Below are positions 1 through 64,000 of a stretch of DNA of 64,000 nucleotides, in pieces. The notes under the pieces were generated by a model, which was not told the origin of the DNA, did not search any database, and was given only the letters and a program-made list of their open reading frames with translations. A program made the position numbers and the translations under genes. Within the stretch, counting starts at the first letter, position 1, and every line of letters starts with the position of its first letter. This DNA is from Chloroflexota bacterium. Its GTDB lineage: Bacteria; Chloroflexota; UBA11872; VXOZ01. The stretch is from the NCBI GenBank assembly GCA_965216245.1, contig OZ244145.1, forward strand, positions 2,572,097 through 2,636,096. The letters are read 5' to 3'.

Positions 1-329
1 GCGTCAACTCTTGTCGTCCCCGCCTACCGATGCTGCTCAGGATGTCGCGGCTTTCATGCCTTTCACTGAGGCATCCGGCTTGATGGCGCGTACGGTTGCT
101 CAATCTCCTGATCACGCGCTGCCGTAACCAGTGACCGGGTAAAATCCGTGCAGTGTGCGCCTGCATTGAAATGCCGCTTTTCACTGATGTGGAATATACC
201 CGTAGTTGGGCAACAAGGCCGGTGCAGCCGCCTTCGCATGGATAGCCAGTAGGTGCTGGGACTTCGCACGAGGAGTCGCAGGTATACAACCTGTGCTGTC
301 CAAGAGGTGTGTGTCTAGCGCTACGGAAG

Positions 330-550
330 TCGTGCGGCGGGCAAAAGAGCGGGGGACAAGCCCCCGCGCTACAAATGGGGTTACGTGCCCCTGCAAGTCA
401 GCGTGCTTGCTCGCAGGCGCGGCAGACGAAAGAGCGGGGGACAAGCCCCCGCGCTACAAATGGGGTTACGTGCCCCTGCAAGTCAGCGTGCTTGCTCGCA
501 GGCGCGGCAGATAAAAGAGCGGGGGACAAGCCCCCGCGCTACACCTGGCT
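330..550. repeat. Tandem repeat, 85-bp unit x ~2.6 (unit starts 344/429/514). Each unit holds the family-1 hairpin AAAGAGCGGGGGACAAGCCCCCGCGCTACA.
   Basis: Direct reading: units 1 and 2 are identical except their last 3 bases. Period is 85 bp. Confidence 0.85.
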
Positions 551-590
551 ATGCGCTAACAAGATCAAGTATCTCTGAGGGGGCGGGCGC

Positions 591-1061
591 CTACTCTTCC
601 GCAAAGTCGGCGAGGGTGGGCTGCTCGACGGCGATGTAGTCGCGGCAGGCCATGATGATCGAGGCCGTGCGGCTGCCGGCGTTGAATGAAATGCGTTCGT
701 TTTCCAGCAGGCCGCGGTCTACGTAGGTGGGGAGGTCGAGCACGCTGCCGAACGGCGGCACCGCGCCGACCGGCAAGCCGGTCAATTCGCGCAATTCATC
801 CGGCGTGATCATGCGCAGATTCTTGATGCCGAATGCGCGCTTGAAGGCGCGTGTCCCCACTCGTTTGTCGGCGGGCACCACCGCCAGCACCATTGCCCCG
901 TCTGCGGCGAAGACGAGTGCTTTGGCCCCTTCACGCAGGGGCGTGCCGCGTATGTCGGCCGCTTCCTGGCTGGTCTTGACGGGTGCGTGTTCTTTGAAGG
1001 TGAAGGGTACGCCGCCACTGCGCAGCAGCGCCTGAATGCGCTCGGTTACTGGAATTGACAT
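591..1061 (-). CDS. YbaK/ProX-family aminoacyl-tRNA deacylase (Cys-tRNA(Pro)/prolyl-tRNA editing domain)
   Basis: 156-aa ORF. Family-typical segments: ITPDELRELTGLPVGAVPPFG and ISFNAGSRTASI. Confidence 0.75.
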   Translation of the reverse strand: MSIPVTERIQALLRSGGVPFTFKEHAPVKTSQEAADIRGTPLREGAKALVFAADGAMVLAVVPADKRVGTRAFKRAFGIKNLRMITPDELRELTGLPVGAVPPFGSVLDLPTYVDRGLLENERISFNAGSRTASIIMACRDYIAVEQPTLADFAEE

Positions 1062-1269
1062 AAGATTATGGATAACTCGCTAGACTTTGAGGCGGTTTGG
1101 GGGATGCATGCCGGCTCGGCGCTTCGTGCCGATAGTATACCACCGGTCGGATAGGCAAATTTAAAGCCACATCGGTGCACTTGGTAATAGCGGATGCATA
1201 ACGTTTCTGCTCCGGGCAATGCGAGATCGGACTCTTGTTTTGGCGAAACCGCACTGCCTTGGGAGAAGG

Positions 1270-1845
1270 CTACGATTGGCAGTTGGGGTGGTCGTCCCGT
1301 TCGGGTGTCCCGCTGGCGGGGAACGGCGAACCGATGGTGATGCGCTCGAAGAAGCCGGCATCGGCAGCGGTCACGTTGCACCGGTAGAAGCCCATGGCCT
1401 GAAACGTAGCCCAATCCGGTATATGGCGCCACTGCTGCAGCTCGGCATCGAAAGCGAATATGCGGACATCGTCGCCGTCGAAACGGCGTGCGAGCATGTT
1501 GGGTTCAGGCAAGCGATGGTCCAAAGGGATAGTTCCAATCGCCGCTACCGGAAAAGTTAACTGCGAGATTACAATGTCCCAAGGAATGACGTCCACCATT
1601 GGACTGTAGTGTGGAATCCAACGGCGCACGATGCGGGAATCGGCTTCATGGCGAACCACGGAATAGGTTTGGCCGAGGGTTTCATCGCGGATGAAGCCGA
1701 TGTGGTATTGTACCGAGCCGTCTGCGGAAACATAGCCGATGTCTATAAGCGTGGTAACGTCGATATCATTGGCGCCGCCGTCATCGCTGGCAGAGCTTGG
1801 CTGTTCTTGGAGTTGGAATGGTGGAGGCGGAGAAACTGGCAGCAA
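1270..1845 (-). CDS. Orphan paralog (191 aa) of the C-terminal domain of the two large membrane proteins downstream. It has no signal peptide or TM segment.
   Basis: About 55-60% identity to the last ~180 aa of ORFs 2076-3710 and 4356-6026. Shared motifs: RRWIP, IPLDH..PEPNML.RRFD.DDVRIFAFD, QWRHIP..ATFQAMGF, ERDD.PNC. Confidence 0.6.
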   Translation of the reverse strand: MLPVSPPPPFQLQEQPSSASDDGGANDIDVTTLIDIGYVSADGSVQYHIGFIRDETLGQTYSVVRHEADSRIVRRWIPHYSPMVDVIPWDIVISQLTFPVAAIGTIPLDHRLPEPNMLARRFDGDDVRIFAFDAELQQWRHIPDWATFQAMGFYRCNVTAADAGFFERITIGSPFPASGTPERDDHPNCQS

Positions 1846-2075
1846 GGTGCGATTCTTAGCGTGTGAAACTCTGTAGTATTCCGGCTGAAAGGGCTCTTCT
1901 CAAGGTTTCAACGCACTCCATAGAGCCGAGGAACACGGGATGCTGCTTCGTTCCGGATAGGCAACTACCTGGCGCGGCAGTTGATGAGGCGTATTGAACG
2001 GTGAAGGCACGGGCCCATGGGCTCGTGCCTTCGTTGGATTGCACAGGTACTGTTTTAGCGTTCGAAGGGTCTCGG

Positions 2076-3710
2076 CTACAAGTAATCCACGGGCTCTCTA
2101 TTGTGGCAGTTGGGGTAATCGTCGCGTTCGGGAGTGTCGATGACAGGAAACGCCGGGCCTTCGTTCATGCGCTCGAAGAAGGTGGCATCTGCTGAGGTAA
2201 CGTCGCACCAGAAGAAGCCCATGGCCTGGAAGGTAGCGTAGTTCGGGATGTGGCGCCACTGGAGCAGACCCGGGTCGAAAGCGAAGATACGGACGTCATC
2301 GTTGTCGAAGCGGCGGACGAGCATGTTGGGTTCTGGGGCGGTGTGGTCGAGGGGAATGGCGGAGACGACGTCAACGGGCACACTGTACTCGGTGTTGACG
2401 ATAGCCCAGGGGATTTGATAGACGTACAGGTCGTAGGGAGGTATCCAGCGGCGGACGATACAGTTGCCGCCTTCATGGCGGGCGATGTAGTAGGTTTGGC
2501 CGAGGGTTTGGTCGCGAATGATGCCGACGATGACGCGGGCGGAGGCGTCATGGGCGAACCAGCCGATACCGAATTCGATGGTGGTGCCTGGGATGTCGAG
2601 GCGTTCGAGCCAGAGGAGGTCGCCTGGGAGTTCGTAGGCCATGGCGGCGGCGGTGTTGCCGACGAGGTTTTTGACGGTAGAGCCGTCCGGAGGACGTGGA
2701 GCGCAGCCGTCAGCGGAGCGGGAGCCGCCGCCGCCACCACCTCCACCACCGCCACCGCCGCCACCACCACCGCCCCCGCCGGCGTTAGGTGCGGTACCGG
2801 GAACTTTGTCGGGATTCTGCGGCGGATCGTTATTGTCCTGCGGCGGATCGTTATTGTCCTGTGGCGGGTTGTTATTGTCCGGTGGCGGATTGTTGTCGTC
2901 CGGTGGCGGATTGTTGTCATCGGGCGGCGGATTGTTGCTAGTGTCCGGTGGATCACCACCTCTGACTTTTATGTTGAACAAAGAGACGGGCCCCATCACC
3001 CTTTTTAGTCTCTTCTTCACTTCGTAGGCAATACCTATGCTTACGTTGCCTACAGCGTCTGGATCCAACGTGACCGTAACGGAGTTTCCATGATACTCGT
3101 CCCACCAAACTTCGCCTTCGTCCTCGCAGTCATTGTCGTTGTTCTTATCGCCAGTCACGATGTGATGGTTGGTTTCGCTTAATAGAACATAGCCCAGGGA
3201 TGTCCCAGAGGAGTGGACAAGCAAGCTGTCGCCACATTCGACGCCACTCAAGCTCGTTGGGTCACCCGTAAAGCCTAGGGTGAACGACTGGCTCACTCCT
3301 GGGGAGACTGACAAATAGGCTTGATCGATAGTGTTGTATTCGAAGTCGCTAGAGGTCACGGTCAAGGTGAAGTTACCACTGCCCAGCGTGCTCCCCGCGC
3401 TGGCTGCCATGATGGCGACCAGCAGCGCGCCGGCGGGGATGATGCGCCACTTGATGCCTGTGAGCCAGTTCCACAGAATGGCCAGCAGAGTCTGCGGTAG
3501 CCTCTTCGCCGGGACGTTCGGCAGCTTGATCCGTGCCAGCCAGCAGAATAGGATTACGAGATAAGCGAGCAGGAGTAGTCCAGCAAGGGCGACTCCCCGC
3601 CTGCCGTCTGCTAACCAGTTCAGCGGAGTAACTGTCATCTTGCCTGATTTCATGGAAATTGCTTCCTCCGGTAATCTCTCTTGATCGGGGCTTCGGGAGA
3701 GCGAGTTCAA
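2076..3710 (-). CDS. Membrane-anchored repeat-linker protein, copy 1 (544 aa). Layout: TM/signal region, divergent beta-rich middle domain, PPDDNN repeats, polyGly(19), conserved uncharacterised C-terminal domain.
   Basis: Long ORF. Hydrophobic segments near the N-terminus. Coding tandem repeats. The last ~230 aa are near-identical to copy 2. Confidence 0.8.
   Translation of the reverse strand: MNSLSRSPDQERLPEEAISMKSGKMTVTPLNWLADGRRGVALAGLLLLAYLVILFCWLARIKLPNVPAKRLPQTLLAILWNWLTGIKWRIIPAGALLVAIMAASAGSTLGSGNFTLTVTSSDFEYNTIDQAYLSVSPGVSQSFTLGFTGDPTSLSGVECGDSLLVHSSGTSLGYVLLSETNHHIVTGDKNNDNDCEDEGEVWWDEYHGNSVTVTLDPDAVGNVSIGIAYEVKKRLKRVMGPVSLFNIKVRGGDPPDTSNNPPPDDNNPPPDDNNPPPDNNNPPQDNNDPPQDNNDPPQNPDKVPGTAPNAGGGGGGGGGGGGGGGGGGGSRSADGCAPRPPDGSTVKNLVGNTAAAMAYELPGDLLWLERLDIPGTTIEFGIGWFAHDASARVIVGIIRDQTLGQTYYIARHEGGNCIVRRWIPPYDLYVYQIPWAIVNTEYSVPVDVVSAIPLDHTAPEPNMLVRRFDNDDVRIFAFDPGLLQWRHIPNYATFQAMGFFWCDVTSADATFFERMNEGPAFPVIDTPERDDYPNCHNREPVDYL
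2724..2945. repeat. In-frame coding simple repeats in copy 1: a (GGN)n polyGly run at 2724-2783 and 18/21-bp PPDDNN-type tandem units at 2808-2945.
   Basis: Plus strand shows gccgccgccaccacc... and then reiterated cggcggatcgttattgtcctg units. Confidence 0.85.
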
Positions 3711-4355
3711 AGGGGTTTGGCGCCCATTACTGAGCGAAGTATTCTTGGATTGACAGAAGATACTAGAAGGACCTGGGGTAGATTGCCTGATACAGAGTCA
3801 ATAGGAATTCGCTCAGATTTACGATCGGGAATACCCTAGGAAATGAGATATGAGTAGCATGTTGGACATGAGGGAGACAAAAGCGTTTGGGGGTTGACAA
3901 GATAGGGGAAAAGTTAAGCGCAGATTCGGTTAGATATGCCGGGAATGCTTAAACTTCAATCTTTAAGCAAGGAAAACGGTAGCTAGATGGCGAAACTAGG
4001 GGGAAAGCACTTGGAGTGTTTTTCATTTTAACATAAGGGCAGTGGATATGGCAAGAGATGGGCTACCTCGGCATTGAGGGGGTTTGGCTTGACGGTTATT
4101 GAAAGCAGCGAATTCCGTGGTGGCGTAGGCAAACCTTAGGTGCGACCTTGCCGATATTCCTGCTTTCACGCTCTTTTGCTCTCTTCCCTCGTATCCCGCG
4201 ATGTCAGAGGAACGCAGTCTTCCCCTAGACCGTGCAGAAGCAGCAAATCTTCGCTGCGACCGCAGCGGCGCTTGGTGTTGGCAGGGCACGAGCCCATGGG
4301 CTCGTGCCTTCGTTAGCATTGCACGTGAAATGTATTGGCGTCGGAGGGGTCTCGG

Positions 4356-6026
<1,671 letters not shown>

Positions 6027-6592
6027 GAGACGCTAGAGGAAAATGCGATCTTGCTGAGAAACTAATCTGAATTCCAAGGAAAAAAGAGCACGGTTGCGGT
6101 AGGACATTCCGGCACAAGCTGCGTGTGCAGGCCGGATACCGATGCAAGAGGAAGTGAATGAGGCTCATGATCTTTGAATGAAGAGGCTTGGCTGAGAGCA
6201 GGTGCGCGCACTGGCGCAGACGTGAAGCCGGCGTTACCGCCGGTGCGGCTTAGGATATTGGCAAAATAATTGAGAAAAGGAAAAGCGGGAACGAACGCGT
6301 GATCGGATACCACCTAGGGTCTGAAGCCCAAGAGAAGGATGGCCCGTCTACCTCTAGAGGAGAATCGTTAGAATGAGTAGCTGAAGCAGACTCAATTCAG
6401 AAGAGAAAAGCGAAAAAGGCAGAATGGAACGTGCAATAGTGGGGCTGGTATCATTTCGTCAAGTACTATAACACAGGCCGCAAGTGAGAGCAAGCCCCCG
6501 GGTCAGTTCGCCGTCAATGAGCAGAGCAGCCTAACAATATGCGGCGGCGGGCATGTTTTTGACGATTTCAGTACTTGCTGCGTGACTTACAC

Positions 6593-7351
6593 TTAGAGCA
6601 AGCCCGCGGTGAGCCCGCCGTCGATGTGGATGACTTGACCGGTGATATAAGAGGCCACGTCACTCGTGAGGTACGAGACGAGCGCGGCGATCTCCTCCGG
6701 TCTGCCAGCGCGTTTGATGGGCAGCTTCTGCATCAGGCGGTCCATCAGGTGCGGGGGGATGTCATGGGTGAGATCGGTTGGGATGTACCCCGGCGCAATC
6801 GCATTGACCGTAATGCCTCTGCTGCCCATTTCCACGGCAGTGGAACGGGTGAATGCGACCACACCGGCCTTAGCGGCGGTGTAGTTGGCTTGGCCGGGAT
6901 TCCCCACCATCCAGCCGACCGAGGTTATGTTTATGATGCGCCCCCAGCGCTGCGCCAGCATAGGCCGCAGGGCGGCACGGGTGCAAAGGAAGGCGCCGCG
7001 CAGGTTGGTGTCTACGACAAGGTCCCAGTCGTCTTCGCTCATTTTGAGGACGAGGGTATCTTTGGTGATGCCGGCGTTATTCACCAAAACGTGGATGCTG
7101 CCGAACCGCTCCAGCGTGCGGTCGAAAACGGTTTTGACCGCGTCTGCGTCCCGCACGTCGCCGCTAACCGCCAAAGCACTGCCGCCGTCATTCTGGATTT
7201 GTGCTACGGCTTCGAGCGCGGCCTCCTCGTTTACCTGGTAGTTAATCGCTACGTTTGCGCCGGACGCAGCGAGATTGAGCGCAATCGTGCGCCCGATTCC
7301 GCGCGAGGCGCCGGTCACGAGTGCTGTCTTGCCAGAGAGGTGTTGTGCCAT
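6593..7351 (-). CDS. SDR-family 3-oxoacyl-ACP reductase (FabG-like)
   Basis: TALVTGASRGIGR glycine motif. NNAG and YxxxK (NYTAAK) are present. ATG at 7351 gives MAQHLSGK with an upstream GGAG. Confidence 0.85.
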   Translation of the reverse strand: MAQHLSGKTALVTGASRGIGRTIALNLAASGANVAINYQVNEEAALEAVAQIQNDGGSALAVSGDVRDADAVKTVFDRTLERFGSIHVLVNNAGITKDTLVLKMSEDDWDLVVDTNLRGAFLCTRAALRPMLAQRWGRIINITSVGWMVGNPGQANYTAAKAGVVAFTRSTAVEMGSRGITVNAIAPGYIPTDLTHDIPPHLMDRLMQKLPIKRAGRPEEIAALVSYLTSDVASYITGQVIHIDGGLTAGLL

Positions 7352-7489
7352 GAACTCCGCGCGTTGTAGCTGAGCTACTTTGCTGCTTTGGACGTTGGAC
7401 TGCCAGCCGAGACAGTAGATACGGGGACGCGCTCCTCCCTGCGGTGACTGCACGCCTCGTGGTGGCAGGTTTTGTGCTGAACTTCGCTG

Positions 7490-8332
7490 CTATGCCTTCT
7501 CGGCGACAACCTGCAGCCAGTAGCGGGGGACCGTTGTCAGATTCAACTCTCTGATTGCTTCCCGTATGCCGTGCTTCAGCACTGCCGCACCCACGTCCAG
7601 CGGCACGCCGGGCAAGACCCCCTCGATGAAGAGCGAATAATCGCTAATGTCCTCTATGCTCTCCAGGGTCATTTCAACTTGCTGACACTCGAGGTGGGTG
7701 ACAGTGAAGCCACTCTCGCCGAGCAGAGCCTCATATTGTTCGGGCGAAATCCAGCGCATAGCGGTGGTCTTTGCATTCTTGACAATCTTGACATTGGGAT
7801 ATTCTCGCCGCATCTGTTGCACCGCGCGCACGATCCACAAGCGGTTTGTTTTCTCTGTGATCGGGAGATAGGCGCCTTCGAAGAAGGTCGTGTTGAAGGC
7901 CAACACGCCGCCCGGATTGAGCGCCTTGCCGATTTCCTTGAAAACGGCGTGCTTATCTTCTATCAAGTGGATTGCATTGCAGAAGAAGAGCGCGTCGGCG
8001 GATGCGACAAGCTGCGATACGTTCTCCGCACTGCCGTGGAGAAACTTGACCATGGCATTCGTAACACTCTGCCGCGCCTTTTCCAGCGCCAACGGGGAAG
8101 GGTCTATTCCAAAGACCTGAGCCTTCAGGCCGAGATCCTGCACTTTAGCCAGGACCAATCGCGTGATTGCACCGGTGCCGCAACCAAGATCGACGATGCG
8201 CCGCTGTACGTTCGGATCCAGCCGCTCGAGGAAATTCAGAGCGGAATCTACAAGGTGCGTGTTGGTTTCACGATAGAAGTCATGTCGAGCAAACGGCTCA
8301 AAGGAGTAATCTGATCCTTGCGTACCACCCAT
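7490..8332 (-). CDS. Class I SAM-dependent methyltransferase
   Basis: Motif I is VDLGCGTGAITRLV. Start is ATG at 8332 with the RBS GGAGAGAGAGAGG. Confidence 0.8.
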   Translation of the reverse strand: MGGTQGSDYSFEPFARHDFYRETNTHLVDSALNFLERLDPNVQRRIVDLGCGTGAITRLVLAKVQDLGLKAQVFGIDPSPLALEKARQSVTNAMVKFLHGSAENVSQLVASADALFFCNAIHLIEDKHAVFKEIGKALNPGGVLAFNTTFFEGAYLPITEKTNRLWIVRAVQQMRREYPNVKIVKNAKTTAMRWISPEQYEALLGESGFTVTHLECQQVEMTLESIEDISDYSLFIEGVLPGVPLDVGAAVLKHGIREAIRELNLTTVPRYWLQVVAEKA

Positions 8333-8751
8333 AGAAGACCTCTCTCTCTCCGGCACAAACGCTCTCAATCCACTGGAGCGGCGCCGGATACTTTTCCTCT
8401 TCGCAGTCGGCAATAAACTCGGCAGCCGACTCTTCCACGGTTTCTGCGGTCAGTAGCGAAACCTAATTCCTCATCCTACCCTACCGCAGTAACTTCAAAC
8501 GCGTAGCATTGTCACCATTATACGGGTTTTCCGTGCAGAACGGACAGTCCCCAACCGGAGTTGTCCTTGGCGCCCAATGCCTAGAGCAAACCGGCCTGGA
8601 ACGCAATGCTACAATGGGTGCGTGGCCGCGCGCAAGGTCGGGCAACGAGAGGCCCACCGAATCGCCTAATGGTAGTGTTGCGCGTGAAGTAGCAACGTGT
8701 TCGGGCTGGGTGCGTTGCCTGCAAAAGTGGATCATAGGAGAGGATAGGCGC

Positions 8752-9939
8752 ATGAAGATCCGCTCGATAGAGGCCGTTCCGCTGCGGTGGCCTGTGCAAG
8801 GAAGCGGCCGCGAGCGACCATCGGACTACGGGACGCATGACGAGGCCCACGCCGTTATCGTGAAGATAGAGACGGATGACGGGCTTGTCGGTCACGGTGA
8901 AGTGCATCCCGGCTACGGTTATACGCGAGGCGCGTGCTGGTCTCTAAAGGCTATTGTAGAGCGAGAGCTGGGGCCGGAGATCATCGGCGAAGACCCCACG
9001 CGGCCCGAGTATATCTGGGAAAAGATGTACAACGGCCCGCGCCTGGGCATCGCGCTTACCTACGGCCAGAGCGCGCCGCGCATGGGCCGCCGCGGTGTAA
9101 CCGTTTGTGCCATGGGTGGCATTGACATGGCACTCTGGGACATTTTTTCCCGGTCGCTCGGCGTGCCGATCCATAAACTGCTGGGCGGCGGCTACCGCTC
9201 TCGGCTACCGACGTACGCGAGCGGCGGTCACGCGGCCGCCGAGGAGGCGGGAGATGAGGCGCTTGCTTACATTGCACAAGGCTTTCGCGCTGTAAAGATG
9301 CGCGTGGGCGCGATGGATGCGCCGCGCATAGTCAAGGACGGCATTGCGCGCATTCGAGCCGTGCGGGACGCTATCGGGCCCAAAAACAGGATCATGCTCG
9401 ACGCCCACGGTTCGCTCAATGAAGGCCAAGCGATCCGCTTGGCACAGGCGGCTGAGGAATATGACATTGACTGGTTTGAGGAGCCGGTGAGCAGCGATAA
9501 CTGGAAGGGCATGCGCCGTGTGCGCCAAGCAACGTCGATACCCATTTCGACCGGAGAGAACGACTTCACGCATTTCGATTTCCGTGACATAATTGCCCAT
9601 GAGGCGGCAGACATCCTGCAACCCGATTTGGCGGTGGTTGGCGGATTCACGGCGGCGCGGCGCATCGGTACACTGGCCCAAGCTGCAAACTTGCAGGTGG
9701 CGCCGCACATTTGGGGCTCGGCACTGCTCTTCTATGCCAGCTTGCAACTGGCGGCGGCCCTGCCAAATTGCCCGGTAATCGAATTCCGACAGGGCGGCAA
9801 TCCGCTCTTTTGCGACCTCATTACGCCGCCGCCTGCGATTGATAGTGAGGGCTATGTGACAGTCCCTTCAGGGCCGGGCCTGGGTGTGGACATAGACCTG
9901 GAGGCTGCCAAGCGGAGGTTTCCGTTTGAGGGAGATTAA
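8752..9939 (+). CDS. Enolase-superfamily enzyme (mandelate racemase/muconate lactonizing enzyme family dehydratase)
   Basis: MKIRSIEAVPL... opening. DAHG, DWFEEP and ISTGEN metal-ligand-region motifs. RBS is AGGAGAGGATAGG. Confidence 0.8.
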   Translation: MKIRSIEAVPLRWPVQGSGRERPSDYGTHDEAHAVIVKIETDDGLVGHGEVHPGYGYTRGACWSLKAIVERELGPEIIGEDPTRPEYIWEKMYNGPRLGIALTYGQSAPRMGRRGVTVCAMGGIDMALWDIFSRSLGVPIHKLLGGGYRSRLPTYASGGHAAAEEAGDEALAYIAQGFRAVKMRVGAMDAPRIVKDGIARIRAVRDAIGPKNRIMLDAHGSLNEGQAIRLAQAAEEYDIDWFEEPVSSDNWKGMRRVRQATSIPISTGENDFTHFDFRDIIAHEAADILQPDLAVVGGFTAARRIGTLAQAANLQVAPHIWGSALLFYASLQLAAALPNCPVIEFRQGGNPLFCDLITPPPAIDSEGYVTVPSGPGLGVDIDLEAAKRRFPFEGD

Positions 9940-10081
9940 CGCCGACTACATGGATTTCGACAGGATCTGCGTCTCCGATGAGATTGCATCTACTGGGCGG
10001 GTAGCAGACTCTGGCTTTGGAAGCACGATATCCGTGTCTCAATGGCAGAGGCCGATTGCCTGCTAAGGAGAAGAGGAAGCT

Positions 10082-11527
10082 TTGGCAACCCTAACAGGGA
10101 CGATACACGACGCGACTACGGGCAACTCGCTGGCGGCGAAGGTCTCGGTGCAAAGCAGTCATGGCAGGTTCCTCGCGCCTGACAATAGCTTGGAGACCGT
10201 CGGCACGACTAATCCGTTCTTCTATAGCGACGGCACGTTCACACTGGAGTGTCCGCGGGGACAGGTGGACGTGCACGTGGAACGCGGCACGGAATATGCG
10301 CCGCTCCACATGACCGTTGACCTCCCGCTGCAGGGCTCCGTTAACCTTGAATTGCCTCTCCAGCGCTGGATTAGCCTGCCCTCTCAGGGTCTCTATCCCG
10401 GAAATACGCACATTCACTACCGCGAATTCGAGGCCCGACCGGAGGAGCGCCTGCGCTTCGATTCCACAGTAGAAGACCTCACCGTAACTATCGTCAGTGT
10501 GTTGCAGCGCCAAGAACTGGATTATGCGACCAATCGATTCCCTGTGGGCCGCATGGAGCATCCCACCGTGCCGGATCACGTGCTGGACGTTGGTGAAGAG
10601 GCTCGCCACAATGCAACCCCGTGGGATATCGGCTACGGTCACGTGATGCTGGTGCGATTGCAGGAACAGGTCGAGCCGCTCAGTCGCGGCGTGCTAGTGG
10701 ACGAATCGGCGCCGGACTATCCGCCGCTGATCGATGCGTGCGCTACGGCGCAGGAGCAAGGCGGCGTGACGATTTGGTGCCACAACGGCCAGGGTATGGA
10801 GGCGCCCATTGCCGCCGGCCTGGGGCGTCTGGACGCTCTAAACCTCTTTGACCCCTATTGGTCGGACCCGGAGTACGACCTTTGGTACCACTTGCTGAAT
10901 TGCGGATTTCGCTTGCCGGTGAGTACCGGTTCCGATTGGTTCGTGTGCTCGGCGAACCGGGTGTACGTCCAGCTTGAGGACTCTTTCTCGTATGACTCGT
11001 GGCTTAGCGGCCTCAAGAGCGGCGCTACGTTCATTACCAACGGCCCTGCGCTCACCCTGCGCGTTGCCGGCCAACCGCCGGGACAGGTGGTGGATCTGAG
11101 CACAAGCAGGCGCAAGCAGGTGAATACCTTTGTGCGATGGCAGGCCCTGCGACCGGTGCAGCGCATCGAGCTGGTCTGCAATGGGGACGTGGTGGCGCGG
11201 GAGGAGTATAGCGAGGGTCTGCGCGAAGGTGTCTTACGCGCAAGACTGACAGTGCCCAACGATAGTTGGATCGCCGCCCGCTGCTGGGGGCGTCAGCGCG
11301 ATAGCTACGGCCACGCCCAATGGGCCCACACTAGTCCGGTCTACGTGCAAGCGGGGGGATCGAATCCGGCGACCAGAGCCTCGGCCGAGTTCTTTGTGGA
11401 GAAGATCGAGCACGCGATTGCGTGGGTTGCGACGAAGGGCCGCTTCGACCACGATGACCAACGGCAACGTATGCTGGAAATCTTCAGCACGGGCCGCGAG
11501 CAGTACGCGCGGCTTGCTCGCGGATAG
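10082..11527 (+). CDS. PHP/CehA-McbA-like metallohydrolase with an N-terminal carboxypeptidase-regulatory-like domain. TTG start.
   Basis: N-terminal TGTIHDATTGNSLAAKVSV beta-sandwich-like segment. GNTHIHY His-rich PHP-like motif. The family call is tentative. Confidence 0.55.
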   Translation: MATLTGTIHDATTGNSLAAKVSVQSSHGRFLAPDNSLETVGTTNPFFYSDGTFTLECPRGQVDVHVERGTEYAPLHMTVDLPLQGSVNLELPLQRWISLPSQGLYPGNTHIHYREFEARPEERLRFDSTVEDLTVTIVSVLQRQELDYATNRFPVGRMEHPTVPDHVLDVGEEARHNATPWDIGYGHVMLVRLQEQVEPLSRGVLVDESAPDYPPLIDACATAQEQGGVTIWCHNGQGMEAPIAAGLGRLDALNLFDPYWSDPEYDLWYHLLNCGFRLPVSTGSDWFVCSANRVYVQLEDSFSYDSWLSGLKSGATFITNGPALTLRVAGQPPGQVVDLSTSRRKQVNTFVRWQALRPVQRIELVCNGDVVAREEYSEGLREGVLRARLTVPNDSWIAARCWGRQRDSYGHAQWAHTSPVYVQAGGSNPATRASAEFFVEKIEHAIAWVATKGRFDHDDQRQRMLEIFSTGREQYARLARG

Positions 11528-11683
11528 GCGCAATGACAGTTCATGTCAATCCTGTAAGTGTCAGGTATTTCGTTGACAGAATCCCCTTCAAACTCGGCAG
11601 TGTTGGCAGATCATGTCATTCCGAGCGGAGCGAGGAATCTAGAGCGCCTGACCACTTTCCTTCCCGAACTCGCTCTTCATTGT

Positions 11684-11818
11684 GACTGTCAGGGGGCAGC
11701 GCGGGAGCTAAAGGCCTTCTTAGGGTAGCGTGCCTGAAGTGCAGAGCGGATGGATTCCCGCTTTCGCGGGAATGACGGTCCAGGATGCCGATTACTTTTC
11801 GCACCGATGGCGACCACG
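11684..11818. repeat. 135-bp dispersed element, copy 1. Contains the family-2 hairpin GGATTCCCGCTTTCGCGGGAATGAC. It is preceded at 11615-11639 by a related GTCATTCCGAGCGGAGCGAGGAATC hairpin.
   Basis: About 99% identical to 11961-12097. Confidence 0.85.
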
Positions 11819-11960
11819 CAGTTGTAGGGAAAACACGACCTAAATGCCTTCGCGCCGGTCTTCCCAGGCGTTCCAGTAGAGTTCCTCAATTTCCTCCAGC
11901 GTCGGTTGGCGGGGATTGCTGGCGACGTTGGGGTCCTGGGAACCGTTAGCGACAAGCTGC

Positions 11961-12097
11961 GACTGTCAGGGGGCAGCGCGGGAGCTAGAAGGCCTTCTTA
12001 GGGTAGCGTGCCTGAAGTGCAGAGCGGATGGATTCCCGCTTTCGCGGGAATGACGGTCCAGGATGCCGATTACTTTTCGCACCGATGGCGACCACGG
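11961..12097. repeat. 135-bp dispersed element, copy 2. Overlaps the 3' end of the Fe-ADH gene.
   Basis: Direct repeat of 11684-11818. Confidence 0.85.
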
Positions 12098-13149
12098 AGC
12101 GCTTGGGACAATTGCTCCTTGGTCACGCCCGCGTCTTGCAGAGAAGCAGGCAAGCCGACTTGGGAACGCAGCGCGGCGAGAGCGTCGATGAGAGAGGCGA
12201 TGGGCCTGTTGGAACTATCGAGGCCAAGGCGTGCCGCCAACTCTGCATACAGCGCTCCGGCGGCGCGCGCATTGTAGGCGACTATGTGGGGCAGCAGGAT
12301 CGCATTGGCGCGGCCGTGGGGAATGCCGAAGGCCGGCGTGATCTGGTGCGACAGGGCGTGGCAGAGGCCCAAACCGGCCCGCATCGTAGCGCCTGCCATG
12401 GTTGCCGCCACGTGCATCTCAGCACGCGCCGGCGTATTTCCCGACTCCTGAACGGACGCGGGCAAGTGCGCCATGACTGCGGCTATGGCTGCGCTTGCCA
12501 ATGCTTGCGTCAGCCGGTGGGATTCCCGGCAGGCGAAAGATTCGACTGCGTGCGCCAGCGCGTCGTAGCCGCTGTCCGCCGCCACGTGGGGCGGCATGGT
12601 GGCCGGCACTGCCGCGTCGAGAATTGCGGCATCGGGAGGGCCGGTGAAGAGAATGCGCTTGACCGGCGGCTGCGCGTTGTTGTCCGTTATCACGGCTCCG
12701 CGGCTGACTTCCGAGCCGGTGCCGCTGGTGGAGGGAATGGCGATACAGGTCATTTGCCCGGTCTCGCGCGGCGGGGGATTGAAGCCTGCGGCCACGAGCT
12801 CCGGCACTGTAACGCCGGGTGTCTCGCACGCGGCGCGAATGGTCTTGGTGACGTCCAGCGTGGAGCCCCCGCCCAGGCCGACGATCGTATCCGGCGCAAA
12901 TTCCTCGGCAAGTGCCACGCCCGCGGCGCAGGTCTCCTGCGATGGGTCGGGTTCGACGGCGTCGAAGATAGCCGTCGCTGCGCCCGCCTGGCGCGCCAAG
13001 CCGCACACCCGCTCGGTGAACCCCAATTCCGTCATCACCGGGTCCGCCACCACCATCACCCGCTTGCCGCACAACGTCGGCAGCACGTCTAACGCGCCAT
13101 CCCCAAGATGGATTTCGGTGGCAATCGAAAACGACTGGATGTCCACGAG
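12070..13149 (-). CDS. Iron-containing alcohol dehydrogenase family protein. The C-terminal 8 codons come from repeat copy 2. A GTG start is likely.
   Basis: Fe-ADH hallmarks: GGGS..D, metal-binding His cluster (HALSHQ), and SFSIATEIHLGDGALD N-terminus. GAAGGAG lies before GTG. Confidence 0.75.
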   Translation of the reverse strand, partial: LVDIQSFSIATEIHLGDGALDVLPTLCGKRVMVVADPVMTELGFTERVCGLARQAGAATAIFDAVEPDPSQETCAAGVALAEEFAPDTIVGLGGGSTLDVTKTIRAACETPGVTVPELVAAGFNPPPRETGQMTCIAIPSTSGTGSEVSRGAVITDNNAQPPVKRILFTGPPDAAILDAAVPATMPPHVAADSGYDALAHAVESFACRESHRLTQALASAAIAAVMAHLPASVQESGNTPARAEMHVAATMAGATMRAGLGLCHALSHQITPAFGIPHGRANAILLPHIVAYNARAAGALYAELAARLGLDSSNRPIASLIDALAALRSQVGLPASLQDAGVTKEQLSQALRGRHRCEK

Positions 13150-13559
13150 CACTGCTCCTTCAGAAGGTGGTGTCGCCGCGACCACAAAAGACCTACGGGA
13201 AGCAAATCCTCCAAATAGCACGAAATGACCAGTTTCTATGTGGGTCTCACTGTTTCCGTAGTATACGGTATTCCTTGACGAAAGGGAGACTGCTCCAATA
13301 CGCTGGACTTTGTGTGTTGGGATGACGCATTGTAGCGCGAGTTAGTCTTGGTAGTGCATTGAGCCACAGCGCAAAGATTTCGAAGGGCGCGGTCGCTCTG
13401 GTACCATGAATTCAGAATAGTGCGTTGGAACGTAGGTGTCTCTCTGTCCTAACGGGAAGTACTAGCTGTAATTAGGTAGCGGAATTGTCCACAAGCCGGT
13501 GAATATGATAGACCTTGCCCTATCTCATGGAATTCAGTCCCTGACTGCGTAGAACCGTC

Positions 13560-14909
13560 ATGATTACCTCACTCCGCCTAGTAAATTTCAAGAACTTTGC
13601 CGACGAGACGCTCCGACTTGGCCCTTTCACCTTGATTGTGGGGGCTAACGCTACCGGCAAGAGCAATATTCGCGATGCTTTTCGATTCTTGCACGGAATT
13701 GCTCGTAACTATACTCTAGCGGAAATTGTTGGTGGAAAGTACGGCGCGGAATGGCGGCCAATCCGTGGTGCCCCCAATGAGATTATCCGCTTTGGAAAAG
13801 ATGCATTTACTCTTGAAGTCGAGATGCCAGGGACGAGATCCCTTGCTACTCACTTTGACAGCGTACACTATCGTATCGGCATCAAACGAGAGAATGAAAG
13901 TGAGAGCCGACTTCGAGTCACAGCCGAATCAATGGTCATTGATTCCAATAACCGCGATTCACCATTATCGGGAACACTTTATACCACCGACCAACATCGG
14001 GATAGTAACATTGGCGCGCCTGAAGAGGATTTTAGGCTGCGTCTCCACATGCCTGAGGCTAACGATCCACTGGAAGTTTCGTCGGATCAACCTGGTCTTG
14101 CGCAGATTGCCCAGGCGGCTTCTGAGGCGCTCCAGGCGATGCAGGGCGAAGTCAACGAGGACGATTTACCTGATAGAATTATTGCTTTGGCAAAAGCGAA
14201 TGTCGGAGCGCTTCAAGGTATTATGACGTTTGCCAAGATGCGCTTCCTTGAACTAGCGCCGGAACGAATGCGGGAACCCGCCTTCCCGGACACAACAAGA
14301 CTGGGCGACTCGGGCGAGAATTTGCCGGCAGTGCTCAAGAAAATCTGCGCTGATACCAAGCGCAAGGACGTTCTACTATCGTGGTTGCAAGAACTTACCC
14401 CTATGGATGTAAGAGACCTGGAATTTCCAGTGGACTTCAGTGGCAAAGTGAATATTCTGATCCAAGATGGCAATAAACAAAAGTTTTCAGCCTACAGTGC
14501 ATCAGATGGCACGCTGCGCTTTCTCGGCATACTGGCTGCCCTGCTAAATGAGGAGGACGACGGACTGTATTTCTTTGAGGAGATTGACAATGGATTCCAT
14601 CCAGCGCGACTGCACCTCTTGCTCGACCTCATCGAACGGCAGACAGCTAAGGGAAAAATCCAGGTTGTTGCTACTACGCATTCGCCTGACGTGCTGAATC
14701 TCATCAATGACACCACATTCGAGAGTACGGTTGTAGTGTATCGCGACGAGCAATCCGCAAATGCCACTATCCAGCAGGTATCGGAGCTTCCCAATGCCAG
14801 AGAGTTGCGGAAGTCCCAGGGCTTGGGGCGCCTCCACACCGGCGGTTGGATGGAGAACATACTGTCCTTTGCGGAGGCGGATAGGGAAGAAGAGAAGGGC
14901 GGAGAATGA
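13560..14909 (+). CDS. ABC-type AAA ATPase (AAA_15/AAA_21-like). Putative ATPase subunit of a two-gene defence module.
   Basis: Walker A GANATGKSN. ABC-signature-like SDGTLRFL. Walker B LYFFEEIDNGFHP. H-loop ATTHSP. Local GC is lower than the flanks. Confidence 0.8.
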   Translation: MITSLRLVNFKNFADETLRLGPFTLIVGANATGKSNIRDAFRFLHGIARNYTLAEIVGGKYGAEWRPIRGAPNEIIRFGKDAFTLEVEMPGTRSLATHFDSVHYRIGIKRENESESRLRVTAESMVIDSNNRDSPLSGTLYTTDQHRDSNIGAPEEDFRLRLHMPEANDPLEVSSDQPGLAQIAQAASEALQAMQGEVNEDDLPDRIIALAKANVGALQGIMTFAKMRFLELAPERMREPAFPDTTRLGDSGENLPAVLKKICADTKRKDVLLSWLQELTPMDVRDLEFPVDFSGKVNILIQDGNKQKFSAYSASDGTLRFLGILAALLNEEDDGLYFFEEIDNGFHPARLHLLLDLIERQTAKGKIQVVATTHSPDVLNLINDTTFESTVVVYRDEQSANATIQQVSELPNARELRKSQGLGRLHTGGWMENILSFAEADREEEKGGE

Positions 14910-15460
14910 GGGTTCTCCTGATCCCAGAAGACTTCCGCAACGACCAGCACATTCTGAAGCCCATCTTCAAAAGGCTCTTCAGTGATCTTGGGAGGCCTTC
15001 GCTGCGCGTTGAGATTTGCCTTGACCCATTGCTTGGCGGCGTCGGAGAGGCATTGAAATCGGAACGCTTGAAGGAAATTGTGCAACAATATCCAACGATA
15101 AACATCTTCATACTTTGCATTGATCGCGATGGTGATGTGGGGAGACGCAAAAGGCTGGACCAGATCGAAACCGAGTTCGGCGACGCCTTCTTTGCAGAGA
15201 ATGCTTGGGAAGAAATCGAGACTTGGGTACTAGCTGGGTTGAATCTGCCTGCAGGCTGGAGTTGGCAGGAAGTACGCAAGGAAGTCCACGTCAAAGAAAC
15301 GTATTTCGAGTCGCTTGCTGCCGAACGTGGCTTGGCCGATGCCCCCGGCGGGGGACGAAAAGAGTTAGGTAAGCAGGCCGCGCGTCAAATCGGCGAGATA
15401 CGGCGGAAGTGTACCGAGGATTTCGATTCCCTTGCGCGACGGCTCGAGTCCGTGGTTTAA
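14906..15460 (+). CDS. Small TOPRIM-like protein (DUF4276/RloB-like, 184 aa). Putative nuclease partner.
   Basis: ATGA start/stop overlap with the upstream ATPase. N-terminal LLIPEDF (acidic residue after a beta-strand) and a CIDRDGD DxD-type motif. Confidence 0.6.
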   Translation: MRVLLIPEDFRNDQHILKPIFKRLFSDLGRPSLRVEICLDPLLGGVGEALKSERLKEIVQQYPTINIFILCIDRDGDVGRRKRLDQIETEFGDAFFAENAWEEIETWVLAGLNLPAGWSWQEVRKEVHVKETYFESLAAERGLADAPGGGRKELGKQAARQIGEIRRKCTEDFDSLARRLESVV

Positions 15461-15507
15461 GGTTACATACCCAGTAGCTATGTAGGTTTACCTTGAAAGG
15501 ACTGCAG

Positions 15508-17352
15508 ATGGCTACAACTACTCCACGTAGTGCACCGACCGCGGACGATTCCATAGGAGAAAACGGGCTGCTCCGTGTGTCTACGCTCACGGAATTGCAG
15601 GAGCAGGGGGTTGTGACGGCGACGGGGCGGGGGCATACCATTGCCGTGTTCTGGCACAACGAGAGCGCCTACGCCGTGGACAACCGCTGCCCGCACATGG
15701 GATTTCCGCTGGCGAGGGGCATCTGCGAGGACGGTGTCCTGACGTGCTACTGGCACTACGCGCGTTTCGACCTCGATTCCGGCGGCGCGTTCGACATCTG
15801 GGCCGGGGACGTGCGCACCTATCCGGTAACCGTGCGTGAAAATGCGGTATATGTGGACCTGCGCGAGACACAGAGTGCCGACGAACGGTACGAACAGGAA
15901 TTGCCGCGCCTGGAGAAGGCCCTGGAGCAGGGCATTGCGCTCAATCAAGCCAAGGCCGTGCTGGCCTTGGGCGACCTGAAGCCTGCGGACGCGACGAAGC
16001 AGATAGTCGCTACCACTGCCGATTTCGGTCTGCGGCGGGGTTCCAGCCGCAATCCGGGCGGTTGGGGTGACGGTCTTACCATCCTCACGGCCATGGCAAA
16101 CTTACAGCCGCTCCTCTTTGCGGAAGATCGGCCGCTTTCCCTCTACCACGGTACGCGCCGCGTGAGCAGCGACGCCATGAACCGTCAGGAGCGCATCATG
16201 CTCGATCCGCTGCCCACGGCGGCGATTCCCGATGAGCGTCTGAAGCGTTGGTTCCGGGAGTACGTCGAAGTGCGGGATGCGGACGCGGCTGAGCGTACGC
16301 TGCGCACGGCGATTGCGGCGGGCTGGTCGCCGGAGCAGTTGCTCGACATGCTGGCCGCCGCTGGTACCGACCACTACTATCGCGACTTCTCACACGTCAT
16401 GGATACGCTGGCCAAGGCGGCAGAACTCTTGGACATCATCGGCTGGGAAAACGCCGCAGACGTGCTGCCGGCCCTCACCAGCCAGTGGGCGCAGGCCACG
16501 CGTGAAGAGGAACGGAATGCCTGGCTTCGTCCCGAGAATCTTGTGGCGCTAGTGGTGGCGGCAGAGACCGAGCTAGATGAAGCCGTTGACCTCACGGCAC
16601 AGCCCACAGGCGGCTGGAATGAGCGCCTTGTGGAGGCGCTGCTCGGCGACGAGCCGCAGCGCAGTATCGAGACGTTGCTGGCGGCGTTTCGTGCGGGTCT
16701 GGCCTTGGCTGACGGAGCGCAGGCGCTGGCGTATGCCGCGGCGTTGCGACTTACGCGCTTTACCATCAGTAATGAGTTTGGTGATTGGGATACGGCGCTC
16801 CACCACTTCACCTACTGCGCTTCCCTTGCCCAGGTGGCCAAACGCGCACCGTCTATCGAGCTGGCACGCGGCGTGCTCCACGGCGCGATGGTGGTGTATC
16901 AAGCGCGCTTCCTCAATATGCCTGCCGCGCGCCTGCCAGGTGCACGTGCGCTGGCCGAATTGCCAAACGACCCCGCCGTTTTGCAGGAGCAACTCCTGGA
17001 ATACTGCGAGCGGCAAGGCGGTGTTGATGAGGCCGGTGCGATTACGTATCGGTATCTGACGCTCGGCCATGATCCGGCGGCGTTGATCGCCACCCTGGGC
17101 CACGCCGTGCTCTGCGAAGACCCCGGCTTTCACGACTTTCAGATGCTGGAGGAAGGGGTGCGCCTGGCCCAAGACTTGGCTGAGGCCGGCCATACCGAAG
17201 CCTCTTACCAGACGTTGGTCGCTATCGCCCGCTGGCAGGCGGCCCACGCCCCCACGCGCCGCGCCACCACGCAAACCTATACCATCGCGCGGCGCCTTCA
17301 CCGAGGAGAAGCAGTGTATGCCGATTCCGCCGATGGCGAGGATGGGTATTGA
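15508..17352 (+). CDS. Rieske [2Fe-2S] domain fused to a ~480-aa alpha-helical domain of unknown function
   Basis: CPHMG...(17 aa)...CYWH Rieske boxes. The rest of the protein has no recognised motifs. RBS AAAGGA precedes ATG 15508. Confidence 0.7.
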   Translation: MATTTPRSAPTADDSIGENGLLRVSTLTELQEQGVVTATGRGHTIAVFWHNESAYAVDNRCPHMGFPLARGICEDGVLTCYWHYARFDLDSGGAFDIWAGDVRTYPVTVRENAVYVDLRETQSADERYEQELPRLEKALEQGIALNQAKAVLALGDLKPADATKQIVATTADFGLRRGSSRNPGGWGDGLTILTAMANLQPLLFAEDRPLSLYHGTRRVSSDAMNRQERIMLDPLPTAAIPDERLKRWFREYVEVRDADAAERTLRTAIAAGWSPEQLLDMLAAAGTDHYYRDFSHVMDTLAKAAELLDIIGWENAADVLPALTSQWAQATREEERNAWLRPENLVALVVAAETELDEAVDLTAQPTGGWNERLVEALLGDEPQRSIETLLAAFRAGLALADGAQALAYAAALRLTRFTISNEFGDWDTALHHFTYCASLAQVAKRAPSIELARGVLHGAMVVYQARFLNMPAARLPGARALAELPNDPAVLQEQLLEYCERQGGVDEAGAITYRYLTLGHDPAALIATLGHAVLCEDPGFHDFQMLEEGVRLAQDLAEAGHTEASYQTLVAIARWQAAHAPTRRATTQTYTIARRLHRGEAVYADSADGEDGY

Positions 17353-17439
17353 GATGAGGGACTTGGCAAAGCAGATTCTACCGCCAATCGCTTGCTTGGC
17401 TGCTTAACCTAGTGGATGAGCTGCGCTGCTCCCGACTTA

Positions 17440-17556
17440 GGAGAAGAGGGCAGTCACGAGGACTGTGCCTACAGCGGGAAGAAGAGGGCAGTCACGAGGA
17501 CTGCCCCTACGGCGGAGAGAAGAGGGCAGGCACGAGGATAGTCCCTACGGCGATTT
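17440..17556. repeat. Tandem repeat, 38-bp unit x3, upstream of leuC. Each unit has the hairpin CAGTCACGAGGACTG.
   Basis: GAAGAGGGCAGTCACGAGGACTG... recurs at 17443, 17481 and 17519. Confidence 0.8.
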
Positions 17557-17804
17557 GGCGCAGGTTGCAAACCTGCGCTACCGGCTGCCTGGAATCTCTG
17601 TTTGCTCCACGTTTAGTATCCAAGCGCATGCCGCAAGAGCGCTGGTAACCGTTTGCCTGCTAGCTTCAGTTCTCGTTCTCTATGGTTTACATATGGTCTA
17701 TCCCTTCAATAGTTAGTGGCAGGTACGATAGAATAGATGGAAAGCGGGGCCGGATATGGGCTCGGCTCAATGTAAATTTGGTCGCTGCAAAGTGAGAGAC
17801 AGGT

Positions 17805-19205
17805 ATGGCTGGAAAGACGCTGTTTGAGAAGGTTTGGGAGAGTCACCTGGTGCATGAGGAGCCGGGCGCGCCGGCGCTGCTCTACGTTGACTTGCACCTT
17901 GTGCATGAAGTTACGTCGGCTCAGGCATTCGAGGGGCTGCGGCTGAGCGGACGAACCGTGCGACGGCCTGCCCTGGCCGTAGCGACGGTAGACCACAACG
18001 TCCCTACGACGAGTCGCTCAGAGTCGATTGCCGACGATATATCCCGCCGTCAAATCGAGACCATGGAGCAGAACGCGGCGGAGTTCGACCTCACGTTCTA
18101 TGGTTACCGCAACCCGAATCAGGGCATCGTGCACATCATTGGGCCGGAACTGGGTTATACGCAGCCCGGCAAGGTGATCGTCTGTGGCGATAGTCATACC
18201 TCTACGCACGGCGCGTTTGGGGCGTTTGCGCTCGGCATCGGCACCTCGGAGGTGGAGCACGTGCTCGCCACCCAGTGCCTGATACAGAAGAAACCCAAGA
18301 CGATGGAAGTGCGGGTCGACGGCACGCTGCCCCAGGGCGTCACGGCCAAGGACGTTATTCTCGGCATCATCGGGCACATCGGTGTGGAAGGCGGCGTAGG
18401 ACACGTAATCGAGTACACGGGTGAGGTCATTCGTTCGCTATCCATGGAAGGCCGCATGACCGTCTGCAACATGTCAATTGAAGGCGGTGCGCGCGCCGGG
18501 ATGATCGCGCCCGATGAGAAGACGTTTGAATATCTAAAGGGGCGCAAGTATGCGCCGCAAGGAACCGACTGGGAAGTGGCGCTCGCTCATTGGCGGACGC
18601 TGTCAACCGATGCCGACGCTACCTACGATAGAGTCATAGAGATTGATGCCGCCACCCTCGTGCCCCACGTAACTTGGGGAACGAATCCCGGCCAGGTCGT
18701 TCCCATCACCGGCTCTGTGCCCAATCCGGGCGAGATGGCGACACCGGAGGAGCAAGCCACTGCCGAGCGGGCGCTGACGTACATGGGATTGGAGGGCGGC
18801 ACGCCCATCCAGGACATTCCTATTGACCGCGTCTTTCTGGGATCGTGCACAAATGCGCGGCTGGAAGACCTGCGGGCGGCGGCGGGTATCGTGCGCGGCA
18901 AGCAGGTGCATCCTAATGTGCGGGCGATGGTGGTGCCGGGCTCGACGATGCTGAAACAGAAGGCGGAATCAGAAGGCTTGAACGAGGTCTTTCAGGCCGC
19001 GGGCTTCGAGTGGCGTGAGGCCGGTTGCTCTATGTGCTTGGGGATGAACCCGGATATTCTTGCTCCCGGCGAGCGCTGCGCTTCCACCTCTAACCGCAAC
19101 TTTGAAGGCCGCCAAGGCAAAGGCGGACGCACCCACCTCGTGAGTCCGCAGATGGCTGCCGCCGCCGCAATTGCGGGCCGTTTCGTGGACGTGCGCGAGT
19201 GGTGA
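17805..19205 (+). CDS. leuC: 3-isopropylmalate dehydratase large subunit
   Basis: Aconitase-family motifs. CGDSHT and the CxxC cluster (GSCTN, GCSMC) are present. Confidence 0.95.
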
Positions 19206-19325
19206 GGAAGTCGGTACCGTATCTCGCCGCGGCGAGCGAAATGATGACGTGGCAGGCCTTGATTTGCAACTAGACCGAGACTGATCTGAACGCTGAACAA
19301 GACTGGATTGTGCAAGGAATTAGGA

Positions 19326-19934
19326 ATGGAACCATTTGTAAAACACACAGGCAAAGTAGCCGCGTTGGATCGAGCGAACGTCGATACCGACCAGGTCATT
19401 CCGAAGCAGTTCCTCAAGCGGATCGAACGCACGGGATACGGCCCGTTTGCGTTCTTCGACTGGCGGTACTTCGAGGACGGCACTACCCCAAACCCGGAGT
19501 TCGAGCTTAACGATGCGCGCTACACCGGTGCCACGATCCTTGTCACCGGCAGGAATTTCGGCTGCGGGTCATCGCGTGAGCATGCCGCTTGGGCGCTCAA
19601 AGAGTATGGATTTCTGACGATCATTGCCCCCAGCTTTGCCGACATCTTTGCCAATAACGCCGTGGAGAACGGCATGCTTACGGTGGTCTTGCCGCCGAAA
19701 GACGTGGCTACGCTCACGGAGCGCGCACAGAATATTGTCGACTACCGCTTATCGGTGGACTTGGCAAATACTACGGTCCAAGACGACCATGGGTTTACGG
19801 CGTCGTTTGCGGTTGATGCTAACGTTCAACACCGGCTGCTCAACGGCCTGGACGCGGTAGGCTTGACCTTGCAGCAAGAAGAGGCCATTACGGCTTTCGA
19901 AGAGCAACGCCCCGGCTGGCTGCGCGCGTCCTGA
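19326..19934 (+). CDS. leuD: 3-isopropylmalate dehydratase small subunit
   Basis: MEPFVKHTGKVAALDRANVDTDQIIP-type N-terminus. GRNFGCGSSREHA motif. RBS is AAGGAATTAGGA. Confidence 0.95.
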   Translation: MEPFVKHTGKVAALDRANVDTDQVIPKQFLKRIERTGYGPFAFFDWRYFEDGTTPNPEFELNDARYTGATILVTGRNFGCGSSREHAAWALKEYGFLTIIAPSFADIFANNAVENGMLTVVLPPKDVATLTERAQNIVDYRLSVDLANTTVQDDHGFTASFAVDANVQHRLLNGLDAVGLTLQQEEAITAFEEQRPGWLRAS

Positions 19935-20120
19935 GGACGGATTTGAGCGTACTCTGCGGTGAGTGGCGCGCCCCTCCGGCTTCGCGTCAGGGTTCTCGAT
20001 TCTTGCCCAGAAGGAATCGCGGGCTGCTCTGCTTCCATCCGCGTATCTTCATCGTCGAGCACACACTCTTGATTCTTCGCTACGCTCGAGCAGATGTTCT
20101 GCTGCACCGACGACTGGGTA

Positions 20121-20142
20121 GGGGCACGACATGTCGTGCCCC
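20121..20142. terminator. Perfect 22-bp palindrome GGGGCACGACATGTCGTGCCCC between convergent leuD and terC. Candidate bidirectional terminator hairpin with no U-tract.
   Basis: Direct reading. Related palindromes occur at 2003-2031 and 4285-4306. Confidence 0.3.
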
Positions 20143-20389
20143 TACGTGCCGCGCAAGCCTTAGTCGGAATCCGGAACCCGAGGTCTAGATTCCTTGCTTC
20201 GCTTGGAATGACTGCTTATCGCGGCAAACAGAAGGCAGCCTAGCGTAGCGCAGGGGCTTGTCCGCCCGCTGATTGACGCGCATGCCGAACATTGAATTGT
20301 GTGTTCTCATGCTGGCAGGGACTCTAGATTCCTCCCCAGTGTCAAGCACGGGGCCACGGCGCGCTCGGAATGGCAGTGTGGTGGAGGAT

Positions 20390-21385
20390 TCACTCATTCG
20401 GTGGACGCAGCAGGGACGCGACTACCGATCCGCTTAACAGTACCCCAACGACGGCCAGAGAGTAGAACGGCTGCTCGTGGAAGGCGGTTGCTATCACCTC
20501 GATTGTCTCGAGTACGGAGGTAAAGAGGTGATCTCCCTTCGGCACGCCGTGAAAATCGCCTACGACCATCTTGATGCCCACAAAGATGAGCACGAGACCG
20601 AGGCCCACACCGAGGTAGTGGAACCGGTCCATCAGGTTCGCGAGCAAGAAATAGAGGGCGCGTAGGCCGAGAATTGCAAAGATGTTCGCGGAGTAGACGA
20701 TAAACGGTTCACGCGTGATGGCGAAGATCGCCGGTACGGAATCCAAGGCGAAAACCACGTCGGTGACGTTTACGACGAGCAGCACGAGCAAGAGAGGCGT
20801 CGCCAGCCAGCGGCCGTCGAGCTTTACGATATAGCTCCCGCCGTGATAGTTGGCAGTGCTTGGAAGGATTTTGCGGAAGACGCGGACGGCGAGGTTACGC
20901 TCGGGATCGGTATCTTCGTCGCCCTTGAGCAGAATGCGAATACCGGTATAGATGAGAAAGCCGCCAAAGACGAAGATCATCCAATGGAATGCAGCCAAAA
21001 GGGCGGCACCGACAAGTATGAACGCGCCGCGCAGGATGATTGCGGCAAGAATTCCCCAGAAGAGCACGTTATAGCGATACTCGTTAGGCACCGCGAAATA
21101 CGTGAAGATGATCAGAAAGACGAAGAGGTTATCGACGCTGAGCGTCCACTCGATGAGGTATCCCGTGATGAACTCGGTACCGCGTTCGGGCCCGGCAAAG
21201 ATAAACATGCCGGCGGCGAAAACAAGGGCAAGACTTACCCAAATGCCCACCCAGGTCGCTGACTCACGCGGCTTAATTACATGCGCGCCACGATGGAATA
21301 CCACCAAGTCGAGTATGAGCAAGGTCACGACGGCGGCGGTGAATCCGATCCAGAGCACGGGCGAGTTCAAAGTTCCGAACATCAA
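20390..21385 (-). CDS. TerC-family integral membrane protein
   Basis: Multi-TM protein with TerC-type conserved segments: SVDNLFVF and DSVPAIFAIT. Confidence 0.85.
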   Translation of the reverse strand: MMFGTLNSPVLWIGFTAAVVTLLILDLVVFHRGAHVIKPRESATWVGIWVSLALVFAAGMFIFAGPERGTEFITGYLIEWTLSVDNLFVFLIIFTYFAVPNEYRYNVLFWGILAAIILRGAFILVGAALLAAFHWMIFVFGGFLIYTGIRILLKGDEDTDPERNLAVRVFRKILPSTANYHGGSYIVKLDGRWLATPLLLVLLVVNVTDVVFALDSVPAIFAITREPFIVYSANIFAILGLRALYFLLANLMDRFHYLGVGLGLVLIFVGIKMVVGDFHGVPKGDHLFTSVLETIEVIATAFHEQPFYSLAVVGVLLSGSVVASLLRPPNE

Positions 21386-21643
21386 TGCGTCCTTAGTTGG
21401 TCTATGGGCAAGTCAGAGTTCAATCTCCCCGCACGCGACACAATTAAGGCACCGGTGTTACGGTGCCGATTTCCCCTATCGGGAAGAGAGAGAGTGCGCT
21501 TGAGCACGTCTCCTATAGTATCGCAACAGAAGCATTAACGTCACATTCAGGAAGTCTTGGCGCGCATGCAGGTGAAACTACTGAACGGGATCTCTCAGTG
21601 CCCTGTAGAAAGTACGACCATGGATCTTGGTGAGTGTAATATT

Positions 21644-21696
21644 GAAAGTGGTACTTGCAATTGTGCACAATCCAGTAGTCTTTACACCGCCACTTT
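21644..21696. promoter_or_regulatory. AT-rich structured segment in the terC/panC intergenic region. An 8-bp inverted repeat GAAAGTGG...CCACTTTC encloses the perfect 12-bp palindrome ATTGTGCACAAT (21657-21668).
   Basis: Direct reading. The 21540-21900 region is markedly AT-richer than its surroundings. Confidence 0.25.
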
Positions 21697-21897
21697 CACG
21701 CCACGAAGAACTGAAACACGTACAGTTTCGATGTTCTGAATTGTAACAGGCTACTTGGCAAGAGCTGTGCTTTTGTGGCTCGCCTATCCACTTTCGCGTA
21801 CATTCTTGACCAAGCCAGGCGTGGCCTCTTGAGGCGAACATGTAATTTGCAAGCAGGCTGGGCAGTAGTTATCTGTGCTTCCCGGTGCCGCATGGTA

Positions 21898-22749
21898 CTA
21901 CTCGGCGTCTTCGTCGCGGCCTAACTCCATGGCATCGATTAGGCGCGTGGCGCCGATGCGGACGGCGAGTGACGCGAGTGCCGGACCCTCGATAGCAGCC
22001 AATTCCTCCAGACTTTCGTCGTCGGCGATGCTCACGTAGTCCACGTGCGCCAGCGGTTCGCCCGCGAGCACCGCTTGCATGGCGGCGCGGAGAGCGTTGG
22101 CGTCGCGTTCTCCGTCAGCGAAACGCTCTGCCGCTGCTTGCAATGACCGATAAACGACTATTGCCGCTGCACGCTCATCCGTATTCAAGTGGACGTTGCG
22201 GCTTGCCTGGGCGAGACCGTCGGGTTCGCGCACCGTATCCACCGGCACGATCATGGTGGGAATGTCGAGGTCGCGCACCATGCGTTGGATGACGCGGAGT
22301 TGCTGGGCGTCTTTGCGGCCGAAGTAGGCCCGTTGCGGCTTCACGATGTTGAGCAGCTTGCAGACAACCGTTGTGACGCCGCGGAAGTGTCCGGGCCGCG
22401 CTGCCCCCTCCAAGCGATTAGTAAGGCTCTCTACGTGTACGAAGGTGCTGAAGTCGTCCGCATACATCGCGCCAGCTTCCGGTACGAAGACGGCATCCAC
22501 GCCCCATTCTTCGAACATGGCAAGGTCGCGCGACAGGTCGCGGGGGTAGGTAGCGAGGTCCTTGTTAGACCCAAACTGCAAGGGATTGACGAATATCGTG
22601 GCCCAGCAGTAATCATTTTCCGCAAGGGCGGCTTGTACCAGCGCCATGTGGCCCGCGTGCAGGTACCCCATGGTGGGCACCAGCCCAAGGCTGCCTTGGA
22701 CTTCTTGCCGAGCGGCGCGAACTGCTGGGATGGTGTGCAGAATCTGCAT
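21898..22749 (-). CDS. panC: Pantoate--beta-alanine ligase
   Basis: HxGH motif LHAGH. MQILHTIPAV start at 22749. Confidence 0.9.
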   Translation of the reverse strand: MQILHTIPAVRAARQEVQGSLGLVPTMGYLHAGHMALVQAALAENDYCWATIFVNPLQFGSNKDLATYPRDLSRDLAMFEEWGVDAVFVPEAGAMYADDFSTFVHVESLTNRLEGAARPGHFRGVTTVVCKLLNIVKPQRAYFGRKDAQQLRVIQRMVRDLDIPTMIVPVDTVREPDGLAQASRNVHLNTDERAAAIVVYRSLQAAAERFADGERDANALRAAMQAVLAGEPLAHVDYVSIADDESLEELAAIEGPALASLAVRIGATRLIDAMELGRDEDAE

Positions 22750-22810
22750 GCGAAAGTGTTTGGCGGTTACCTGGCGGCGTGTCACGCCTTTATTCTCGTA
22801 CATAGCGCGT

Positions 22811-23040
22811 CTTTTCACCCTGCGACAGGCTCAGGGCGAACGGGATCTAGTTCTCGTGCGCAGCGGGCCTTTTCACCCTGCGACAGGCTCAGGGCGAACG
22901 GGGTTCAATTCTCGTGTGCAGCGCGCCTTTTCACCCTTCGGCAGGCTCAGGGCGAACGGGACTCTAGTTCTCGTGTGCAGCGCCTTTTCACCCTGCGACA
23001 GGCACAGGGCGAACGGGATTCTATTCTCGCGCGAATAGGT
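22811..23040. repeat. Tandem array of 4 x ~58-bp units between panB and panC. Each unit holds the family-3 hairpin core TTCACCCTGCGACAGGCTCAGGGCGAACGG.
   Basis: Unit starts at 22811, 22869, 22927 and 22984. Confidence 0.9.
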
Positions 23041-23063
23041 CTCGCGCGCATAGGAAGTTCCCC

Positions 23064-23936
23064 TTAGCCTTCGTCAGAGGTCGGGACCAGTGTCTCTTTA
23101 CGCAAGGCGCGGGCAACTTCGTTAGGGAGCGCAAAGCTGTTTGCGCGGGTAGGAAACGTGCCGGCTTCAACGTCTTGAACATATGCATTCACGGCAGCCT
23201 GCATCTCGTCACCCAACGAAGCGTATGCCTTCGCGTGTCGCGGATGTTCGGGGCGTGGGTTGAGCCCGAGCAGATCATGCAGGACTTGTATCTGCCCGTC
23301 GCAATGCACACCTGCGCCGATGCCGATGGTGGGGATGGTCAACGATTTGGTGACCTGTTGCGCGAGCGTCGCCGGAATGCTCTCCAGGACGATAGCAAAC
23401 GCGCCTGCGCGCTCGAGGGCGAGGGCCTCGTGTTGAAGTTCTTCTGCTTCCGCTAGTGTGCGTCCTTGGGCGCGGTAGCCGCCCAATTGGTGGACCGACT
23501 GCGGCGTAAGCCCCAGGTGACCCATCACCGGAATACCGGCGGCCACCAAATCTGCCGTTACCGCAATAGTCTGCTTGCCGCCTTCCAGCTTCACCGCCTG
23601 CGCGCCGCCCTCTTGGACCAGTTTGCCGGCATTGAGGAGCGCCCGTTCGTTGGAAACCTGATACGAGAGGAAAGGCATATCGGCGATAATCAGGGCGCGG
23701 CGTGTGCCGCGCACCACGGCCTGGGTGTGGCGCAAGATATCGTCTACGGTGACCGGCAGGGTATTCTCGTAGCCCAGCACCGTATTGCCCACGCTGTCGC
23801 CAACCAGAATTGCAGGCACGCCGCCCGCTTCTACAAAGTGCGCCAGCGGTGCGTCATACGCCGTGAGCATCACAATCTTGCGCCCTTCCGCCTTCATCTG
23901 CTTGAGATCGGCGGCGGTCACGCGCGCGGTGCGCAT
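23064..23936 (-). CDS. panB: 3-methyl-2-oxobutanoate hydroxymethyltransferase
   Basis: KIVMLTAYD and GDSVGNTVLGY motifs. Confidence 0.92.
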   Translation of the reverse strand: MRTARVTAADLKQMKAEGRKIVMLTAYDAPLAHFVEAGGVPAILVGDSVGNTVLGYENTLPVTVDDILRHTQAVVRGTRRALIIADMPFLSYQVSNERALLNAGKLVQEGGAQAVKLEGGKQTIAVTADLVAAGIPVMGHLGLTPQSVHQLGGYRAQGRTLAEAEELQHEALALERAGAFAIVLESIPATLAQQVTKSLTIPTIGIGAGVHCDGQIQVLHDLLGLNPRPEHPRHAKAYASLGDEMQAAVNAYVQDVEAGTFPTRANSFALPNEVARALRKETLVPTSDEG

Positions 23937-24847
23937 GATGTCCCTCGGTTTCTTAGCGTTGCGCCCAAGAGAGACCGCAACTCTCGTTCGATAGCATCTT
24001 TGCCAGCGGCATGATCTTTGCCAGCGGCCGCGTCTTTGTCGTCGGTGGATGCGAGATCATTGTATAACATTGCAAGGGCCATTGCAGCGTACGTGAACGT
24101 ATACTGCGGCGCAGTATCTGCAATGGCTTCAAGGTTTTTCTCCACCGTTGCCCAATCTCCACGTGATACCGGGCCGGTGAGGGCGTCAGTTGGACCAAGT
24201 CGGCGGAGGTTGTGCAAGGTGCCTTGCAGCAAGGGCAACAAGGCCTGGAGCGCTTCTGCCTCAGTCTTCCCTATCGCGCGCCAGAGCGCGACACCGGCAT
24301 GCGTGAGGGCCACGGTATAGTTTGAGACCAGCACCGCAGCGGCATGATAGGCGGGTCGCGCATCCGGCGGCACATAGCCCCACGTGCACTCCAGTGCGGC
24401 AGCGATGGCTGCAAGCCGACCAAGGAGCGGCTCTTCCGCTTCAATTGCCACGAATGTGCCGGGCATATTTGTAAACGCCGCTTGAGCGTCCGGGAGCGTC
24501 TGCAGTGGATGGAACGCGCCGGGCAGAGCACCATGTTGCTCAACCACAGAGAGCACGGAGGCAGGTAACGCGCCGCTGCAGTGGACGACGCCTTGTCCGC
24601 GTTGCCAGGTTACTGCGCGGGCGACTGCGTTGATGGCGCTGTCGGGTGTGGTAATGAAGACGAGGTCGCAGGTGTCTGCGACAGTCTGGGGTCTCGCTGC
24701 TACACAGTTGGGAAGCAAGGCAGCGAGCGGCTCGGCATGGGCGGGGGACTTTCCCCCTATGGCACGGACGTTGTATCCCCGGTCTGCGAGAAGGCGCGCC
24801 AGACCTGTTCCTACGCGCCCGGGCCCGATCACGCCGATTTTCATCAC
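23918..24847 (-). CDS. Rossmann-fold/DUF2520-like oxidoreductase, a putative ketopantoate reductase of the pan cluster
   Basis: MKIGVIGPGRVG NAD(P)-binding start. It overlaps the panB start by 19 bp. The specific function is inferred from context. Confidence 0.6.
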   Translation of the reverse strand: MMKIGVIGPGRVGTGLARLLADRGYNVRAIGGKSPAHAEPLAALLPNCVAARPQTVADTCDLVFITTPDSAINAVARAVTWQRGQGVVHCSGALPASVLSVVEQHGALPGAFHPLQTLPDAQAAFTNMPGTFVAIEAEEPLLGRLAAIAAALECTWGYVPPDARPAYHAAAVLVSNYTVALTHAGVALWRAIGKTEAEALQALLPLLQGTLHNLRRLGPTDALTGPVSRGDWATVEKNLEAIADTAPQYTFTYAAMALAMLYNDLASTDDKDAAAGKDHAAGKDAIERELRSLLGATLRNRGTSCAPRA

Positions 24848-24944
24848 TCTCGTCCTCGAACAGCGATGCGCTGTATGAAGGGGAATAAGTCTAACTGCAT
24901 CGCCAAGCTCAATACCAAAAAGGACGGAAGAACGCGTGCGGCTA

Positions 24945-25475
24945 TCACCGGATCATAGCGTCGATGCGGTCACCGATGACTTCAAGCGTTTGGATGGGGA
25001 AGGTGCCCGTTTCAACGATGTTCTTAAGATCGGCAAGGAGGGTCTTAATCTCTACGATCTGCTCTTGTTGTCCCACAGAACCCAACTTGGCCGCAGCATT
25101 CAGTGAGCGCTCGACTTCGGACAATTCGCGCACCGCGAGTCCGCTTTGGCGTTCGCTCAGATGCACGCGCGCGCGGCTAATGCGCACCGATGCACGCAAG
25201 AGGTGGTTCTGGAATTGCAGTACGGAGACATTCTGATTAAGCGTCTCAGCTTGCTGCTCGACGCCGGAAACGCGCGTATCCATTGCGCTTGTGACCTGAG
25301 CGGCGTTCTGCGCCCGGTAGGCGGCAGTCTGTATGGTGGGGCGTTCCTGCCAGAGCAGGATGCCGAGCGCCAGTGCTGCCACGCCCACTGCGACGCCAAT
25401 CACAGCCAGCGCCAACGTTATAACTCTAATGTAGCTTCCCAGACGGGTGGCTAAGGAGTTTTTTGCATTTGCCAT
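24945..25475 (-). CDS. Hypothetical membrane-anchored coiled-coil protein
   Basis: One N-terminal TM helix followed by heptad-like Q/A/L-rich sequence. Confidence 0.5.
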   Translation of the reverse strand: MANAKNSLATRLGSYIRVITLALAVIGVAVGVAALALGILLWQERPTIQTAAYRAQNAAQVTSAMDTRVSGVEQQAETLNQNVSVLQFQNHLLRASVRISRARVHLSERQSGLAVRELSEVERSLNAAAKLGSVGQQEQIVEIKTLLADLKNIVETGTFPIQTLEVIGDRIDAMIR

Positions 25476-25791
25476 GCTAGGGTCTTGCTCCTAGAACAGA
25501 GGTTGTGAACACAGGGTATTCTGCCCTTTAAGCATACCAAAAAGCGGCCTGCGGGCGTACAAAACGGAGGGAGCGTGATGAGAAGCCTGGGCGAGGTTCT
25601 GATACATCGCTCCCACGTGAGCCGAAGTCCGGGAAGATAGGGAGATGAAGAACTCGCTCGTTGGCTTGCGCCGGCGCAGGCACGGCACCCCAATGCTAGG
25701 GATGATGCATGTGCACTGAAGGGGGACAAGCCGCCACACTACATTGCTGCTGTCGATTCATCTGAGAGAAACGAGCGATGCGGTAATATCG

Positions 25792-26274
25792 CTACTCGTC
25801 GTCTGCCTTCAGCGGCATGGCGTAGAAGACTTGCTGCGCCACTTCCTCAAACCCTAGGTCGGGATAGAGGTGACGGCCGATTGGGTTTTGGGTCAAGGTT
25901 TCAATGCGTGCCAACGTAAGTTGCTGGTCGCGAAAGTGCCCAAGGCAGTGTTCGATCAGCATGCGTCCGATGCCCTTGCCGCGAAACTGTTCGTCTACCG
26001 CCATATCGGGGATTTGGCCGACGCTGTTGGTGTGGTTGATGCGCGTTGTTGCGAACGCAATTACCTCACCTTTGTACTCGGCCACAAAGCAGTCTTCCGG
26101 ATGGTCGGTGAGGTCACCGGCTACCATAGGCCATTTGCGCTCGCCCCAAGGCACCGGCAAGAGACCGGGCCAGGAATTCTCGATGTTGTGCTCTATGCTC
26201 ACCCCTGTGAAGGCGGCGATGGTGAGATCCTTGACCCGCACCTCATCTTTCGGTTGATATGTGCGTATGCTCAT
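25792..26274 (-). CDS. GNAT-family N-acetyltransferase
   Basis: QFRGKGIGRMLIEH acetyl-CoA-binding motif. Confidence 0.8.
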   Translation of the reverse strand: MSIRTYQPKDEVRVKDLTIAAFTGVSIEHNIENSWPGLLPVPWGERKWPMVAGDLTDHPEDCFVAEYKGEVIAFATTRINHTNSVGQIPDMAVDEQFRGKGIGRMLIEHCLGHFRDQQLTLARIETLTQNPIGRHLYPDLGFEEVAQQVFYAMPLKADDE

Positions 26275-26482
26275 TTCCTTCAGGAACTTCTCGTCAACTG
26301 GCATTGCTCACCGTCCAAGTGTCCTTAGTTTTCTTTGGCTTTTTGACCCTCGCTGGTTGAAGCAGTGTGCTGCCTCGGCTGCAGTGGCGATTCGTAAAGA
26401 CGTCGCCACGTACTCTGACGCCCAAGGTGCATTGTTTTGCGTGGCCATGTCCGGTTTGTTGAATATTTTGCTGAACCATGCC

Positions 26483-26596
26483 GAGCGGGGAACAAGCCCC
26501 CGCGCTACAGTGGGAAGCCGCGCCGAACAGGTGACCGGTCCCCGCCCAACAATGGGAAGAGTCATCCCAAACGCCATTTCCGCTTTCGCGGGAATC
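26483..26596. repeat. Composite repeat patch. Family-1 hairpin (26483-26509) and family-2 hairpin ATTTCCGCTTTCGCGGGAATC (26576-26596).
   Basis: Direct reading. Confidence 0.8.
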
Positions 26597-26741
26597 TATC
26601 CGCTCTGTCTTCCTTGGACTTGCTACTTTCTCAAGCGGCGCGCACGATCAAGTGGAGACTTCTCCATCAAATCACAATTGACATCAAGCGAATACGACGC
26701 AGTATAAAGCGCCTACGGACATTCAAGCGATCAAGTGCCTA

Positions 26742-27485
26742 TCAGACGCCTCTGCCGCCGTCGATCACAAGTGTTTGACCGGTTACCCAGTCACCATTGC
26801 AAATGAGGTAGTGCGTTGCCCCCGCGATATCCTCAGGCGTGCCCAGGCGCTGCGTAACGGTGGATTGGCGAATCTCCTCATTGCGCTCGGGGTGACCTTC
26901 CGTCCAACGCGTGTAAATGAGACCGGGCGCAACGCTATTCACAAGTATTTCCGGTCCGAGGGCGGCGGCCATAGACTTCGTAAGAGCAATCATGGCGGCC
27001 TTGGACGCGGCATACGGCACCGAACTACCGCCGCCGGTTAAGCCGGCCACTGACGATATGTTGACAATGCGGCCGCTGCCCTGTGCCTTCATGATGGGCG
27101 TGACGGCGCGGATACCGTAGAAAGCTCCCTTCACGTTGACAGCAAAGATACGGTCCCAAACCTCATCAGTCAGCTTGTCGAGCTCCGTATGTTTGATGAA
27201 CTGCGTGTATCCCGCGTTGTTCACCAGCACGTCCACCCGTCCAAAGGAGTCTTGGGCAAACGCCACCATCTCTTTGACCTTCTCTTCGTCGGCTACGTCA
27301 GCCTTGAAGGTTACACCCTGGCCGCCGGCTGCCGTGGCATCACGGGCGGTCTGTTCGGCCTCTTTCTCCGACCTCGAGTAATTGACTACGACAGACGCTC
27401 CCTCACGCGCAAGCGAAAGGCAGACAGCGCGGCCAATGCCGGTCGCGCCGCCGGTCACGATGGCACATTTCCCTTCCAATTGCAT
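26742..27485 (-). CDS. SDR-family oxidoreductase
   Basis: AIVTGGATGIGRA motif. NNAG and YAASKAA are present. Confidence 0.85.
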   Translation of the reverse strand: MQLEGKCAIVTGGATGIGRAVCLSLAREGASVVVNYSRSEKEAEQTARDATAAGGQGVTFKADVADEEKVKEMVAFAQDSFGRVDVLVNNAGYTQFIKHTELDKLTDEVWDRIFAVNVKGAFYGIRAVTPIMKAQGSGRIVNISSVAGLTGGGSSVPYAASKAAMIALTKSMAAALGPEILVNSVAPGLIYTRWTEGHPERNEEIRQSTVTQRLGTPEDIAGATHYLICNGDWVTGQTLVIDGGRGV

Positions 27486-27498
27486 ACACTTGTCCTCC

Positions 27499-27876
27499 TT
27501 AGCGAATGATAAACCACAGGCCGACTAAGAGAAGCAGTCCAATCCAACAGTTTGCCAGCATCAACATACGAGCAGCAAAGGCGTTGGTTCTCACAATAAA
27601 GCCGGTTACCACACAGTTAATGATAATCAGCAGCAGAACTCCGAGCGGAAGGCGGAAGAGATAGACCTTGTTGGCCACGAGATCGGCTTGGCCCTGGGCG
27701 TTGAAGAGAATGGGCAGCCGTTCCGGGAGCTGCGCGAAGACGTTCAGGATGGCGCCGAGTAGGGCTAAATTGATCAGCACGGCAAGAATGAACAAGAGTA
27801 TGAACGCCTTATCCGTCCAGAACCGATAGGAAGGCGCAAGCTCAGACTCTAGGTTGCCGCCGGTTTGCTCTGCCAT
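27499..27876 (-). CDS. Small integral membrane protein (3-4 TM)
   Basis: Hydrophobic segments. Tightly linked (13 bp) to the SDR gene. Confidence 0.5.
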   Translation of the reverse strand: MAEQTGGNLESELAPSYRFWTDKAFILLFILAVLINLALLGAILNVFAQLPERLPILFNAQGQADLVANKVYLFRLPLGVLLLIIINCVVTGFIVRTNAFAARMLMLANCWIGLLLLVGLWFIIR

Positions 27877-28167
27877 CTCTTGTCCTTGGCGGTGGCTTGC
27901 GTTACTCGATCAGGCGAGCCGCCTTGCAGCGCATTAAAAAGAATTCCTCCTCACCCTAGCCCTCTCCAACGATGGAGAGGGAACTCAGCACATTCCACCC
28001 AGGTTACGCGAAGAGTTCCTTATGTTGCAGCCTGCACGAATCGTGTGTCATTTTGTCTCAACGCAGAATCGTAGAAGGCTGCAAGACCGCCAATTCTCAA
28101 TAGAAGCGCCGAAGGCTAACGGGAGAATTGCAATCAAGCGAATGCACTGGAATCTCCGGTGTTCTTG

Positions 28168-29145
28168 CTACACACTGGCACCTACCGGATAGACCGCTGC
28201 GCACCAGTCGCCATACTTCGGACTGCGGTTGCGCACCGCCTCGAAGAAGACCTTCTGCAACTGCGCGGTGACGGGACCAATCTCGCCGCTGCCGATTACC
28301 CTGCCGTCCACCTCGCCAATGGCGGAGATTTGGGCGGCTGTGCCGGTAAAGAAGAGTTCGTCGGCAATGTAGAGCTCAGTACGCGCGATTCGCCGCTCCA
28401 CCACTTCAATGCCGAATTCTTCCCGGGCCAGGGTCATCACGGCATGGCGCGTGATGCCTTCCAAGATGTTGGAGTCTGGCCCGGTGGTAATGAGCTTGCC
28501 GTCCCGCAGCATGAAGATGTTCTCGCCCGGGCCCTCCGAGACCGAGCCGTCGCCGTTAAGCATGATGGCTTCGTCGAATCCCATCTCCTTGGCTTGGGAG
28601 GTAGCCAGGGCCGAATTGATATAGAGGCCCGTCACTTTCGCCCGTGGTGGGATCACGTTGTCGTCAATGCGCCGCCAGGGAGAGATGGTGACGCGGATCG
28701 GTTTATCCAAGTCCAGGTACGCCCCAAAGGGCACGGTGAACATGAAGAAGTCATCCGGCACGTCTTCTAACCCGCCGTCGGCAGACTTGCGCACCAGTGA
28801 AAGACCGACCTGCTCAGCGCTCTTGTAAACAAGCGGGCGCACGTACACGTCTTCGCGGTAGCCGCACTTTGCAATGAGGTCGCACGCCAGCCGGGTCAGT
28901 TCTTCCGGGCTGAAGCGCAGCTTCATGCGTAAAATGTGTGCGGAGCGGTGCAGGCGTTCAAAGTGCTCACGCGCGCGAAAGAGATAGACCTGCTCATCCT
29001 CGGGTACCCAGTAGCCCCGAATGCCTTCAAAGCAGCCGGTTCCGTAATTGAGCGCGTGAGTCATGATGCCCACTTTGGCTGCAGAAAGCGGCACCACATT
29101 ACCTTCGAAAAACGCGTACGGTTCGCCCACAACCGACCTCCTCAT
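28168..29145 (-). CDS. ilvE: Branched-chain amino acid aminotransferase
   Basis: Fold-type IV aminotransferase motifs. GTGCFEGIR, the EAIMLNGDG region and the TGPDSNILEGITR segment are present. Confidence 0.9.
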   Translation of the reverse strand: MRRSVVGEPYAFFEGNVVPLSAAKVGIMTHALNYGTGCFEGIRGYWVPEDEQVYLFRAREHFERLHRSAHILRMKLRFSPEELTRLACDLIAKCGYREDVYVRPLVYKSAEQVGLSLVRKSADGGLEDVPDDFFMFTVPFGAYLDLDKPIRVTISPWRRIDDNVIPPRAKVTGLYINSALATSQAKEMGFDEAIMLNGDGSVSEGPGENIFMLRDGKLITTGPDSNILEGITRHAVMTLAREEFGIEVVERRIARTELYIADELFFTGTAAQISAIGEVDGRVIGSGEIGPVTAQLQKVFFEAVRNRSPKYGDWCAAVYPVGASV

Positions 29146-29287
29146 TAGCCCATTAGCGCATTTTCTTATGCTTTATCATGCTACATTCGCCAAGGCAGCG
29201 CAAACGCCGTGCAGCACGGCATGCTAGTGACGGGCCCTTGCGGTAGGCGTTTGCATTTAAGGATTGTTTGAATCACTGTTATGCGCG

Positions 29288-29770
29288 CTAGCGGTACGAG
29301 GCTGCCTGGAGCCGGTACAGTTCGGCATACTCGCCTTCGGCGGACAGCAGCGCGGCGTGCGACCCCTGTTCGACCAAGCGGCCCTCCCGCAGCACCAGAA
29401 TCCGGTCCGCCGCCATGTGCTGCACGGCAGCGCCGAGACGCAAGCCCGTCAGTTGACTAAGGTAGTCGCCAAGGGCGCCATCTAGGCTGCGAATGATAAA
29501 GGCGGCGAGGAGTATCAATAACCATGGGAGTATGGAAGGCCATAGGTCAGTCCGGTCGGCCAGGGAGCGCGGTAGAGCGTCGATGAGTTCGCTGAGAGCC
29601 CACACAATGAGAGGTGTGGTGATACCTGCGGCAAAGCTCTGCACCGCGAGCAATGTGCCGACTACGGGGACTTCCTTGAAGCCAAGGGTGATGACATAGC
29701 CAATCCCTACGCTTGTGGCCCGCAGGCGAGCAACGGGCTCCCGAATCCAATTCGTATGAGGCGGAAACAT
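29288..29770 (-). pseudogene. ABC exporter remnant. The TM1-2 region is fused in frame to the last ~45 aa of the ATPase domain, implying an internal deletion.
   Basis: N-terminal LSELIDALP...WLLILLAAFIIRSLDGALGDYLSQLTGLRLG resembles the start of an ABC TMD. C-terminal ADRILVLREGRLVEQGSHAALL..YAELYRLQ is the canonical NBD C-terminus. Confidence 0.45.
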
Positions 29771-30056
29771 GATGATTCCAGTGAGGTACGATCAAGAAGG
29801 ACCTGTGGCTGAACTGTCTGTTTGAGCTTGGATAGCACAGCTTCTATTGCGTTTCCGCCAACTTGGCCCAATCATTGCGTGATGACTGACCCCGAGTTGC
29901 GGGAATGTGTGCTACCCAATCAACGCAGCGGAGAACGTGCTGCGTAGAGGAGAAGTGCAGGGGCGCATTGCTGATTTGCTGGGCGACAGCCAGCGGCTGA
30001 GCAAGAGGCGCAGTGGCCTTGCTTTTCCTCTAACGGAAAGCCGATCAGGTGGGGGG

Positions 30057-31511
30057 TTACTTGGGAACGATCACGTTGACACCAACCTCATAAGAAACCA
30101 CGCCTTGTACATTCTCTGCAGTAGTGAGCAGGAAGGCGCGCGTCTCTCCTGGGAAGAGATTGCTTACCTGGCCGGTTGCCATGCCGAGGACACCGCCCGC
30201 GGCATCGAGAAATTCGCCGCCGAGGAAGAGGCTGTAGGGACGGTTGCCGTTATTCGTCACAGTGCCGCGCAACACGTGAAGATTGCCTTCTAGCGTGTAC
30301 TGAGCGGTGCTAAAGCTGATCGTACGCTCATACTCTCCGCCGCCAACCAGCGTGCCGGTAAAGCGGAGTTCCAGCGCTGCGGGCTCGGCGAAAGGATCGC
30401 TGGAAAGGAGACGTACCGCGCGTGTGGATCCCGGCAGCAGTGTAACAACGTCGCCGCTGGCATGGCCGATGACTTCGCCACCGGCGTCGATCACGAGTAC
30501 ATCTATACCGCTTGACACGCTAACGTTAGCATCGTTGCGCAGGCGCAAGTAGACACGTAAGTTCCCATGGGGCGATGAGATTACTGCCGGCGGACCCACG
30601 ATGGACAATTGATCGGCAACGCTATCGGCAAGAATGCGCTCTATGGGAAGACCCGGCGGAGTAACCGGCTGCGGCGGAGGTGGTGGCGGAGGCGGAGTCT
30701 GCTGTCCCGCAGGTGGGAGTGTGGCACTGGGCGGGGCAGAGTCCAAGCTGGCTGCAGCGGCGTCTAAAGGGATGGTGGCGGCTTGCGGAATGAGGCCGGA
30801 CTCCTTCGTAATATCTCCACCGAGCACTACCGTGACGTCCCCCACATTGGCCCAGGGCACCTTTACTTTCCAGTATTGCAGGGCAACACGCTGGGCGCGC
30901 ATGACGATCATCGGCCCAAAGTCTTGAATGGCCAATGGCAGGCCGGAAAGTTGCAGCCAATTGGGGTTACTAAGAAAACGCTCTTGCAGCGCGGCACGCG
31001 CCGCGACTAGCTCCGGCGTGTCACCGGGCTGGGCCTCGAAGATGCGGGTGAGATGACTTCGGATCGTCCCTTCCCAGTCATTGATGGGATCGTCTGACGA
31101 CCAGTCGAAGCTCTGGGGAATCTGCCGAAAGGCTTCGAGCCAGCCGTCATAGTTTGCATCGTGGAGCAGGTCGAACGTGTTTGCGATGTTCACGCTGCTA
31201 TTCGCCGAATCCCACTGTAATAGGGCTCTTTGCGTTGCCTGGTATACAAAGCCGTTTAGAATGAAGCGCCCTGAAACCGGATAACCCAACTCCGGCACAC
31301 CGCCAAACTGCTGAAAGCCGGTCCAGAAAGAAATGCCGCCATTGTCCGTGATGGCATAGCCCCTGCCGGTGTCGCTACCGGTCTGGGTATAGTACCATCC
31401 GTTGTTTACGGCGATGTCGGGGTCAACTGCCTGCGCCGAGAGTGCGGTGGGAGACCACAGAAGGAGCAGGAGTGTAATGCTGCTGAAAAGGCGAGTGTAT
31501 CGCTTATACAT
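30057..31511 (-). CDS. Secreted hypothetical protein (signal peptide, polyPro linker)
   Basis: N-terminal LLLLLWSPTALSAQA signal. QTPPPPPPPPQPVTPP linker. Confidence 0.6.
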   Translation of the reverse strand: MYKRYTRLFSSITLLLLLWSPTALSAQAVDPDIAVNNGWYYTQTGSDTGRGYAITDNGGISFWTGFQQFGGVPELGYPVSGRFILNGFVYQATQRALLQWDSANSSVNIANTFDLLHDANYDGWLEAFRQIPQSFDWSSDDPINDWEGTIRSHLTRIFEAQPGDTPELVAARAALQERFLSNPNWLQLSGLPLAIQDFGPMIVMRAQRVALQYWKVKVPWANVGDVTVVLGGDITKESGLIPQAATIPLDAAAASLDSAPPSATLPPAGQQTPPPPPPPPQPVTPPGLPIERILADSVADQLSIVGPPAVISSPHGNLRVYLRLRNDANVSVSSGIDVLVIDAGGEVIGHASGDVVTLLPGSTRAVRLLSSDPFAEPAALELRFTGTLVGGGEYERTISFSTAQYTLEGNLHVLRGTVTNNGNRPYSLFLGGEFLDAAGGVLGMATGQVSNLFPGETRAFLLTTAENVQGVVSYEVGVNVIVPK

Positions 31512-31878
31512 GTCGTTGATTTGGTACAGTGTTAACAGTAGTAATCTCTATCGTAGCGGAAGTTGCAAAAGCTGACAACGCAGTGTGCTACGCACGATTA
31601 CGAGATTCGGAAGTCTCTTGGCGGCGAAGAGATACTGCAGAGCGACTTCAGAGGCATTGCTTGCCGCCGAGAGTCCGGGCGTGCGGTAGCCCATCGACGA
31701 GAGACGTAGCCTTTTGCTGAGTAGGTGGTGTATTGCGGTGGATCGCTTGTCTCCGTTAGGTAAGAAATGGGCGGACCGCAGGCGGACGCGAAGAGCAGCA
31801 TAAATAGCTTTGAACATGCCGGTCAAGATCGGCTTGGCTAAAAATTGAATTGCCTGAACAACGAATCTTGGAGGATAC

Positions 31879-32595
31879 ATGGGCCGTGTACCGCGAGCGT
31901 GGATGAAGCCGCTCGATAAAGATTACAAAGCGAAGCCGCTACCGGTGCGCAAGCGGCGGCCCTGGCAGGAGACTGCTTGGGGCCGCGTGGTGATGGTCCC
32001 AATCCACCGCCTCGACCCTTACGTGCGCTGGTCGGAGCTTGTAGATCGCATGGTGCACGGGGTGATGTTGAATACTGATGTCTTCAAAGAAGTGCATGAG
32101 GACGATTCGGCGAACCTGCAAGCGCTCACGGTAGTCTTGATCGTCGCCGTGGTGCAGAACATCAGCCTGTTCCTCGTAGGGTTGTTCTGGTTCGGATTCT
32201 TTGGCTCTGTCGTTTTTGTCGCCAGGGCGATGGGCGACGCGATGGTGTCCTGGGTCATTTGGCTGATTGTTGCGTATGCGCTGTGCAAAGTGCTCTTCCG
32301 CAGCCGGGCAGGTTTTTTGCAGGTGTTTCGAACCCTTGCCTATGCATACGTGCCTGCTATTTTCTTGTTTTTCCAGGTAATACCGCTATACGGCGTCACG
32401 CTTGCCGCACTGACCTACTTGGCACTGATCGAATACGGCGTGTTGGCGCTGCGCCCGGCGCTGAGAGGATCGATCGCCAAGGCATTCCTTGCCAGTTTCA
32501 TTGGCTGGACCGGCTTGCTGGTCGTGAGCCTAATCCTCAGCGAAAGCCAGCTTTTCAGTCTGATCCAAGAGTGGATCGCAGAGCAGTGGTTTTGA
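31879..32595 (+). CDS. Yip1-domain membrane protein
   Basis: Five TM segments with Yip1-like organisation. RBS is GGAGGATACATGGG. Confidence 0.55.
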   Translation: MGRVPRAWMKPLDKDYKAKPLPVRKRRPWQETAWGRVVMVPIHRLDPYVRWSELVDRMVHGVMLNTDVFKEVHEDDSANLQALTVVLIVAVVQNISLFLVGLFWFGFFGSVVFVARAMGDAMVSWVIWLIVAYALCKVLFRSRAGFLQVFRTLAYAYVPAIFLFFQVIPLYGVTLAALTYLALIEYGVLALRPALRGSIAKAFLASFIGWTGLLVVSLILSESQLFSLIQEWIAEQWF

Positions 32596-32776
32596 GTAGA
32601 GGATCTTGGGTTTCTGCCTGCGACCGAATTTCCACATTGGCATAGGCCTCTTGAGAAGAGGCGACCGGTGCCTTGCCCCCACTCCTACTGCCTGCGTGCC
32701 CTGGTCATGCTCGGCCCGATGGCTCATGCATGCAGTCGTCCCCCGGCGGCACGCATAGAAACTTGACGAGCATCGG

Positions 32777-33937
32777 CTATGTTGGATGCGGGCGCGTGAA
32801 AGCAGTGTGGGGAGACAGTTCAACGCCCCAGCCCGGTGCTTCCGTCAGAATTACCTCACCACTCTCAGGGAGCGGCTCGCCTGCAAAGAATGGATGGATG
32901 GGTGCGATCTCCGTGCCGTCGCCGCTGCCAAAGATGAATTCGGCCATGGGGCACACGGCGTGCGCCGTGACGAAGGCATAGCTCATCACGCCGCCGATGT
33001 GGGGGATCACTTGCAGGCCGTGGGTCTCCGCCATGGCAGCCACGCGCCGCGCCGCGGTGATGCCGCCGCACCAGGCGAGATCGGGTTGCAGAATGTCTGC
33101 GCAACCCCGCTGGATGAGGTCGTGGAAACCGAAATGGGTGTATTCGTGTTCGCCGCAGGCAATGTGCAGCCAAGGCAGGCGCTTGCGTAGCGTGGCGTAG
33201 CCGTCATAGTCATCCGGGAGCAGCGGCTCTTCCAGCCAATAGATGTCGTATTCACGCAGGCGTTCGGCCATGGCGATCGCATACGGTACGTCCCAGCCCA
33301 TCCAAGCGTCGACCATGAGGAGCCTGTCCGGCCCCAGCGCGTCACGGGCGGCGGCAACCTGCGCTTCATTTTGCCGCATGCCCTCAGCGCCGTCCCACGG
33401 CCCATACCGCATGAAGACTTTGTTCCGATTGAATCCCAGACGTGCATAAGCCTCCGTGCGGTTGCCGCTGGCATAGAGAGACACACGCGGTGGCTGAGTC
33501 CCAGATCCCTTCGTCTTGCCTCCGAGGAGCACGTAGACCGGTACGCCTGCTGCCCTGCCTTTGATGTCCCACAGCGCGTTGTCTATGGCGCTGAGTGCCA
33601 TGATTGGCAGTCCCTTGCGCCCGTAAGGAAGCGTGGCGCGGAACATGAGGTCCCAGAGCAGTTCAGTGTCTCGGGGATCGCGGCCGACGAGCAAAGACTT
33701 GAGATGGTGCTCAATGATGTGACAACTGGGCGCGCCGCCGCCACCCACGCCGATGCCCACAATGCCGTCATCGGTAGTGACTCGAGCGATAGTGCGCGGC
33801 ACCATGCCCTGCCAAGAACTGCGCGTTTCGGCATATTCCGGATAGGGCGACATGGGGCTTGCCATGCGCTCTGCCACGAGCCAGCTAGGGCGCTTGGGGG
33901 CTTCCGGCAAGAGAGCTTCGATGTCGACAATCTTCAT
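32777..33937 (-). CDS. L-rhamnonate dehydratase-like enolase-superfamily enzyme (paralog A)
   Basis: Close motif-level match to the RhamD family: SPYPEY, CHIIEHHL, LLGG, HIACGEHEYTHFGF, DILQPDLAWCGGIT and RPHP at the C-terminus. Confidence 0.8.
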   Translation of the reverse strand: MKIVDIEALLPEAPKRPSWLVAERMASPMSPYPEYAETRSSWQGMVPRTIARVTTDDGIVGIGVGGGGAPSCHIIEHHLKSLLVGRDPRDTELLWDLMFRATLPYGRKGLPIMALSAIDNALWDIKGRAAGVPVYVLLGGKTKGSGTQPPRVSLYASGNRTEAYARLGFNRNKVFMRYGPWDGAEGMRQNEAQVAAARDALGPDRLLMVDAWMGWDVPYAIAMAERLREYDIYWLEEPLLPDDYDGYATLRKRLPWLHIACGEHEYTHFGFHDLIQRGCADILQPDLAWCGGITAARRVAAMAETHGLQVIPHIGGVMSYAFVTAHAVCPMAEFIFGSGDGTEIAPIHPFFAGEPLPESGEVILTEAPGWGVELSPHTAFTRPHPT

Positions 33938-33985
33938 GATGGTCGTGGCGCTTTTCTCCCATGCCGGAGACCTTTGCGAGGATTC

Positions 33986-34012
33986 GTCATTCCGGCGAAA
34001 GCCGGAATCTAG
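33986..34012. repeat. Family-2 hairpin GTCATTCCGGCGAAAGCCGGAATCTAG between the two RhamD paralogs
   Basis: Direct reading. It translates as VIPAKAGI or SFRRKPES in spurious ORFs. Confidence 0.8.
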
Positions 34013-34176
34013 GGGAGGTGTAGTGGGCGGGAGCTTTCAAAATGGCACTTCTCACTCCCATTCCGACCTTCCCATAATAGAGGAAAGGGGTTCGCAAAGG
34101 AATCCTCCTCGATTTGGATAACAAGCCCGTACACCAATCGAAGCCCATTGACCCGGTCGGCACGGGAATCCAAGTC

Positions 34177-35376
34177 CTATTCTCCCGTTCCCAGACCCGC
34201 AGAGCCGGGCGCGGCATCTGCGTTGCTTTCGGACGTCGGATGTGGGCGTTCCAGTGTAACTTCCGGCGCAATCTTGTGTCCCCAACCGGGCGCTTCAGGT
34301 GGGCGTACCCGGCCGTTTTCCGGCAAAGGCTCGCCGCTGAAGAAGGGCTGCACCGGCACAAGTTCGCTGCCGTCGCCCGCGCGGAAGATGAACTCAACCA
34401 AAGGCGAATTGGCATGGGCGAGGCAAAAGTGATAGCTGGCCGTAGCGCCCACGTGAGGAATGACGTCGATGCCGTGGGTCTCTGCCATCTGCGCCGCGCG
34501 GTGGGCCTCGGTGATGCCGCCGCACCAGGCGAGATCGGGCTGCAGAATGTCGGCGCAGCCGCGTTGGATGAGCTCGTGGAAGCCAAAGCGCGTGTATTCG
34601 TGCTCCCCGGTGGTGATGCGCGTCCAGGAGATGCGGCGGCGCAATTCGGCGTAGCCGTCGTAATCATCGGGCGGAAGCGCTTCCTCGATCCAGTACACGT
34701 TGTACGGGCGCAAGCGCTCGGCCATTCGGAGCGTATAGGTGACGTCCCAGGCCATGTAGCAATCGAGCATCAACAGCATGTCGGGTCCCAGCGCCTCGCG
34801 CGCATCGGCCACGTGCTTTTCGTTCAGCTTCATGCCCTCCACGCCGTCCCATGGGCCGTAGGGCATGGCGACTTTGTTGCCCACGAAGCCTAACGACGCA
34901 TAGACTGCCGACTGGTTGCCGGTGGCGTAAACCGGAATCGCGGGTTTGGTTGCACCGCCCAAGAGTTTATAGACAGGCTGTCCGGCGGCCTTGCCCTTGA
35001 TGTCCCACAGGGCGTTATCAATGCCGCTGATGGCCATGATCGGCAGCCCTTTGCGCCCATACGGGAGCGAGGCGCGGAACATCTGGTCCCAGAGGCGCTC
35101 CGTATCGCGAGGGTCTTGGCCCACGAGCAAGCGCTTGAGGTGCTGCTCCACGATGAAGCAACCCGGATTGCCGCCGCCGCCCAGGCCAAGACCCTCCAGC
35201 CCGTCATCGGTCTTGACGCGCACGATAATCGGCCCCAGCGGCCCCATCCAGAGCGCCCGGCGCTCGCCATACTCCGGATAGCGCGACATGGGATTGGCCA
35301 CCCGAATGTGCGAGAGCCAACTGGGCGGCTCAGGCGGCAAGTGGGGAATGAAGGCTTCAACTTCAGTGATTTTCAC
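34177..35376 (-). CDS. L-rhamnonate dehydratase-like enolase-superfamily enzyme (paralog B)
   Basis: About 65% identical to paralog A. Same motif set (TGEHEYTRFGF, DILQPDLAWCGGIT). Confidence 0.8.
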   Translation of the reverse strand: MKITEVEAFIPHLPPEPPSWLSHIRVANPMSRYPEYGERRALWMGPLGPIIVRVKTDDGLEGLGLGGGGNPGCFIVEQHLKRLLVGQDPRDTERLWDQMFRASLPYGRKGLPIMAISGIDNALWDIKGKAAGQPVYKLLGGATKPAIPVYATGNQSAVYASLGFVGNKVAMPYGPWDGVEGMKLNEKHVADAREALGPDMLLMLDCYMAWDVTYTLRMAERLRPYNVYWIEEALPPDDYDGYAELRRRISWTRITTGEHEYTRFGFHELIQRGCADILQPDLAWCGGITEAHRAAQMAETHGIDVIPHVGATASYHFCLAHANSPLVEFIFRAGDGSELVPVQPFFSGEPLPENGRVRPPEAPGWGHKIAPEVTLERPHPTSESNADAAPGSAGLGTGE

Positions 35377-35435
35377 GGGATCGCACCTCTGTTCGTTGCG
35401 TATAGGACGCCGGTCAGTAACATGGGTTTTGGCCT

Positions 35436-36263
35436 GTGGTAGTGTCTATGATAACCGGCTGGACCGGCATGTGTCAGCGCGTGACTTGGGATGGGAGGCA
35501 AATCCTGGCCGGACAGCAGACAGACGCGAGTGATAGAGGACCAGGTCGCCGCCACACGTTTCGTGTGAAACGCGGAGGCGTCGTACTCTATCTGCTCGCG
35601 CTGGTGGTGACGACCGCGCTGCTCGTGCGGTTTCTCTATCTGGATGGGCGGCCGTGGTACGGGAACTGGCCGGCGGTTATCCTATCGGCGCTCTTCTTTT
35701 CGCTCTTCGTCGTGGGATTTCTCGTGGCGCTGCCGCGCCGCGACTGGCGGCAGGCGGCGTTGGGCCCGGCATTTCTCATTGCGCTCTTCACCGAGATGTT
35801 CGGTATTCCCTTAACCATCTACCTGCTGAGTAGCGTCTTCGGCTTCTCAATCGGGCTGGATGGCAGCGAGGGCCATCTATGGGCGGTATTGCTCGACCGG
35901 TTGGGCTGGGTGCCGTTGCGCGTGGGTGTGCCAGTGCTGAAGTTGGGCGGCAGCGCAGTCGTTGTGGCGGGGTTGGTGCTGATGGGCTGGGGCTGGTGGC
36001 ACGTGTACCGCGGCCGCGGCGCGCTGGTGACCCATGGCCTCTACCGCCACGTGCGCCACCCGCAGTACGTGGGCTTTGTGCTGGTGATGGTCGGTTTTCT
36101 TATCCAGTGGCCGACGCTGATCACGCTGCTGATGTTCCCCCTCCTGCTGGCAGCGTACGTCCGCCTGGCAGCGACGGAAGACAGCTTTCTCGAACAAACG
36201 CAAGGCGATGCGTTCCGCGGGTATAAAGAGACCGTACCCGGCTGGCTGCCGCGACTATGGTGA
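35436..36263 (+). CDS. ICMT/PEMT-family membrane methyltransferase. The start is uncertain.
   Basis: C-terminal GLYRHVRHPQYVGFVLVMVG...EE..L...FG..Y..Y...VP signature. Confidence 0.6.
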   Translation: MVVSMITGWTGMCQRVTWDGRQILAGQQTDASDRGPGRRHTFRVKRGGVVLYLLALVVTTALLVRFLYLDGRPWYGNWPAVILSALFFSLFVVGFLVALPRRDWRQAALGPAFLIALFTEMFGIPLTIYLLSSVFGFSIGLDGSEGHLWAVLLDRLGWVPLRVGVPVLKLGGSAVVVAGLVLMGWGWWHVYRGRGALVTHGLYRHVRHPQYVGFVLVMVGFLIQWPTLITLLMFPLLLAAYVRLAATEDSFLEQTQGDAFRGYKETVPGWLPRLW

Positions 36264-36414
36264 AGGAGAGCTTGCAATTACATTGATAATGCTGATGGTT
36301 TCACAGCGGCGTTATAGAACACTATCGTCCACTGGCGCGTGACTGTGCTCGGAGGGCTTCTGTATCCTCTAGGGAAGAGCGTTGCGAGCGATGCTCGTCA
36401 AGAGCCGTTCGTGC

Positions 36415-36437
36415 TGAGCCTGTCGAAGTATGAACGG
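36415..36437. repeat. Family-3 hairpin CCGTTCGTGCTGAGCCTGTCGAAGTATGAACGG
   Basis: Direct reading. The stem is CCGTTCGT/ATGAACGG. Confidence 0.8.
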
Positions 36438-36609
36438 GTCCTGGGGTCCAATCCGATAGATGTAGGAGCGTTACCAGTTCAATGTGGCGGCCTCTTTGCA
36501 AAAGGAATGACAGGATCGTTACTAGCCGATCTTGCAAATTGCACAGACATCAGCGGAATTGGAAAACGAACGGGTAGAGTGGGGACAGCTTAGAATGCGG
36601 GCCAATCTC

Positions 36610-37167
36610 ATGCAGGTCACGAAGCACGTCATTGAACGCGTATTACTAAACACCGTGCTCGTAGTTGCAATCCTTTCCGTGCTGGGCTGCGGCCCGCCTG
36701 GGACGGCACCGCGCGAGGGTGCGGCGACGCCATCCGCGCCGGTAGAAGGGACGCCTCTTGCCTATGAAGCGGTGCTCTGCATCAACGAGGCGCGCATCAA
36801 CGTGCTGGTCGCCGATACGCCACAGGAACGGGCCGCGGGCCTGAGCGGATACCCCGGACTACCGGAGAACGTCGGAATGCTGTTCGTATTCCCGGAGCCG
36901 CGGCAGCCGTCATTCTGGATGAAGGGGATGGAGTTTTCGCTCGACCTCGTCTGGATACGCGAAGGGATTGTGGTGCAAATCGATACCGCGGTCCCGCCCC
37001 CGCCCCCAAATACGCCGGACGACCAACTCCCGCGCTACCACCCGACCGAACCGGTCACGCACGTGCTGGAACTAGAGGCCGGCTCAGCAGCGCGCTACGG
37101 CATCACCTTCGGCGATCATATAGTTATCTGCCCAGATAAGACACCTTCCGCAGACACCGATGGCTGA
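36610..37167 (+). CDS. DUF192-domain lipoprotein
   Basis: Lipobox LSVLGCG. DUF192-like core: NVLVADTPQERAAGL and GMLFVFP. Confidence 0.65.
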   Translation: MQVTKHVIERVLLNTVLVVAILSVLGCGPPGTAPREGAATPSAPVEGTPLAYEAVLCINEARINVLVADTPQERAAGLSGYPGLPENVGMLFVFPEPRQPSFWMKGMEFSLDLVWIREGIVVQIDTAVPPPPPNTPDDQLPRYHPTEPVTHVLELEAGSAARYGITFGDHIVICPDKTPSADTDG

Positions 37168-37326
37168 GGAGGTATTGGGAGACATGTCCCAAGCTCGGAA
37201 CCTGGAAGAGGGAGAAGTCAACCAAAACACTTGCTACAAGAAAAGGTTGGCGCTGGTTGCATACCTGCGATACGGGAAGGCAACAAGCAAGCTTAGAGTC
37301 TTCAAGCTAAAGTCTTCAAAGAGTGT

Positions 37327-38772
37327 CTAGTCCGGAGGGTTCGCCGGTATTAGGTTACCGTCCTCATCCGCTCGCACTAGGGTGCGCAAGTCCGTGCCGT
37401 CACGGGCAACGGTGTAGAGTTGCGGGGGAATGTTGCCGTAGGGGTTCCCTGGAACGTAGAGCGCGATACGGGCGCCGTCCGGCGACCACGCTCCTACGCG
37501 CCATGCTTGGTCAAGGGGATTCTCAAGCTCCACGCGGCGCGCGTTGCTGCCGTCACGCTCGACGATGAAATAGTGACTATCGGAGGCTATCAGCAGCTCC
37601 GACCCGTCCGGCGACCACAACACTTGAGAAACTTGCCACTCCGCGCCCTGCGATTCCAGCACCTGAGTTAGATCGGTGCCATCGGGACGCACCGTGTAGA
37701 CGCCGACGGGCGCTCCCTCCTCATCGGCCATCACGAAGGCCAGAACGTCCCCGTCCGGCGACCACGAAGGCAAGACCGGCACCCAGTATGACTGTCCCGA
37801 CCCGGTCGCAAGCGGTTCCAGAAACGGTACATTGCCAACAACCGGTCCGACTACCCGCGTCCACTCCGCCCCGTCGGCCCGAATCGTGTAAAGAAGAACC
37901 TCCTGATAAGCCGCCAGAAATGCCAAATGCTCCCCGTCTGGCGACCACAGTTGCGGGGCCACCACAATGGCGACGTAGTAGGTTTTCTCCCTTAGCGTAG
38001 GTGTCGGTATCGCTTCTCCCTGATCTACCTCGGATCCATCCGCCACTATGGCATAGAAAAAGGTACTTTCCTTCCTAGTCGCAGGTGTCGTAATTTCTTT
38101 CTCCTGCCGTACATCGGGCTCGTCCGCTGCCATCGTAATGATCTCCCCATTCTGCCAACTCCTGATACGAGTAGCTGACCAGAAGGAGATGCGCTTTCCA
38201 TCAGGCGCCCAGACCGGATAGTGATCAAAGATGTCGTTTCGTGTAAGCCGCAGTTTCTCGGTGCCATCCAGGTTGATGACGGCGATCTCATAGCCGAAGT
38301 AGTTCTCCCGTGCTGGATCTACGTTCGGACCTTCCGGTCGAAACTCGCATGACGTATACACCACCCGCGTGCCGTCTGGCGATACATCAAAGTAGAAGCC
38401 GTACGGAAAATTGTACCGTGGTTCGCGCTTCTCTATGGGATATCTGGGATCCGCGTCCACGACCGTGCGCAAACTGGTCCCTTCCAGATCGACCACCTGT
38501 ATCATCCCGAGATAATCGAATATGAGATGCGTGCCGTCCGGCGTCCAATGAATGACCTGCTCGAAATAATAACCGCCCTGGCCTTCAAACATCGGACCAC
38601 AAGGGCCGTCTGAATGTCTAATAATACTAACATTCCCTTTCTCAACCTTTTCGGTGTTTGAATCTTCCAAAGTCTGAACGGTGTTTGTCTCACAGCCGGC
38701 AAGACCGGCGGCCAACGCCAATATGAGCAACCCCAGCAACAACGTCTGAATTCGATGCAATGGTATGCGCAC
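37327..38772 (-). CDS. TolB-like PD40 beta-propeller lipoprotein
   Basis: Lipobox LAAGLAGC. At least six W(S/A)PDG PD40 repeats. Confidence 0.8.
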   Translation of the reverse strand: MRIPLHRIQTLLLGLLILALAAGLAGCETNTVQTLEDSNTEKVEKGNVSIIRHSDGPCGPMFEGQGGYYFEQVIHWTPDGTHLIFDYLGMIQVVDLEGTSLRTVVDADPRYPIEKREPRYNFPYGFYFDVSPDGTRVVYTSCEFRPEGPNVDPARENYFGYEIAVINLDGTEKLRLTRNDIFDHYPVWAPDGKRISFWSATRIRSWQNGEIITMAADEPDVRQEKEITTPATRKESTFFYAIVADGSEVDQGEAIPTPTLREKTYYVAIVVAPQLWSPDGEHLAFLAAYQEVLLYTIRADGAEWTRVVGPVVGNVPFLEPLATGSGQSYWVPVLPSWSPDGDVLAFVMADEEGAPVGVYTVRPDGTDLTQVLESQGAEWQVSQVLWSPDGSELLIASDSHYFIVERDGSNARRVELENPLDQAWRVGAWSPDGARIALYVPGNPYGNIPPQLYTVARDGTDLRTLVRADEDGNLIPANPPD

Positions 38773-39139
38773 TGTTAAACTCCTCAGCTCCTGGGTCTGA
38801 TAGATCGCGATGTTCTCGACAATGTCTACGATCGCGCTGTGCTGTCGGGCTGCCTAGATGTTGACAAAACAAGCCAGCAATTGCAAGCGAAGAGTAGAGA
38901 CCAGTTGCGAATGTAAGGGATGCGAGTTACCAAAGTCTAGGCAGTTTGGGGTTGCTGTCTTACAGGCCGGGCGCAGGATGCAGCCTTAGCTGCATAATTG
39001 GGAGCCAGTATTCGTTTTCCGTAATAGGTGTAGTGGGGCTCAATAGGAAGACCTCAGCGCTATTTGCCGCGTCGCTCGAACAACCCATGAAGCGTTCAGG
39101 TTGCGGTATGAATCTCGCTGTAGCGCTGCGCGTGTCATC

Positions 39140-39765
39140 CTACTCTAAGGACAGGGCACCCTTCGAGAGCACGTCCTTCACGCCGGCCTGGTGATTGGCG
39201 AGGCGGGCGAGGGTGAAGAGCAGGTCGGAGAGGCGGTTGAGGTAGATCAGAATTGGTTTGGAGAGTGGCTCTTCTTGCGCAAGGGCAACCGCAATGCGTT
39301 CGGTACGGCGGCAGACGGCGCGGGCGAGGTGGAGCGCGGCGGCGGCGGGCGTGCCGCCGGGGAGGACAAAATCCGTGAGGGGAGCGAGTTCTGAGTCTGC
39401 CGCGTCGATGGCTGCCTCTAGCGTCGCGGCGTGTTCGGGCGTGATGCGTGGAATGGTATAGGCCCGTGGCTCGTGCGGCGTGGCTACGTCCGCGCCCATG
39501 ATGAAGAGTTCGCTTTGGATACGCTGGACTAGGGCCGCGAGGGCGGATGCGTCATTCTGAGTGGGAGAGCCCGTGCTGCTTCTTGCAGGATCGCCGGCTG
39601 CATTTGCCGTCTCTTCATCGCGCAGGTGGACGACTGCCATGCCCAGAGTAGCGCTCAGCTCGTCGATGGTGCCGATGAGTTCCATGCGGAGGGCGTGTTT
39701 TGAAACCCGCTCGCCGCCAAAGAGCGACGTGGTGCCGTCGTCACCGCCGCCGGTGTAGATGGGCA
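39140..39765 (-). CDS. PduO-type ATP:cob(I)alamin adenosyltransferase
   Basis: MPIYTGGGDDGTTSL start. The longer ORF to 40033 is a repeat-derived artefact. Confidence 0.85.
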
Positions 39766-39827
39766 TGAGGTTCTGTGTCCTCCCGAATTGAAGAATGCTG
39801 ATTTTCAAGGGTTGATGGGAGCGGTTT

Positions 39828-39871
39828 TCCCGTTCGTACTGAGCTTGACGAAGGGTCGAAGTACGAACGGG
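39828..39871. repeat. Family-3 hairpin with a perfect 12-bp stem CCCGTTCGTACT/AGTACGAACGGG
   Basis: Direct reading. Confidence 0.85.
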
Positions 39872-39939
39872 AAACAGACGTGCGGAATGTTGAAAAAGGC
39901 ATTCCAGCGCGGTTGGCCGTTCAACAGGTGATGGCAAAC

Positions 39940-40503
39940 GGCGGTGCTTTGCAGGGACCTTGCTCCTACGCTGTTCACCCTTCGGCAGGCTCAGGGCGAA
40001 CGGCTTGCAACCTGCCAAGGCCCTTTCTTGCACCGCTCGCCCTTCGGCTAGGCTCAGGGGGAACGGCGGTGCTTTGCAGGGACCTTGCTCCCAAACTGTT
40101 CACCCTTCGACAGGCTCAGGGCGAACGGCTTGCATTCTGTCAAGGCCCTTTCTTGCACCGCTCGCCTTTCGGCTAGGCTCAGGGGGAACGGCAGTGCTTT
40201 GCAGAGAGCTTGCTCCTACGCTGTTCACCCTTCGACAGGCTCAGGGCGAACGGTTTGCAACCTGCCAAGGCCCTTTCTTGCACCGCTCGCCTTTCGGCTA
40301 GGCTTAGGGGGAACGGCAGTGCTTTGCAGAGAGCTTGCTCCTACGCTGTTCACCCTTCGACAGGCTCAGGGCGAACGGCTTGCATTCTGCCAAGGCCCTT
40401 TCTTGCACCGCTCGCCCTTCGGCTAGGCTCAGGGGGAACGGCAGTGCTTTGCAGGGAGCTTGCTCCTGCGCTGTCCACCCTTCGACAGGCTCAGGGCGAA
40501 CGG
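39940..40503. repeat. Tandem array of 4.5 x 125-bp units. Each unit holds two family-3 cores plus a GCTTGCAACCTGCC motif.
   Basis: Unit starts at 39940, 40065, 40190, 40315 and 40440. Units are more than 90% identical. Confidence 0.9.
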
Positions 40504-40587
40504 TCATGTGCTGTAGACAAAGAGGTTCTCTCGCTTCGCCAAACAGAACTGTTAAGCTTCGTACGATGGGGTTGCTTGAATGCCCCG

Positions 40588-41505
40588 TTACTCCGATGCT
40601 GCCGTGCGCAGCATGTCGCGCATGCGATGCACCAGGGTCAGTCCCTCGTCCCACGGCCGTTGGAAGCAATTGCGTCCGAAGATGAAACCAGTAGCGCCTG
40701 ACTGCACAGCGAGGCGGGCCTTCTCCAAGGCTTCCTCGTCGCTGGCGCGCTCGCTGCCTGAGACCAGTACCAGGGTTCTGCCCGCCGACTGCACCGCCTT
40801 GGCGAGCGCCTCGTCGGGCGTGACGTTCATGGTGTTGTAAGGCGCGGGCGAGAGCTTGTCCTTCTCAGGATCGATCTTGGGCACGTTGATCTTTACCACG
40901 TCGGCTCCAAGTTCGCAGGCTACGCGCGCGGCGTAATCAATGGCGTAGAAGCTGTCGCGGCCGCCTTTGGCCTCCATGTGCTTGCCGCGGGGGTACGCCC
41001 ACATGATCGTCGGCATGCCGAAGCGGTCGGCGTCCTGACGCACCTGCCGCCACTGGACGAAGTCCTCATCCTGGCGCGACGATCCCATGTAAAGCGTGTA
41101 GCCAATCGCATCGGCACCCAGGCGCACGGCGTCCTCGACTGTGGCATTGAGCGGATTAAGGGGGGCGTCATCGGGCGGGATGTTGGTCTTGCCGTTGAGT
41201 TTCACCACCAGCGGCATCCGGCCGGCGTATGGGCGCATGTACTTTAGGGCAGTGCCATATTGCAGGGCTACTCCCGAAAAGCCGCCCTCCAGCGCCAGCC
41301 GCCAGATGTAGTCGGGGTCAAGGGCAGCGGGATTGTCGAAGAAGTCCGCCGGGCCATGCTCCATGCCGTGGTCTACCGGCAGGAGCATCATGGTGCCATT
41401 GCCGGGACCGTAGCCGTAGAGCAAGCGTTGCAAGCGCACGTACTTCCCCGGACTTAGCTCTAGATCGTCTAGCGTGATCCGACGGTTTTTCATAACACTC
41501 GCCAT
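40588..41505 (-). CDS. Class I fructose-bisphosphate aldolase (DhnA/FbaB type)
   Basis: LLPVDHGMEHGP start. VKIN Schiff-base lysine region. Confidence 0.85.
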   Translation of the reverse strand: MASVMKNRRITLDDLELSPGKYVRLQRLLYGYGPGNGTMMLLPVDHGMEHGPADFFDNPAALDPDYIWRLALEGGFSGVALQYGTALKYMRPYAGRMPLVVKLNGKTNIPPDDAPLNPLNATVEDAVRLGADAIGYTLYMGSSRQDEDFVQWRQVRQDADRFGMPTIMWAYPRGKHMEAKGGRDSFYAIDYAARVACELGADVVKINVPKIDPEKDKLSPAPYNTMNVTPDEALAKAVQSAGRTLVLVSGSERASDEEALEKARLAVQSGATGFIFGRNCFQRPWDEGLTLVHRMRDMLRTAASE

Positions 41506-41712
41506 GACAGCCCCCTAAAGTTATCGCCGTGAAGGCTCTTCAAGATCACCTATTACCCAACTCACCGAAGTCGCGTTTTCCGTCGCCATTGTTCTACGCC
41601 CCCTGGAAATTGTGCCGCTCTTGCTGGAAGTTGCGGGGCATGGCTGTAGTAATGTCCGGCCCGATTTGCCCATTGAAGACCGTGCGCAGCGCCAAGTGGC
41701 CCCCGGGAGAAG

Positions 41713-42133
41713 TCATGCGCCTAGCAACGGCTGGTGTTTCAAGCGATGATACCGCAAAGCGAGTGAGACACAGTGCTTCAGAGCGTCCACCGGTAGCTCG
41801 TCGGTTTCGCAAAATACAATGGCCCTGTTCCCCTCGAACGTAAAAAAGCCCCTGTAGAGTGACTTGAACGTTTCAACCAACGAAGTGTTGCAGTTGAAGT
41901 ACAGCGCGTACTGGTGCGGCGACTTCTGCTTCCAGTCCATTCTGATCGTGCTACCGCCTTTGGTGAGGTAGCTCGGCTCTCCCCACTTTAGGGTTTCTTC
42001 CACGGCAGCAACGCCCTCTGTATTCTGCTGCCGCTTCGAAGACGATCCGCCTCAGCCGCAGCATCTTCTTGCGCATAGGCTCCGGGTAACTGTCGAATAC
42101 TTGCGCCACATTAGGGTTCTCGATACTGTCCAT
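41713..42133 (-). pseudogene. DUF1801-family protein, split by a frameshift near 42005-42020
   Basis: N-terminal part MDSIENPNVAQVFDSYPEPMRKKMLRLRRIVFEAAAE is in one frame. The continuation TEGVAAVEETLKWGEPSY... is in the adjacent frame. Confidence 0.5.
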
Positions 42134-42240
42134 GCCCGACGCCGCTGTCCTCTTTCGCATCCTGCAAACCGCTTTCACTCATGTGGAGTGAGAACTAAGA
42201 AGCCGTACCCTCCGGCTATGAAGGAATACCCGTCACAGCC

Positions 42241-42370
42241 TCTTAGAGGGTGAGTGAAAAGAGTATCCTCCTTCATCCTTCGACAGGCTCAGGACGAACG
42301 GATACTGCCTTTTCTGGCGGATGTTTGTTTCTTCCGTTCGTGGTGAGCCTGTCGAACCATGAGCGGCGAT
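42241..42370. repeat. Composite ~130-bp element with two family-3 hairpins. An inverted copy lies at 61950-62085.
   Basis: The reverse complement of 62025-62085 nearly equals 42241-42301. The reverse complement of 61953-61987 matches 42335-42367. Confidence 0.85.
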
Positions 42371-42393
42371 TGGCTGAGAACTTCTCACACACC

Positions 42394-43248
42394 CTAGTAG
42401 AGAGTTGTGTGTTGCTTCACTGCTGCTTCCAACTGCGCCAGAGACTCCGGGGGCACGTTAATAGCGCCTAGTTCCGCTTGGGATAGGATGCCGCCGCCGT
42501 GAAAGTCGCTGCCGCCGGTGGGAATCAAGTCTAATCGCTCTGCGATGCCTAGAATTTCCGCCTGTTGATCCGCCGTGTAGCCGGTGTAGTAGGTTTCGAT
42601 GGCGTCGAGGCCGGCCTTTGCAAGCTCGGGCACGAGTATGTCCAGGTCCACTTGATCTGCGCCTTCCACGTTGTACGGGTGCGCAAGCCCGGCCGCGGCC
42701 CCGGCCCGGTGCAGCAAGGCTACGGCTTCATCGGGCGCGAGCTTTGGCTGGTCCACGTAGGCCGGCATGCCGTGTCCGAGGAATTTGTCAAAGGCTTCGT
42801 TCGAGTTGACCACGTAGCCTTGGGCGATCATGGCCTTGGCAATGTGGGGGCGTCCCACCGCGCCGCCGTCTGCGCGCTGCAGGATGCCTTCCCAGTCAAG
42901 CGGCATGTTGAGCGCGGCCAGCTTCTCTACCATCCGCTGTGCGCGATAGAGGCGGCCGTCCCGCTGCCGCGCAATTACCGCCTGCAGCTCCGGGTGCTCC
43001 GTGTCCACGAAATAGCCCAGGATATGCACGGATTGGCCGTGCCACATAGTGTTGAACTCGATGCCGGCGATCACGCGTACGCCGCATTCCTGACCGGCCT
43101 CCTGCGCAGCGGCGACGCCGTCGGTGCTGTCATGGTCGGTAATGGCGATGCAGTCAAGCCCCGCCTCATGCGCCATCCGCACGAGATCGGCCGGAGCAAA
43201 CGCGCCGTCTGAGGCCGTGGTGTGCAGATGTAGATCAATGCCGGGCAT
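42394..43248 (-). CDS. PHP-domain phosphoesterase
   Basis: IDLHLHTTASDG start and PHP His motifs. Confidence 0.85.
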   Translation of the reverse strand: MPGIDLHLHTTASDGAFAPADLVRMAHEAGLDCIAITDHDSTDGVAAAQEAGQECGVRVIAGIEFNTMWHGQSVHILGYFVDTEHPELQAVIARQRDGRLYRAQRMVEKLAALNMPLDWEGILQRADGGAVGRPHIAKAMIAQGYVVNSNEAFDKFLGHGMPAYVDQPKLAPDEAVALLHRAGAAAGLAHPYNVEGADQVDLDILVPELAKAGLDAIETYYTGYTADQQAEILGIAERLDLIPTGGSDFHGGGILSQAELGAINVPPESLAQLEAAVKQHTTLY

Positions 43249-43399
43249 TTGAGGTATCTGTTTCGTCGGATTGCTGTGATGTTGTTGAACTTGGCCGCTA
43301 AGGCCCGCCGTTCCTATAATACACTACGGCCTGCGCCGTGAAGACTTGAAGCGGCCCACTGCAAGACTGCCCGCCAAGTGCCAACGTCACTCTAGTACC

Positions 43400-43428
43400 A
43401 AAGAGCGGGGGACAAGCCCCCGCGCTAC
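43400..43428. repeat. Family-1 hairpin AAAGAGCGGGGGACAAGCCCCCGCGCTAC
   Basis: Direct reading. Confidence 0.85.
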
Positions 43429-43527
43429 GGTTCATCCAGAGTATTAGGTGTGGCGGCGGCTGGAGCACGCTCCTAGTTTTGATCTTGAACGAGCAGCTTT
43501 GCGCACACTTTCCAGCCGGCGAGAGCG

Positions 43528-44298
43528 CTAGTCGAGTCGAACGGGAACACCTTCCAGCAGGCCGGCTTCGTGCATGGATACCCACTCGCCCATGAAGGTG
43601 TCGTTCCAGGTGTCGGTGAGGGGGTGCTCCATCATCTCTTGGAAGATGGGCCAGAAGATGATGATGCCGTCGGCGCCGTCGCGAAGGGCGGCGTAGGCGG
43701 TCTCTACGCTCCTGACGAGGGCGGCAGTGACGTAGGGGCGGTTTTCCCAGCCCGCGAACATCTGCACGCACTCGCGGACGAGCTTGGTCGGGTCGCCGCC
43801 CATTTGCTTAACCGGCTCGCAGAAGGGGAGGATGTGGGTGGCGCCCGCCTGGGCAACGGCGGCAGCCTGGGGCAGAGAGAATACGGTCGTGCAATAGGTC
43901 TCGACGCCTTCTTCCGCCAAGCGCCGGAAGGCCCCGAGCCCGTTTACGGTGCAGGGAATCTTAATGATGATCTGGTCGGACATCCGTGTGAAGAAGTGGC
44001 TGACGTCGAGCAACTCATCCGTCGAGTGGCCGTCGACTTCGACCACCACGGGCTTGTCGGTGATGTCGAGGTAGCGCTGGACGACGTCCTTGATCTGACC
44101 GTATTTCTTCACCATGTCGTTGAGGACGACGGTGTTCGTGACAATGCCGGCGGCGCCGCGGTCCATCCAGTGCTTAAGGTCTGCGGGGTCGCCTGCCAGC
44201 CAAATGGCGGGGCCTCTGCCGACGCGCCGGGCTTGCATCACGGGGCCGGTTACTACCGGTTCCACACCGTTCGTGCTGATGTTGGTCTCGGTTGCCAT
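43528..44298 (-). CDS. Transaldolase/fructose-6-phosphate aldolase family protein
   Basis: TalC/FSA-like TIM-barrel motifs (NT..LN, KIP catalytic lysine region). Confidence 0.75.
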   Translation of the reverse strand: MATETNISTNGVEPVVTGPVMQARRVGRGPAIWLAGDPADLKHWMDRGAAGIVTNTVVLNDMVKKYGQIKDVVQRYLDITDKPVVVEVDGHSTDELLDVSHFFTRMSDQIIIKIPCTVNGLGAFRRLAEEGVETYCTTVFSLPQAAAVAQAGATHILPFCEPVKQMGGDPTKLVRECVQMFAGWENRPYVTAALVRSVETAYAALRDGADGIIIFWPIFQEMMEHPLTDTWNDTFMGEWVSMHEAGLLEGVPVRLD

Positions 44299-44474
44299 GA
44301 TGCGCCTCCAGCGTGTCGTCTTGCGGTTGCAATCGGATTTCCCAAAGTATGACACATGTGGATTTAGCCGAATTTCTTCACATGGTGCCAGCTACGTCTT
44401 CCAAGCAGCCTTAGACCAGTGCGCTCTCAACCTGCCCGCCACCAATGGCGGGGCCGCCTCACTTTATTTGAAGG

Positions 44475-45491
44475 TCAATGTCCCAGCATCTCTCGGAGTA
44501 CCGGCGCGATGTGGGTGGCTATGCGGGTCATACCTGTGTCGTTGGGATGTACGCCATCTGGAGTGAGGGATGTGTCGTTGGGGCCGATGATGGTAGTGCC
44601 GTCAATGAGGCGGATCTGCGAGTCGCCGGCGACGCGTAGCTTCGCGACGACCTCGTGTTCTGCTTCCCGGAGCGCAGCCACGGTGACGCCCCGCGCATCG
44701 GGCGTGGTGTCGGTAAAGTCGCCGTGGCAACTGAGGATGCTCATAACCAGAATCGGCGTGGTCGGATGCCCGGCCCGGATGAGTTCGATGAAGTTGCGGA
44801 AGGTCTCGCGCCAGGCGGGGGCATCGAGCCAGGGCGAGACGCGCAGGTTCACGCCCATGAGGATGCTCAGCACGTCAAAACGCATCGCCGCCAGCGATTT
44901 TGCCACACCGGGCTCACCGCGCGCCCAGCCCCGGAAGCCGAGATTGAGGGGCTCCACTCCCGCCAGGCGTGCCGCCTGCGCCACGTACGTCATGCCCGGG
45001 TCGGTCGCCGTCCGGCCTTGCGTGATGGAATCGCCGTAAGCGGCCCAGACGTGCGGCGCGGGATCAACAGGTGAGAGGGTGTGACCGTCCGGTACGCCGA
45101 GCGTAATCGGCTCTAGACGCGTGACGTATGGCAGGTAGAGCGTGACCGTCTGCGCACCGTCTGCCGGCAGCGCGAATTCGACCCGAATCTCGCCCCCTGG
45201 ATTGCGTTGGTTGTTGCTGGCGACGCGTTTGTCGTTCAACCACACACTGACAACGGCCTCTTCTTCAGGCTCATGTCCGGGGTCCCAGGCGCGGAGCGTG
45301 ATCTGCGTGGCGGAGGAAGAGAAGACCAGGCGGACGCCAGCGGTGGAGAGCGCATGCTGCCACGCGCCCACGGGGTAGGTTAGGGTTTCCGCCGGATCGA
45401 GGCGCGTAGTCTGTAACCGTCCGTCGGCTATCTGGGCAAAGGGCGCGCCGCGCAGAAAAGGGAGCAATTCTTCACCGGAATACCAGCGCAT
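44475..45491 (-). CDS. SGNH/GDSL hydrolase with an N-terminal beta-sandwich domain
   Basis: GDSITQG block I. DGVHPND block V. Confidence 0.75.
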   Translation of the reverse strand: MRWYSGEELLPFLRGAPFAQIADGRLQTTRLDPAETLTYPVGAWQHALSTAGVRLVFSSSATQITLRAWDPGHEPEEEAVVSVWLNDKRVASNNQRNPGGEIRVEFALPADGAQTVTLYLPYVTRLEPITLGVPDGHTLSPVDPAPHVWAAYGDSITQGRTATDPGMTYVAQAARLAGVEPLNLGFRGWARGEPGVAKSLAAMRFDVLSILMGVNLRVSPWLDAPAWRETFRNFIELIRAGHPTTPILVMSILSCHGDFTDTTPDARGVTVAALREAEHEVVAKLRVAGDSQIRLIDGTTIIGPNDTSLTPDGVHPNDTGMTRIATHIAPVLREMLGH

Positions 45492-45625
45492 GGGGAAGAG
45501 TCCTCCTGGTGGCGCGTGGTGCGAATGTCACTTTAGACCTCAGTCACAAATGTCCTTGGGAATCTCTGGCATGTCGAACGGATTGGGATGGATTACAAAG
45601 AATCCCCTCACCCGTGCCCTCTCCC

Positions 45626-46890
45626 TGTATAGACCGGGGACATAGGTAACACATGTTCGGGGACATAGGTTACACCATAAGGCATGGAGAATCTTTTAGA
45701 TGGAGGAGGACCATGCCTTGGAAAGTGGGTACACCCATGTCTTTGCGCAAAGAGTTTATTGCTCTGGCACAATCTGACGGAGTGAACATGAGCGAGTTGT
45801 GTCGTCGCATGGAAATCAGCCGCAAGACCGGCTACAAGTGGCTGCGGCGGTACGCGCAGGCCGGAGGGCAGAGCCTTCACGATCTGCCCAGGCGCCCGCA
45901 CTCCAGTCCGCAACAGACGAGCCGGGAGATGGAGGAGCTTGTCGTAGCGTTGCGCCTGACGCATCCCACCAAGGGTGCGCATGTGCTGGCCAGGATGTTG
46001 CAGGATCGCGGCTGTGCGGGGGTGCCTGCCAAGAGCACGATCACTGCCATTCTCAGACGACATGGGCTCATCGATGAATCCGAGGCTGCCAAGCACACAC
46101 CCTATGTGCGCTTTGAACGTGCCGAACCCAACGAGCTGTGGCAGATGGACTTCAAGGGACACATTGCCGTGCAACACCACCGCTGCCATCCGTTCACCCT
46201 CCTGGACGATCACTCTCGCTTCAACCTGGCGCTGCGGGCCTGTGCCAACGAGCAGGGAAACACGGTCCAAGACCGCCTCACCCACGTCTTTCGGCGTTAC
46301 GGCTTGCCTCAGGCCATGCTGATGGACAACGGCTCCCCCTGGGGTAGCGACAGCGCTCATCCCTTTACTCCCCTCACCGTCTGGCTCATGCAACTGGGCA
46401 TCAGCGTGCACCACAGCAGACCGTACCATCCCCAAACACTCGGCAAACTGGAACGCTTCCACCGCTCACTGAAGAGCGAGTTGCTTACAGGCCGCACCTT
46501 CACCGACCTCCCCCACTGCCAACGTGCCTTCGACACCTGGCGTGACTTCTACAACTTGGAGCGCCCACACTATGCCCTGGACCTCGACACCCCGGTCAGC
46601 CGATACACGCCCAGTGGTAGACCTTTCCCCGAGGCCCTGCCCACCATCGACTACGCCCCCGACGACCACGTGCGTTCTGTGGATGTCTCCGGTCGCATCT
46701 CATTCCAGGGCAGACCACTGCGTGTGGGAAAAGCCTTCACGCATAAGCGGGTCGCGCTCAGACCCACCCAAACCGACGGCGTATGGGACGTCTATTTCTC
46801 CGTCCAACGCATAAAAACCCTAGACCTCAATGAACAAAATGTGTAACCTATGTCCCCGAACAACTGTTACCTATCTCCCCAGTCTGTACA
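45626..46890 (+). mobile_element. IS481-family insertion sequence, 1265 bp. Imperfect ~28-bp terminal IRs begin with TGT and contain nested sub-repeats. Flanked by a 5-bp direct repeat CTCCC.
   Basis: Left end TGTATAGACCGGGGACATAGGTAACACA matches the reverse complement of the right end TGTACAGACTGGGGAGATAGGTAACAGT. The inner 22-bp IR TGTTCGGGGACATAGGTTACAC is perfect. CTCCC lies at 45621-45625 and 46891-46895. Confidence 0.85.
45713..46846 (+). CDS. IS481-family DDE transposase
   Basis: N-terminal HTH (MSELCRRMEISRKTGYKWLRRY). rve core with ELWQMDF, the D..LLDDHSRF region and the LERFHRSLK E region. Confidence 0.9.
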   Translation: MPWKVGTPMSLRKEFIALAQSDGVNMSELCRRMEISRKTGYKWLRRYAQAGGQSLHDLPRRPHSSPQQTSREMEELVVALRLTHPTKGAHVLARMLQDRGCAGVPAKSTITAILRRHGLIDESEAAKHTPYVRFERAEPNELWQMDFKGHIAVQHHRCHPFTLLDDHSRFNLALRACANEQGNTVQDRLTHVFRRYGLPQAMLMDNGSPWGSDSAHPFTPLTVWLMQLGISVHHSRPYHPQTLGKLERFHRSLKSELLTGRTFTDLPHCQRAFDTWRDFYNLERPHYALDLDTPVSRYTPSGRPFPEALPTIDYAPDDHVRSVDVSGRISFQGRPLRVGKAFTHKRVALRPTQTDGVWDVYFSVQRIKTLDLNEQNV

Positions 46891-46925
46891 CTCCCCGAGG
46901 AGAGGGTTCTCTCTCTTGCGCGCCT

Positions 46926-48149
46926 TTATGTGCGGTAGTCGCTGTTGAAGATGACGTATTCGGTGGTGAGGTCGCAGCCCCAGGCGGTAGCGGTGGCGTC
47001 GCCGTCGGCCAGGTCGAGTATAAACATTGCTTCCTTCTTGTCCAGCAACGCGGAGGCGGTGTCCTCGTCGAAGTCGGTGGGCGTGCCGTTGCGGAAGAGG
47101 AGGATGTCCTCCAACCAGAGCGATGCAATGTTTGGATCGAATTCCACGCCGCTGTAACCCGCCGCGCACATGATACGTCCCCAGTTTGGGTCGGACCCGA
47201 GAAAGGCGGTCTTCACCAAGCTGGAACTCGCCACACTGCGGCCGATTATGCGGGCGGCTTCTACCGTGGCCGCTCCGCGCACTTCCACACCGAAGATCTT
47301 CGTGGCGCCTTCAGCATTGCGCACGATTCCTTTTGCCAAGCACAGCGCAACCGCGCGTAATGCGCTCTCAAAGGCTGCGCCGGCCGCGCCGCCGTCGATT
47401 TCCGGTCCCCCTGCGGCGCCGTTTGCCAGTGCCAGCACCGTATCGTTGGTCGAAGTATCGCCGTCCACACTGATCATGTGGAAAGAATCATCCACGGCTC
47501 TCTTCAGCGCTCCTTGCAGAAAGTCCCTGGCGACCGGAGCGTCTGTGGTGAGGTATGCGAGCATAGTGGCCATGTTGGGATGAATCATGGCGGCGCCCTT
47601 GCACATGCCGCCCACTGCGTAGGTGATGCCGTTGGCTTCGAACTGGGCCGCGGCTTCCTTGGGCCACTCATCGGTGGTCAGCATGGCCGTGGCCGCTTCG
47701 AGGTGGCGCTCTTTGGCCGGCGCAAGCCGGCTGATACCGTCCCGGACAATTTCCATGGGCAGTTGGCGGCCGATCACGCCGGTGGAGCAAACGAGAATTT
47801 CTTCGGCATCCACCCCAATCTGCGCTGCCAGCAGTGCCGTCATTTCCAGAGCGTTTGCCATGCCCTGGTCGCCGGTGCAGGCGTTGGCATTGCCGCTGCA
47901 GTAGACGACGCCGCGAGTCACGCCGCGATGCATGCGTTCTTGGTCGACGAGCACGGGTGCGGCTTTGACCTGATTCTTGGTGAAGACACCGGCGACAGTC
48001 GCGGGCAATTCCGATACCAGACAGCCCACGTCACGCTTTTCAATCGTCGCATCGAGTTCTTTGATGCCGCAAAACACACCGTCTGCAAGAAACCCGGCCG
48101 GGCGTGTTGCGCCCCCGGCAACCAGTCCTTCCGCGAGATCTTCTGTCAT
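46926..48149 (-). CDS. argJ: Bifunctional glutamate N-acetyltransferase/amino-acid acetyltransferase
   Basis: ArgJ motifs. ATML..L.TDA autocatalytic site region and the GCDLT C-terminal segment. Confidence 0.92.
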   Translation of the reverse strand: MTEDLAEGLVAGGATRPAGFLADGVFCGIKELDATIEKRDVGCLVSELPATVAGVFTKNQVKAAPVLVDQERMHRGVTRGVVYCSGNANACTGDQGMANALEMTALLAAQIGVDAEEILVCSTGVIGRQLPMEIVRDGISRLAPAKERHLEAATAMLTTDEWPKEAAAQFEANGITYAVGGMCKGAAMIHPNMATMLAYLTTDAPVARDFLQGALKRAVDDSFHMISVDGDTSTNDTVLALANGAAGGPEIDGGAAGAAFESALRAVALCLAKGIVRNAEGATKIFGVEVRGAATVEAARIIGRSVASSSLVKTAFLGSDPNWGRIMCAAGYSGVEFDPNIASLWLEDILLFRNGTPTDFDEDTASALLDKKEAMFILDLADGDATATAWGCDLTTEYVIFNSDYRT

Positions 48150-48438
48150 TAAAACTCTTTCCTCAATTAAGTTGTGGTTAATCGCTCATCCGTCCGATCG
48201 GGCCATGCGCTACACCCAACTGCCGTCCTTGCGAGAGTTCCTCCCGTTTACGGGCAGTGCTTTCCGCTTGCGGGCACAGCTCCCGTGCAAGGCATTGGGC
48301 GGCTAGCGGCAACGGAAAAAGGTAGGCGCAAACTGCTTGCTGCGAATTCCCCTATGATGATACACGAGACCGCTATGGGCTGCGCGGTTGTAGCGGCATA
48401 TAGCGTGAAGTGCGCGGGCTAGAGGGCAGCCAGGGGTA

Positions 48439-49200
48439 TCAAGCGGGCGTGACTTGGAGAAAATCGGCTAGCATCTCGCGCGCGTTTTCTCTAATTGGCG
48501 GGAAGTGACTAAAGCAAATGGTGGTAAAGTCCACGTCGAGGAGTTTGGCGAGCGATGCTCGGGCCAATTCAGGGTCTCGTGTAAAGAGCCATGAGGATGC
48601 CTGCATCTTGCGAAACCGGAACTGCAGCGCATCGCCGACGATGAGAACTTTCGACGATTCAACAAACAGGCAGATGCTTCCCGGGGTGTGGCCGGGCGTG
48701 TGGATGACGCGGACCTGCTTGACTGAAGGCAAATAGTCGCCGTCTTCCAGAGGATATTGCACGTCTACCGGAGGACTATTGATAAAAGAGACCGCAGAAG
48801 GCACTTGTGGGAATGCTAGGCGTCGTAGAAAGCTTGGCGCAGGTTCGTCGCCGCAAACAATTCCGACTTCGGTTCGGTGGATCGCCACTGGCGCGCCTGT
48901 CGCCTCAGCTAGTTCCGCCAGCCCGCCGGCATGATCGGGGTGACTGTGAGTCAAGGTAATGAGCCGCACCTGCTCCAGCGCGATGCCGAGCGCTCTTAAA
49001 CCCGCTTTGACGGGTTGCAGGCTTCCCCGACTGCCTACGTCAACCAGCACAACCCCGTCATCCGCTTGCAGTACGGAAACACGCGCTCCCAGCGAGCGCA
49101 CTTGATGCATGCCGGGTGCGATTGCGAAAGGTCCTAATATTGGGATGTCCCGCACCACTTGCATGCACTCCAATAGCGTTTTGGCACATACGCACTCCAA
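48439..49200 (-). CDS. MBL-fold metallo-hydrolase
   Basis: HxHxDH motif THSHPDHAGG. Confidence 0.85.
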   Translation of the reverse strand: MECVCAKTLLECMQVVRDIPILGPFAIAPGMHQVRSLGARVSVLQADDGVVLVDVGSRGSLQPVKAGLRALGIALEQVRLITLTHSHPDHAGGLAELAEATGAPVAIHRTEVGIVCGDEPAPSFLRRLAFPQVPSAVSFINSPPVDVQYPLEDGDYLPSVKQVRVIHTPGHTPGSICLFVESSKVLIVGDALQFRFRKMQASSWLFTRDPELARASLAKLLDVDFTTICFSHFPPIRENAREMLADFLQVTPA

Positions 49201-49353
49201 GGTCCGGCACCATGTGACGCCTAGAAGCCGTAACAGGTTATTCTAATTTCACGGTACCACAGTGCGGTCGAGTTTTCAGAAACCGAAGCACTGCGTATAA
49301 TACGCCGTAGAATACGCATAATCTCTACCCAATAAAGACACAAGGAGAGTGGC

Positions 49354-51831
49354 ATGCAGACGCTGAACGATCTCTTGGAGACTGCGGCAAGTCGCTACGG
49401 AGATTCGCCTGCCTTAATCATCAAGCCGGGCATCCGCGTACGCTGCTGGCAGTACCGCGAGCTTTGGGAAGCTTCCGGCCGGGTCGCAGCATTCTTACAG
49501 CGTCAGGGCATAGCTAAGGGCGACCGGGTGGTCATCTGGGCGCCGAACCGTCCGGAGTGGGTAGTGGCGCTCTTTGGCTGCCTGCGGCTCGGTGCGATTG
49601 CAGTGCCGTTCGACATTCGCAGCGCGCCGGAATTTGTCGCCGCGGTGCTTGGGCAGACGGAGCCGAAGTTTGCCTTTGTCTCTCAATTTACGCCGGAGAA
49701 TGCAGAAATCGAAGCATTGCCGCACCTGAACATTGAAGACCTGGAAGACGCGCTGGAGGGCGACAATGCCGAGCCTCCTCGTGTCGAAGTGGCGGCGGAC
49801 GACATCGCCGAGATCATGTTCACGTCCGGTACGACGGGTGCGCCCAAGGGGGTGATTCTGACCCACGGCAACATCATTTCCAACGTGGTTGCCGGTTGCC
49901 GGGAAGTAATGCCGCAACCGCACTGGCGCTTGCTCTCGCTTCTACCGCTGAGCCACATGTTGGAGCAGACGGTGGGTCTCCTTGCGGTGCTGTTTGGTGG
50001 CGGAAGAATTGTCTACCCCGTCAGCCGCCAGCCGAGCATTCTGGTGCGCACGATGCAAGAGAACGGCACCACCAGTATCGTGCTCGTGCCGCAGGCGTTG
50101 GAACTCTTCATGAACGCCATCGAGCGGCAGGCGGAACTCACCGGGAAGAAGGAGCAACTCGCGAAAATTCTCCGCATTGCGCCGCGCCTCCCAGTCTGGG
50201 CGCGGCGGAAGCTCTTCGGTCAGGTGCACCGTCGCTTCGGGGGCAAGCTGCAGTTTGTCATGTGCGGCGGCGCGCGTTTAGAACCCGCCTTGGCGGAGAA
50301 GTGGGAGGCGCTGGGCGTTATGGTGCTCCAGGGCTACGGCACGACTGAAGCGGCGCCGATCATAGCCTGCAACAGCTTTCGCTACAAGAAACTAGATGCG
50401 CTAGGCAAAGTGCTGCCGGGCCAGGAAGTTAGAATTGCGTCGGATGGCGAGATTCATACGCGCGGGCCTAACGTCACGCCGGGCTACTGGAACCAGCCGG
50501 AGATTACACAGGCTTCCTTCGAGGACGAGTGGTACAAGACCGGCGACTTGGGTTATATCGACGAAGATGGGTTCCTCTACTTCAAAGGCCGCAAGAAAGA
50601 CTTGATCGTGCTGGCCAACGGTCAGAACGTCTACCCGGAAGACATAGAGCCGCTCTTGCAGAACCTTGAGGCCGTGGAGGACGCGGTTGTCGTCGGAATG
50701 CCCAGCCCGAATGGCGGCGAGGACGTGCATGCTGTGTTGATCACTAGCGACGGCTCCGATGGCGGCCCGGTGATAGCGGCAGTCAACTCACAATTGGCTG
50801 CCCATCAGCAGATCAGGGGTTTCAGCATCTGGCCGGACGAGGAGTTCCCCCGCACACACACGCTCAAAGTAAAGAAGAACCTGGTGCTGGAGCGTCTTAT
50901 CGCCGATGCGAAAGGGCAAACGGATACCGTCGCAGCACCGGCAGAAGCTCTCATGGAAGCGCTGACTCCATTGGAACAGTTGATCGTACGCATTAGCGAT
51001 GATTCAAGTGCAGGAATTAGTGCTGAGAGCGTTCTCGGCACCGACGTCGGCCTGGATTCTCTCGGCCGTGTGGAGTTACTTTCCGCCATCGAACAGGAGC
51101 TTGGCGTTTATATCGACGAGACCCTGGTGCATCCGGAGACGACCATTGGAGATTTGGAAGCATTGCTGGCGCAGGGCAGCGCAAGTGAGAATGAACGTTT
51201 TCCAGGCTGGAGCAGAACGGCGTGGTGCCGGGCAGCGCGCTCTGCGCTGCACTATGTAATCGTCAGACCCGGCATTGCGCTGCTCTACCAAGTGCAGGTC
51301 GACGGAAGAGAAAACTTGGACGGTCTGTCGGGGCCGGTGCTCTATGCTGCAAATCACAATCTGCACGCGGATGCTGGCATGATTCTGGTAGCTCTCCCGG
51401 CGAGAATGCGCTGGCGGCTTGGCATTGCGGCGGCCGCCGACAACTACTTTACAACGGTTTCGTGGCAAATCGTTAGCCCGCTGTTGGGGAATACTTTTCC
51501 CTTTGCGCGCCAAGGCCCGGTGCGTCGCAGCCTAGAGAACCTAGGTAATTTGCTGGACGGCCGGTGGTCGGTGCTCATCTATCCGGAGGGCGATCGGACA
51601 GACGGGGAGATCAAGGCGTTTAAGCCCGGTACCGGCTTCGTTGCCATGGAGTCGCAGACGCCAGTCGTGCCAATTCGAGTCAAGCTCATAAAGCAGGGCA
51701 TTTTCGAGGGCGCAACATTTCCGACGCGCGGCAAAGTGACAGTGCAGATCGGCCAGCCGATTGTCTTCGCGCGCGGCACCGACTATCTGGAAGCAACGGA
51801 GACGCTCGAACAGGCAGTGCGAGCGCTTTAG
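49354..51831 (+). CDS. Tri-domain protein: fatty acyl-AMP/CoA ligase, phosphopantetheine-binding carrier domain, and lysophospholipid acyltransferase (PlsC/LPLAT)
   Basis: AMP-binding TSGTTGAPKGV. Carrier-domain LGTDVGLDSLGRVELL. LPLAT NHNLHAD (HxxxxD) and YPEGDRT motifs. Confidence 0.85.
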   Translation: MQTLNDLLETAASRYGDSPALIIKPGIRVRCWQYRELWEASGRVAAFLQRQGIAKGDRVVIWAPNRPEWVVALFGCLRLGAIAVPFDIRSAPEFVAAVLGQTEPKFAFVSQFTPENAEIEALPHLNIEDLEDALEGDNAEPPRVEVAADDIAEIMFTSGTTGAPKGVILTHGNIISNVVAGCREVMPQPHWRLLSLLPLSHMLEQTVGLLAVLFGGGRIVYPVSRQPSILVRTMQENGTTSIVLVPQALELFMNAIERQAELTGKKEQLAKILRIAPRLPVWARRKLFGQVHRRFGGKLQFVMCGGARLEPALAEKWEALGVMVLQGYGTTEAAPIIACNSFRYKKLDALGKVLPGQEVRIASDGEIHTRGPNVTPGYWNQPEITQASFEDEWYKTGDLGYIDEDGFLYFKGRKKDLIVLANGQNVYPEDIEPLLQNLEAVEDAVVVGMPSPNGGEDVHAVLITSDGSDGGPVIAAVNSQLAAHQQIRGFSIWPDEEFPRTHTLKVKKNLVLERLIADAKGQTDTVAAPAEALMEALTPLEQLIVRISDDSSAGISAESVLGTDVGLDSLGRVELLSAIEQELGVYIDETLVHPETTIGDLEALLAQGSASENERFPGWSRTAWCRAARSALHYVIVRPGIALLYQVQVDGRENLDGLSGPVLYAANHNLHADAGMILVALPARMRWRLGIAAAADNYFTTVSWQIVSPLLGNTFPFARQGPVRRSLENLGNLLDGRWSVLIYPEGDRTDGEIKAFKPGTGFVAMESQTPVVPIRVKLIKQGIFEGATFPTRGKVTVQIGQPIVFARGTDYLEATETLEQAVRAL

Positions 51832-51931
51832 TTCTATGTGATTCGGCGATGTTTATGCAAGGGAGCCTTCGATTCCCAGCGGCGCTCAAGCGAATCCTCG
51901 TTGCCTGAGGATCCGGTTAGGAATCCACAAC

Positions 51932-51987
51932 TGTTCGTACTGAGCCTGCCTGTCCTGAGCTTGACGAAGGGTCGAAGTATGAACGGC
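51932..51987. repeat. Family-3 hairpin (long variant CTGTTCGTACTGAGCC...GTCGAAGTATGAACGG)
   Basis: Direct reading. Confidence 0.8.
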
Positions 51988-52068
51988 GCATAGCGTGCGA
52001 TCTAGCCGGAGTTCAGGGCATTGGTGGCGGGACAATCATGGCTTCGGCGGCACCGACCGAGACCGCTG

Positions 52069-52183
52069 CTACGGAAACAGCGGCTTGGTTTCCAGCGACG
52101 CGCTTGAACGCCACAGGCAACCGTTCGTGCTGAGCCTGTCGAAGTATGAACGGTTGCTGTTCCCTACGGAAACAGCGGCTTGG
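52069..52183. repeat. Family-3 hairpin (52121-52153) flanked by a perfect 20-bp direct repeat CTACGGAAACAGCGGCTTGG (52069-52088 and 52164-52183). The downstream copy encodes the argC stop and last 5 codons.
   Basis: Direct reading. The repeats are 95 bp apart. Confidence 0.85.
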
Positions 52184-53192
52184 CTTCAAGTCCCATCGTT
52201 TCCGGCAGACCGAGCATGGCGTTGGCGTTCTGCAGTGCTTGGCCGGACGCGCCTTTGACCAAGTTATCAATGGCGGTGGTGACAATGAGATGCCCCGTGC
52301 GCTCGTGCACGACCGGATGGATGAGGCAGTGGTTGCTGCCATAGGTCCACTTGGTCTTGGGTGAGACCGGGAGTACCTGCACAAACGGCTCGTCGGCGTA
52401 GCGCGCTTGGTAGAGTTCGTCCACGGCTTGCTGGGTAATGGGGCGAGCAAGCGTCGCGTAGCAGGTGGCCAGGATGCCGCGGGTCATGGGAATGAGATGC
52501 GGTACGAACGTTACCTGCACGTCAGCTTCCGCTACCGCGCTTAGTTCCTGCGCTATTTCCGGCATGTGGCGGTGACCCTGCAGGGCATAGGCCTCAACAC
52601 TCTCGTTGACTTCCGAATAGTGATTCGTGAGTGTCAGGCTCCGTCCGCCGCCCGAAATGCCGGACTTGGCGTCCACAATTACGGCAGGTGGGATAAGACC
52701 CTCAGCCAAGGCCGGCGCGAGCCCCAAGATAGCTCCGGTAGGGTAGCAGCCGGGGTTTGCCACGATCTTGGCCTGCCGCACTTCATCCCGATGCAACTCT
52801 GTGAGACCGTACACGGCGGAATCAAGATACTCCGGACAGGGGTGCTCCTGGTACCACTCTTTGTACGTGTTTCTATCATGGAGTCGGAAGTCCGCGGCAA
52901 TGTCGACAACGGGTATGCCGTCTCGAATGAACGGAAGCAGGGCCTCCGCCGATGCCTTGTGCGGCAAACCGGAAAAGACGAGATCCACGCCGGTCGTAAT
53001 CTCTTCTGTGATCGTCATTGCGCCGAGATCACCATCGGGAAAGAGATCGGTGAATGGGAATACCTCGGCCAGGCGCTTGCCGGCTTGACTACGCCCGGTC
53101 ACGGCGACGATCTGCATCTCCGGATGCCAGGCCAGCAGCCGGATGAGCTCCAGTCCGGCGTAGCCGGTGACGTTTAATATGCCAATGCGCAT
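52164..53192 (-). CDS. argC: N-acetyl-gamma-glutamyl-phosphate reductase
   Basis: MRIGILNVTGYAGLELIRLL start. Catalytic Cys region GCYPTG. Confidence 0.92.
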   Translation of the reverse strand: MRIGILNVTGYAGLELIRLLAWHPEMQIVAVTGRSQAGKRLAEVFPFTDLFPDGDLGAMTITEEITTGVDLVFSGLPHKASAEALLPFIRDGIPVVDIAADFRLHDRNTYKEWYQEHPCPEYLDSAVYGLTELHRDEVRQAKIVANPGCYPTGAILGLAPALAEGLIPPAVIVDAKSGISGGGRSLTLTNHYSEVNESVEAYALQGHRHMPEIAQELSAVAEADVQVTFVPHLIPMTRGILATCYATLARPITQQAVDELYQARYADEPFVQVLPVSPKTKWTYGSNHCLIHPVVHERTGHLIVTTAIDNLVKGASGQALQNANAMLGLPETMGLEAKPLFP

Positions 53193-53318
53193 CCCAATAC
53201 TCCAGGTCTTTGCAATTGAGTGTGCAGTCGATTCACTTGATTCCAGGTGAGGCTAAAAACTTGCATTGCGAACTCTAGATTGCTTTTTGCTTCGTTTCGC
53301 AGAATGACAGTTCCGGCG

Positions 53319-53345
53319 TAGCGCGGGGGCTTGTCCCCCGCCTCA
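53319..53345. repeat. Family-1 hairpin, inverse orientation (GTAGCGCGGGGGCTTGTCCCCCGCCTC)
   Basis: Direct reading. Confidence 0.8.
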
Positions 53346-53472
53346 TGGAGAAAGTTGCGAGCGCCAAGTCGTCCAAATGCCTAGATTGCCAACTGCACTA
53401 CAAGGAATACAAATAGGCAGCGCAGTGGGAGATAGACATTTAGTATAGCGAAACACTCCAGCCGCGTAAACG

Positions 53473-54359
53473 CTAGCGCGTGGCGAGCATGACGAGGATG
53501 AGTGCCGCCAGCCCGATGCGGTACAACGCCAGCGGCCAGAGGCGTCCGCGTTGCAGGTAACGCAAGAAGAGGCGGATACAGGGATAGCCCACAAGCGCGC
53601 TGCCACCAGCGCGCTGAAAAAACCGACAACGAAGATTGTCCCACCGTTGCCGCTTAGGGCTGCACTATCAAGGTGGCGCGCTTCCCACACGCCGGCGCCA
53701 AAGATGATTGGGGCCATTAGCAAGAAGGAAAAGCGTGCCGCCTGCACCCGGCTCAAGCCAAGTAACATACCCATGGTGATGGTGCTGCCCGAGCGAGAGA
53801 CCCCGGGCACGATCGCCAAAGCTTGCGCCAGGCCGATGAGCAGCGCCTCCCGCCAACCGAGGCTGTCGCACGCCCGCCCGCCGGTGTGCCGAGCATCTAC
53901 TACCCAGAGTATGATGCCGACCCCGGCAAGGGTACCGGCGATGATCCAGGGGGAGCGCAAGACCGTAGCGGCAGCTTCTTCGAGCAAGAGCCCGGCGACT
54001 ACCGCGGGAAGCGTGGCAAGCACGAGCAGCCACGCCAATCGGCGCTCGGGATCGGCTTGGATGTCCCGCTCGCGAATGGAGCTTAAAAATGCACCCGCGA
54101 GCGACAGGACGTCACGCCAGAACACCAGCAGCACGGCGAGAAGCGTGCCAATGTGGAGCGCCACCGCGAACGGCAGGCTATTCAGCACCGGCGACGACCA
54201 CCGAAACGCCCAGGGCAGGATGGCAAGGTGGGCGGAACTGGAAATCGGCAGGAATTCGGTAATGCCTTGTACTATCCCCAGGATCGCGGCGGCGGCAACG
54301 TCGCCATCCCACCAGGCTGCACCCATGGCGGCAATCCAGAAGCTCTGATACGGCATCAT
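53473..54359 (-). CDS. uppP: Undecaprenyl-diphosphatase (BacA/UppP). An apparent +1 frameshift near 53590 separates the conserved C-terminus.
   Basis: N-terminal and central UppP motifs (EFLPISSSAHL, PGVSRSG). The canonical C-terminus CIRLFLRYLQRGRLWPLALYRIGLAALILVMLATR is read only in an adjacent frame and ends at TAG 53473-53475. Confidence 0.7.
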
Positions 54360-54782
54360 GGGGCTTTATTCCCGACTGGGTACGCGCCCAGCAACAAGAC
54401 ACCAACAACGCCGGCCTCGGCGACGAGTCGCCACCCAGATGTTTCGGTTGCTGCTGCGTGAGAGTCCGCCATCTCGACCGTAGCAAGAGTTCGCGGTGGT
54501 GCCCCTTCGGAGACGGCGCCAACGGTGATGCATGCGTTGAGCGATTGCGCGCTCGCGCCACCTGCAATTTTCTCCATGATAGTCTGGCGCGAAAGACATC
54601 GCCAAGGCATGATTCTGCAATCTCCCGCAGTCCTGCTGTCGCTGCTACGAGTATAGTCTCTTTGGCGGCAGGTGTGCGGTGGGGGGTTTTCTAGGAGAAT
54701 TTCCCGTCGCCTCTACGATGAGCCTTTTGTGTTTTGTCAGCCATGCAGGGGCAAGTGCACGTATTCCTATCGCCCTTGCGGC

Positions 54783-54822
54783 GCAGGTTGCAAGCCTGTG
54801 CTGCCGCAGGTTGCAAACCTGC
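54783..54822. repeat. Two adjacent copies of the palindromic motif GCAGGTTGCAA(G/A)CCTG. Another copy lies at 17565-17581, and the motif is embedded in the 125-bp array units.
   Basis: GCAGGTTGCAAACCTGC is a perfect 7-bp-stem hairpin. Confidence 0.7.
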
Positions 54823-54906
54823 GGCTACTGAGGATGGTGTGCTTGGCGCATTGTCTAAGGAATGCGTAGGGCAACGCTGTAGTCTCACTATTCACCTGAG
54901 CGTCGT

Positions 54907-55692
54907 CTAAGCGTTGCGGCGCGCTTGCTCCATTTCCCTAATCCTGGAGACAAGCGCCGCATCTCCGGCAACCACTGGGCCCACCTGTGGCTGAGTTACG
55001 GCAGTACCGGCAAACGTCGCGACGACTCCACCGGCTTCTTGTACGATCAGGAGCGCGGCGGCCATGTCCCAGGGCTCGAGCCGATGATGAAAGAACCCAC
55101 TGAGACGACCGGCAGCCACGTAGCATAGCGCAAGTGCGGCGGAACCTATCAGGCGCAATCCCGCAATCTGGGGTCTCAGCGCTACGGCCAGCGCCAGGCT
55201 ATCGTGGGCGGCCTGATCATCGTGCCCCAGGTCGAAACCCAAAAGCGCATTATGCCAGGCGACGTCGCGGCGCACGGCAATAGTGTTGCCGTTCCAGGTG
55301 CCGCCCCGGCCTGCCTCCGCCACGAACAGGTCATCCAACAGAGGATCGTACACGACGCCTACGACCGGCCGTTTCCGTTCCACGAGCGCAATGCTTACGG
55401 TAAATAGCGGAAACCGGTTGGCGATGTTGAGGGTGCCGTCTACGGGGTCGATCATCCACGTCGGTTCATCGGAGAGCGGACGGTTGGACGTCTCTTCGGT
55501 AAAGAGCCGATGATCGGGAAAAGCGGCGCGGATGTGAGCTTGAATCAGATCGTTTGCAGCCAAGTCGAGTCCGGTAACGAAGTCTCCCCGGCCCTTAGTC
55601 TCGACTATCGCAGAGTCGGCCAGATTTGCGCGTAAGAACGCTCCGGCCTTCTGTGCGGCGGCAACCGCGACCACGCCGGGCGACCGTTGCAC
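54907..55692 (-). CDS. Inositol monophosphatase family protein
   Basis: IMPase motifs WMIDPVDGT and the GRGGTWNG region. Confidence 0.85.
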   Translation of the reverse strand: MQRSPGVVAVAAAQKAGAFLRANLADSAIVETKGRGDFVTGLDLAANDLIQAHIRAAFPDHRLFTEETSNRPLSDEPTWMIDPVDGTLNIANRFPLFTVSIALVERKRPVVGVVYDPLLDDLFVAEAGRGGTWNGNTIAVRRDVAWHNALLGFDLGHDDQAAHDSLALAVALRPQIAGLRLIGSAALALCYVAAGRLSGFFHHRLEPWDMAAALLIVQEAGGVVATFAGTAVTQPQVGPVVAGDAALVSRIREMEQARRNA

Positions 55693-55875
55693 GTTCAGTT
55701 GTTGCCTTTCCGCACTAAAGGTTGCCTATTGTCGCTTCTTTGTGGCATGGAATTCGGTAGACGACAATCAGGCTTGTTTCCGCCCCATGTCGTGTCAGTG
55801 GCAAGGTGCGAGCAGGAATTGCGGGCCGGGCCGCGGTCCGCATGCGAGATTAATGGCAGGTCTCCGCACTGGCCG

Positions 55876-57981
55876 CTATAGTCCCAGCTCCTGTGCCAGT
55901 CTCTCGGACGTTAGGACATCTTGCCGGTAGCGCAATGCCTGGGGTGCGCCGTATGCGCGGTAGGCAGCGGTGGTCCGGCCGCATGCTGCGAGAAACGCTG
56001 CCATGCCGACAGGCTCACGCTGATGGTCGTGGGGCGTCCAGAGCACCAATTGGCGGGGAGCAATCAGCGCCGCGACGTCGCAGATGTCGAACTCGCGCAG
56101 TACACCGAACAGAAACCACGATGTATCGTAGGCGTAGTGCTCATTCTCCACCAGCCACCGGTAGGAAGCCAGGCACTCGTGGGCGACGACCCCATCAACT
56201 CGCTGGTCCAGGGCGGCAGTAAACAGCGCAACCAAAGCACCGCCGCCGCGTCCGCCGAGCACAACGTGCTTCGCGGCTGTAGCTGGGAGCGTCGCGAGCG
56301 CATCGATACCACGCATAACGTCCTGCACGCGCATGCCCAGCAGTGGGCGAGCCTGCAGAAGGCCCATGTAGGCGACTTTGTGGCTCGTGTGCCCGTTGTC
56401 GCTCGTCCGTGGATTATCTGCCACCGGAAATCCCGTCTCGCCGATTCCCCTTGGGTCGAGCGCCAAGGAAGCCACCCCGCGCACTGCCAATGCATCGAGT
56501 AACACCGCGCTACTCTCGGAATCTTTGCCTGCGTCATCTATCCAAATGAGCATTCTTTCTTCTTGGGCACCGACCGGAGTCCGCAGTACGCAGGGAATCA
56601 AGATACCCGGTTCCGATTCGAACACGAGGCGCTCGCGCTGCACGCGTTCGCTCGAGTCAAGACGCACACGCGTCAGATCAAAGTCGCCGGCCAACGGAGA
56701 GGCGGAGAGCACACGGTGCACGCGCTCTCGCACGATCTGTTGATACTTTGCGGCTTCACTCTCCGAGCCTACTGCGGGCAGCGCCGGGTCTAGGTCGGCC
56801 AAGAGCTTGCGGTTGAGCGTGAAGACTGTCTCGCTGCCCAATTCATAGACGTTGCCTGATTCCGTGCACCAGAGCGTTTCGTCCGGCTCTAGCGTTATCT
56901 CCGTTTCGTCGCTTCCTTCTTCTTCCTTATCGAACTCACGGTTGAACCACGCATACGCTGCTTGGCGCATGGGCAAGTGGTATCCGTGATTCTGTTCCGC
57001 CACAGCCAAAGAGAGTTGGTCGGGCACACCGAGCGCCGTGTAAACTCGCTTTGCACTCTCGACACTGCGGCGCGCGCCCTCCAGAGGAAAGTAGTCTCCG
57101 GTGGCAGCGCCCACGCATTGCGGGCGCGGCGCGATTAAAGACACATAGTCTTCGTGGTCTAGGCCCGCGGCAAGTTGCCCAAAGAGATTCTGTTCCGCGT
57201 CCTGAGGGCCGACGGTATCCAGGAGCGCGGGGAATCCTGCGATGTAGCAGGTTGGCATGGCCGCTGTCACCCGGTCGTCGAAGGGCACGTATTGCGCCGT
57301 ATTCGTGCCGCCGCCCGAAACACCGGTGCAACCGATGCGCGCCGGGTCCACGTCGTCCCGCGAGAGCAAGTAGTCTACAGCGCGGACACTATCCCAAATC
57401 ATGAATTGGGCGAGATTGATCCCCAGCAGCAGGCACTGCGCACCCACGTTGCTGTGCTCGCGCGTGGAGGATCTGAAGGCCGAGTCTTTCGTCACCGGGT
57501 TCCAGTACTGCCAGCGCTCGCCCTGGCCGAGCGGATCGTACGCCAACACGAGATAGCCCTTTTCGGCAAAGCCGGCAGGCGTGCGCTGATAGCTATCGTA
57601 TGCCTTGCCGTTCCGACTATGTCCTAGTGGAAAGAGCATGCCCGGATAGGGTGCAGAGTGCTGTTTGGGGACATAGACAAGTGCGGTCACGTAGAAACGG
57701 GGACGGCTCTCGAAGATAATCTTCTGGATGGTGTAATGTTCTCGCTCTAGCTTTCCAACCGCGCGTGTGTTGAGCGGGGTCCTCTCCGGAAACGGCCCAA
57801 TGGCCTGCTCAAAGTCAGACATTAGTTGCGCGCGTCGCTGCTCCCATTGCTCCGGGGTCCGTACTGCCGCACGAGCCTTCTCGGCATGGTCGAAAAGCAG
57901 GTGGGCTTGCTGAATCAGATAGGTGTGGAGCATATCTGCGGGGATTGTGTCAGCGGCGTACGGTGGGCTTGAAGTTGCCAT
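55876..57981 (-). CDS. Tandem alpha/beta-hydrolase protein (acetyl-xylan-esterase/dienelactone-hydrolase-like domains)
   Basis: Two GxSxG-type nucleophile elbows (GVSGGG, GGRGGG) about 330 aa apart. Confidence 0.65.
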   Translation of the reverse strand: MATSSPPYAADTIPADMLHTYLIQQAHLLFDHAEKARAAVRTPEQWEQRRAQLMSDFEQAIGPFPERTPLNTRAVGKLEREHYTIQKIIFESRPRFYVTALVYVPKQHSAPYPGMLFPLGHSRNGKAYDSYQRTPAGFAEKGYLVLAYDPLGQGERWQYWNPVTKDSAFRSSTREHSNVGAQCLLLGINLAQFMIWDSVRAVDYLLSRDDVDPARIGCTGVSGGGTNTAQYVPFDDRVTAAMPTCYIAGFPALLDTVGPQDAEQNLFGQLAAGLDHEDYVSLIAPRPQCVGAATGDYFPLEGARRSVESAKRVYTALGVPDQLSLAVAEQNHGYHLPMRQAAYAWFNREFDKEEEGSDETEITLEPDETLWCTESGNVYELGSETVFTLNRKLLADLDPALPAVGSESEAAKYQQIVRERVHRVLSASPLAGDFDLTRVRLDSSERVQRERLVFESEPGILIPCVLRTPVGAQEERMLIWIDDAGKDSESSAVLLDALAVRGVASLALDPRGIGETGFPVADNPRTSDNGHTSHKVAYMGLLQARPLLGMRVQDVMRGIDALATLPATAAKHVVLGGRGGGALVALFTAALDQRVDGVVAHECLASYRWLVENEHYAYDTSWFLFGVLREFDICDVAALIAPRQLVLWTPHDHQREPVGMAAFLAACGRTTAAYRAYGAPQALRYRQDVLTSERLAQELGL

Positions 57982-58103
57982 CGGGCATCATCCCTTCTTG
58001 CGGTACACGCGAGACCGTCTTCTTGAGGCGAGTATAGGGGAAATCCCCTCATGTCGTCAATTGGAGCGGAGGGGCCGCAATGAGGTGTAGGTGAGGGACC
58101 GGC

Positions 58104-58844
58104 CTAGCGCTGGCGGAAGATTCGCTCCATATCCATGCCGGTGAGATTACGAATGCCGACGACGGTGTAGAGAATGGCTATTGTGAGGATAATGATTGCA
58201 GGCACAGAGATCACGGGGAAACTCAGGGCCGTCATCTTGCCCAGCTCCTCGTTGAAGGCTGTTGTCCCAGGCGGACTCACCACCACCAGGCGCGCCAGAA
58301 AGTAATTCGATACCGAAGAGAGAAAGAATGACGCCGCCACGATGAACGTGGCGTGCACGAGGCGTCTCTTGTAGGGCGCTCGTGTGCCGCGCTCGTCGAG
58401 TGCGGCGTTCACCGCTGCGCTGTCGATTACCTTGTTCAGCAGGACGGAAACGAGCGAGAAGCGAGTCTTGAGCGACCCGAGCACGGCAATGCCGATGAAA
58501 AGCGGGATGGCTCCCTCCTTGACGGCAATCCACTTGGGATCGAGCTTGAGCAGCCCAATGCCGCCCGTGAGCAGAATGCCGACGACGCCGACAATCGGAA
58601 GAATGTTCAGCGTACGCCGTTGGGAGTAATCGAAGATTCCGTAGGCCAGAGGGAACGCCAGCGCGACCAGGAGACCGTTCACGGGCCCCAACCACTGGTC
58701 GCTGCTGAACCGCATGAGAATGACCACGGGGATTACAATGTTGAAAAGCAGGCTGACCAGCGGATTCTCACGTCGCGCGGGCGTGCTATTTTGCGCAGTG
58801 CTATTCATTGAAGGTTTGCCTCTTTTGTGTGGCAACGTTTCCAT
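58104..58844 (-). CDS. Integral membrane protein of unknown function
   Basis: Six predicted TM segments. No family assigned. Confidence 0.55.
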   Translation of the reverse strand: METLPHKRGKPSMNSTAQNSTPARRENPLVSLLFNIVIPVVILMRFSSDQWLGPVNGLLVALAFPLAYGIFDYSQRRTLNILPIVGVVGILLTGGIGLLKLDPKWIAVKEGAIPLFIGIAVLGSLKTRFSLVSVLLNKVIDSAAVNAALDERGTRAPYKRRLVHATFIVAASFFLSSVSNYFLARLVVVSPPGTTAFNEELGKMTALSFPVISVPAIIILTIAILYTVVGIRNLTGMDMERIFRQR

Positions 58845-58985
58845 CTATGATAGTACAACCTGGGGCTATGGCGGGCGTGTAAATGAGGCATTACCATATC
58901 TTTTTGACCGGCTTTGAATAAAGGGAAGACGTGGGCGAGTGTTCTCCGGACGAACAGGCAGAAGTTCCTTGCACCTGCAGCTTCC

Positions 58986-59020
58986 TCCGTTCGTCTTGAG
59001 CTTGTCGAAAGGTGAACGGA
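58986..59020. repeat. Family-3 hairpin TCCGTTCGTCTTGAGCTTGTCGAAAGGTGAACGGA
   Basis: Direct reading. Confidence 0.8.
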
Positions 59021-59209
59021 GAACTGAACGGCCGCAATTGAGAATTGTCGATTTTGCGGTGCCTGACAGGGCGCTGCCGGCGCTAGCACGACTTAAGTAA
59101 AGATGGGTGGTCTTTGTGTCGTCACAGCATGCGGCAATTGACCCGGAGGGTGTGGGTGCGATGAGCTTGCTACAGAAATTGGAGCGGCTTGAGGAGTATC
59201 AATTCACTT

Positions 59210-60184
59210 ATGGTACGGCAACTGGCTGAGGTCACGCTCAAGAGCGGGCAACTGATGCAGTGTCTGCTGGTTGAGGAACCGGAGGCGCGCTGGGCGGAAG
59301 ACATTCGCCACCTGCTCGTCCACAAGCGTGAGCACGTGCACTGGCACATTGATCAATGCGTTGCGGGGCCGCTCGACGCGCTCGAAACCCGCTTCTACCT
59401 CGGTGTGGTGGATGGTGAGGCCATCGGAAATATCATGACAGTGGAGCACGGCGGCATCGGCATCCTCGGCCATGTCTTTACGCGTCCCGAACAGCGGCGC
59501 AAAGGCATCGCGAGCCGTATCATGACTGCTCAAATGGATGATTTTCGCGAGCGCAACGGACGGGCGCTCACTCTGGGAACCGGATTCGATTCTCCGCCCT
59601 TTTGGATCTACCACAGCTATGGCTTTCGCAGCATAGCCGAGGGCAGCGGCGCAATGTGGTATTGGGGAGAGCCGGAGCAGGCAGACGAACTATGGCGTGC
59701 TGCGCTCACCGGCACTGCGCCGCCGCGTTGGGAGCACTGGCCGCTGGTAAACCTGCTGTGCGCGCAGCCCCACGGCGACCGTCTGCGCCACGCCGCGCGG
59801 CGCGTCTGGGGCCAGCGCAGTTTCGAGGGCGACTTCATGAAGTACAAGCGCGAATTGGATGCTGAAGACTCATCCATTGCGGCCCGCCTACTGGAAAACG
59901 AGGCCGGTCTGGTGGTGGGTTGGGCGAGCGTGGAAGACGATCCGCTCTGGGGCGGGGCGGCAGCATTGCTCGATCTCTTCGTGCATCCGGCAGCATGGCA
60001 AGGGGCTTCAGATCTGCTGACGGCCTTGCCCTTGCCGCCCGAGCCAATCTTCGCCTATGCCGATAAGGACTCGCCAAAGAACGACATCCTCCAAGCGCAT
60101 GGCTTCTCACTCCAGGCCTCCTGGCCGGAGTGGCTGCCCGTAGGCGGCGAACGGCACGGCGTAAACTGCTGGCTGCGGCGGTGA
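59210..60184 (+). CDS. GNAT-family acetyltransferase with a C-terminal extension
   Basis: RRKGIASRIM acetyl-CoA motif in the N-terminal half. Confidence 0.65.
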   Translation: MVRQLAEVTLKSGQLMQCLLVEEPEARWAEDIRHLLVHKREHVHWHIDQCVAGPLDALETRFYLGVVDGEAIGNIMTVEHGGIGILGHVFTRPEQRRKGIASRIMTAQMDDFRERNGRALTLGTGFDSPPFWIYHSYGFRSIAEGSGAMWYWGEPEQADELWRAALTGTAPPRWEHWPLVNLLCAQPHGDRLRHAARRVWGQRSFEGDFMKYKRELDAEDSSIAARLLENEAGLVVGWASVEDDPLWGGAAALLDLFVHPAAWQGASDLLTALPLPPEPIFAYADKDSPKNDILQAHGFSLQASWPEWLPVGGERHGVNCWLRR

Positions 60185-60238
60185 AGCCTAACTGTTCGGC
60201 ATGAGTCGACCAAGCGCTGGGCTTCGTGTCAGCATCGC

Positions 60239-61834
60239 TTAGCCGCGTTCGGCGAAAACCGGTGCGAGCATGTTGTCTACGGGCGCGAAGCTATCGGTGA
60301 GAATGATGGCGGGGCGGCTATCCACGTACTCCCGCAGGCGTGTGGGGTCCAGTATTGTGCTCACCGGCCCATCCGGCAGCAAGCCGCCCACCTCGTTATG
60401 CAGCATCGCCTCAGAGAGCGGCTGCTTCCCTGCTACCAGCACAAAGGTATTGCGGCCGTCCTGTTCCCAGCCGGGCCCGTCGGCCAGCAGATACACGTGC
60501 GGGAACACCTGCTCCAGGGTCAGGATCAGCGAGGGTAGGAAGACCCCGTGCTTGAACGTGTCCACCACGTTTAGCATGTAGAAGCCGTCTGGCGTTAGGA
60601 GGTCGTGCACTATTTCGGCAAATTCTCGGGTAGTCAGATGGTAGGGCACGGAGAGGTCGTTGAACGCGTCGCCGATGATGGCATCGTACTGTCCGGCCTC
60701 CAGGCGTTTCACCACCAAACGCGCGTCCTCGTTATAGGTCTTTACGCGCGTGTCGCGAGGGAGCCCCATTCTCGCGTGGGCCATTTCCGTGACTGCCGGA
60801 TCGATCTCCGCCACCTCGATCATGGCGTCCGGGTAGACCACTTCCAGGTAGCGAGGGAACGTGTAGCCGCCACCGCCGACGGAAAAGGTGCGGATGCCGG
60901 TGCGGCCGCCGGCGATATAGGAGATGAGTTCGGCATATATCTTTACATAATCATAATCTAAGCGCGTGGGGTCTTCCAAGATGCTGTAGCTGTGGATGAG
61001 GTGATCCAGCACTAGGCGGCGCTGGGTGACATTTTCTTCCAGCTTGCGTTCTGTCACTCGAATGCAGTAGTAGTTGGTTTCCACGTTGCAGGGCGCGGCG
61101 AACGCACCGCGGGGTTGCAGCGCCAAGGCGTCTTGCGCCAGATGCCGGACGTAGCTAAAACCTAAGGGCAGATTGTACGCGTTGCGACCATAGCTGTAGA
61201 GGCTTAGCCCAACGAGAATGAGGACCCCGCCCCCCAGCAACAGCCGGCGGTTCCAGAGGTTGCCGAAGATCACGGCCACCAGCAGGAGCAGCAACGCTAC
61301 CAGCAGGATAATCGTGCGCGTGCCGAACCACGATACCAAGAAAAAGCCGGTGGCGAACGTGCCGGCAATGGCCCCGACCGTCGAGAGGGCGTAAATGCGC
61401 CCTACCACGCCGCCGGAGCGGCTCAGATCTTCCAACGTAAGCCTGACGACGACCGGCGTGATGGTGCCCATGAAAAGGCTGGGCAAGAAGAAAACGGTTG
61501 TGGTAAAGAAGAGGATCTTGAGCATGAGGTGCACGGGCAGGTCTTGTGCAATACTGGAGATAATCGCCGTCATCGGCAGAATGGTCAGCGTAAAGATACT
61601 GGAGAGGAGAAAGAGCGCCCCCAGCGTGGTAACCGCCGGAAAGCGGTCGCCGATGCGCCCGCCGACATAGTTCCCCAGGCTAATGCCGGCCAGCATGACT
61701 CCGATGACGCTGGTCCAGGTGTACAGCGAGACCCCCAAATAAGGGGCGACCATTCGCCCCGCAGTGAGCTCGACGACCAGAGTACAGAAACTTGCTATGA
61801 AAACAATGATGCCCGCCCGCCAGGTTCCGCTCAT
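60239..61834 (-). CDS. Spermidine-synthase-like aminopropyltransferase fused to an N-terminal multi-TM domain
   Basis: N-terminal 7-8 TM segments. C-terminal SpeE-like fold with VGGGGY and a DAIIGDAF-type motif. Confidence 0.75.
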   Translation of the reverse strand: MSGTWRAGIIVFIASFCTLVVELTAGRMVAPYLGVSLYTWTSVIGVMLAGISLGNYVGGRIGDRFPAVTTLGALFLLSSIFTLTILPMTAIISSIAQDLPVHLMLKILFFTTTVFFLPSLFMGTITPVVVRLTLEDLSRSGGVVGRIYALSTVGAIAGTFATGFFLVSWFGTRTIILLVALLLLLVAVIFGNLWNRRLLLGGGVLILVGLSLYSYGRNAYNLPLGFSYVRHLAQDALALQPRGAFAAPCNVETNYYCIRVTERKLEENVTQRRLVLDHLIHSYSILEDPTRLDYDYVKIYAELISYIAGGRTGIRTFSVGGGGYTFPRYLEVVYPDAMIEVAEIDPAVTEMAHARMGLPRDTRVKTYNEDARLVVKRLEAGQYDAIIGDAFNDLSVPYHLTTREFAEIVHDLLTPDGFYMLNVVDTFKHGVFLPSLILTLEQVFPHVYLLADGPGWEQDGRNTFVLVAGKQPLSEAMLHNEVGGLLPDGPVSTILDPTRLREYVDSRPAIILTDSFAPVDNMLAPVFAERG

Positions 61835-61949
61835 GGGAGTGCCCTTTCGCTGCAGTGGTACGTGGTTCTTTTCGCTGTGTAGTGAGAGCGTCGCTGTGAA
61901 GAGCAGAATCGCATGATCCCACTAAGAGTTGTGTGGGAAGTTCTCAGCC

Positions 61950-62085
61950 AAGCGCCGTTCATGGTTCGACAAGCTCACCACGAACGGCAAGAAAGAAAAA
62001 TCCCTCGGAAAAAGCCAGTATCCGTTCGTCCTGAGCCTGTCGAAGGATGAATGGATACTCTTTTCACACACCCTCTAAGGTACTA
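61950..62085. repeat. Inverted copy of the composite two-hairpin element at 42241-42370
   Basis: See 42241-42370. Confidence 0.85.
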
Positions 62086-62180
62086 TTGTAGCCGCCACCG
62101 TGCCCTGCTCGCATCCCCGCATGTGCTCGGCTACACTATGCTGAGTGGGGGTTCACGCAGTTGGGAGGAAATGGCACGGC

Positions 62181-63518
62181 ATGATGGGCATTACGGCGCG
62201 ACAACGTGAAGACATGATGACGGTGCTGGCGACGGCCTTGAAAGCAGTAGACCCCGCGCAGGCGGTGCGCAACTGCGTGCGTCGAGAGGGCACGCGGTTA
62301 GAAGTTGGAGACCGCACGTACGACCTGGACTCTTATAGGCGCATACTCGTCGTGGGTGCGGGCAAAGCCAGCGGACCCATGGCGCAGGCGCTGGAAGAGA
62401 TTCTTGGCGACCGCCTCGAGGGCGGTGTGGTCAACGTCAAGGAGGGCTATGCTGTTGCCACGCAACGGATAGAGATGATTGAGGCAGCACACCCCGTGCC
62501 GGATCAGCATGGTTTGCGGGGCACCGAGCGCATTCTGCAGTTGGCGTCGGGGGCAGGTGAAGATGACCTCGTTTTTTGCTTGATTTCCGGCGGAGGTTCA
62601 GCGCTCATGGAGTTGCCGGCAGGGGAGATTACGCTGGACGATCTCCAGCAGCTTACCGACCTGCTCCTGCGCAGCGGCGCCACCATCAACGAGGTGAATA
62701 CGGTCCGCAAGCACATTTCCCAGGTCAAAGGCGGCGGGCTGGCGCGGGCGGCGGCGCCTGGCACACTGATCGCCCTCATCCTCTCCGACGTAGTTGGGAA
62801 CCCGCTCGACTTCATTGCATCGGGGCCTACCGTGCCCGATACGACCACCTTCCAGGACGCATGGGACCTCTTGGGGAAGTTCGGCCTGCAGGACGCCATT
62901 CCCCAGAGAGTGCGCGCGCAGCTTGAGCGCGGCCTAAGTGAATCCATCCCGGAAACTCCCAAAGAGGGCGACCCGATCTTTGCGCGCACGGCCGGTATTC
63001 TGGTCGGCAGCAATGAAATCGCGGCCCGCGCTGCACTGGACGCAGCAACGAAATTGGGGTATAATTCACTCTTGGTCACCACCTGGGTGGAAGGGGAGGC
63101 GCGGGAAGTTGCCAAGGTGATGGCTGGAGTCGCCAAGGGTCTGATTCGTCACCACTCACCACTCCCTCCACCGGCGTGTCTCATTTTCGGCGGCGAAACT
63201 ACGGTTACGGTGCGGGGTGAAGGCAAAGGCGGGCGTAATCAAGAGATGGCGCTTGCCGCATCACTCGCTCTCGATGGCTGGGAGGATGTCGCGGTGATGG
63301 CGGTAGGGACTGACGGCACCGACGGCCCAACCGACGCGGCCGGCGGTATAGCGGATGGCGCGGTACTCGCACAGGCGCGAGCGCTAGCCTTAGATCCGTT
63401 GACATTCCTCACCCACAACGACTCCTACCACTTCTTGCAGCAGACCAATGCCCTCCTGGTTACCGGGCCGACGAACACCAATGTGAATGACCTGATCCTC
63501 GTCTACGCCTTTGGCTAG
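62181..63518 (+). CDS. MOFRL-family glycerate kinase (glycerate 2-kinase/TtuD-like)
   Basis: Family segments VGAGKAS, ISGGGSAL and the GGETTV..G.GKGGRNQE C-terminal motif. Confidence 0.85.
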   Translation: MMGITARQREDMMTVLATALKAVDPAQAVRNCVRREGTRLEVGDRTYDLDSYRRILVVGAGKASGPMAQALEEILGDRLEGGVVNVKEGYAVATQRIEMIEAAHPVPDQHGLRGTERILQLASGAGEDDLVFCLISGGGSALMELPAGEITLDDLQQLTDLLLRSGATINEVNTVRKHISQVKGGGLARAAAPGTLIALILSDVVGNPLDFIASGPTVPDTTTFQDAWDLLGKFGLQDAIPQRVRAQLERGLSESIPETPKEGDPIFARTAGILVGSNEIAARAALDAATKLGYNSLLVTTWVEGEAREVAKVMAGVAKGLIRHHSPLPPPACLIFGGETTVTVRGEGKGGRNQEMALAASLALDGWEDVAVMAVGTDGTDGPTDAAGGIADGAVLAQARALALDPLTFLTHNDSYHFLQQTNALLVTGPTNTNVNDLILVYAFG

Positions 63519-63600
63519 GGCGATAGGATCGCTTCCTCGCTCGTTTTTCTTCCCAGATTTCCCTCCTCTATTCGTTCAGGCAATGGCAGGTAATCTCCGC

Positions 63601-64000
63601 ATGAAACTGCAAGAAGAATCTCTTCCCCCACTCGACACATCGCTCCTCCCTCGCGCTCCCGCACAACGCTGGCACTCAGTCGGCAGGCGCAGCGACTTGC
63701 GGCCGTTATCCCAAAGCCGCAGCCATCGGATGCTTTTGACCGTTTGTCTTGGGATCGCAATCCTCTTGGTCGGTGGCGGCGGTGCAATGTGGTTCTTAAG
63801 TCGAGATAACGCGTCCGGCGGTCGTGTACCTCTCGCTCAGGACGGCGAAATCGTCCGCATTACACCTGAAGCGCCTGCTTCTACCAGTCCCCCTTCTGCG
63901 AGCACGCCGGTAGTATCGACCACGCCCGAGTTTCATATCGTGCAACCGGGCGAGGTGCTGAGTACCATTGCAAGCAAGTATAATACGACTGTGGAAGTCC
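63601..64000 (+). CDS. 5'-partial CDS for a membrane-anchored LysM-domain protein. It continues beyond the window.
   Basis: TM helix (LLTVCLGIAILLVGGG). A LysM start (HIVQPGEVLSTIASKYNTT) lies at the window edge. Confidence 0.6.
   Translation, partial: MKLQEESLPPLDTSLLPRAPAQRWHSVGRRSDLRPLSQSRSHRMLLTVCLGIAILLVGGGGAMWFLSRDNASGGRVPLAQDGEIVRITPEAPASTSPPSASTPVVSTTPEFHIVQPGEVLSTIASKYNTTVEV

Follow-up and report, generated by a model that had tools for sequence, protein, structure and literature searches.

A low-GC islet of a Chloroflexota genome encodes a probable two-gene anti-phage cassette built from an ABC ATPase and a stand-alone TOPRIM-like protein

Introduction

What is a short, compositionally atypical pair of genes doing among the metabolic genes of a Chloroflexota bacterium? 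[quoted passage not shown] A first-pass annotation of the window, by which we mean the entire 64-kb stretch of DNA analyzed, had proposed that the islet holds a candidate defense module of this kind. We conclude that the islet is probably an anti-phage cassette of two genes, self-contained and exchanged horizontally, in which an ABC-ATPase sensor is paired with a stand-alone TOPRIM nuclease. This reading is based upon gene structure, folds, motifs, strict co-occurrence of the two genes, embedding in defense systems, a hypervariable insert and allele replacement; from these features we infer complex formation, nuclease activity, a substrate, a trigger and a defense phenotype for the cassette.

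Results

Composition and neighbors of the islet

The two plus-strand open reading frames described in the first-pass annotation are both present, and the ATGA sequence through which the start of the smaller overlaps the stop of the larger suggests that their translation is coupled. The features of the locus are as follows.

13222-15492: low-GC islet, GC 0.514
13222-13559, no strand: leader of the cassette, low-GC and non-coding, left edge of the variable block, GC 0.488
13560-14909, plus strand: gene A, 449 aa, ATG start, OLD/SMC-type ABC ATPase, presumed sensor and regulator
14906-15460, plus strand: gene B, 184 aa, ATG start, TOPRIM-like, remote DUF4276 relative, presumed metal-dependent nuclease effector
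14906-14909, plus strand: ATGA stop/start overlap of genes A and B

The low GC content also holds up. GC ranges from 0.47 to 0.54 over 13200-15400 as compared with 0.60-0.69 in the flanks, and the islet, at 0.514, compares with 0.591 as the mean of the window (sd 0.020 for segments of equal size), only 2 of 1235 such segments being lower. GC3 of the two cassette genes is 0.54 and 0.60 versus 0.73-0.75 for the adjoining genes. The neighbors are metabolic, namely an Fe-ADH on the minus strand upstream and a Rieske protein followed by LeuC and LeuD downstream. No tRNA lies within the 64-kb window and neither an integrase nor other defense genes adjoin the cassette, in agreement with the earlier observation that integrase and tRNA landmarks are missing. 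No third gene, regulator, RNA element, promoter or terminator was found in or around the islet, and the leader lacks a sigma-70 consensus, matches nothing in Rfam and has no open reading frame for which homologues exist; it is the presumed position of the cassette promoter.

Gene A encodes an ABC ATPase with a hypervariable insert

Gene A possesses an ABC ATPase head fold whose best structural matches are the heads of SMC and Rad50. Among Pfam models, AAA_21 scores 108.8 bits (cut-off 27), AAA_15 60.9 (32.1) and SMC_N 48.8 (40). The four ATPase motifs named in the first-pass annotation are all found in the translation.

13641-13667, plus strand: Walker A (P-loop) GANATGKSN, residues 28-36
13800-14219, plus strand: hypervariable insert, residues 81-220, proposed trigger-sensing surface
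14502-14519, plus strand: ABC signature-like SDGTLR, residues 315-320 (SDGTLRFL, 315-322)
14565-14582, plus strand: Walker B LYFFEE, residues 336-341 (LYFFEEID, 336-343)
14673-14681, plus strand: H-loop TTH, residues 372-374 (ATTHSP, 371-376)

Taken jointly, GANATGKSN, SDGTLR, FFEE and TTH are at least 96% conserved across the 74 ATPases of related loci. The Walker A residues G28, N30, A31, G33, K34, S35 and N36 are kept in at least 97% of these proteins, as are SDGTLR and TTH, and all three motifs are invariant in alignment A3. The acidic pair of Walker B is Glu-Glu where Asp-Glu would be the usual form, with E340 being Glu in 72 and Asp in 2 of the 74 relatives, and E341 Glu in 71 and Asp in 3.

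Residues 81-220 behave otherwise. Identity to the window residue falls to 7-28% per 20-residue block in this insert, with many gaps, against 54-89% elsewhere, and in four related loci (L011, L013, L049 and L071) gene A matches are confined to the N- and C-terminal parts. The insert likely forms a surface that recognizes a phage-derived trigger.

Gene B encodes a small protein with a TOPRIM pattern

Both motifs reported for the small protein, LLIPEDF (residues 4-10) and CIDRDGD (residues 71-77), are present in its translation, and the acidic positions that they contain belong to three conserved sites.

14927-14944, plus strand: Glu8 at the end of strand 1 and Asp13 in helix 1, putative metal ligands
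15122-15130, plus strand: DxD motif Asp73-Arg74-Asp75 after strand 3
15212-15226, plus strand: E103-x-E105-x-W107 after strand 4

Across 89 diverse family members E8, D13 and E105 do not vary, and D73, R74, D75, E103 and W107 are at least 90% conserved. The predicted model places strands at residues 2-7, 34-37, 67-73 and 95-100, alternating with helices, the first of which spans residues 10-27. Judged by the succession of strands and helices along the chain, sequence and model together show the TOPRIM pattern of a Glu after strand 1, a DxD after strand 3 and a four-stranded beta-alpha core, and they support the TOPRIM-like assignment made earlier. The acidic cluster of E8/D13, D73-x-D75 and E103/E105 is predicted to bind a divalent metal and to cut nucleic acid.

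The DUF4276/RloB-like label given to gene B stands in part. The window protein itself matches neither DUF4276 (PF14103, gathering cut-off 30.2 bits), even at E<=1, nor RloB, and searches against Pfam, NCBIfam, PADLOC and PHROGs return nothing at E<=1 beyond noise (DUF373, DinI); the recommended check with Pfam and PADLOC models therefore finds AAA_21 on gene A, and no DUF4276, RloB or DUF4435 on gene B. What survives is a remote relationship to DUF4276 seen through the relatives of gene B, of which 44 of 89 match that model at E<=1 and 11 of 89 at E<=0.001 (best 1.8e-7). Alignment of the gene B family by hhalign with a 27-sequence DUF4276 subfamily gives E 0.16, short of significance, and comparisons with a single DUF4276-like protein, a third small-partner family met in related loci and the DUF4276 subfamily span E 0.05-0.16, with the motifs aligned and the scores non-significant. 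The DUF4276 subfamily and the third partner family also have an ExW-like motif. Gene B is thus a remote DUF4276 relative that lies outside DUF4276 as the Pfam model defines it.

Foldseek searches of the PDB with the gene B model yield nothing below E 0.01. Since a search of all PDB chains with the family profile gave chance matches alone (hnRNP A2/B1, E 0.075), no solved relative of gene B is detectable by sequence.

Clustering at 90% identity divides the family into more than 2,000 clusters, and 535 representatives stand for it at 50%. Gene B proteins that are 61-78% identical occur in no fewer than 10 lineages of phylum or class rank, which include Chloroflexota, Latescibacterota, Binatia, Proteobacteria, Acidobacteriota, Gemmatimonadota, Nitrospirota, Bacteroidota and Actinomycetota. 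Many carriers are sponge- or marine-symbiont MAGs. No homologues of the cassette were found in a phage collection.

The two genes travel together, alone or within methylation-based systems

An ATPase gene lies directly upstream of the gene B relative in 83 of 83 related loci, and since this order recurs throughout, the pair is beyond chance. Stop and start overlap by the same 4 bp in 69 of 79 related loci, and the GC of the pair is below that of its flanks in 78 of 79. In 25 of the 83 loci (three duplicates; about 30%) the pair has a DUF1156 methyltransferase on one side and a DUF499 ATPase on the other, the position held by mad3 and mad4 in MADS-like systems; in 54 of 83 (about 65%) neither partner is found within 6 kb. 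The six syntenic Chloroflexota loci form a clade and are all free-standing, and embedded and free copies are interleaved in a similarity dendrogram of gene B. The L002/L012 locus on OX638329.1 is one example of a MADS-like locus that carries the family; the methyltransferase and the DUF499 protein of L002 have no tblastn match anywhere in the 64-kb window. One copy of the cassette is carried on a plasmid, near an integrase.

Co-occurrence across genomes, whose absence the first-pass annotation had named as a refutation, together with the defense context and the hypervariable insert, supports the view of the pair as a candidate defense module.

Allele replacement at a conserved slot

Comparison with a near-conspecific locus, L005, reveals flanks that are 94-100% identical and a cassette that is 51-82% identical, with pS of 0.62-0.67. 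Nucleotide identity is 92-98% at 12106-13105 and drops to 58-64% from about position 13106. Near-identical flanks around a synonymously saturated cassette indicate that one allele has been replaced by another, and on this ground rapid evolution in situ was rejected as the source of the divergence. Purifying selection acts on gene B and on the core of the ATPase (dN/dS 0.05-0.19, window versus L005), whereas dN/dS of the insert is 0.42-0.75 and residues 81-220 have no detectable similarity in L005. The hypervariable insert, the low GC of the pair, the cross-phylum spread of gene B and the L005 allele replacement make up the signature of an arms race.

Discussion

A model for the cassette

The conserved head of gene A (residues 1-80 and 221-440) is taken to bind and hydrolyze ATP, and its insert (residues 81-220) is the likely site of recognition of a phage-derived trigger. 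On the pattern of PARIS, Septu and Gabija, we propose that the protein would oligomerize and hold gene B inactive. Binding of the trigger, coupled to ATP binding or hydrolysis, would release or activate gene B, and the freed nuclease would degrade nucleic acid, either DNA or tRNA, halting phage replication, possibly at a cost to the cell. The same cassette also serves as the mad3/mad4-like module of methyltransferase-DUF499 systems (MADS, BREX-related type 1), where it may act as a restriction or back-up effector.

Alternative explanations

Embedding in such systems also lends some weight to an unlikely alternative, in which the pair is non-autonomous, either a mad3/mad4-like accessory of a DUF1156/DUF499 system located elsewhere in the genome or an orphan left after the loss of one. 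Roughly 30% of the closest relatives are placed directly between the two partners, the dendrogram of gene B mixes embedded with free copies, and in MADS itself mad3 and mad4 are needed for defense and deletion of mad5 depends on loss of mad2 or mad3. Against this stand the 54 of 83 loci that lack both partners within 6 kb, the uniformly free-standing Chloroflexota clade, a 64-kb window devoid of methyltransferase and DUF499 homologues, purifying selection on both genes, and the description of PARIS- and HEC-type dyads as self-contained. The mobility of the cassette, its low GC and its spread across phyla would suit a selfish, toxin-antitoxin-like addiction cassette, with gene B a toxic nuclease and gene A its ATP-dependent antidote, kept by post-segregational killing and recombination and not by protection from phage. 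The plasmid-borne copy near an integrase and the Pfam label of AAA_21, a "putative AbiEii toxin, Type IV TA system" domain, point the same way. We nevertheless regard addiction as decidedly unlikely: a hypervariable ATPase insert fits a sensor of diverse external ligands and would not be expected of an antidote whose one toxin is conserved, and the pair is repeatedly embedded in methylation-based defense systems. Toxin-antitoxin and abortive-infection functions can coexist.

Two further readings can be given very little credence. That the genes form a housekeeping pair for DNA repair or chromosome maintenance, a RecF/SbcC/Rad50-like ATPase with a TOPRIM nuclease, is suggested by the SMC and Rad50 heads among the best structural matches of the ATPase, by weak N-terminal RecF/SMC matches in NCBIfam and by a cassette slot conserved across six related genomes. 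Yet the RecF/SMC/Rad50 matches span only the P-loop region and fall far under curated cut-offs, the ATPase has no coiled coil, GC and GC3 are atypical, between near-identical genomes the cassette has been swapped for an allele saturated at synonymous sites, and it is scattered patchily over different phyla; for these reasons a vertically inherited housekeeping gene is a poor fit and we consider this origin very improbable. Slighter still is the chance that the cassette is a decaying relic that no longer functions, as an isolated position and the lack of a recognizable promoter might indicate, given that neither reading frame is disrupted, every catalytic motif has been kept and dN/dS is close to 0.1.

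Significance

The preferred reading, a self-contained defense cassette, opens no new category of defense. It does draw attention to a large sister family of DUF4276-type proteins that is missed by the Pfam, NCBIfam, PADLOC and PHROG models, and that is therefore undercounted in defense censuses of environmental and symbiont genomes. At 184 aa gene B is compact, and it is also highly conserved and modeled with confidence; its partner ATPases form a natural series differing mainly in one insert, which makes the family convenient material for work on trigger recognition and on whether the module is the nuclease arm of MADS-like systems. A bolder proposal, which we hold to be doubtful though worth stating, is that the gene B family is a distinct and unusually conserved TOPRIM effector whose partner ATPase carries a swappable sensor insert, the two being a community-shared unit that acts alone or as the restriction effector of MADS-like methyltransferase-DUF499 systems. 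If gene B were such an effector, this would account for the cutting of DNA by MADS-type systems and would reveal a defense family invisible to current annotation tools.

Comparison with known systems

HEC-01, a PADLOC candidate, pairs the ABC ATPase HEC-01A with the DUF4276-type TOPRIM protein HEC-01B (Payne et al., 10.1101/2024.01.29.577857). The representative studied by those authors gave no protection in E. coli against any phage tried (10.1101/2024.01.29.577857), and one HEC-01 representative has shielded E. coli B from at least one phage (10.1101/2024.09.26.614923). Gene A matches HEC-01A at 9.2e-42, but the window gene B has no HEC-01B match even at E<=1 and 23 of its 89 relatives match weakly. 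Gene A scores better on the PDC-M07A models (3.6e-68), its best PADLOC match, and PDC-M07 and HEC-01 use the same ATPase family, FAM_00005, in the authors' own clustering. Membership of PDC-M07, suggested by that best match, was rejected, as PDC-M07B matches neither the window gene B nor any of the relatives (0 of 89).

MAD3 and MAD4 are likewise an ABC ATPase and a DUF4276-like protein. Deletion of mad3 or mad4 lowers protection by MADS (Maestri et al., 10.1101/2023.03.30.534895), and mad5 can be deleted solely when mad2 or mad3 is also deleted (10.1101/2023.03.30.534895), a dependence that points to functional coupling in MADS. Gene A matches PADLOC mad3 at 2.6e-25, and mad4 matches are found in 4 of 89 gene B relatives but not in the window protein. 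The window pair differs from MADS in that gene A reaches 89.3 bits where the NCBIfam MAD3 equivalog NF047739 requires 420, and in that the pair stands free between Fe-ADH and Rieske genes, with no methyltransferase or DUF499 gene within 64 kb.

In PARIS, the ABC ATPase AriA acts with AriB, a DUF4435 TOPRIM nuclease of about 35 kDa (PMC11464382). The window partner has only 184 aa and no DUF4435 match, and neither gene product resembles the solved AriA or AriB chains significantly in sequence. The PARIS ATPase is a hexamer that holds the nuclease and lets it go once an anti-restriction protein is sensed. Septu differs in that its PtuB partner is an HNH protein, whereas gene B is TOPRIM-like, and gene A scores 23.9 bits on NCBIfam PtuA (cut-off 500); the poor fit to AriB and PtuB noted in the first-pass annotation is thereby upheld. 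OLD-family nucleases and GajA of Gabija fuse the ATPase and TOPRIM domains that occupy two separate reading frames here, and no GajB-type helicase adjoins the cassette. AbiLi models, from the AbiL pair of an AbiLi ATPase and an RloB-like AbiLii, match gene A at 4.2e-25, but gene B has no match to RloB (PF13707), to which 6 of 89 relatives are weakly similar at E<=1 (best 0.0018). Since gene B fits neither RloB nor PDC-M07B, neither AbiL nor PDC-M07 can be called under PADLOC rules. [quoted passage not shown]

The cassette and its base composition

The cassette comprises two ORFs:

13560..14909, plus strand: gene A, ABC ATPase, 449-aa ORF
14906..15460, plus strand: gene B, small TOPRIM-like protein, 184-aa ORF

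The ATG of B and the TGA of A share 4 bp (ATGA, 14906-14909). Both plus-strand ORFs and their overlap are present in the window as the first-pass annotation described them, and every motif that it quoted is found in the translations. Its description of a low-GC islet without an adjacent tRNA likewise holds. GC is 0.47-0.54 over the segment and 0.60-0.69 on either side; the islet (13222-15492) has a GC of 0.514 against a window mean of 0.591 (sd 0.020), with only 2 of 1235 same-size windows lower, which makes it essentially the GC minimum at this size within 64 kb. GC at the third codon position is 0.54 and 0.60 in the pair, compared with 0.73-0.75 in the neighboring Fe-ADH, Rieske and LeuC genes, and no tRNA occurs in the 64-kb window. 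The 338-bp leader of the islet contains no consensus promoter, Rfam family or credible small ORF.

Gene A is an intact ATPase with a hypervariable insert

A matches Pfam AAA_21 with 108.8 bits (cut-off 27), and AAA_15 and SMC_N also match. PADLOC models matched are PDC-M07A (3.6e-68), HEC-01A (9.2e-42), AriA (2.4e-34), mad3 (2.6e-25) and AbiLi (4.2e-25), while NCBIfam yields sub-threshold matches only, namely MAD3 (89 bits, cut-off 420) and PtuA (24 bits, cut-off 500).

Features of A (the four motifs are each kept in at least 96% of 74 relatives)
G28-N36: Walker A
315-320: ABC signature SDGTLR
E340/E341: Walker B FFEE
T372-H374: H-loop
81-220: variable insert, between the P-loop helix and the remainder of the head

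The above-threshold AAA_21 match and the retention of all four nucleotide-site motifs confirm the proposed ABC-type ATPase. Across relatives, residues 81-220 are 7-28% identical with many gaps, as opposed to 54-89% in other parts of A, and in four loci similarity of the A homologue is detectable in its N- and C-terminal parts only. These comparisons establish A as an intact ABC ATPase carrying a hypervariable insert.

Gene B is a TOPRIM-like protein related remotely to DUF4276

B has no family match in Pfam, NCBIfam, PADLOC or PHROGs. Its relatives form 2144 clusters at 90% identity (535 representatives at 50%), none of which carries a precomputed Pfam domain and in which any name given is 'hypothetical'; judged by sequence, B is the founder of a large family. 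An alignment of 89 diverse members shows no variation at E8, D13 and E105 and at least 90% conservation of D73, R74, D75, R80, E103, W107, K130, E131, R151, C169 and E171.

The AlphaFold model of B is predicted very confidently (pLDDT 97.8, pTM 0.92), with strands 2-7, 34-37, 67-73 and 95-100 alternating with helices and a helical C-terminal half. The ends of strands 1 and 3 in this model bear E8 and D73-x-D75, respectively, positions that match the TOPRIM layout known from OLD nucleases, RNase M5, DUF4276 and RloB (PMC12065111). Foldseek found no significant match to B in the PDB, and a B-family profile found no solved relative by sequence among PDB chains. In class 2 OLD enzymes a Glu...Glu pair and a DxD motif form a two-metal site; we take the invariant E8...D13 of B (strand 1, helix 1) to resemble that Glu...Glu pair.

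A comparison of the B family with one DUF4276 subfamily by hhalign was not significant and aligned the three motifs. The link to DUF4276 comes instead from member-by-member scans of the 89 relatives, in which DUF4276 is the sole recurring Pfam family (44/89 at E<=1, 11/89 at E<=0.001, best 1.8e-7; RloB, 6/89 at E<=1) and HEC-01B (23/89) and mad4 (4/89) are the recurring PADLOC families. B is established as TOPRIM-like, its acidic cluster conserved and its translation coupled to that of A, and is best described as a putative remote sister family of DUF4276 beyond the reach of current models. The earlier suggestion of a TOPRIM-like, DUF4276/RloB-like protein is supported in substance by motifs, predicted strands and member-wise DUF4276 matches.

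The pairing is obligate across distant lineages

A search through one genome per species identified 518 relatives. The best 80 of these loci encode proteins 61-78% identical to B and span about ten phylum- or class-level lineages (L004-L083): Chloroflexota/Dehalococcoidia, Latescibacterota, Binatia, Alpha- and Gammaproteobacteria, Vicinamibacterales/Terriglobia, Gemmatimonadota, Nitrospira, Rhodothermaceae and Mycobacteriaceae MAGs. An A homologue stops at the start of B in 83 of 83 loci, which bears out the expected co-occurrence and establishes the pairing as obligate. The 4-bp overlap is kept in 69/79 loci, the pair is lower in GC than its flanks in 78/79, and B (61-78%) is consistently better conserved than A (40-65%). 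The phage collection yielded no homologue.

Many of the carrier MAGs (jk18x..., RHO1_bin, CAR2_bin, SB0661_bin) are presumably sponge-microbiome bins, to judge from their names. Partial support for this origin comes from a paper on sponge-symbiont Poribacteria, in which SB0661/SB0670 identifiers occur (PMC7883664).

Plasmid pBOCT1 of Brasilonema octagenarum (CP030122.1, 252 kb) carries a pair at 6754-8582 that keeps the 4-bp overlap and has a 51%-identical B. Upstream, ~2 kb away, is an integrase gene, and ~2.7 kb downstream lies one for an HNH endonuclease; the record labels the pair only 'ATPase' and 'hypothetical protein'. As this cyanobacterium is cultured, its pair could be a tractable experimental source.

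Two Dehalococcoidia MAGs show further variation. One contig (CBDDDS010000003.1) holds two copies (L011, L013) ~17 kb apart in opposite orientation, with equal scores against the query; their ATPases match over the first 88 and last ~220 residues alone and so carry a different insert. In the other (CBDCPE010000004.1, 3377-5962), the ATPase match is in two pieces, residues 1-60 (3377-3556) and 56-440 (4886-5962), a split indicating an insertion of ~1.3 kb by which the gene appears interrupted.

Divergent alleles occupy one slot

In the window and five related Chloroflexota genomes, the pair shares one slot, with an Fe-dependent alcohol dehydrogenase gene on one side and one for a Rieske protein on the other. 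Locus L005, from a near-conspecific genome, is 94-100% identical to the window across most of the flanking sequence (~4 kb left and 6 kb right of the islet). Identity falls to 51-68% from ~13106 to 14500, is 76-82% from 14506 to 15300 and 66% at 15306-15505, and again exceeds 94% from ~15700. Saturation of synonymous sites inside the cassette (pS 0.62-0.67, dS ~1.3-1.7) rules out divergence in situ; the two genomes hold different, anciently diverged cassette alleles in the same slot. Purifying selection acts strongly on B (dN/dS ~0.1) and the ATPase core (0.05-0.19) and much more weakly on the A insert (0.42-0.75, approximate owing to saturation). The effector is conserved, the sensor-like insert has diversified and alleles are exchanged at one fixed position, a combination such as would be expected of immune genes.

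Near the slot, in the interval from a gene that ends near 11527 to the Fe-ADH 3' end, a GC-rich element of ~153 nt is directly repeated (11681-11833 and 11958-12111; 95-97% identical; start-to-start 277-278 nt), with no further copy elsewhere in the window. L005 aligns with a 134-nt gap at these repeats, which suggests copy-number variation.

Methylation-based defence systems recurrently harbor the pair

A DUF1156 N6-adenine methyltransferase and a DUF499 ATPase flank the pair in 25 of 83 loci (~30%; three duplicates), sometimes preceded by an HTH gene; at other loci beyond the Chloroflexota slot the neighbors vary. This layout is that of MADS and 'type 1 BREX-related' systems. In MADS, mad3 is an ABC ATPase and mad4 a DUF4276 protein (PMC12065111), accessory genes absent from some systems (10.1101/2023.03.30.534895). 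Recurrent residence of the pair inside methylation-based defence systems is thereby established. Embedded and free-standing copies interleave in the B similarity dendrogram, which indicates that the same cassette moves into and out of methyltransferase-DUF499 systems. The 64-kb window itself contains no methyltransferase or DUF499 homologue.

One methyltransferase-DUF499 island in a Latescibacteria MAG (OX638329.1, 1-9898) contains two distinct ABC-ATPase + small-TOPRIM pairs. One is of the DUF4276 type and precedes the DUF1156 methyltransferase (partner at 734-1315); the other, of the window type, lies at 4745-6564, with an HTH gene on one side and the DUF499 gene on the other. A third small-partner family (~210 aa) lies downstream of a further ABC ATPase near DUF499 genes:

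L041, 9855-10487
L042, 10792-11430
L047, 3354-4031
L072, 9808-10371

Its consensus, LVILAADKD...FDH.G.G...PELE.W.W, has a TOPRIM/DUF4276-like motif layout without the DxD, and a Pfam scan of two members, L041 and L042, gave no match.

Proposed mechanism

By analogy with PARIS (PMC11464382), Septu and Gabija (PMC12065111) and the HEC study (10.1101/2024.01.29.577857), an oligomer of A may restrain the putative nuclease B. A phage-derived ligand would engage the variable insert of A, ATP binding or hydrolysis would turn this signal into release or activation of B, and B would then cut DNA or tRNA. MADS performs methylation-dependent restriction of phage and plasmids and requires mad3 and mad4 (10.1101/2023.03.30.534895); this context points towards DNA as a possible substrate, and PARIS points towards tRNA.

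Comparison with known systems

The ABC ATPase + TOPRIM dyad is of a kind already known. Payne et al. describe HEC-01 as such a pair, with the tested HEC-01B labeled a DUF4276 family protein, and observed no protection in E. coli (10.1101/2024.01.29.577857); a later study reports that a cold-seep HEC-01 protects against at least one phage (10.1101/2024.09.26.614923). The AAA15/21 defence-ATPase tree of the PARIS paper contains DUF4276 partners (PMC11464382), and according to Rakesh and Krishnan OLD-ABC/TOPRIM dyads are pervasive in BREX and BREX-related systems, where they act as back-up effectors.

The reading of the pair as a candidate defence module stands in substance, and its novelty had been overestimated. 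HEC-01, MADS, PARIS and the BREX-related dyads already exemplify the kind. The pair would be of greater interest if the B family supplied MADS-like systems with their nuclease, or if a cassette pool common to symbiont communities lay behind its conservation across phyla. The A of the window matches the A-models of both HEC-01 and PDC-M07, whereas its B matches neither B-model, so that PADLOC rules would call neither system here; the ATPase of PDC-M07 belongs to the same family (FAM_00005), and its partner differs. Novelty is modest and lies in the B family, which falls outside every curated model.

Follow-up and report, generated by a model that had tools for sequence, protein, structure and literature searches.

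The spacer between a class I aldolase gene and a PduO-type adenosyltransferase gene (pduO) of a Chloroflexota bacterium carries a 567-bp block (39937–40503, minus strand) that is very probably a non-coding tandem array of a REP-like stem-loop and its linkers, variable in copy number, grown in place, and most probably neutral or mildly selfish. The array was analyzed within the 64,000-nucleotide stretch of DNA on which it lies (hereafter, the window; all coordinates are positions in it) and against orthologous and unrelated loci bearing the same hairpin.

TRF resolved the block into 4.5 copies of a 125-bp period (93% matches, 0 indels, score 987), an independent repeat finder placed the copies in register at 125-bp steps, and dissection of the units agreed with both, so that a 125-bp × 4.5 array of two alternating hairpin variants, as proposed in a sequence-only reading of this DNA, is borne out, as is its figure of more than 90% identity between units (92.0–96.0% pairwise among the four full units). 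Read along the gene strand (minus), each unit consists of hairpin A (33 nt), linker l1 (29 nt), hairpin B (34 nt), and linker l2 (29 nt), and the whole array reads (A-l1-B-l2) × 4 + A-l1, with nine consecutive hairpins, all on the minus strand and in direct orientation, 62–63 bp apart. Hairpin A (CCGTTCGCCCT[GAGCCTGTCGA]AGGGTGAACAG), recognized by covariance model R1 and by folding, has an 11-nt loop and a stem of 9–10 pairs including one G·U; it lies at 40471–40503 in unit 1, the unit closest to the aldolase gene, and again at 40346–40378, 40221–40253, 40096–40128, and 39971–40003 (all minus strand; 44–53 bits with R1, against 11 bits on the opposite strand). Hairpin B (CCGTTCCCCCT[GAGCCTAGCCGA]ARGGCGAGCGG), at 40408–40441, 40283–40316, 40158–40191, and 40033–40066 (minus strand), has a 12-nt loop (GAGCCTAGCCGA) and a C·C mismatch in its stem, and its copies are diverged members of the same family (18–32 bits with R1, a model built without any B copy). 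Linker l1 (CGYAGGAGCAAGSTCYCTGCAAAGCACYG) occupies 40442–40470, 40317–40345, 40192–40220, 40067–40095, and 39942–39970, and linker l2 (TGCAAGAAAGGGCCTTGRCAGRWTGCAAR) occupies 40379–40407, 40254–40282, 40129–40157, and 40004–40032 (all minus strand). The l2 copies alternate between AAT and GTT variants, giving a 250-bp super-period, and the l1 copies fall into two types, ‘internal’ and ‘terminal’; together, these patterns indicate that the array grew in more than one step.

Two finer claims about the unit held in part. Two copies of a core sequence had been assigned to each unit; hairpin A fits the 25-nt consensus CCTTCGRCWGGCTCAGGGSGAACGG, while B (CCTTCGGCTAGGCTCAGGGGGAACGG) has an extra base and can be aligned to it only with an indel. 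At ≤3 mismatches the consensus had 13 matches in the window (0 expected), five of them in the array and all five in A. A small motif, GCTTGCAACCTGCC, said to recur in every unit, falls within l2 when the plus strand is read; one unit has it exactly and the remaining three with 1–3 mismatches, and beyond the array it matched 17 times in the window at ≤3 mismatches (9.6 expected), which is near chance. As RNA, hairpin A folds better on the gene strand (−14.5 kcal/mol, z −3.3) than on the other strand (−12.1 kcal/mol, z −2.0), and hairpin B folds weakly (−9.9 kcal/mol, z −0.9), with neither strand significantly stable. A 250-nt stretch of the array folded no better than shuffled sequences on either strand (z −1.2 and −1.0), significance being confined to single hairpins, and its minimum-free-energy structure joins the 5′ arm of A to the 3′ arm of B.

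Hairpin A is a canonical member of a stem-loop family with an 11-bp stem, an 11-nt loop, and the 33-nt consensus CCGTTCG-NNN-T[GAGCYTGTCGA]A-N'N'N'-YGAACGG, for which model R1 was built from 140 distinct copies. With R1, sense strands scored about 50 bits and antisense strands 11–17 bits, and a census of the window with the model returned 22 sense-strand copies, 13 of them in two arrays and all 22 outside confirmed (Pfam-supported) genes. That the hairpin is real and under structural constraint is shown by 140 distinct sequences whose selection ignored the 3′ arm: 82% of stem cells were paired, compared to 72% in shuffles (0/500 as high), double-sided compensatory cells numbered 168 where 62 were expected, and pairing dropped to 32–47% when the partners were slid by 1–3 columns. 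Four classes dominate stem positions 8–10 (TGG/CCA, CCC/GGG, TGC/GCA, and TCC/GGA), and, among 185 copies, stem position 7 holds a G·T pair in 120 and a G:C pair in 58. Because of the G·T pair, the sense strand folds 2–5 kcal/mol better than its complement (canonical hairpin, −16.5 vs −11.6 kcal/mol). In 17% of copies (about 2% expected) the stem was extended by at least four pairs into complementary flanks that are not themselves conserved. The family is dispersed, intergenic, and palindromic, and with its structural constraint it is REP-like.

Upstream of the array lies a DeoC/LacD-family class I aldolase gene (40588–41505, minus strand; PF01791, E 8.7e-39). The earlier label ‘fba’ agrees with its best NCBIfam match, class I fructose-bisphosphate aldolase, though the score of 213 bits is under the 277-bit cut-off and only the family assignment is kept here. 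Downstream is the gene for a PduO-type cob(I)yrinic acid a,c-diamide adenosyltransferase (208 aa, 39140–39766, minus strand; PF01923, E 4.9e-56, residues 3–189; TIGR00636, 175 bits vs a 108-bit cut-off). Its true start is the ATG at 39766, and not at 39765 as had been given, with the domain beginning there and the orthologues (12/12) aligning from residue 1. Nor is the array immediately upstream of this start, since 171 bp separate its end from the ATG and a separate hairpin of the family (39826–39874, plus strand; repeat finder, 34 bits with R1) lies between them, 60–108 nt upstream of the ATG. This hairpin has a perfect 15-bp stem and a 19-nt loop enlarged by partial duplication (−27.9 kcal/mol, z about −6), and it is conserved in three relatives (L001–L003). 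The segment conserved among relatives is the 110 bp adjoining the pduO ATG and not the array.

A protein-guided scan with the aldolase, using one genome per species, identified the locus in 12 Chloroflexota metagenome-assembled genomes (89–97% aldolase identity), all 12 of which keep the aldolase-pduO order. The spacer between the two genes varies widely, measuring 38, 219, 293, 337, 369, 401, 424, 471, 475, 519, 666, and 696 bp in the relatives and 821 bp in the window. The comparison of unit number among relatives that the sequence-only reading had suggested was possible in three spacers with both flanks conserved: L002 has a single hairpin A (a unit count of ~0.3), L001 reads A-l1-B-l2-A*-l1 (1.5 units), and L003 reads B'-l2-A-l1-B-l2-A-l1-B-l2-B-l2-A (about 3 units; by TRF, 2.8 × 124 bp or 6.4 × 63 bp), so that with the window the series runs ~0.3, 1.5, ~3, and 4.5 units, the last taken from a single assembly. 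By blastn-short, matches to l1 were confined to the window array and the orthologous spacers of L001 and L003, and neither l1 nor l2 was found at any other locus in the ~1.8 Mb of sequence examined. The confinement of the linkers to one locus implies that hairpins and linkers were duplicated together, in place.

The same hairpin has been amplified elsewhere in the clade. At the aldolase-pduO spacer, TRF found arrays of a 45-bp unit in L011 (4.7 copies) and of a 68-bp unit in L006 (2.2 copies), and the window holds a second array (22793–23033, minus strand; TRF, 58 bp × 4.2, one hairpin per unit, 30–41 bits with R1) between panB (23064–23936) and panC (21898–22818), as identified by Pfam on the flanking genes. 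There the hairpin sense strand lies on the gene strand and the panC open reading frame is extended by about 24 codons. Hairpin-containing tandem arrays were detected by TRF in the window, L003, and L011 when all loci were run, and in L006 in an earlier run on the spacers, and none were detected by TRF in 133 metagenomic and viral loci from the matches listed. Local tandem amplification of the hairpin family, proposed from the window alone, is therefore well supported by the unit series and by the 45-bp, 68-bp, and panB-panC arrays. The starting material was probably two neighboring, diverged stem-loop copies, A and B, with two locus-specific 29-nt linkers. The near-identical direct hairpins 62–63 bp apart most likely serve as the substrate for replication slippage or unequal recombination, by which, judging from the pattern of units, A-l1-B-l2 blocks would be gained and lost.

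Other members of the family occur in a distinct, apparently mobile context. A doublet element of ~150 bp (42245–42398) contains two inverted hairpins (42269–42301, minus strand; 42334–42366, plus strand) between terminal inverted repeats (AGGGTGWGTGARAAG), with short direct repeats (CTAA/CTAG) on its flanks, and is located exactly at the stop codon of a PHP-domain gene. The orthologous site is empty of the doublet in five relatives (L001, L002, L003, L005, and L074), and a second copy, 88% identical and in the opposite orientation, lies at 61925–62080. With these properties the element qualifies as a MITE, and it fits a DDE-type MITE better than a REPIN. The array itself was considered as a MITE and rejected, as it has neither terminal inverted repeats nor a target-site duplication and its linkers are local. 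Nested forms, in which one hairpin sits in the loop of another, recur at unrelated sites, including the L001 orthologue of the window hairpin at 36405 (a 23-nt insert in the loop), the aldolase-pduO spacers of L001 and L006, and one Comamonas plasmid; template switching between near-identical loops may account for them.

Several other explanations of the array can be weighed against in-place growth of a non-coding repeat. The array is covered by long open reading frames, of 113–163 aa in several plus-strand frames and of 121 and 297 aa on the minus strand, and in the open reading frame list pduO runs on for 89 codons into the array (39767–40033, minus strand), which could be taken for a repeat protein or a genuine N-terminal extension of PduO. 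Such a reading has next to no probability. A 125-bp period, not being a multiple of 3, shifts the frame at each unit, and a stop falls about every 375 bp in each frame; the frames are spread over both strands; neither they nor the extension have a Pfam match; and the step between relatives is 124 bp (as in the homologous L003 unit) or 125 bp, upstream of a PduO that begins at its ATG in every orthologue. The array is non-coding and the 89-codon extension spurious, on both of which points the sequence-only reading was correct. It is also very improbable that the copy number, or the array as a whole, arose from misassembly in a repeat-rich metagenome-assembled genome. Tandem repeats of 92–96% identity are hard to assemble, and a single assembly underlies the window; against this, independent assemblies of relatives have the same unit in the same place at 1.5 and ~3 copies, and the diagnostic differences within the array are ordered and mosaic (internal vs terminal l1, alternating l2) in the window. 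A degenerate or false CRISPR array would match in geometry, with nine repeats of 33–34 nt, 29-nt ‘spacers’, and a period of 62–63 bp, all in the CRISPR range. There are just two ‘spacer’ sequences, however, which alternate, and this repetition refutes the assignment; the repeat is moreover dispersed as singletons and inverted doublets in the window and across phyla, and what separates one relative from another is entire 125-bp units, where a CRISPR locus would gain fresh spacers at one end, leaving a CRISPR origin with a negligible chance of being right.

A more substantial alternative, though still quite unlikely, is that the array is a REP/REPIN cluster assembled by repeated RAYT-mediated insertion and not by duplication in place. 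The wider family lends this some plausibility: outside the Chloroflexota clade most adjacent hairpin pairs (47/56) are inverted doublets, the 150-bp doublet is missing from its orthologous site in five relatives, and the nested forms keep recurring. Within the array, by contrast, l1 and l2 are unique to the locus and were co-duplicated with the hairpins, pointing to duplication in place, and all copies are direct. A GTAG or CGTC tag marks most REP families (PMC3733652). Neither is present here: the 185 hairpin copies lack conserved flanks and have CCGTTCG and YGAACGG as their termini. Neither the window nor the loci of the 12 relatives yielded a RAYT, and a motif scan of ~1.8 Mb returned a single RAYT (L094, 4541–5041), flanked by GTAG-type REPs of its own and not by this hairpin. 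An assignment to the RAYT-type REPs is consequently not supported, and the one clearly mobile form, the doublet, resembles a DDE-type MITE more closely in its terminal inverted repeats and CTAA/CTAG flanks. A dedicated cis-regulatory role is a stronger contender than any of these but remains unlikely; here the array would act as a promoter, attenuator, or mRNA stabilizer for pduO or the aldolase gene, with copy number tuning expression. In its favor, the array is intercistronic, in every one of its nine hairpins (9/9) the strand that folds better is the gene strand, and the four independent arrays of the clade (the two in the window and those of L011 and L006) are all co-oriented with their operons. 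In E. coli, REP/BIME elements stabilize upstream mRNA and attenuate transcription, a precedent for both effects. The promoter or attenuator function raised in the sequence-only reading nevertheless found no sequence support: the region 39650–40700 contained no sigma-70-like promoter (−35/−10 at 16–18 nt spacing; Chloroflexota promoters may differ from this consensus) and no intrinsic terminator in the form of a GC-rich hairpin with a T-run (0 sites vs 1.1 expected in shuffles). Unit number is not conserved among close relatives, and because spacer length varies freely among them (38–821 bp with the window), the array appears to be tolerated and not required; what is conserved is the segment beside the pduO ATG. 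Across the family, the sense strand matched the upstream gene in 26 cases and opposed it in 43 (p = 0.05), and this lack of co-orientation, with a weak trend in the opposite direction, argues that a strand-specific RNA role is not general.

The preferred reading, growth in place of a neutral or mildly selfish repeat, leaves room for an incidental effect on expression, which is speculative. If the aldolase gene and pduO are co-transcribed, as is assumed here from gene order alone, their RNA would carry nine consecutive stem-loops, which, by analogy with the REP/BIME elements of E. coli, could shield the 3′ end of the upstream mRNA and lower read-through into pduO. The tolerance of spacers from 38 to 821 bp suggests that the array itself is most probably a by-product, neutral or mildly selfish, and no dedicated regulator.

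Beyond the clade, the hairpin core recurs nearly unchanged in distant phyla and is not clade-specific, to judge from sequence matches. An exact-pattern scan of metagenome contigs returned at least 120 contigs, from soil, sediment, sludge, freshwater, and groundwater, and 13 contigs of IMG/VR matched the hairpin, with a GC content of 41–70% among the metagenomic and IMG/VR matches listed. No INPHARED phage record matched, and a phage origin was dropped on the basis of this result and the small number of IMG/VR contigs. Plasmids and chromids of Comamonas, Polaromonas, Moraxella osloensis, Methylobacter, Methylotuvimicrobium, Sphingobium, Sphingomonas, and Novosphingobium carry the hairpin at unannotated places, with the exception of one match under a ‘hypothetical protein’, so that it is found on plasmids of Alpha-, Beta-, and Gammaproteobacteria. 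None of 68 aldolase loci from more distant organisms (0/68) had the hairpin, and an all-against-all blastp of 2,139 open reading frames from 133 loci among the matches listed tied no protein family to it. Rfam gave no match over the whole window at gathering thresholds, nothing over the array at E ≤ 10 with its covariance models, and only chance-level miRNA matches over the canonical hairpin doublet; a tRNA/tmRNA scan was negative. Resemblances to integron attC sites, group II intron domain V, hammerhead-like cores, and the tRNA T-arm were considered and dropped, as their sequences appear not to fit. A literature search with the loop sequence and the peptide strings that it encodes produced only chance primer matches. 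With no Rfam family and no trace in the searchable literature, the hairpin appears to be undescribed.

REP-type repeats are normally lineage-specific; by that standard, a 33-nt hairpin found in several phyla with its loop invariant is unusual and points to a conserved partner. The hairpin could be an undescribed cross-phylum repeat, common to Chloroflexota, the three proteobacterial classes, and many uncultured lineages, with a mobile partner that recognizes its loop, the arrays of the Chloroflexota clade being footprints of that partner; we regard this combined reading as a tentative possibility, with the balance of probability against it. If it were true, a conserved trans-acting loop partner, for example a nuclease, a transposase, or a nucleic-acid-binding protein, would be moving between phyla, and the tandem arrays and nested forms of the clade would reflect its activity and not passive slippage. 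The array itself is ordinary, and the cross-phylum hairpin is the more interesting lead. The array and its kin do have practical consequences, in that they create false genes and false gene starts (89 codons on PduO, about 24 on PanC, and open reading frames of 113–163 aa) and have a geometry that could pass for a CRISPR locus; masking of the hairpin is advised for Chloroflexota metagenome-assembled genomes. The natural series of unit numbers, together with two independent arrays in the same spacer, could also be used to study the expansion of hairpin repeats and the uncoupling of expression within operons.

Among known systems, the array is closest to BIME and MIRU arrays, and in architecture to the BIME-2 clusters of E. 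coli. The 33-nt hairpin falls within the 20–40 nt of the imperfect palindromic stem-loops that define REP/BIME elements, and it is extragenic and dispersed (22 copies in 64 kb). Like BIME-2, the array combines short imperfect extragenic palindromes of two kinds with two conserved linkers in alternation; in both, tandem amplification has led to differing copy numbers, frequently inside an operon, and the palindromes form hairpins in the transcript. The BIME-2 REPs, in contrast, alternate in orientation where the hairpins of the array are all direct (9/9 on the minus strand), and the sequences are unrelated; REP loops are short and variable, whereas the loop of the present hairpin is invariant at 11 nt and comes without a GTAG tag or a detected RAYT association. 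REPIN/RAYT systems of Pseudomonas and E. coli resemble the wider family, with inverted doublets 0–50 nt apart, an intergenic location, and presence/absence polymorphism. The array, however, is no doublet and lacks the GTAG/CGTC tag, no RAYT was found flanked by the hairpin, and REPINs tend to be confined to one species or genus, unlike a core common to several phyla. CRISPR arrays share the repeat length, period, and palindromic repeat with the window array and differ in having unique spacers, a repeat that is not dispersed through the genome, and polarized growth. MITEs with internal hairpins, such as the Correia elements, are comparable to the 150-bp doublets (terminal inverted repeats, CTAA/CTAG flanks, and an empty site) and not to the 125-bp array, which grew in place and has no termini or target-site duplication of that kind. 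The MIRU-VNTR loci of Mycobacterium tuberculosis are like the array in being direct, head-to-tail intercistronic repeats of tens of bp between co-directional genes, with conserved flanks around a unit number that varies. In many MIRU loci the unit length is divisible by 3 and the unit carries small open reading frames coupled to the flanking genes, whereas the present unit is 125 bp, and the array differs from them further in being built of hairpins that belong to a dispersed palindromic family.

Variants of the studied hairpin in which the loop contains another hairpin core, or a partial duplicate of the loop itself, were found within the window at 39826-39874, between the array and the pduO start codon, and at 51930-52010. 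Elsewhere, they occur in two related Chloroflexota loci that keep the aldolase-pduO gene pair (L001, about 7130-7190 and about 10270; L006, in the spacer) and in a further hairpin-carrying locus (L214, 3810-3930). That these nested forms recur both among Chloroflexota and on a Comamonas plasmid suggests that they arise by template switching or by insertion directed to the loop.

The hairpin also forms a second tandem array in the window, 58 bp x 4.2, which occupies the panB-panC spacer (22793-23033) and spuriously lengthens the panC ORF by ~24 codons. Two other non-coding tandem arrays (85 bp x 2.5 at 334-543 and 38 bp x 2.9 at 17442-17552) are composed of hairpin-like units unrelated to the studied hairpin, and amplified palindromic repeats seem to be generally abundant in the source genome. 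Repeats with periods of 3, 9, 12, 18, and 21 bp at 2724-2936 and 5011-5207 (including 21 bp x 5.6 and 18 bp x 5.3) fall within two long ORFs on the minus strand (2076-3710 and 4356-6026) and are probably genuine low-complexity coding repeats of paralogous proteins.

Two inverted copies of the hairpin family make up a MITE-like element of ~150 bp, which bears terminal inverted repeats, is flanked by CTAA/CTAG, and is present twice in the window (42245-42398 and 61925-62080). The first copy is inserted precisely at the stop codon of a PHP-domain gene, changing TAA to TAC TAG with the gain of one residue, and this insertion is not present in five relatives. A segment of 1.27 kb adjoining argJ (45626-46890) has inverted ends and is missing in the related loci L002 and L003. 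It codes for a transposase of 397 aa that contains rve and LZ_Tnp_IS481 domains, and is thus a lineage-specific insertion of the IS481 family. Downstream of pduO, the segment at 37113-39139, which holds the gene for a 481-aa PD40/beta-propeller protein, could not be matched at the nucleotide level to the equivalent region of L001 or L003 and is therefore variable. The DUF1801 gene (41713-42178) is apparently broken into a pair of ORFs that overlap and differ in frame (41713-42003 and 41951-42178); the window has one base more than its relatives near 42020, a possible frameshift or pseudogene, or else a sequencing error.

A metagenome contig (L094) encodes a typical RAYT at 4541-5041, with the HUH motif, WQSRFWDH, and YIHYNPV, and carries a doublet of the studied hairpin 190 nt downstream. 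The RAYT is flanked by GTAG-type REPs (GTAGGCCGGATAAGCG...), and the doublet is not its own repeat. On plasmid p3 of Moraxella osloensis (L215), a hairpin doublet (4000-4075) separates narL from a histidine kinase gene and is followed by TTTTTTATTT, so that in this host the antisense copy looks like an intrinsic terminator.

Follow-up and report, generated by a model that had tools for sequence, protein, structure and literature searches.

Comparison of alleles from near-identical sponge-symbiont Chloroflexota confirmed that a real and recent insertion, accompanied by target duplication, lies at the 3' terminus of argC in the 64-kb stretch of DNA analysed here (the window). The ancestral order argC-X-b', in which X is the end of the gene and b' the original sequence 3' of it, gained 70–72 nt with a REP-like hairpin at the stop codon, and with them the last 23–26 nt of argC a second time. 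The translated copy (X1) keeps argC intact, its TAG possibly being completed by the first base of the insert, and the downstream copy (X2) is inert and drifting (Table 1). Tentatively, and with a little less than even confidence, we attribute the event to a one-off local insertion-duplication through a replication or repair template switch in a hairpin-dense convergent intergenic region, and not to the footprint of a transposase. We present the locus as a polymorphic example of an unusual stop-codon insertion-duplication in an undescribed REP-like family, and make no claim of a new system.

Table 1. Features at the 3' end of argC and in the adjoining intergenic region, in window coordinates
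Feature	Position	Strand	Remarks
argC (N-acetyl-gamma-glutamyl-phosphate reductase)	52164..53192	-	342 aa, intact; ORF
X1, native argC terminus, LEAKPLFP + TAG, translated repeat copy	52164..52190	-	
Inserted DNA, ~70–72 nt (75 nt by the 20-mer bounds)	52093..52163	-	Alignment A2
Predicted mini-hairpin around the argC stop	52156..52176	-	argC GCTGTTTCC pairs with GGGAACAGC, the insert's first bases; chance ~0.03
HP1, 41-nt palindrome GCAACCGTTC..GAACGGTTGC	52117..52157	+	Core 52121–52153
Unique insert spacer (..GTGGCGTTCAAGCGCGTCGCTG)	52093..52116	-	No other copy; complementarity and folds
X2, untranslated duplicate of the argC terminus	52069..52095	-	20/20 at 52069–52088
b', original sequence 3' of argC, adjoining the stop in empty alleles	51988..52068	-	
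HP2, second family hairpin, compound	51928..51986	+	Nested 23-nt core-like insertion 51949–51971
AMP-binding/PP-binding/acyltransferase fusion, convergent gene, other bound of the intergenic region	49354..51831	+	ORF, domains

Filled and empty alleles of the argC terminus

A scan of species-representative genomes retrieved 13 close relatives, all uncultured Chloroflexota MAGs with ArgC identities of 86–98%; one relative, the isolate Plut_88905, may presumably, by its name alone, originate from the coral Porites lutea. Synteny of argC with the AMP-binding/PP-binding/acyltransferase fusion gene is kept in relatives. The insert and the second terminus copy were found in only two of the 13 (L001 and L013, 96–97% identical to the window in argC nucleotide sequence). 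The other 11, at ~82% argC identity, carry unrelated, hypervariable sequence 3' of the stop, frequently with a post-stop hairpin of the CTGAGCCTGTCGAAG-loop family or of another family, and none has a duplicate of the argC end. A scan of metagenome contigs added one further close relative (L081), without the duplication. In a protein search the window ArgC fell into a 90%-identity cluster of 57 sequences, and the contigs of several members brought the sample to ~25 locus alleles. We rejected a general tendency of argC termini to duplicate, as the duplication is confined to this clade among 142 argC loci.

Both filled and empty alleles occur among the close relatives with ~96–98% ArgC identity. 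Empty alleles (L161/L181, L173, L174 and L178/L180) show the order argC-X-b' and read argC...GAAGCCAAGCCGCTGT[T/A]TCCGTA[A/G], followed directly by CCGCGGTCTCGG... of b'; the start of b' after their stop codon, C[C/G]GC[G/A]GTCTC[G/T]GTCGG..., is the sequence that adjoins the untranslated copy in filled alleles. In an alignment of six filled and three empty alleles (A2), the two states differ by a single clean block of 95 nt, made up of the inserted DNA and one repeat copy, and this is their sole large difference. Outside the block, filled and empty alleles share at least 95% identity over the intergenic remainder, and their intergenic lengths are 332 or 309 nt and 237 or 214 nt, respectively. 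The presence of empty alleles in near-identical genomes therefore implies a genuine insertion with target duplication or, conversely, a precise loss of the block.

The event had first been proposed in a sequence-only reading of the window, as an insertion with target duplication at a gene terminus, and much of that description was borne out. The 20-mer CTACGGAAACAGCGGCTTGG occurs exactly twice, at 52069–52088 and 52164–52183 on the + strand, 95 bp apart around 75 bp and nowhere else in the window (no matches in 100 shuffles with two mismatches tolerated); the hairpin CCGTTCGTGCTGAGCCTGTCGAAGTATGAACGG lies between the copies at 52121–52153; and, in agreement with the ORF, the copy at 52164–52183 supplies the last codons and stop of argC and that at 52069–52088 is untranslated. 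When the argC 3' regions of relatives without the insert were aligned, as that reading had proposed, they lacked exactly the 95-nt block, and the contrary case it had named, a duplicated 20-mer without the hairpin (X-X), was seen in none of the ~25 alleles. The 20-bp length it gave for the duplication is exact for the window and too short for relatives, where X1 and X2 are 24/24 identical in L001 (X2 has decayed in L013) and the duplication reaches 25–26 nt in alleles whose argC reads ..TTGGAA.., with inserts of 70–72 nt. In the window itself the repeat can be extended to 27 nt with two mismatches (25/27 identical).

The argC product contains semialdehyde dehydrogenase domains (Pfam PF01118, PF22698 and PF02774) and ends in ...EAKPLFP-TAG, and an EAKPL[F/Y]P* terminus is present in 13/13 species-level relatives. 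Since KPL[F/Y]P was conserved in every one of the 13, X1 is the native terminus; donation of the C-terminus by the inserted element was ruled out, as relatives without the insert also end in KPL[F/Y]P*. The untranslated copy of most filled alleles consists of (C)TGGAAACCAAGCCGCTGTTTCCGTAA and a following ccgcgg, its TAA and ccgcgg ending as in the empty allele L161, and the translated copy always carries TAG and follows its own argC allele (GAAGCC, or GAAACCAAA). The match of X2 to the L161 ending and the tracking of the argC allele by X1 imply an original duplication of 23–26 nt. The perfect 20-mer of the window would then be the identity left once shuffling with other argC alleles had altered the translated copy.

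The 30 nt of argC that precede the repeat (codons ~325–335) exist in two versions differing at ~10 synonymous sites among L162–L171, L175, L176 and L178 (GGTCTGCCGGAAACGATGGGACTT versus GGTTTACCTGAGACCATGGGGTTG), as if a short tract had been acquired by recombination from a lineage resembling L004. The filled/empty states, as well as the hairpin flips and loop indel described below, are each found on both argC 3' coding backgrounds. This failure of the four-gamete test over <200 nt points to recurrent, reversible events or to very short recombination tracts, and short-tract recombination could produce it without recurrent events.

Since such mosaic tracts between lineages indicate that recombination acts here, we considered whether the block itself arose by foreign or ectopic recombination, either as a homology-facilitated illegitimate event anchored in argC and joined ~25 nt upstream of the resident stop, or as what is left of an element integrated site-specifically, with the argC terminus as its att core. 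Integrative elements commonly duplicate gene 3' ends, and X1 and X2 differ in most filled alleles (TAG versus TAA, GAAGCC versus GAAACC) as if they were two alleles; these differences would, however, arise just as well if the translated copy had later been reshuffled among alleles. Moreover, the 71 nt between the repeats contain no ORF, integrase or other gene, and both sides of the block are near-identical in filled and empty alleles, and we therefore regard such an origin as very unlikely. We also discarded the idea that the hairpin is ancestral and X2 a later addition, which the post-stop hairpins of L003, L004, L005, L009 and L081 had first suggested: those lineages are only ~82% identical in argC, and the empty alleles show that hairpin and copy co-vary.

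Composition of the insert and its hairpin family

The insert is composed of a repeated hairpin of 33–41 nt and a single-copy spacer. The core of the hairpin (HP1) belongs to a family that shares the loop CTGAGCCTGTCGAAG and is 33/33 identical to window positions 36405–36437, and the spacer (~28–32 nt) was not found a second time in the 64-kb window or among 160 loci. A stretch within the spacer, TGGCGTTCAAG, is the complement of the CTTGAA-GCCA with which X1 begins. The pairing of GCTGTTTCC with GGGAACAGC would place the argC stop codon inside a mini-hairpin, and the rest of the insert has the 4-nt motif GGAA on either side. The insert showed no terminal inverted repeats, its ends (GGGAACAGC... 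and ...GCGCGTCGC(TG)) sharing at most 6–7 nt with a mismatch and an offset, and it has no TGT or T(A/G)T ends, its termini being GGG.../...CGC. The sequence-only reading had treated the 75 bp as a family-3 element that left its footprint; with only the hairpin repeated, a single-copy spacer and no terminal inverted repeats, the 75 bp does not appear to be a demonstrable mobile unit.

In the 64-kb window the loop CTGAGCCTGTCGAAG was found at 20 sites within three mismatches, compared with 2.2 expected, and in 16 copies within two. Its members lie in either orientation, singly, in inverted doublets (42278/42343 and 61964/62031) or in tandem arrays. An alignment of 31 copies supports a stem of 9–15 bp, with 74.8% of cells paired compared with at most 45% when the partners were slid, and compensatory changes were detected at pairs 13/31 and 14/30 beside the loop and in a copy-specific outer stem. 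G·U pairs are numerous in the stem, and one strand consequently folds better than the other. The hairpin matched no Rfam family at the gathering threshold or at E<=10, and neither the motif nor its spurious peptide translations had a match in the literature searched; the CTGAGCCTGTCGAAG-loop hairpins are widespread and apparently undescribed. The intergenic regions of the source genome hold at least five different hairpin families.

By its anatomy the family can be classed as REP-like. Like the REP/REPIN sequences of Enterobacteria and Pseudomonas, it consists of short imperfect palindromes that lie between genes in many copies and in both orientations, in doublets and arrays, and hairpins in both settings serve as landing pads for insertion sequences (here an IS481-family element in another hairpin family). 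Unlike in REPs, conservation is highest in the 15-nt loop and each copy has an outer stem of its own, and no RAYT transposase was seen within the window; nor do we know of a ~25-bp target duplication associated with REP/REPIN movement. REPs have likewise been described as singlets, inverted doublets and tandem arrays (PMC3116915).

The clean filled/empty polymorphism and the exact flanking duplication are what would be expected if a transposase had inserted a non-autonomous, MITE-like element of ~70 nt through staggered cuts ~25 bp apart, leaving a long target-site duplication, and a clean insert with an exact target duplication is indeed also the expected product of a transposase. The 33/33 identity of the core to 36405–36437 is, in addition, as in a recently active family. 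Bacterial MITEs such as Correia/NEMIS, ERIC and RUP resemble the argC block in being small non-coding insertions with direct target duplications, often at gene ends and with filled and empty sites. MITEs have terminal inverted repeats, a family-constant duplication of 2–10 bp and many full-length copies, whereas the argC insert lacks terminal inverted repeats, its family lacks a constant duplication and its spacer has no second copy in the window and 160 loci; the argC duplication is, to our knowledge, far longer than any that a MITE makes. Exceptionally long duplications of similar size do exist in nature, in the IS1202 subgroup, which generates direct repeats of 27–28 bp (bioRxiv 10.1101/2022.12.17.520857). 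Those elements are, however, 1.3–2 kb long, with a DDE transposase and TGT ends, whereas the insert is 71 nt long without the TGT...ACA ends of IS1202, IS481 or IS3-type elements, and its duplication of 23–26 bp falls outside the 27–28 class. With half of the insert, the spacer, being single-copy in all sequence examined, and with other family copies lacking duplications above chance, we consider transposition unlikely.

The flanking repeats of other family copies, which the sequence-only reading had proposed to tabulate, spoke against a family-wide insertion mechanism: in ~25 solitary copies they measured 5–8 nt, the mode of the null distribution, and long flanking repeats were found only inside tandem arrays and at argC. 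With solitary copies at chance level, a long duplication is thus not a trademark of the family. The absence of repeats elsewhere is not decisive, because older copies could lose their duplications by drift while their cores are selected. We found no Y1 transposase in 10 window ORFs (9 of them near argC), and 21-kb syntenic alignments of three close genomes yielded no clean case of another fresh family-3 insertion beyond HP1 and the loop indel of HP2.

Hairpin remodelling and a proposed template switch

Compared with L001 and L013 (4036–4076 in both) and with L162–171, the window carries the HP1 core exactly reverse-complemented, in the orientation also found in L175–L177, the flanks being identical throughout; this orientation change is an in-situ flip between the 10-bp arms GCAACCGTTC/GAACGGTTGC. 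HP2 is flipped in L013, and both hairpin orientations are found on both argC backgrounds, which suggests that flipping is recurrent. The nested 23-nt segment of HP2 (CCTGTCCTGAGCTTGACGAAGGG) lies inside its loop and, among alleles with identical ArgC, is absent from L162/164/166–170 and present in L163/165/171; a compound loop similar to HP2 occurs at window position 39839. One long-read metagenome, ERZ25074053, holds five contigs that differ in their HP2 state. Tandem repeats directly follow argC in L004 (26 nt x1.9) and in L003 (4039–4566, hairpin units of 168 nt x3.2), and in L011 a perfect 14-nt x2.1 repeat of AACGCAGCCGTAGT starts 2 nt past the argC stop (4022–4060). The CCGTAG of the L011 repeat resembles the CCGTAA end of its own argC, and may represent a second, independent duplication of the stop region. 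The window holds five tandem arrays of hairpin units, with arrays at 334–543, 17442–17552, 22793–23033 and 39937–40503 (periods of 85, 38, 58 and 125 nt, respectively), the last two consisting of CTGAGCCTGTCGAAG-loop units. Upstream of argJ, a 39-nt indel within tandem mini-hairpins of CCCGCAAGCGGG units (48233–48272) is bounded by the repeat CGCAAG, as is typical of slippage; it separates close genomes and is missing in L181.

Taken together, the flips, the loop indel, the tandem repeats and the composite insert agree better with hairpins that derail replication again and again than with a single transposition. In the template-switch explanation that we tentatively favour, the nascent strand would leave its template at the stop codon, turn back and copy the argC terminus in inverted form, passing through or around the family hairpin, and re-enter the template ~25 nt behind its exit, giving a direct-inverted-direct layout. 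The two direct repeats would later permit precise loss of the block by recombination, and the perfect 10-bp stem arms would permit inversion of the hairpin loop in place. A direct copy, an inverted copy with the hairpin inside and a further direct copy would be the signature of such a fold-back or template switch. When the insert without its 33-nt core was reverse-complemented, it aligned collinearly with the argC terminus (CTTGAA-GCCA ... GCTGTT) at an uncorrected p = 0.013–0.023, a value that is only nominal, ~8 similar tests having been run, several of them negative; in direct orientation the score was at background. The predicted fold is a three-way junction with z = -3.0 to -3.8. No donor was found for the 28-nt spacer, tests for other local donors were negative, and no intermediate allele was present among the ~25. 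The earlier hint at a mechanism other than that of a MITE, by slippage or recombination, is the direction that these data support better.

Quasipalindrome template switching and insertion-duplications by FoSTeS/MMBIR are established in E. coli, phage T4 and human genomics. The argC locus would share with them hairpin-associated direct and inverted copies, templated stem extension and re-entry behind the exit, and loop inversion is seen in both; it differs in that its inverted-copy signal is modest. Minute hairpin-loop inversions between short perfect arms, recurring among close relatives, are known from chloroplast non-coding DNA. The flips of HP1 and HP2 are alike, in a different host (a bacterial chromosome with a multi-copy family), and the likeness concerns the flip and not the duplication.

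Perfect short tandem duplications at the same site in relatives (those of L011 and L004) raise a two-step alternative, in which slippage first duplicated the last ~24–26 nt of argC in tandem and a hairpin with filler was then inserted or expanded between the copies. Family hairpins lie 4–5 nt past the argC stop, without duplication, in L003, L004, L005, L009 and L081, indicating that this position attracts or retains hairpins, and the GGAA flanking the remainder of the insert is also consistent with this history. It requires, however, two events at precisely one junction, has no X-X allele without a hairpin among ~25 to represent its first step and leaves the unique spacer unexplained, and we consider it quite unlikely.

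Several histories based on larger or additional duplications were examined and rejected. A larger tandem duplication (argC end, b', hairpin and flank) followed by decay gave p = 0.03–0.25 for flank1 versus flank2, and is made unnecessary by the clean 95-nt indel in A2; a third, decayed copy of the argC end (p = 0.2) and b' as a decayed copy of the argC 3' region (p = 0.13) fared no better.

A broader reading, which we judge quite improbable, is that CTGAGCCTGTCGAAG-loop hairpins in general spread and are remodelled without a dedicated transposase, by fold-back primed from the hairpin or by template switching, either of which copies the target in both inverted and direct orientation, with the loops flipping in place as a recurrent and reversible switch. 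Inverted copying of the target would then create the copy-specific outer stem and direct copying the long flanking duplications, and the flip of the loop would change which transcript carries the well-paired G·U strand. If this were true, the argC locus would be the first case caught in the act, with filled, empty and flipped alleles in one symbiont population.

Consequences and neighbouring elements

The net cellular effect of the block is probably neutral, argC being intact in both filled and empty states; the duplicated terminus leaves the gene whole, which is why an insertion at the stop codon survives. A scan of the argC (-) strand for an intrinsic terminator (a G+C-rich stem-loop with a U-tract) found none, and the single match on the + strand was at chance level. 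At most, the block would give the argC message a predicted stable stem-loop (three-way) junction at its 3' end, and the flip would decide which version of the hairpin, G·U-paired or A·C-mismatched, appears in the argC transcript.

The multiplication of REP-like hairpins is understood only in the few families that have RAYT transposases, and for most bacterial intergenic hairpin families we know of no mechanism. Natural before and after states of such a hairpin are rarely available; at argC both are, with exact junctions and hints of an inverted templated copy. Should other fresh insertions share its anatomy, a replication-based, transposase-independent route would be indicated; should it be a one-off, it is a neat example of a stop-codon insertion that survived. 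The untranslated pseudo-terminus and the flipping palindromes are also traps for gene callers and assemblers.

Other elements were noted in the window. A 135–136-nt element with the hairpin TTCCCGCTTTCGCGGGAA is present in two copies (11684–11818 and 11961–12096), with no obvious target duplication. An iron-containing alcohol dehydrogenase gene (12070..13221, - strand) is broken by the second of these, and the codons for its true C-terminus (..NPRQPTLEEIEELYWNAW..) are stranded at ~11843–11960 between the two. An IS481-family insertion sequence of 1265 bp (45626–46890), with a transposase ORF containing rve/HTH domains (45653..46846) and TGT...ACA ends, lies between argJ and a gene for a GDSL lipase, where it has entered the loop of a hairpin from another family (CCCTCTCC..GGGAGAGGG); it is flanked by a 5-bp duplication, CTCCC, and is missing from L179, L180 and L181. 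Finally, a composite element of ~150 nt, in which two family-3 hairpins are arranged as an inverted, REPIN-like doublet, occurs twice (42230–42420 and 61900–62090), and the doublet at 61.9–62.1 kb is missing in L179, the closest relative, in which the intergenic region has been replaced in its entirety.
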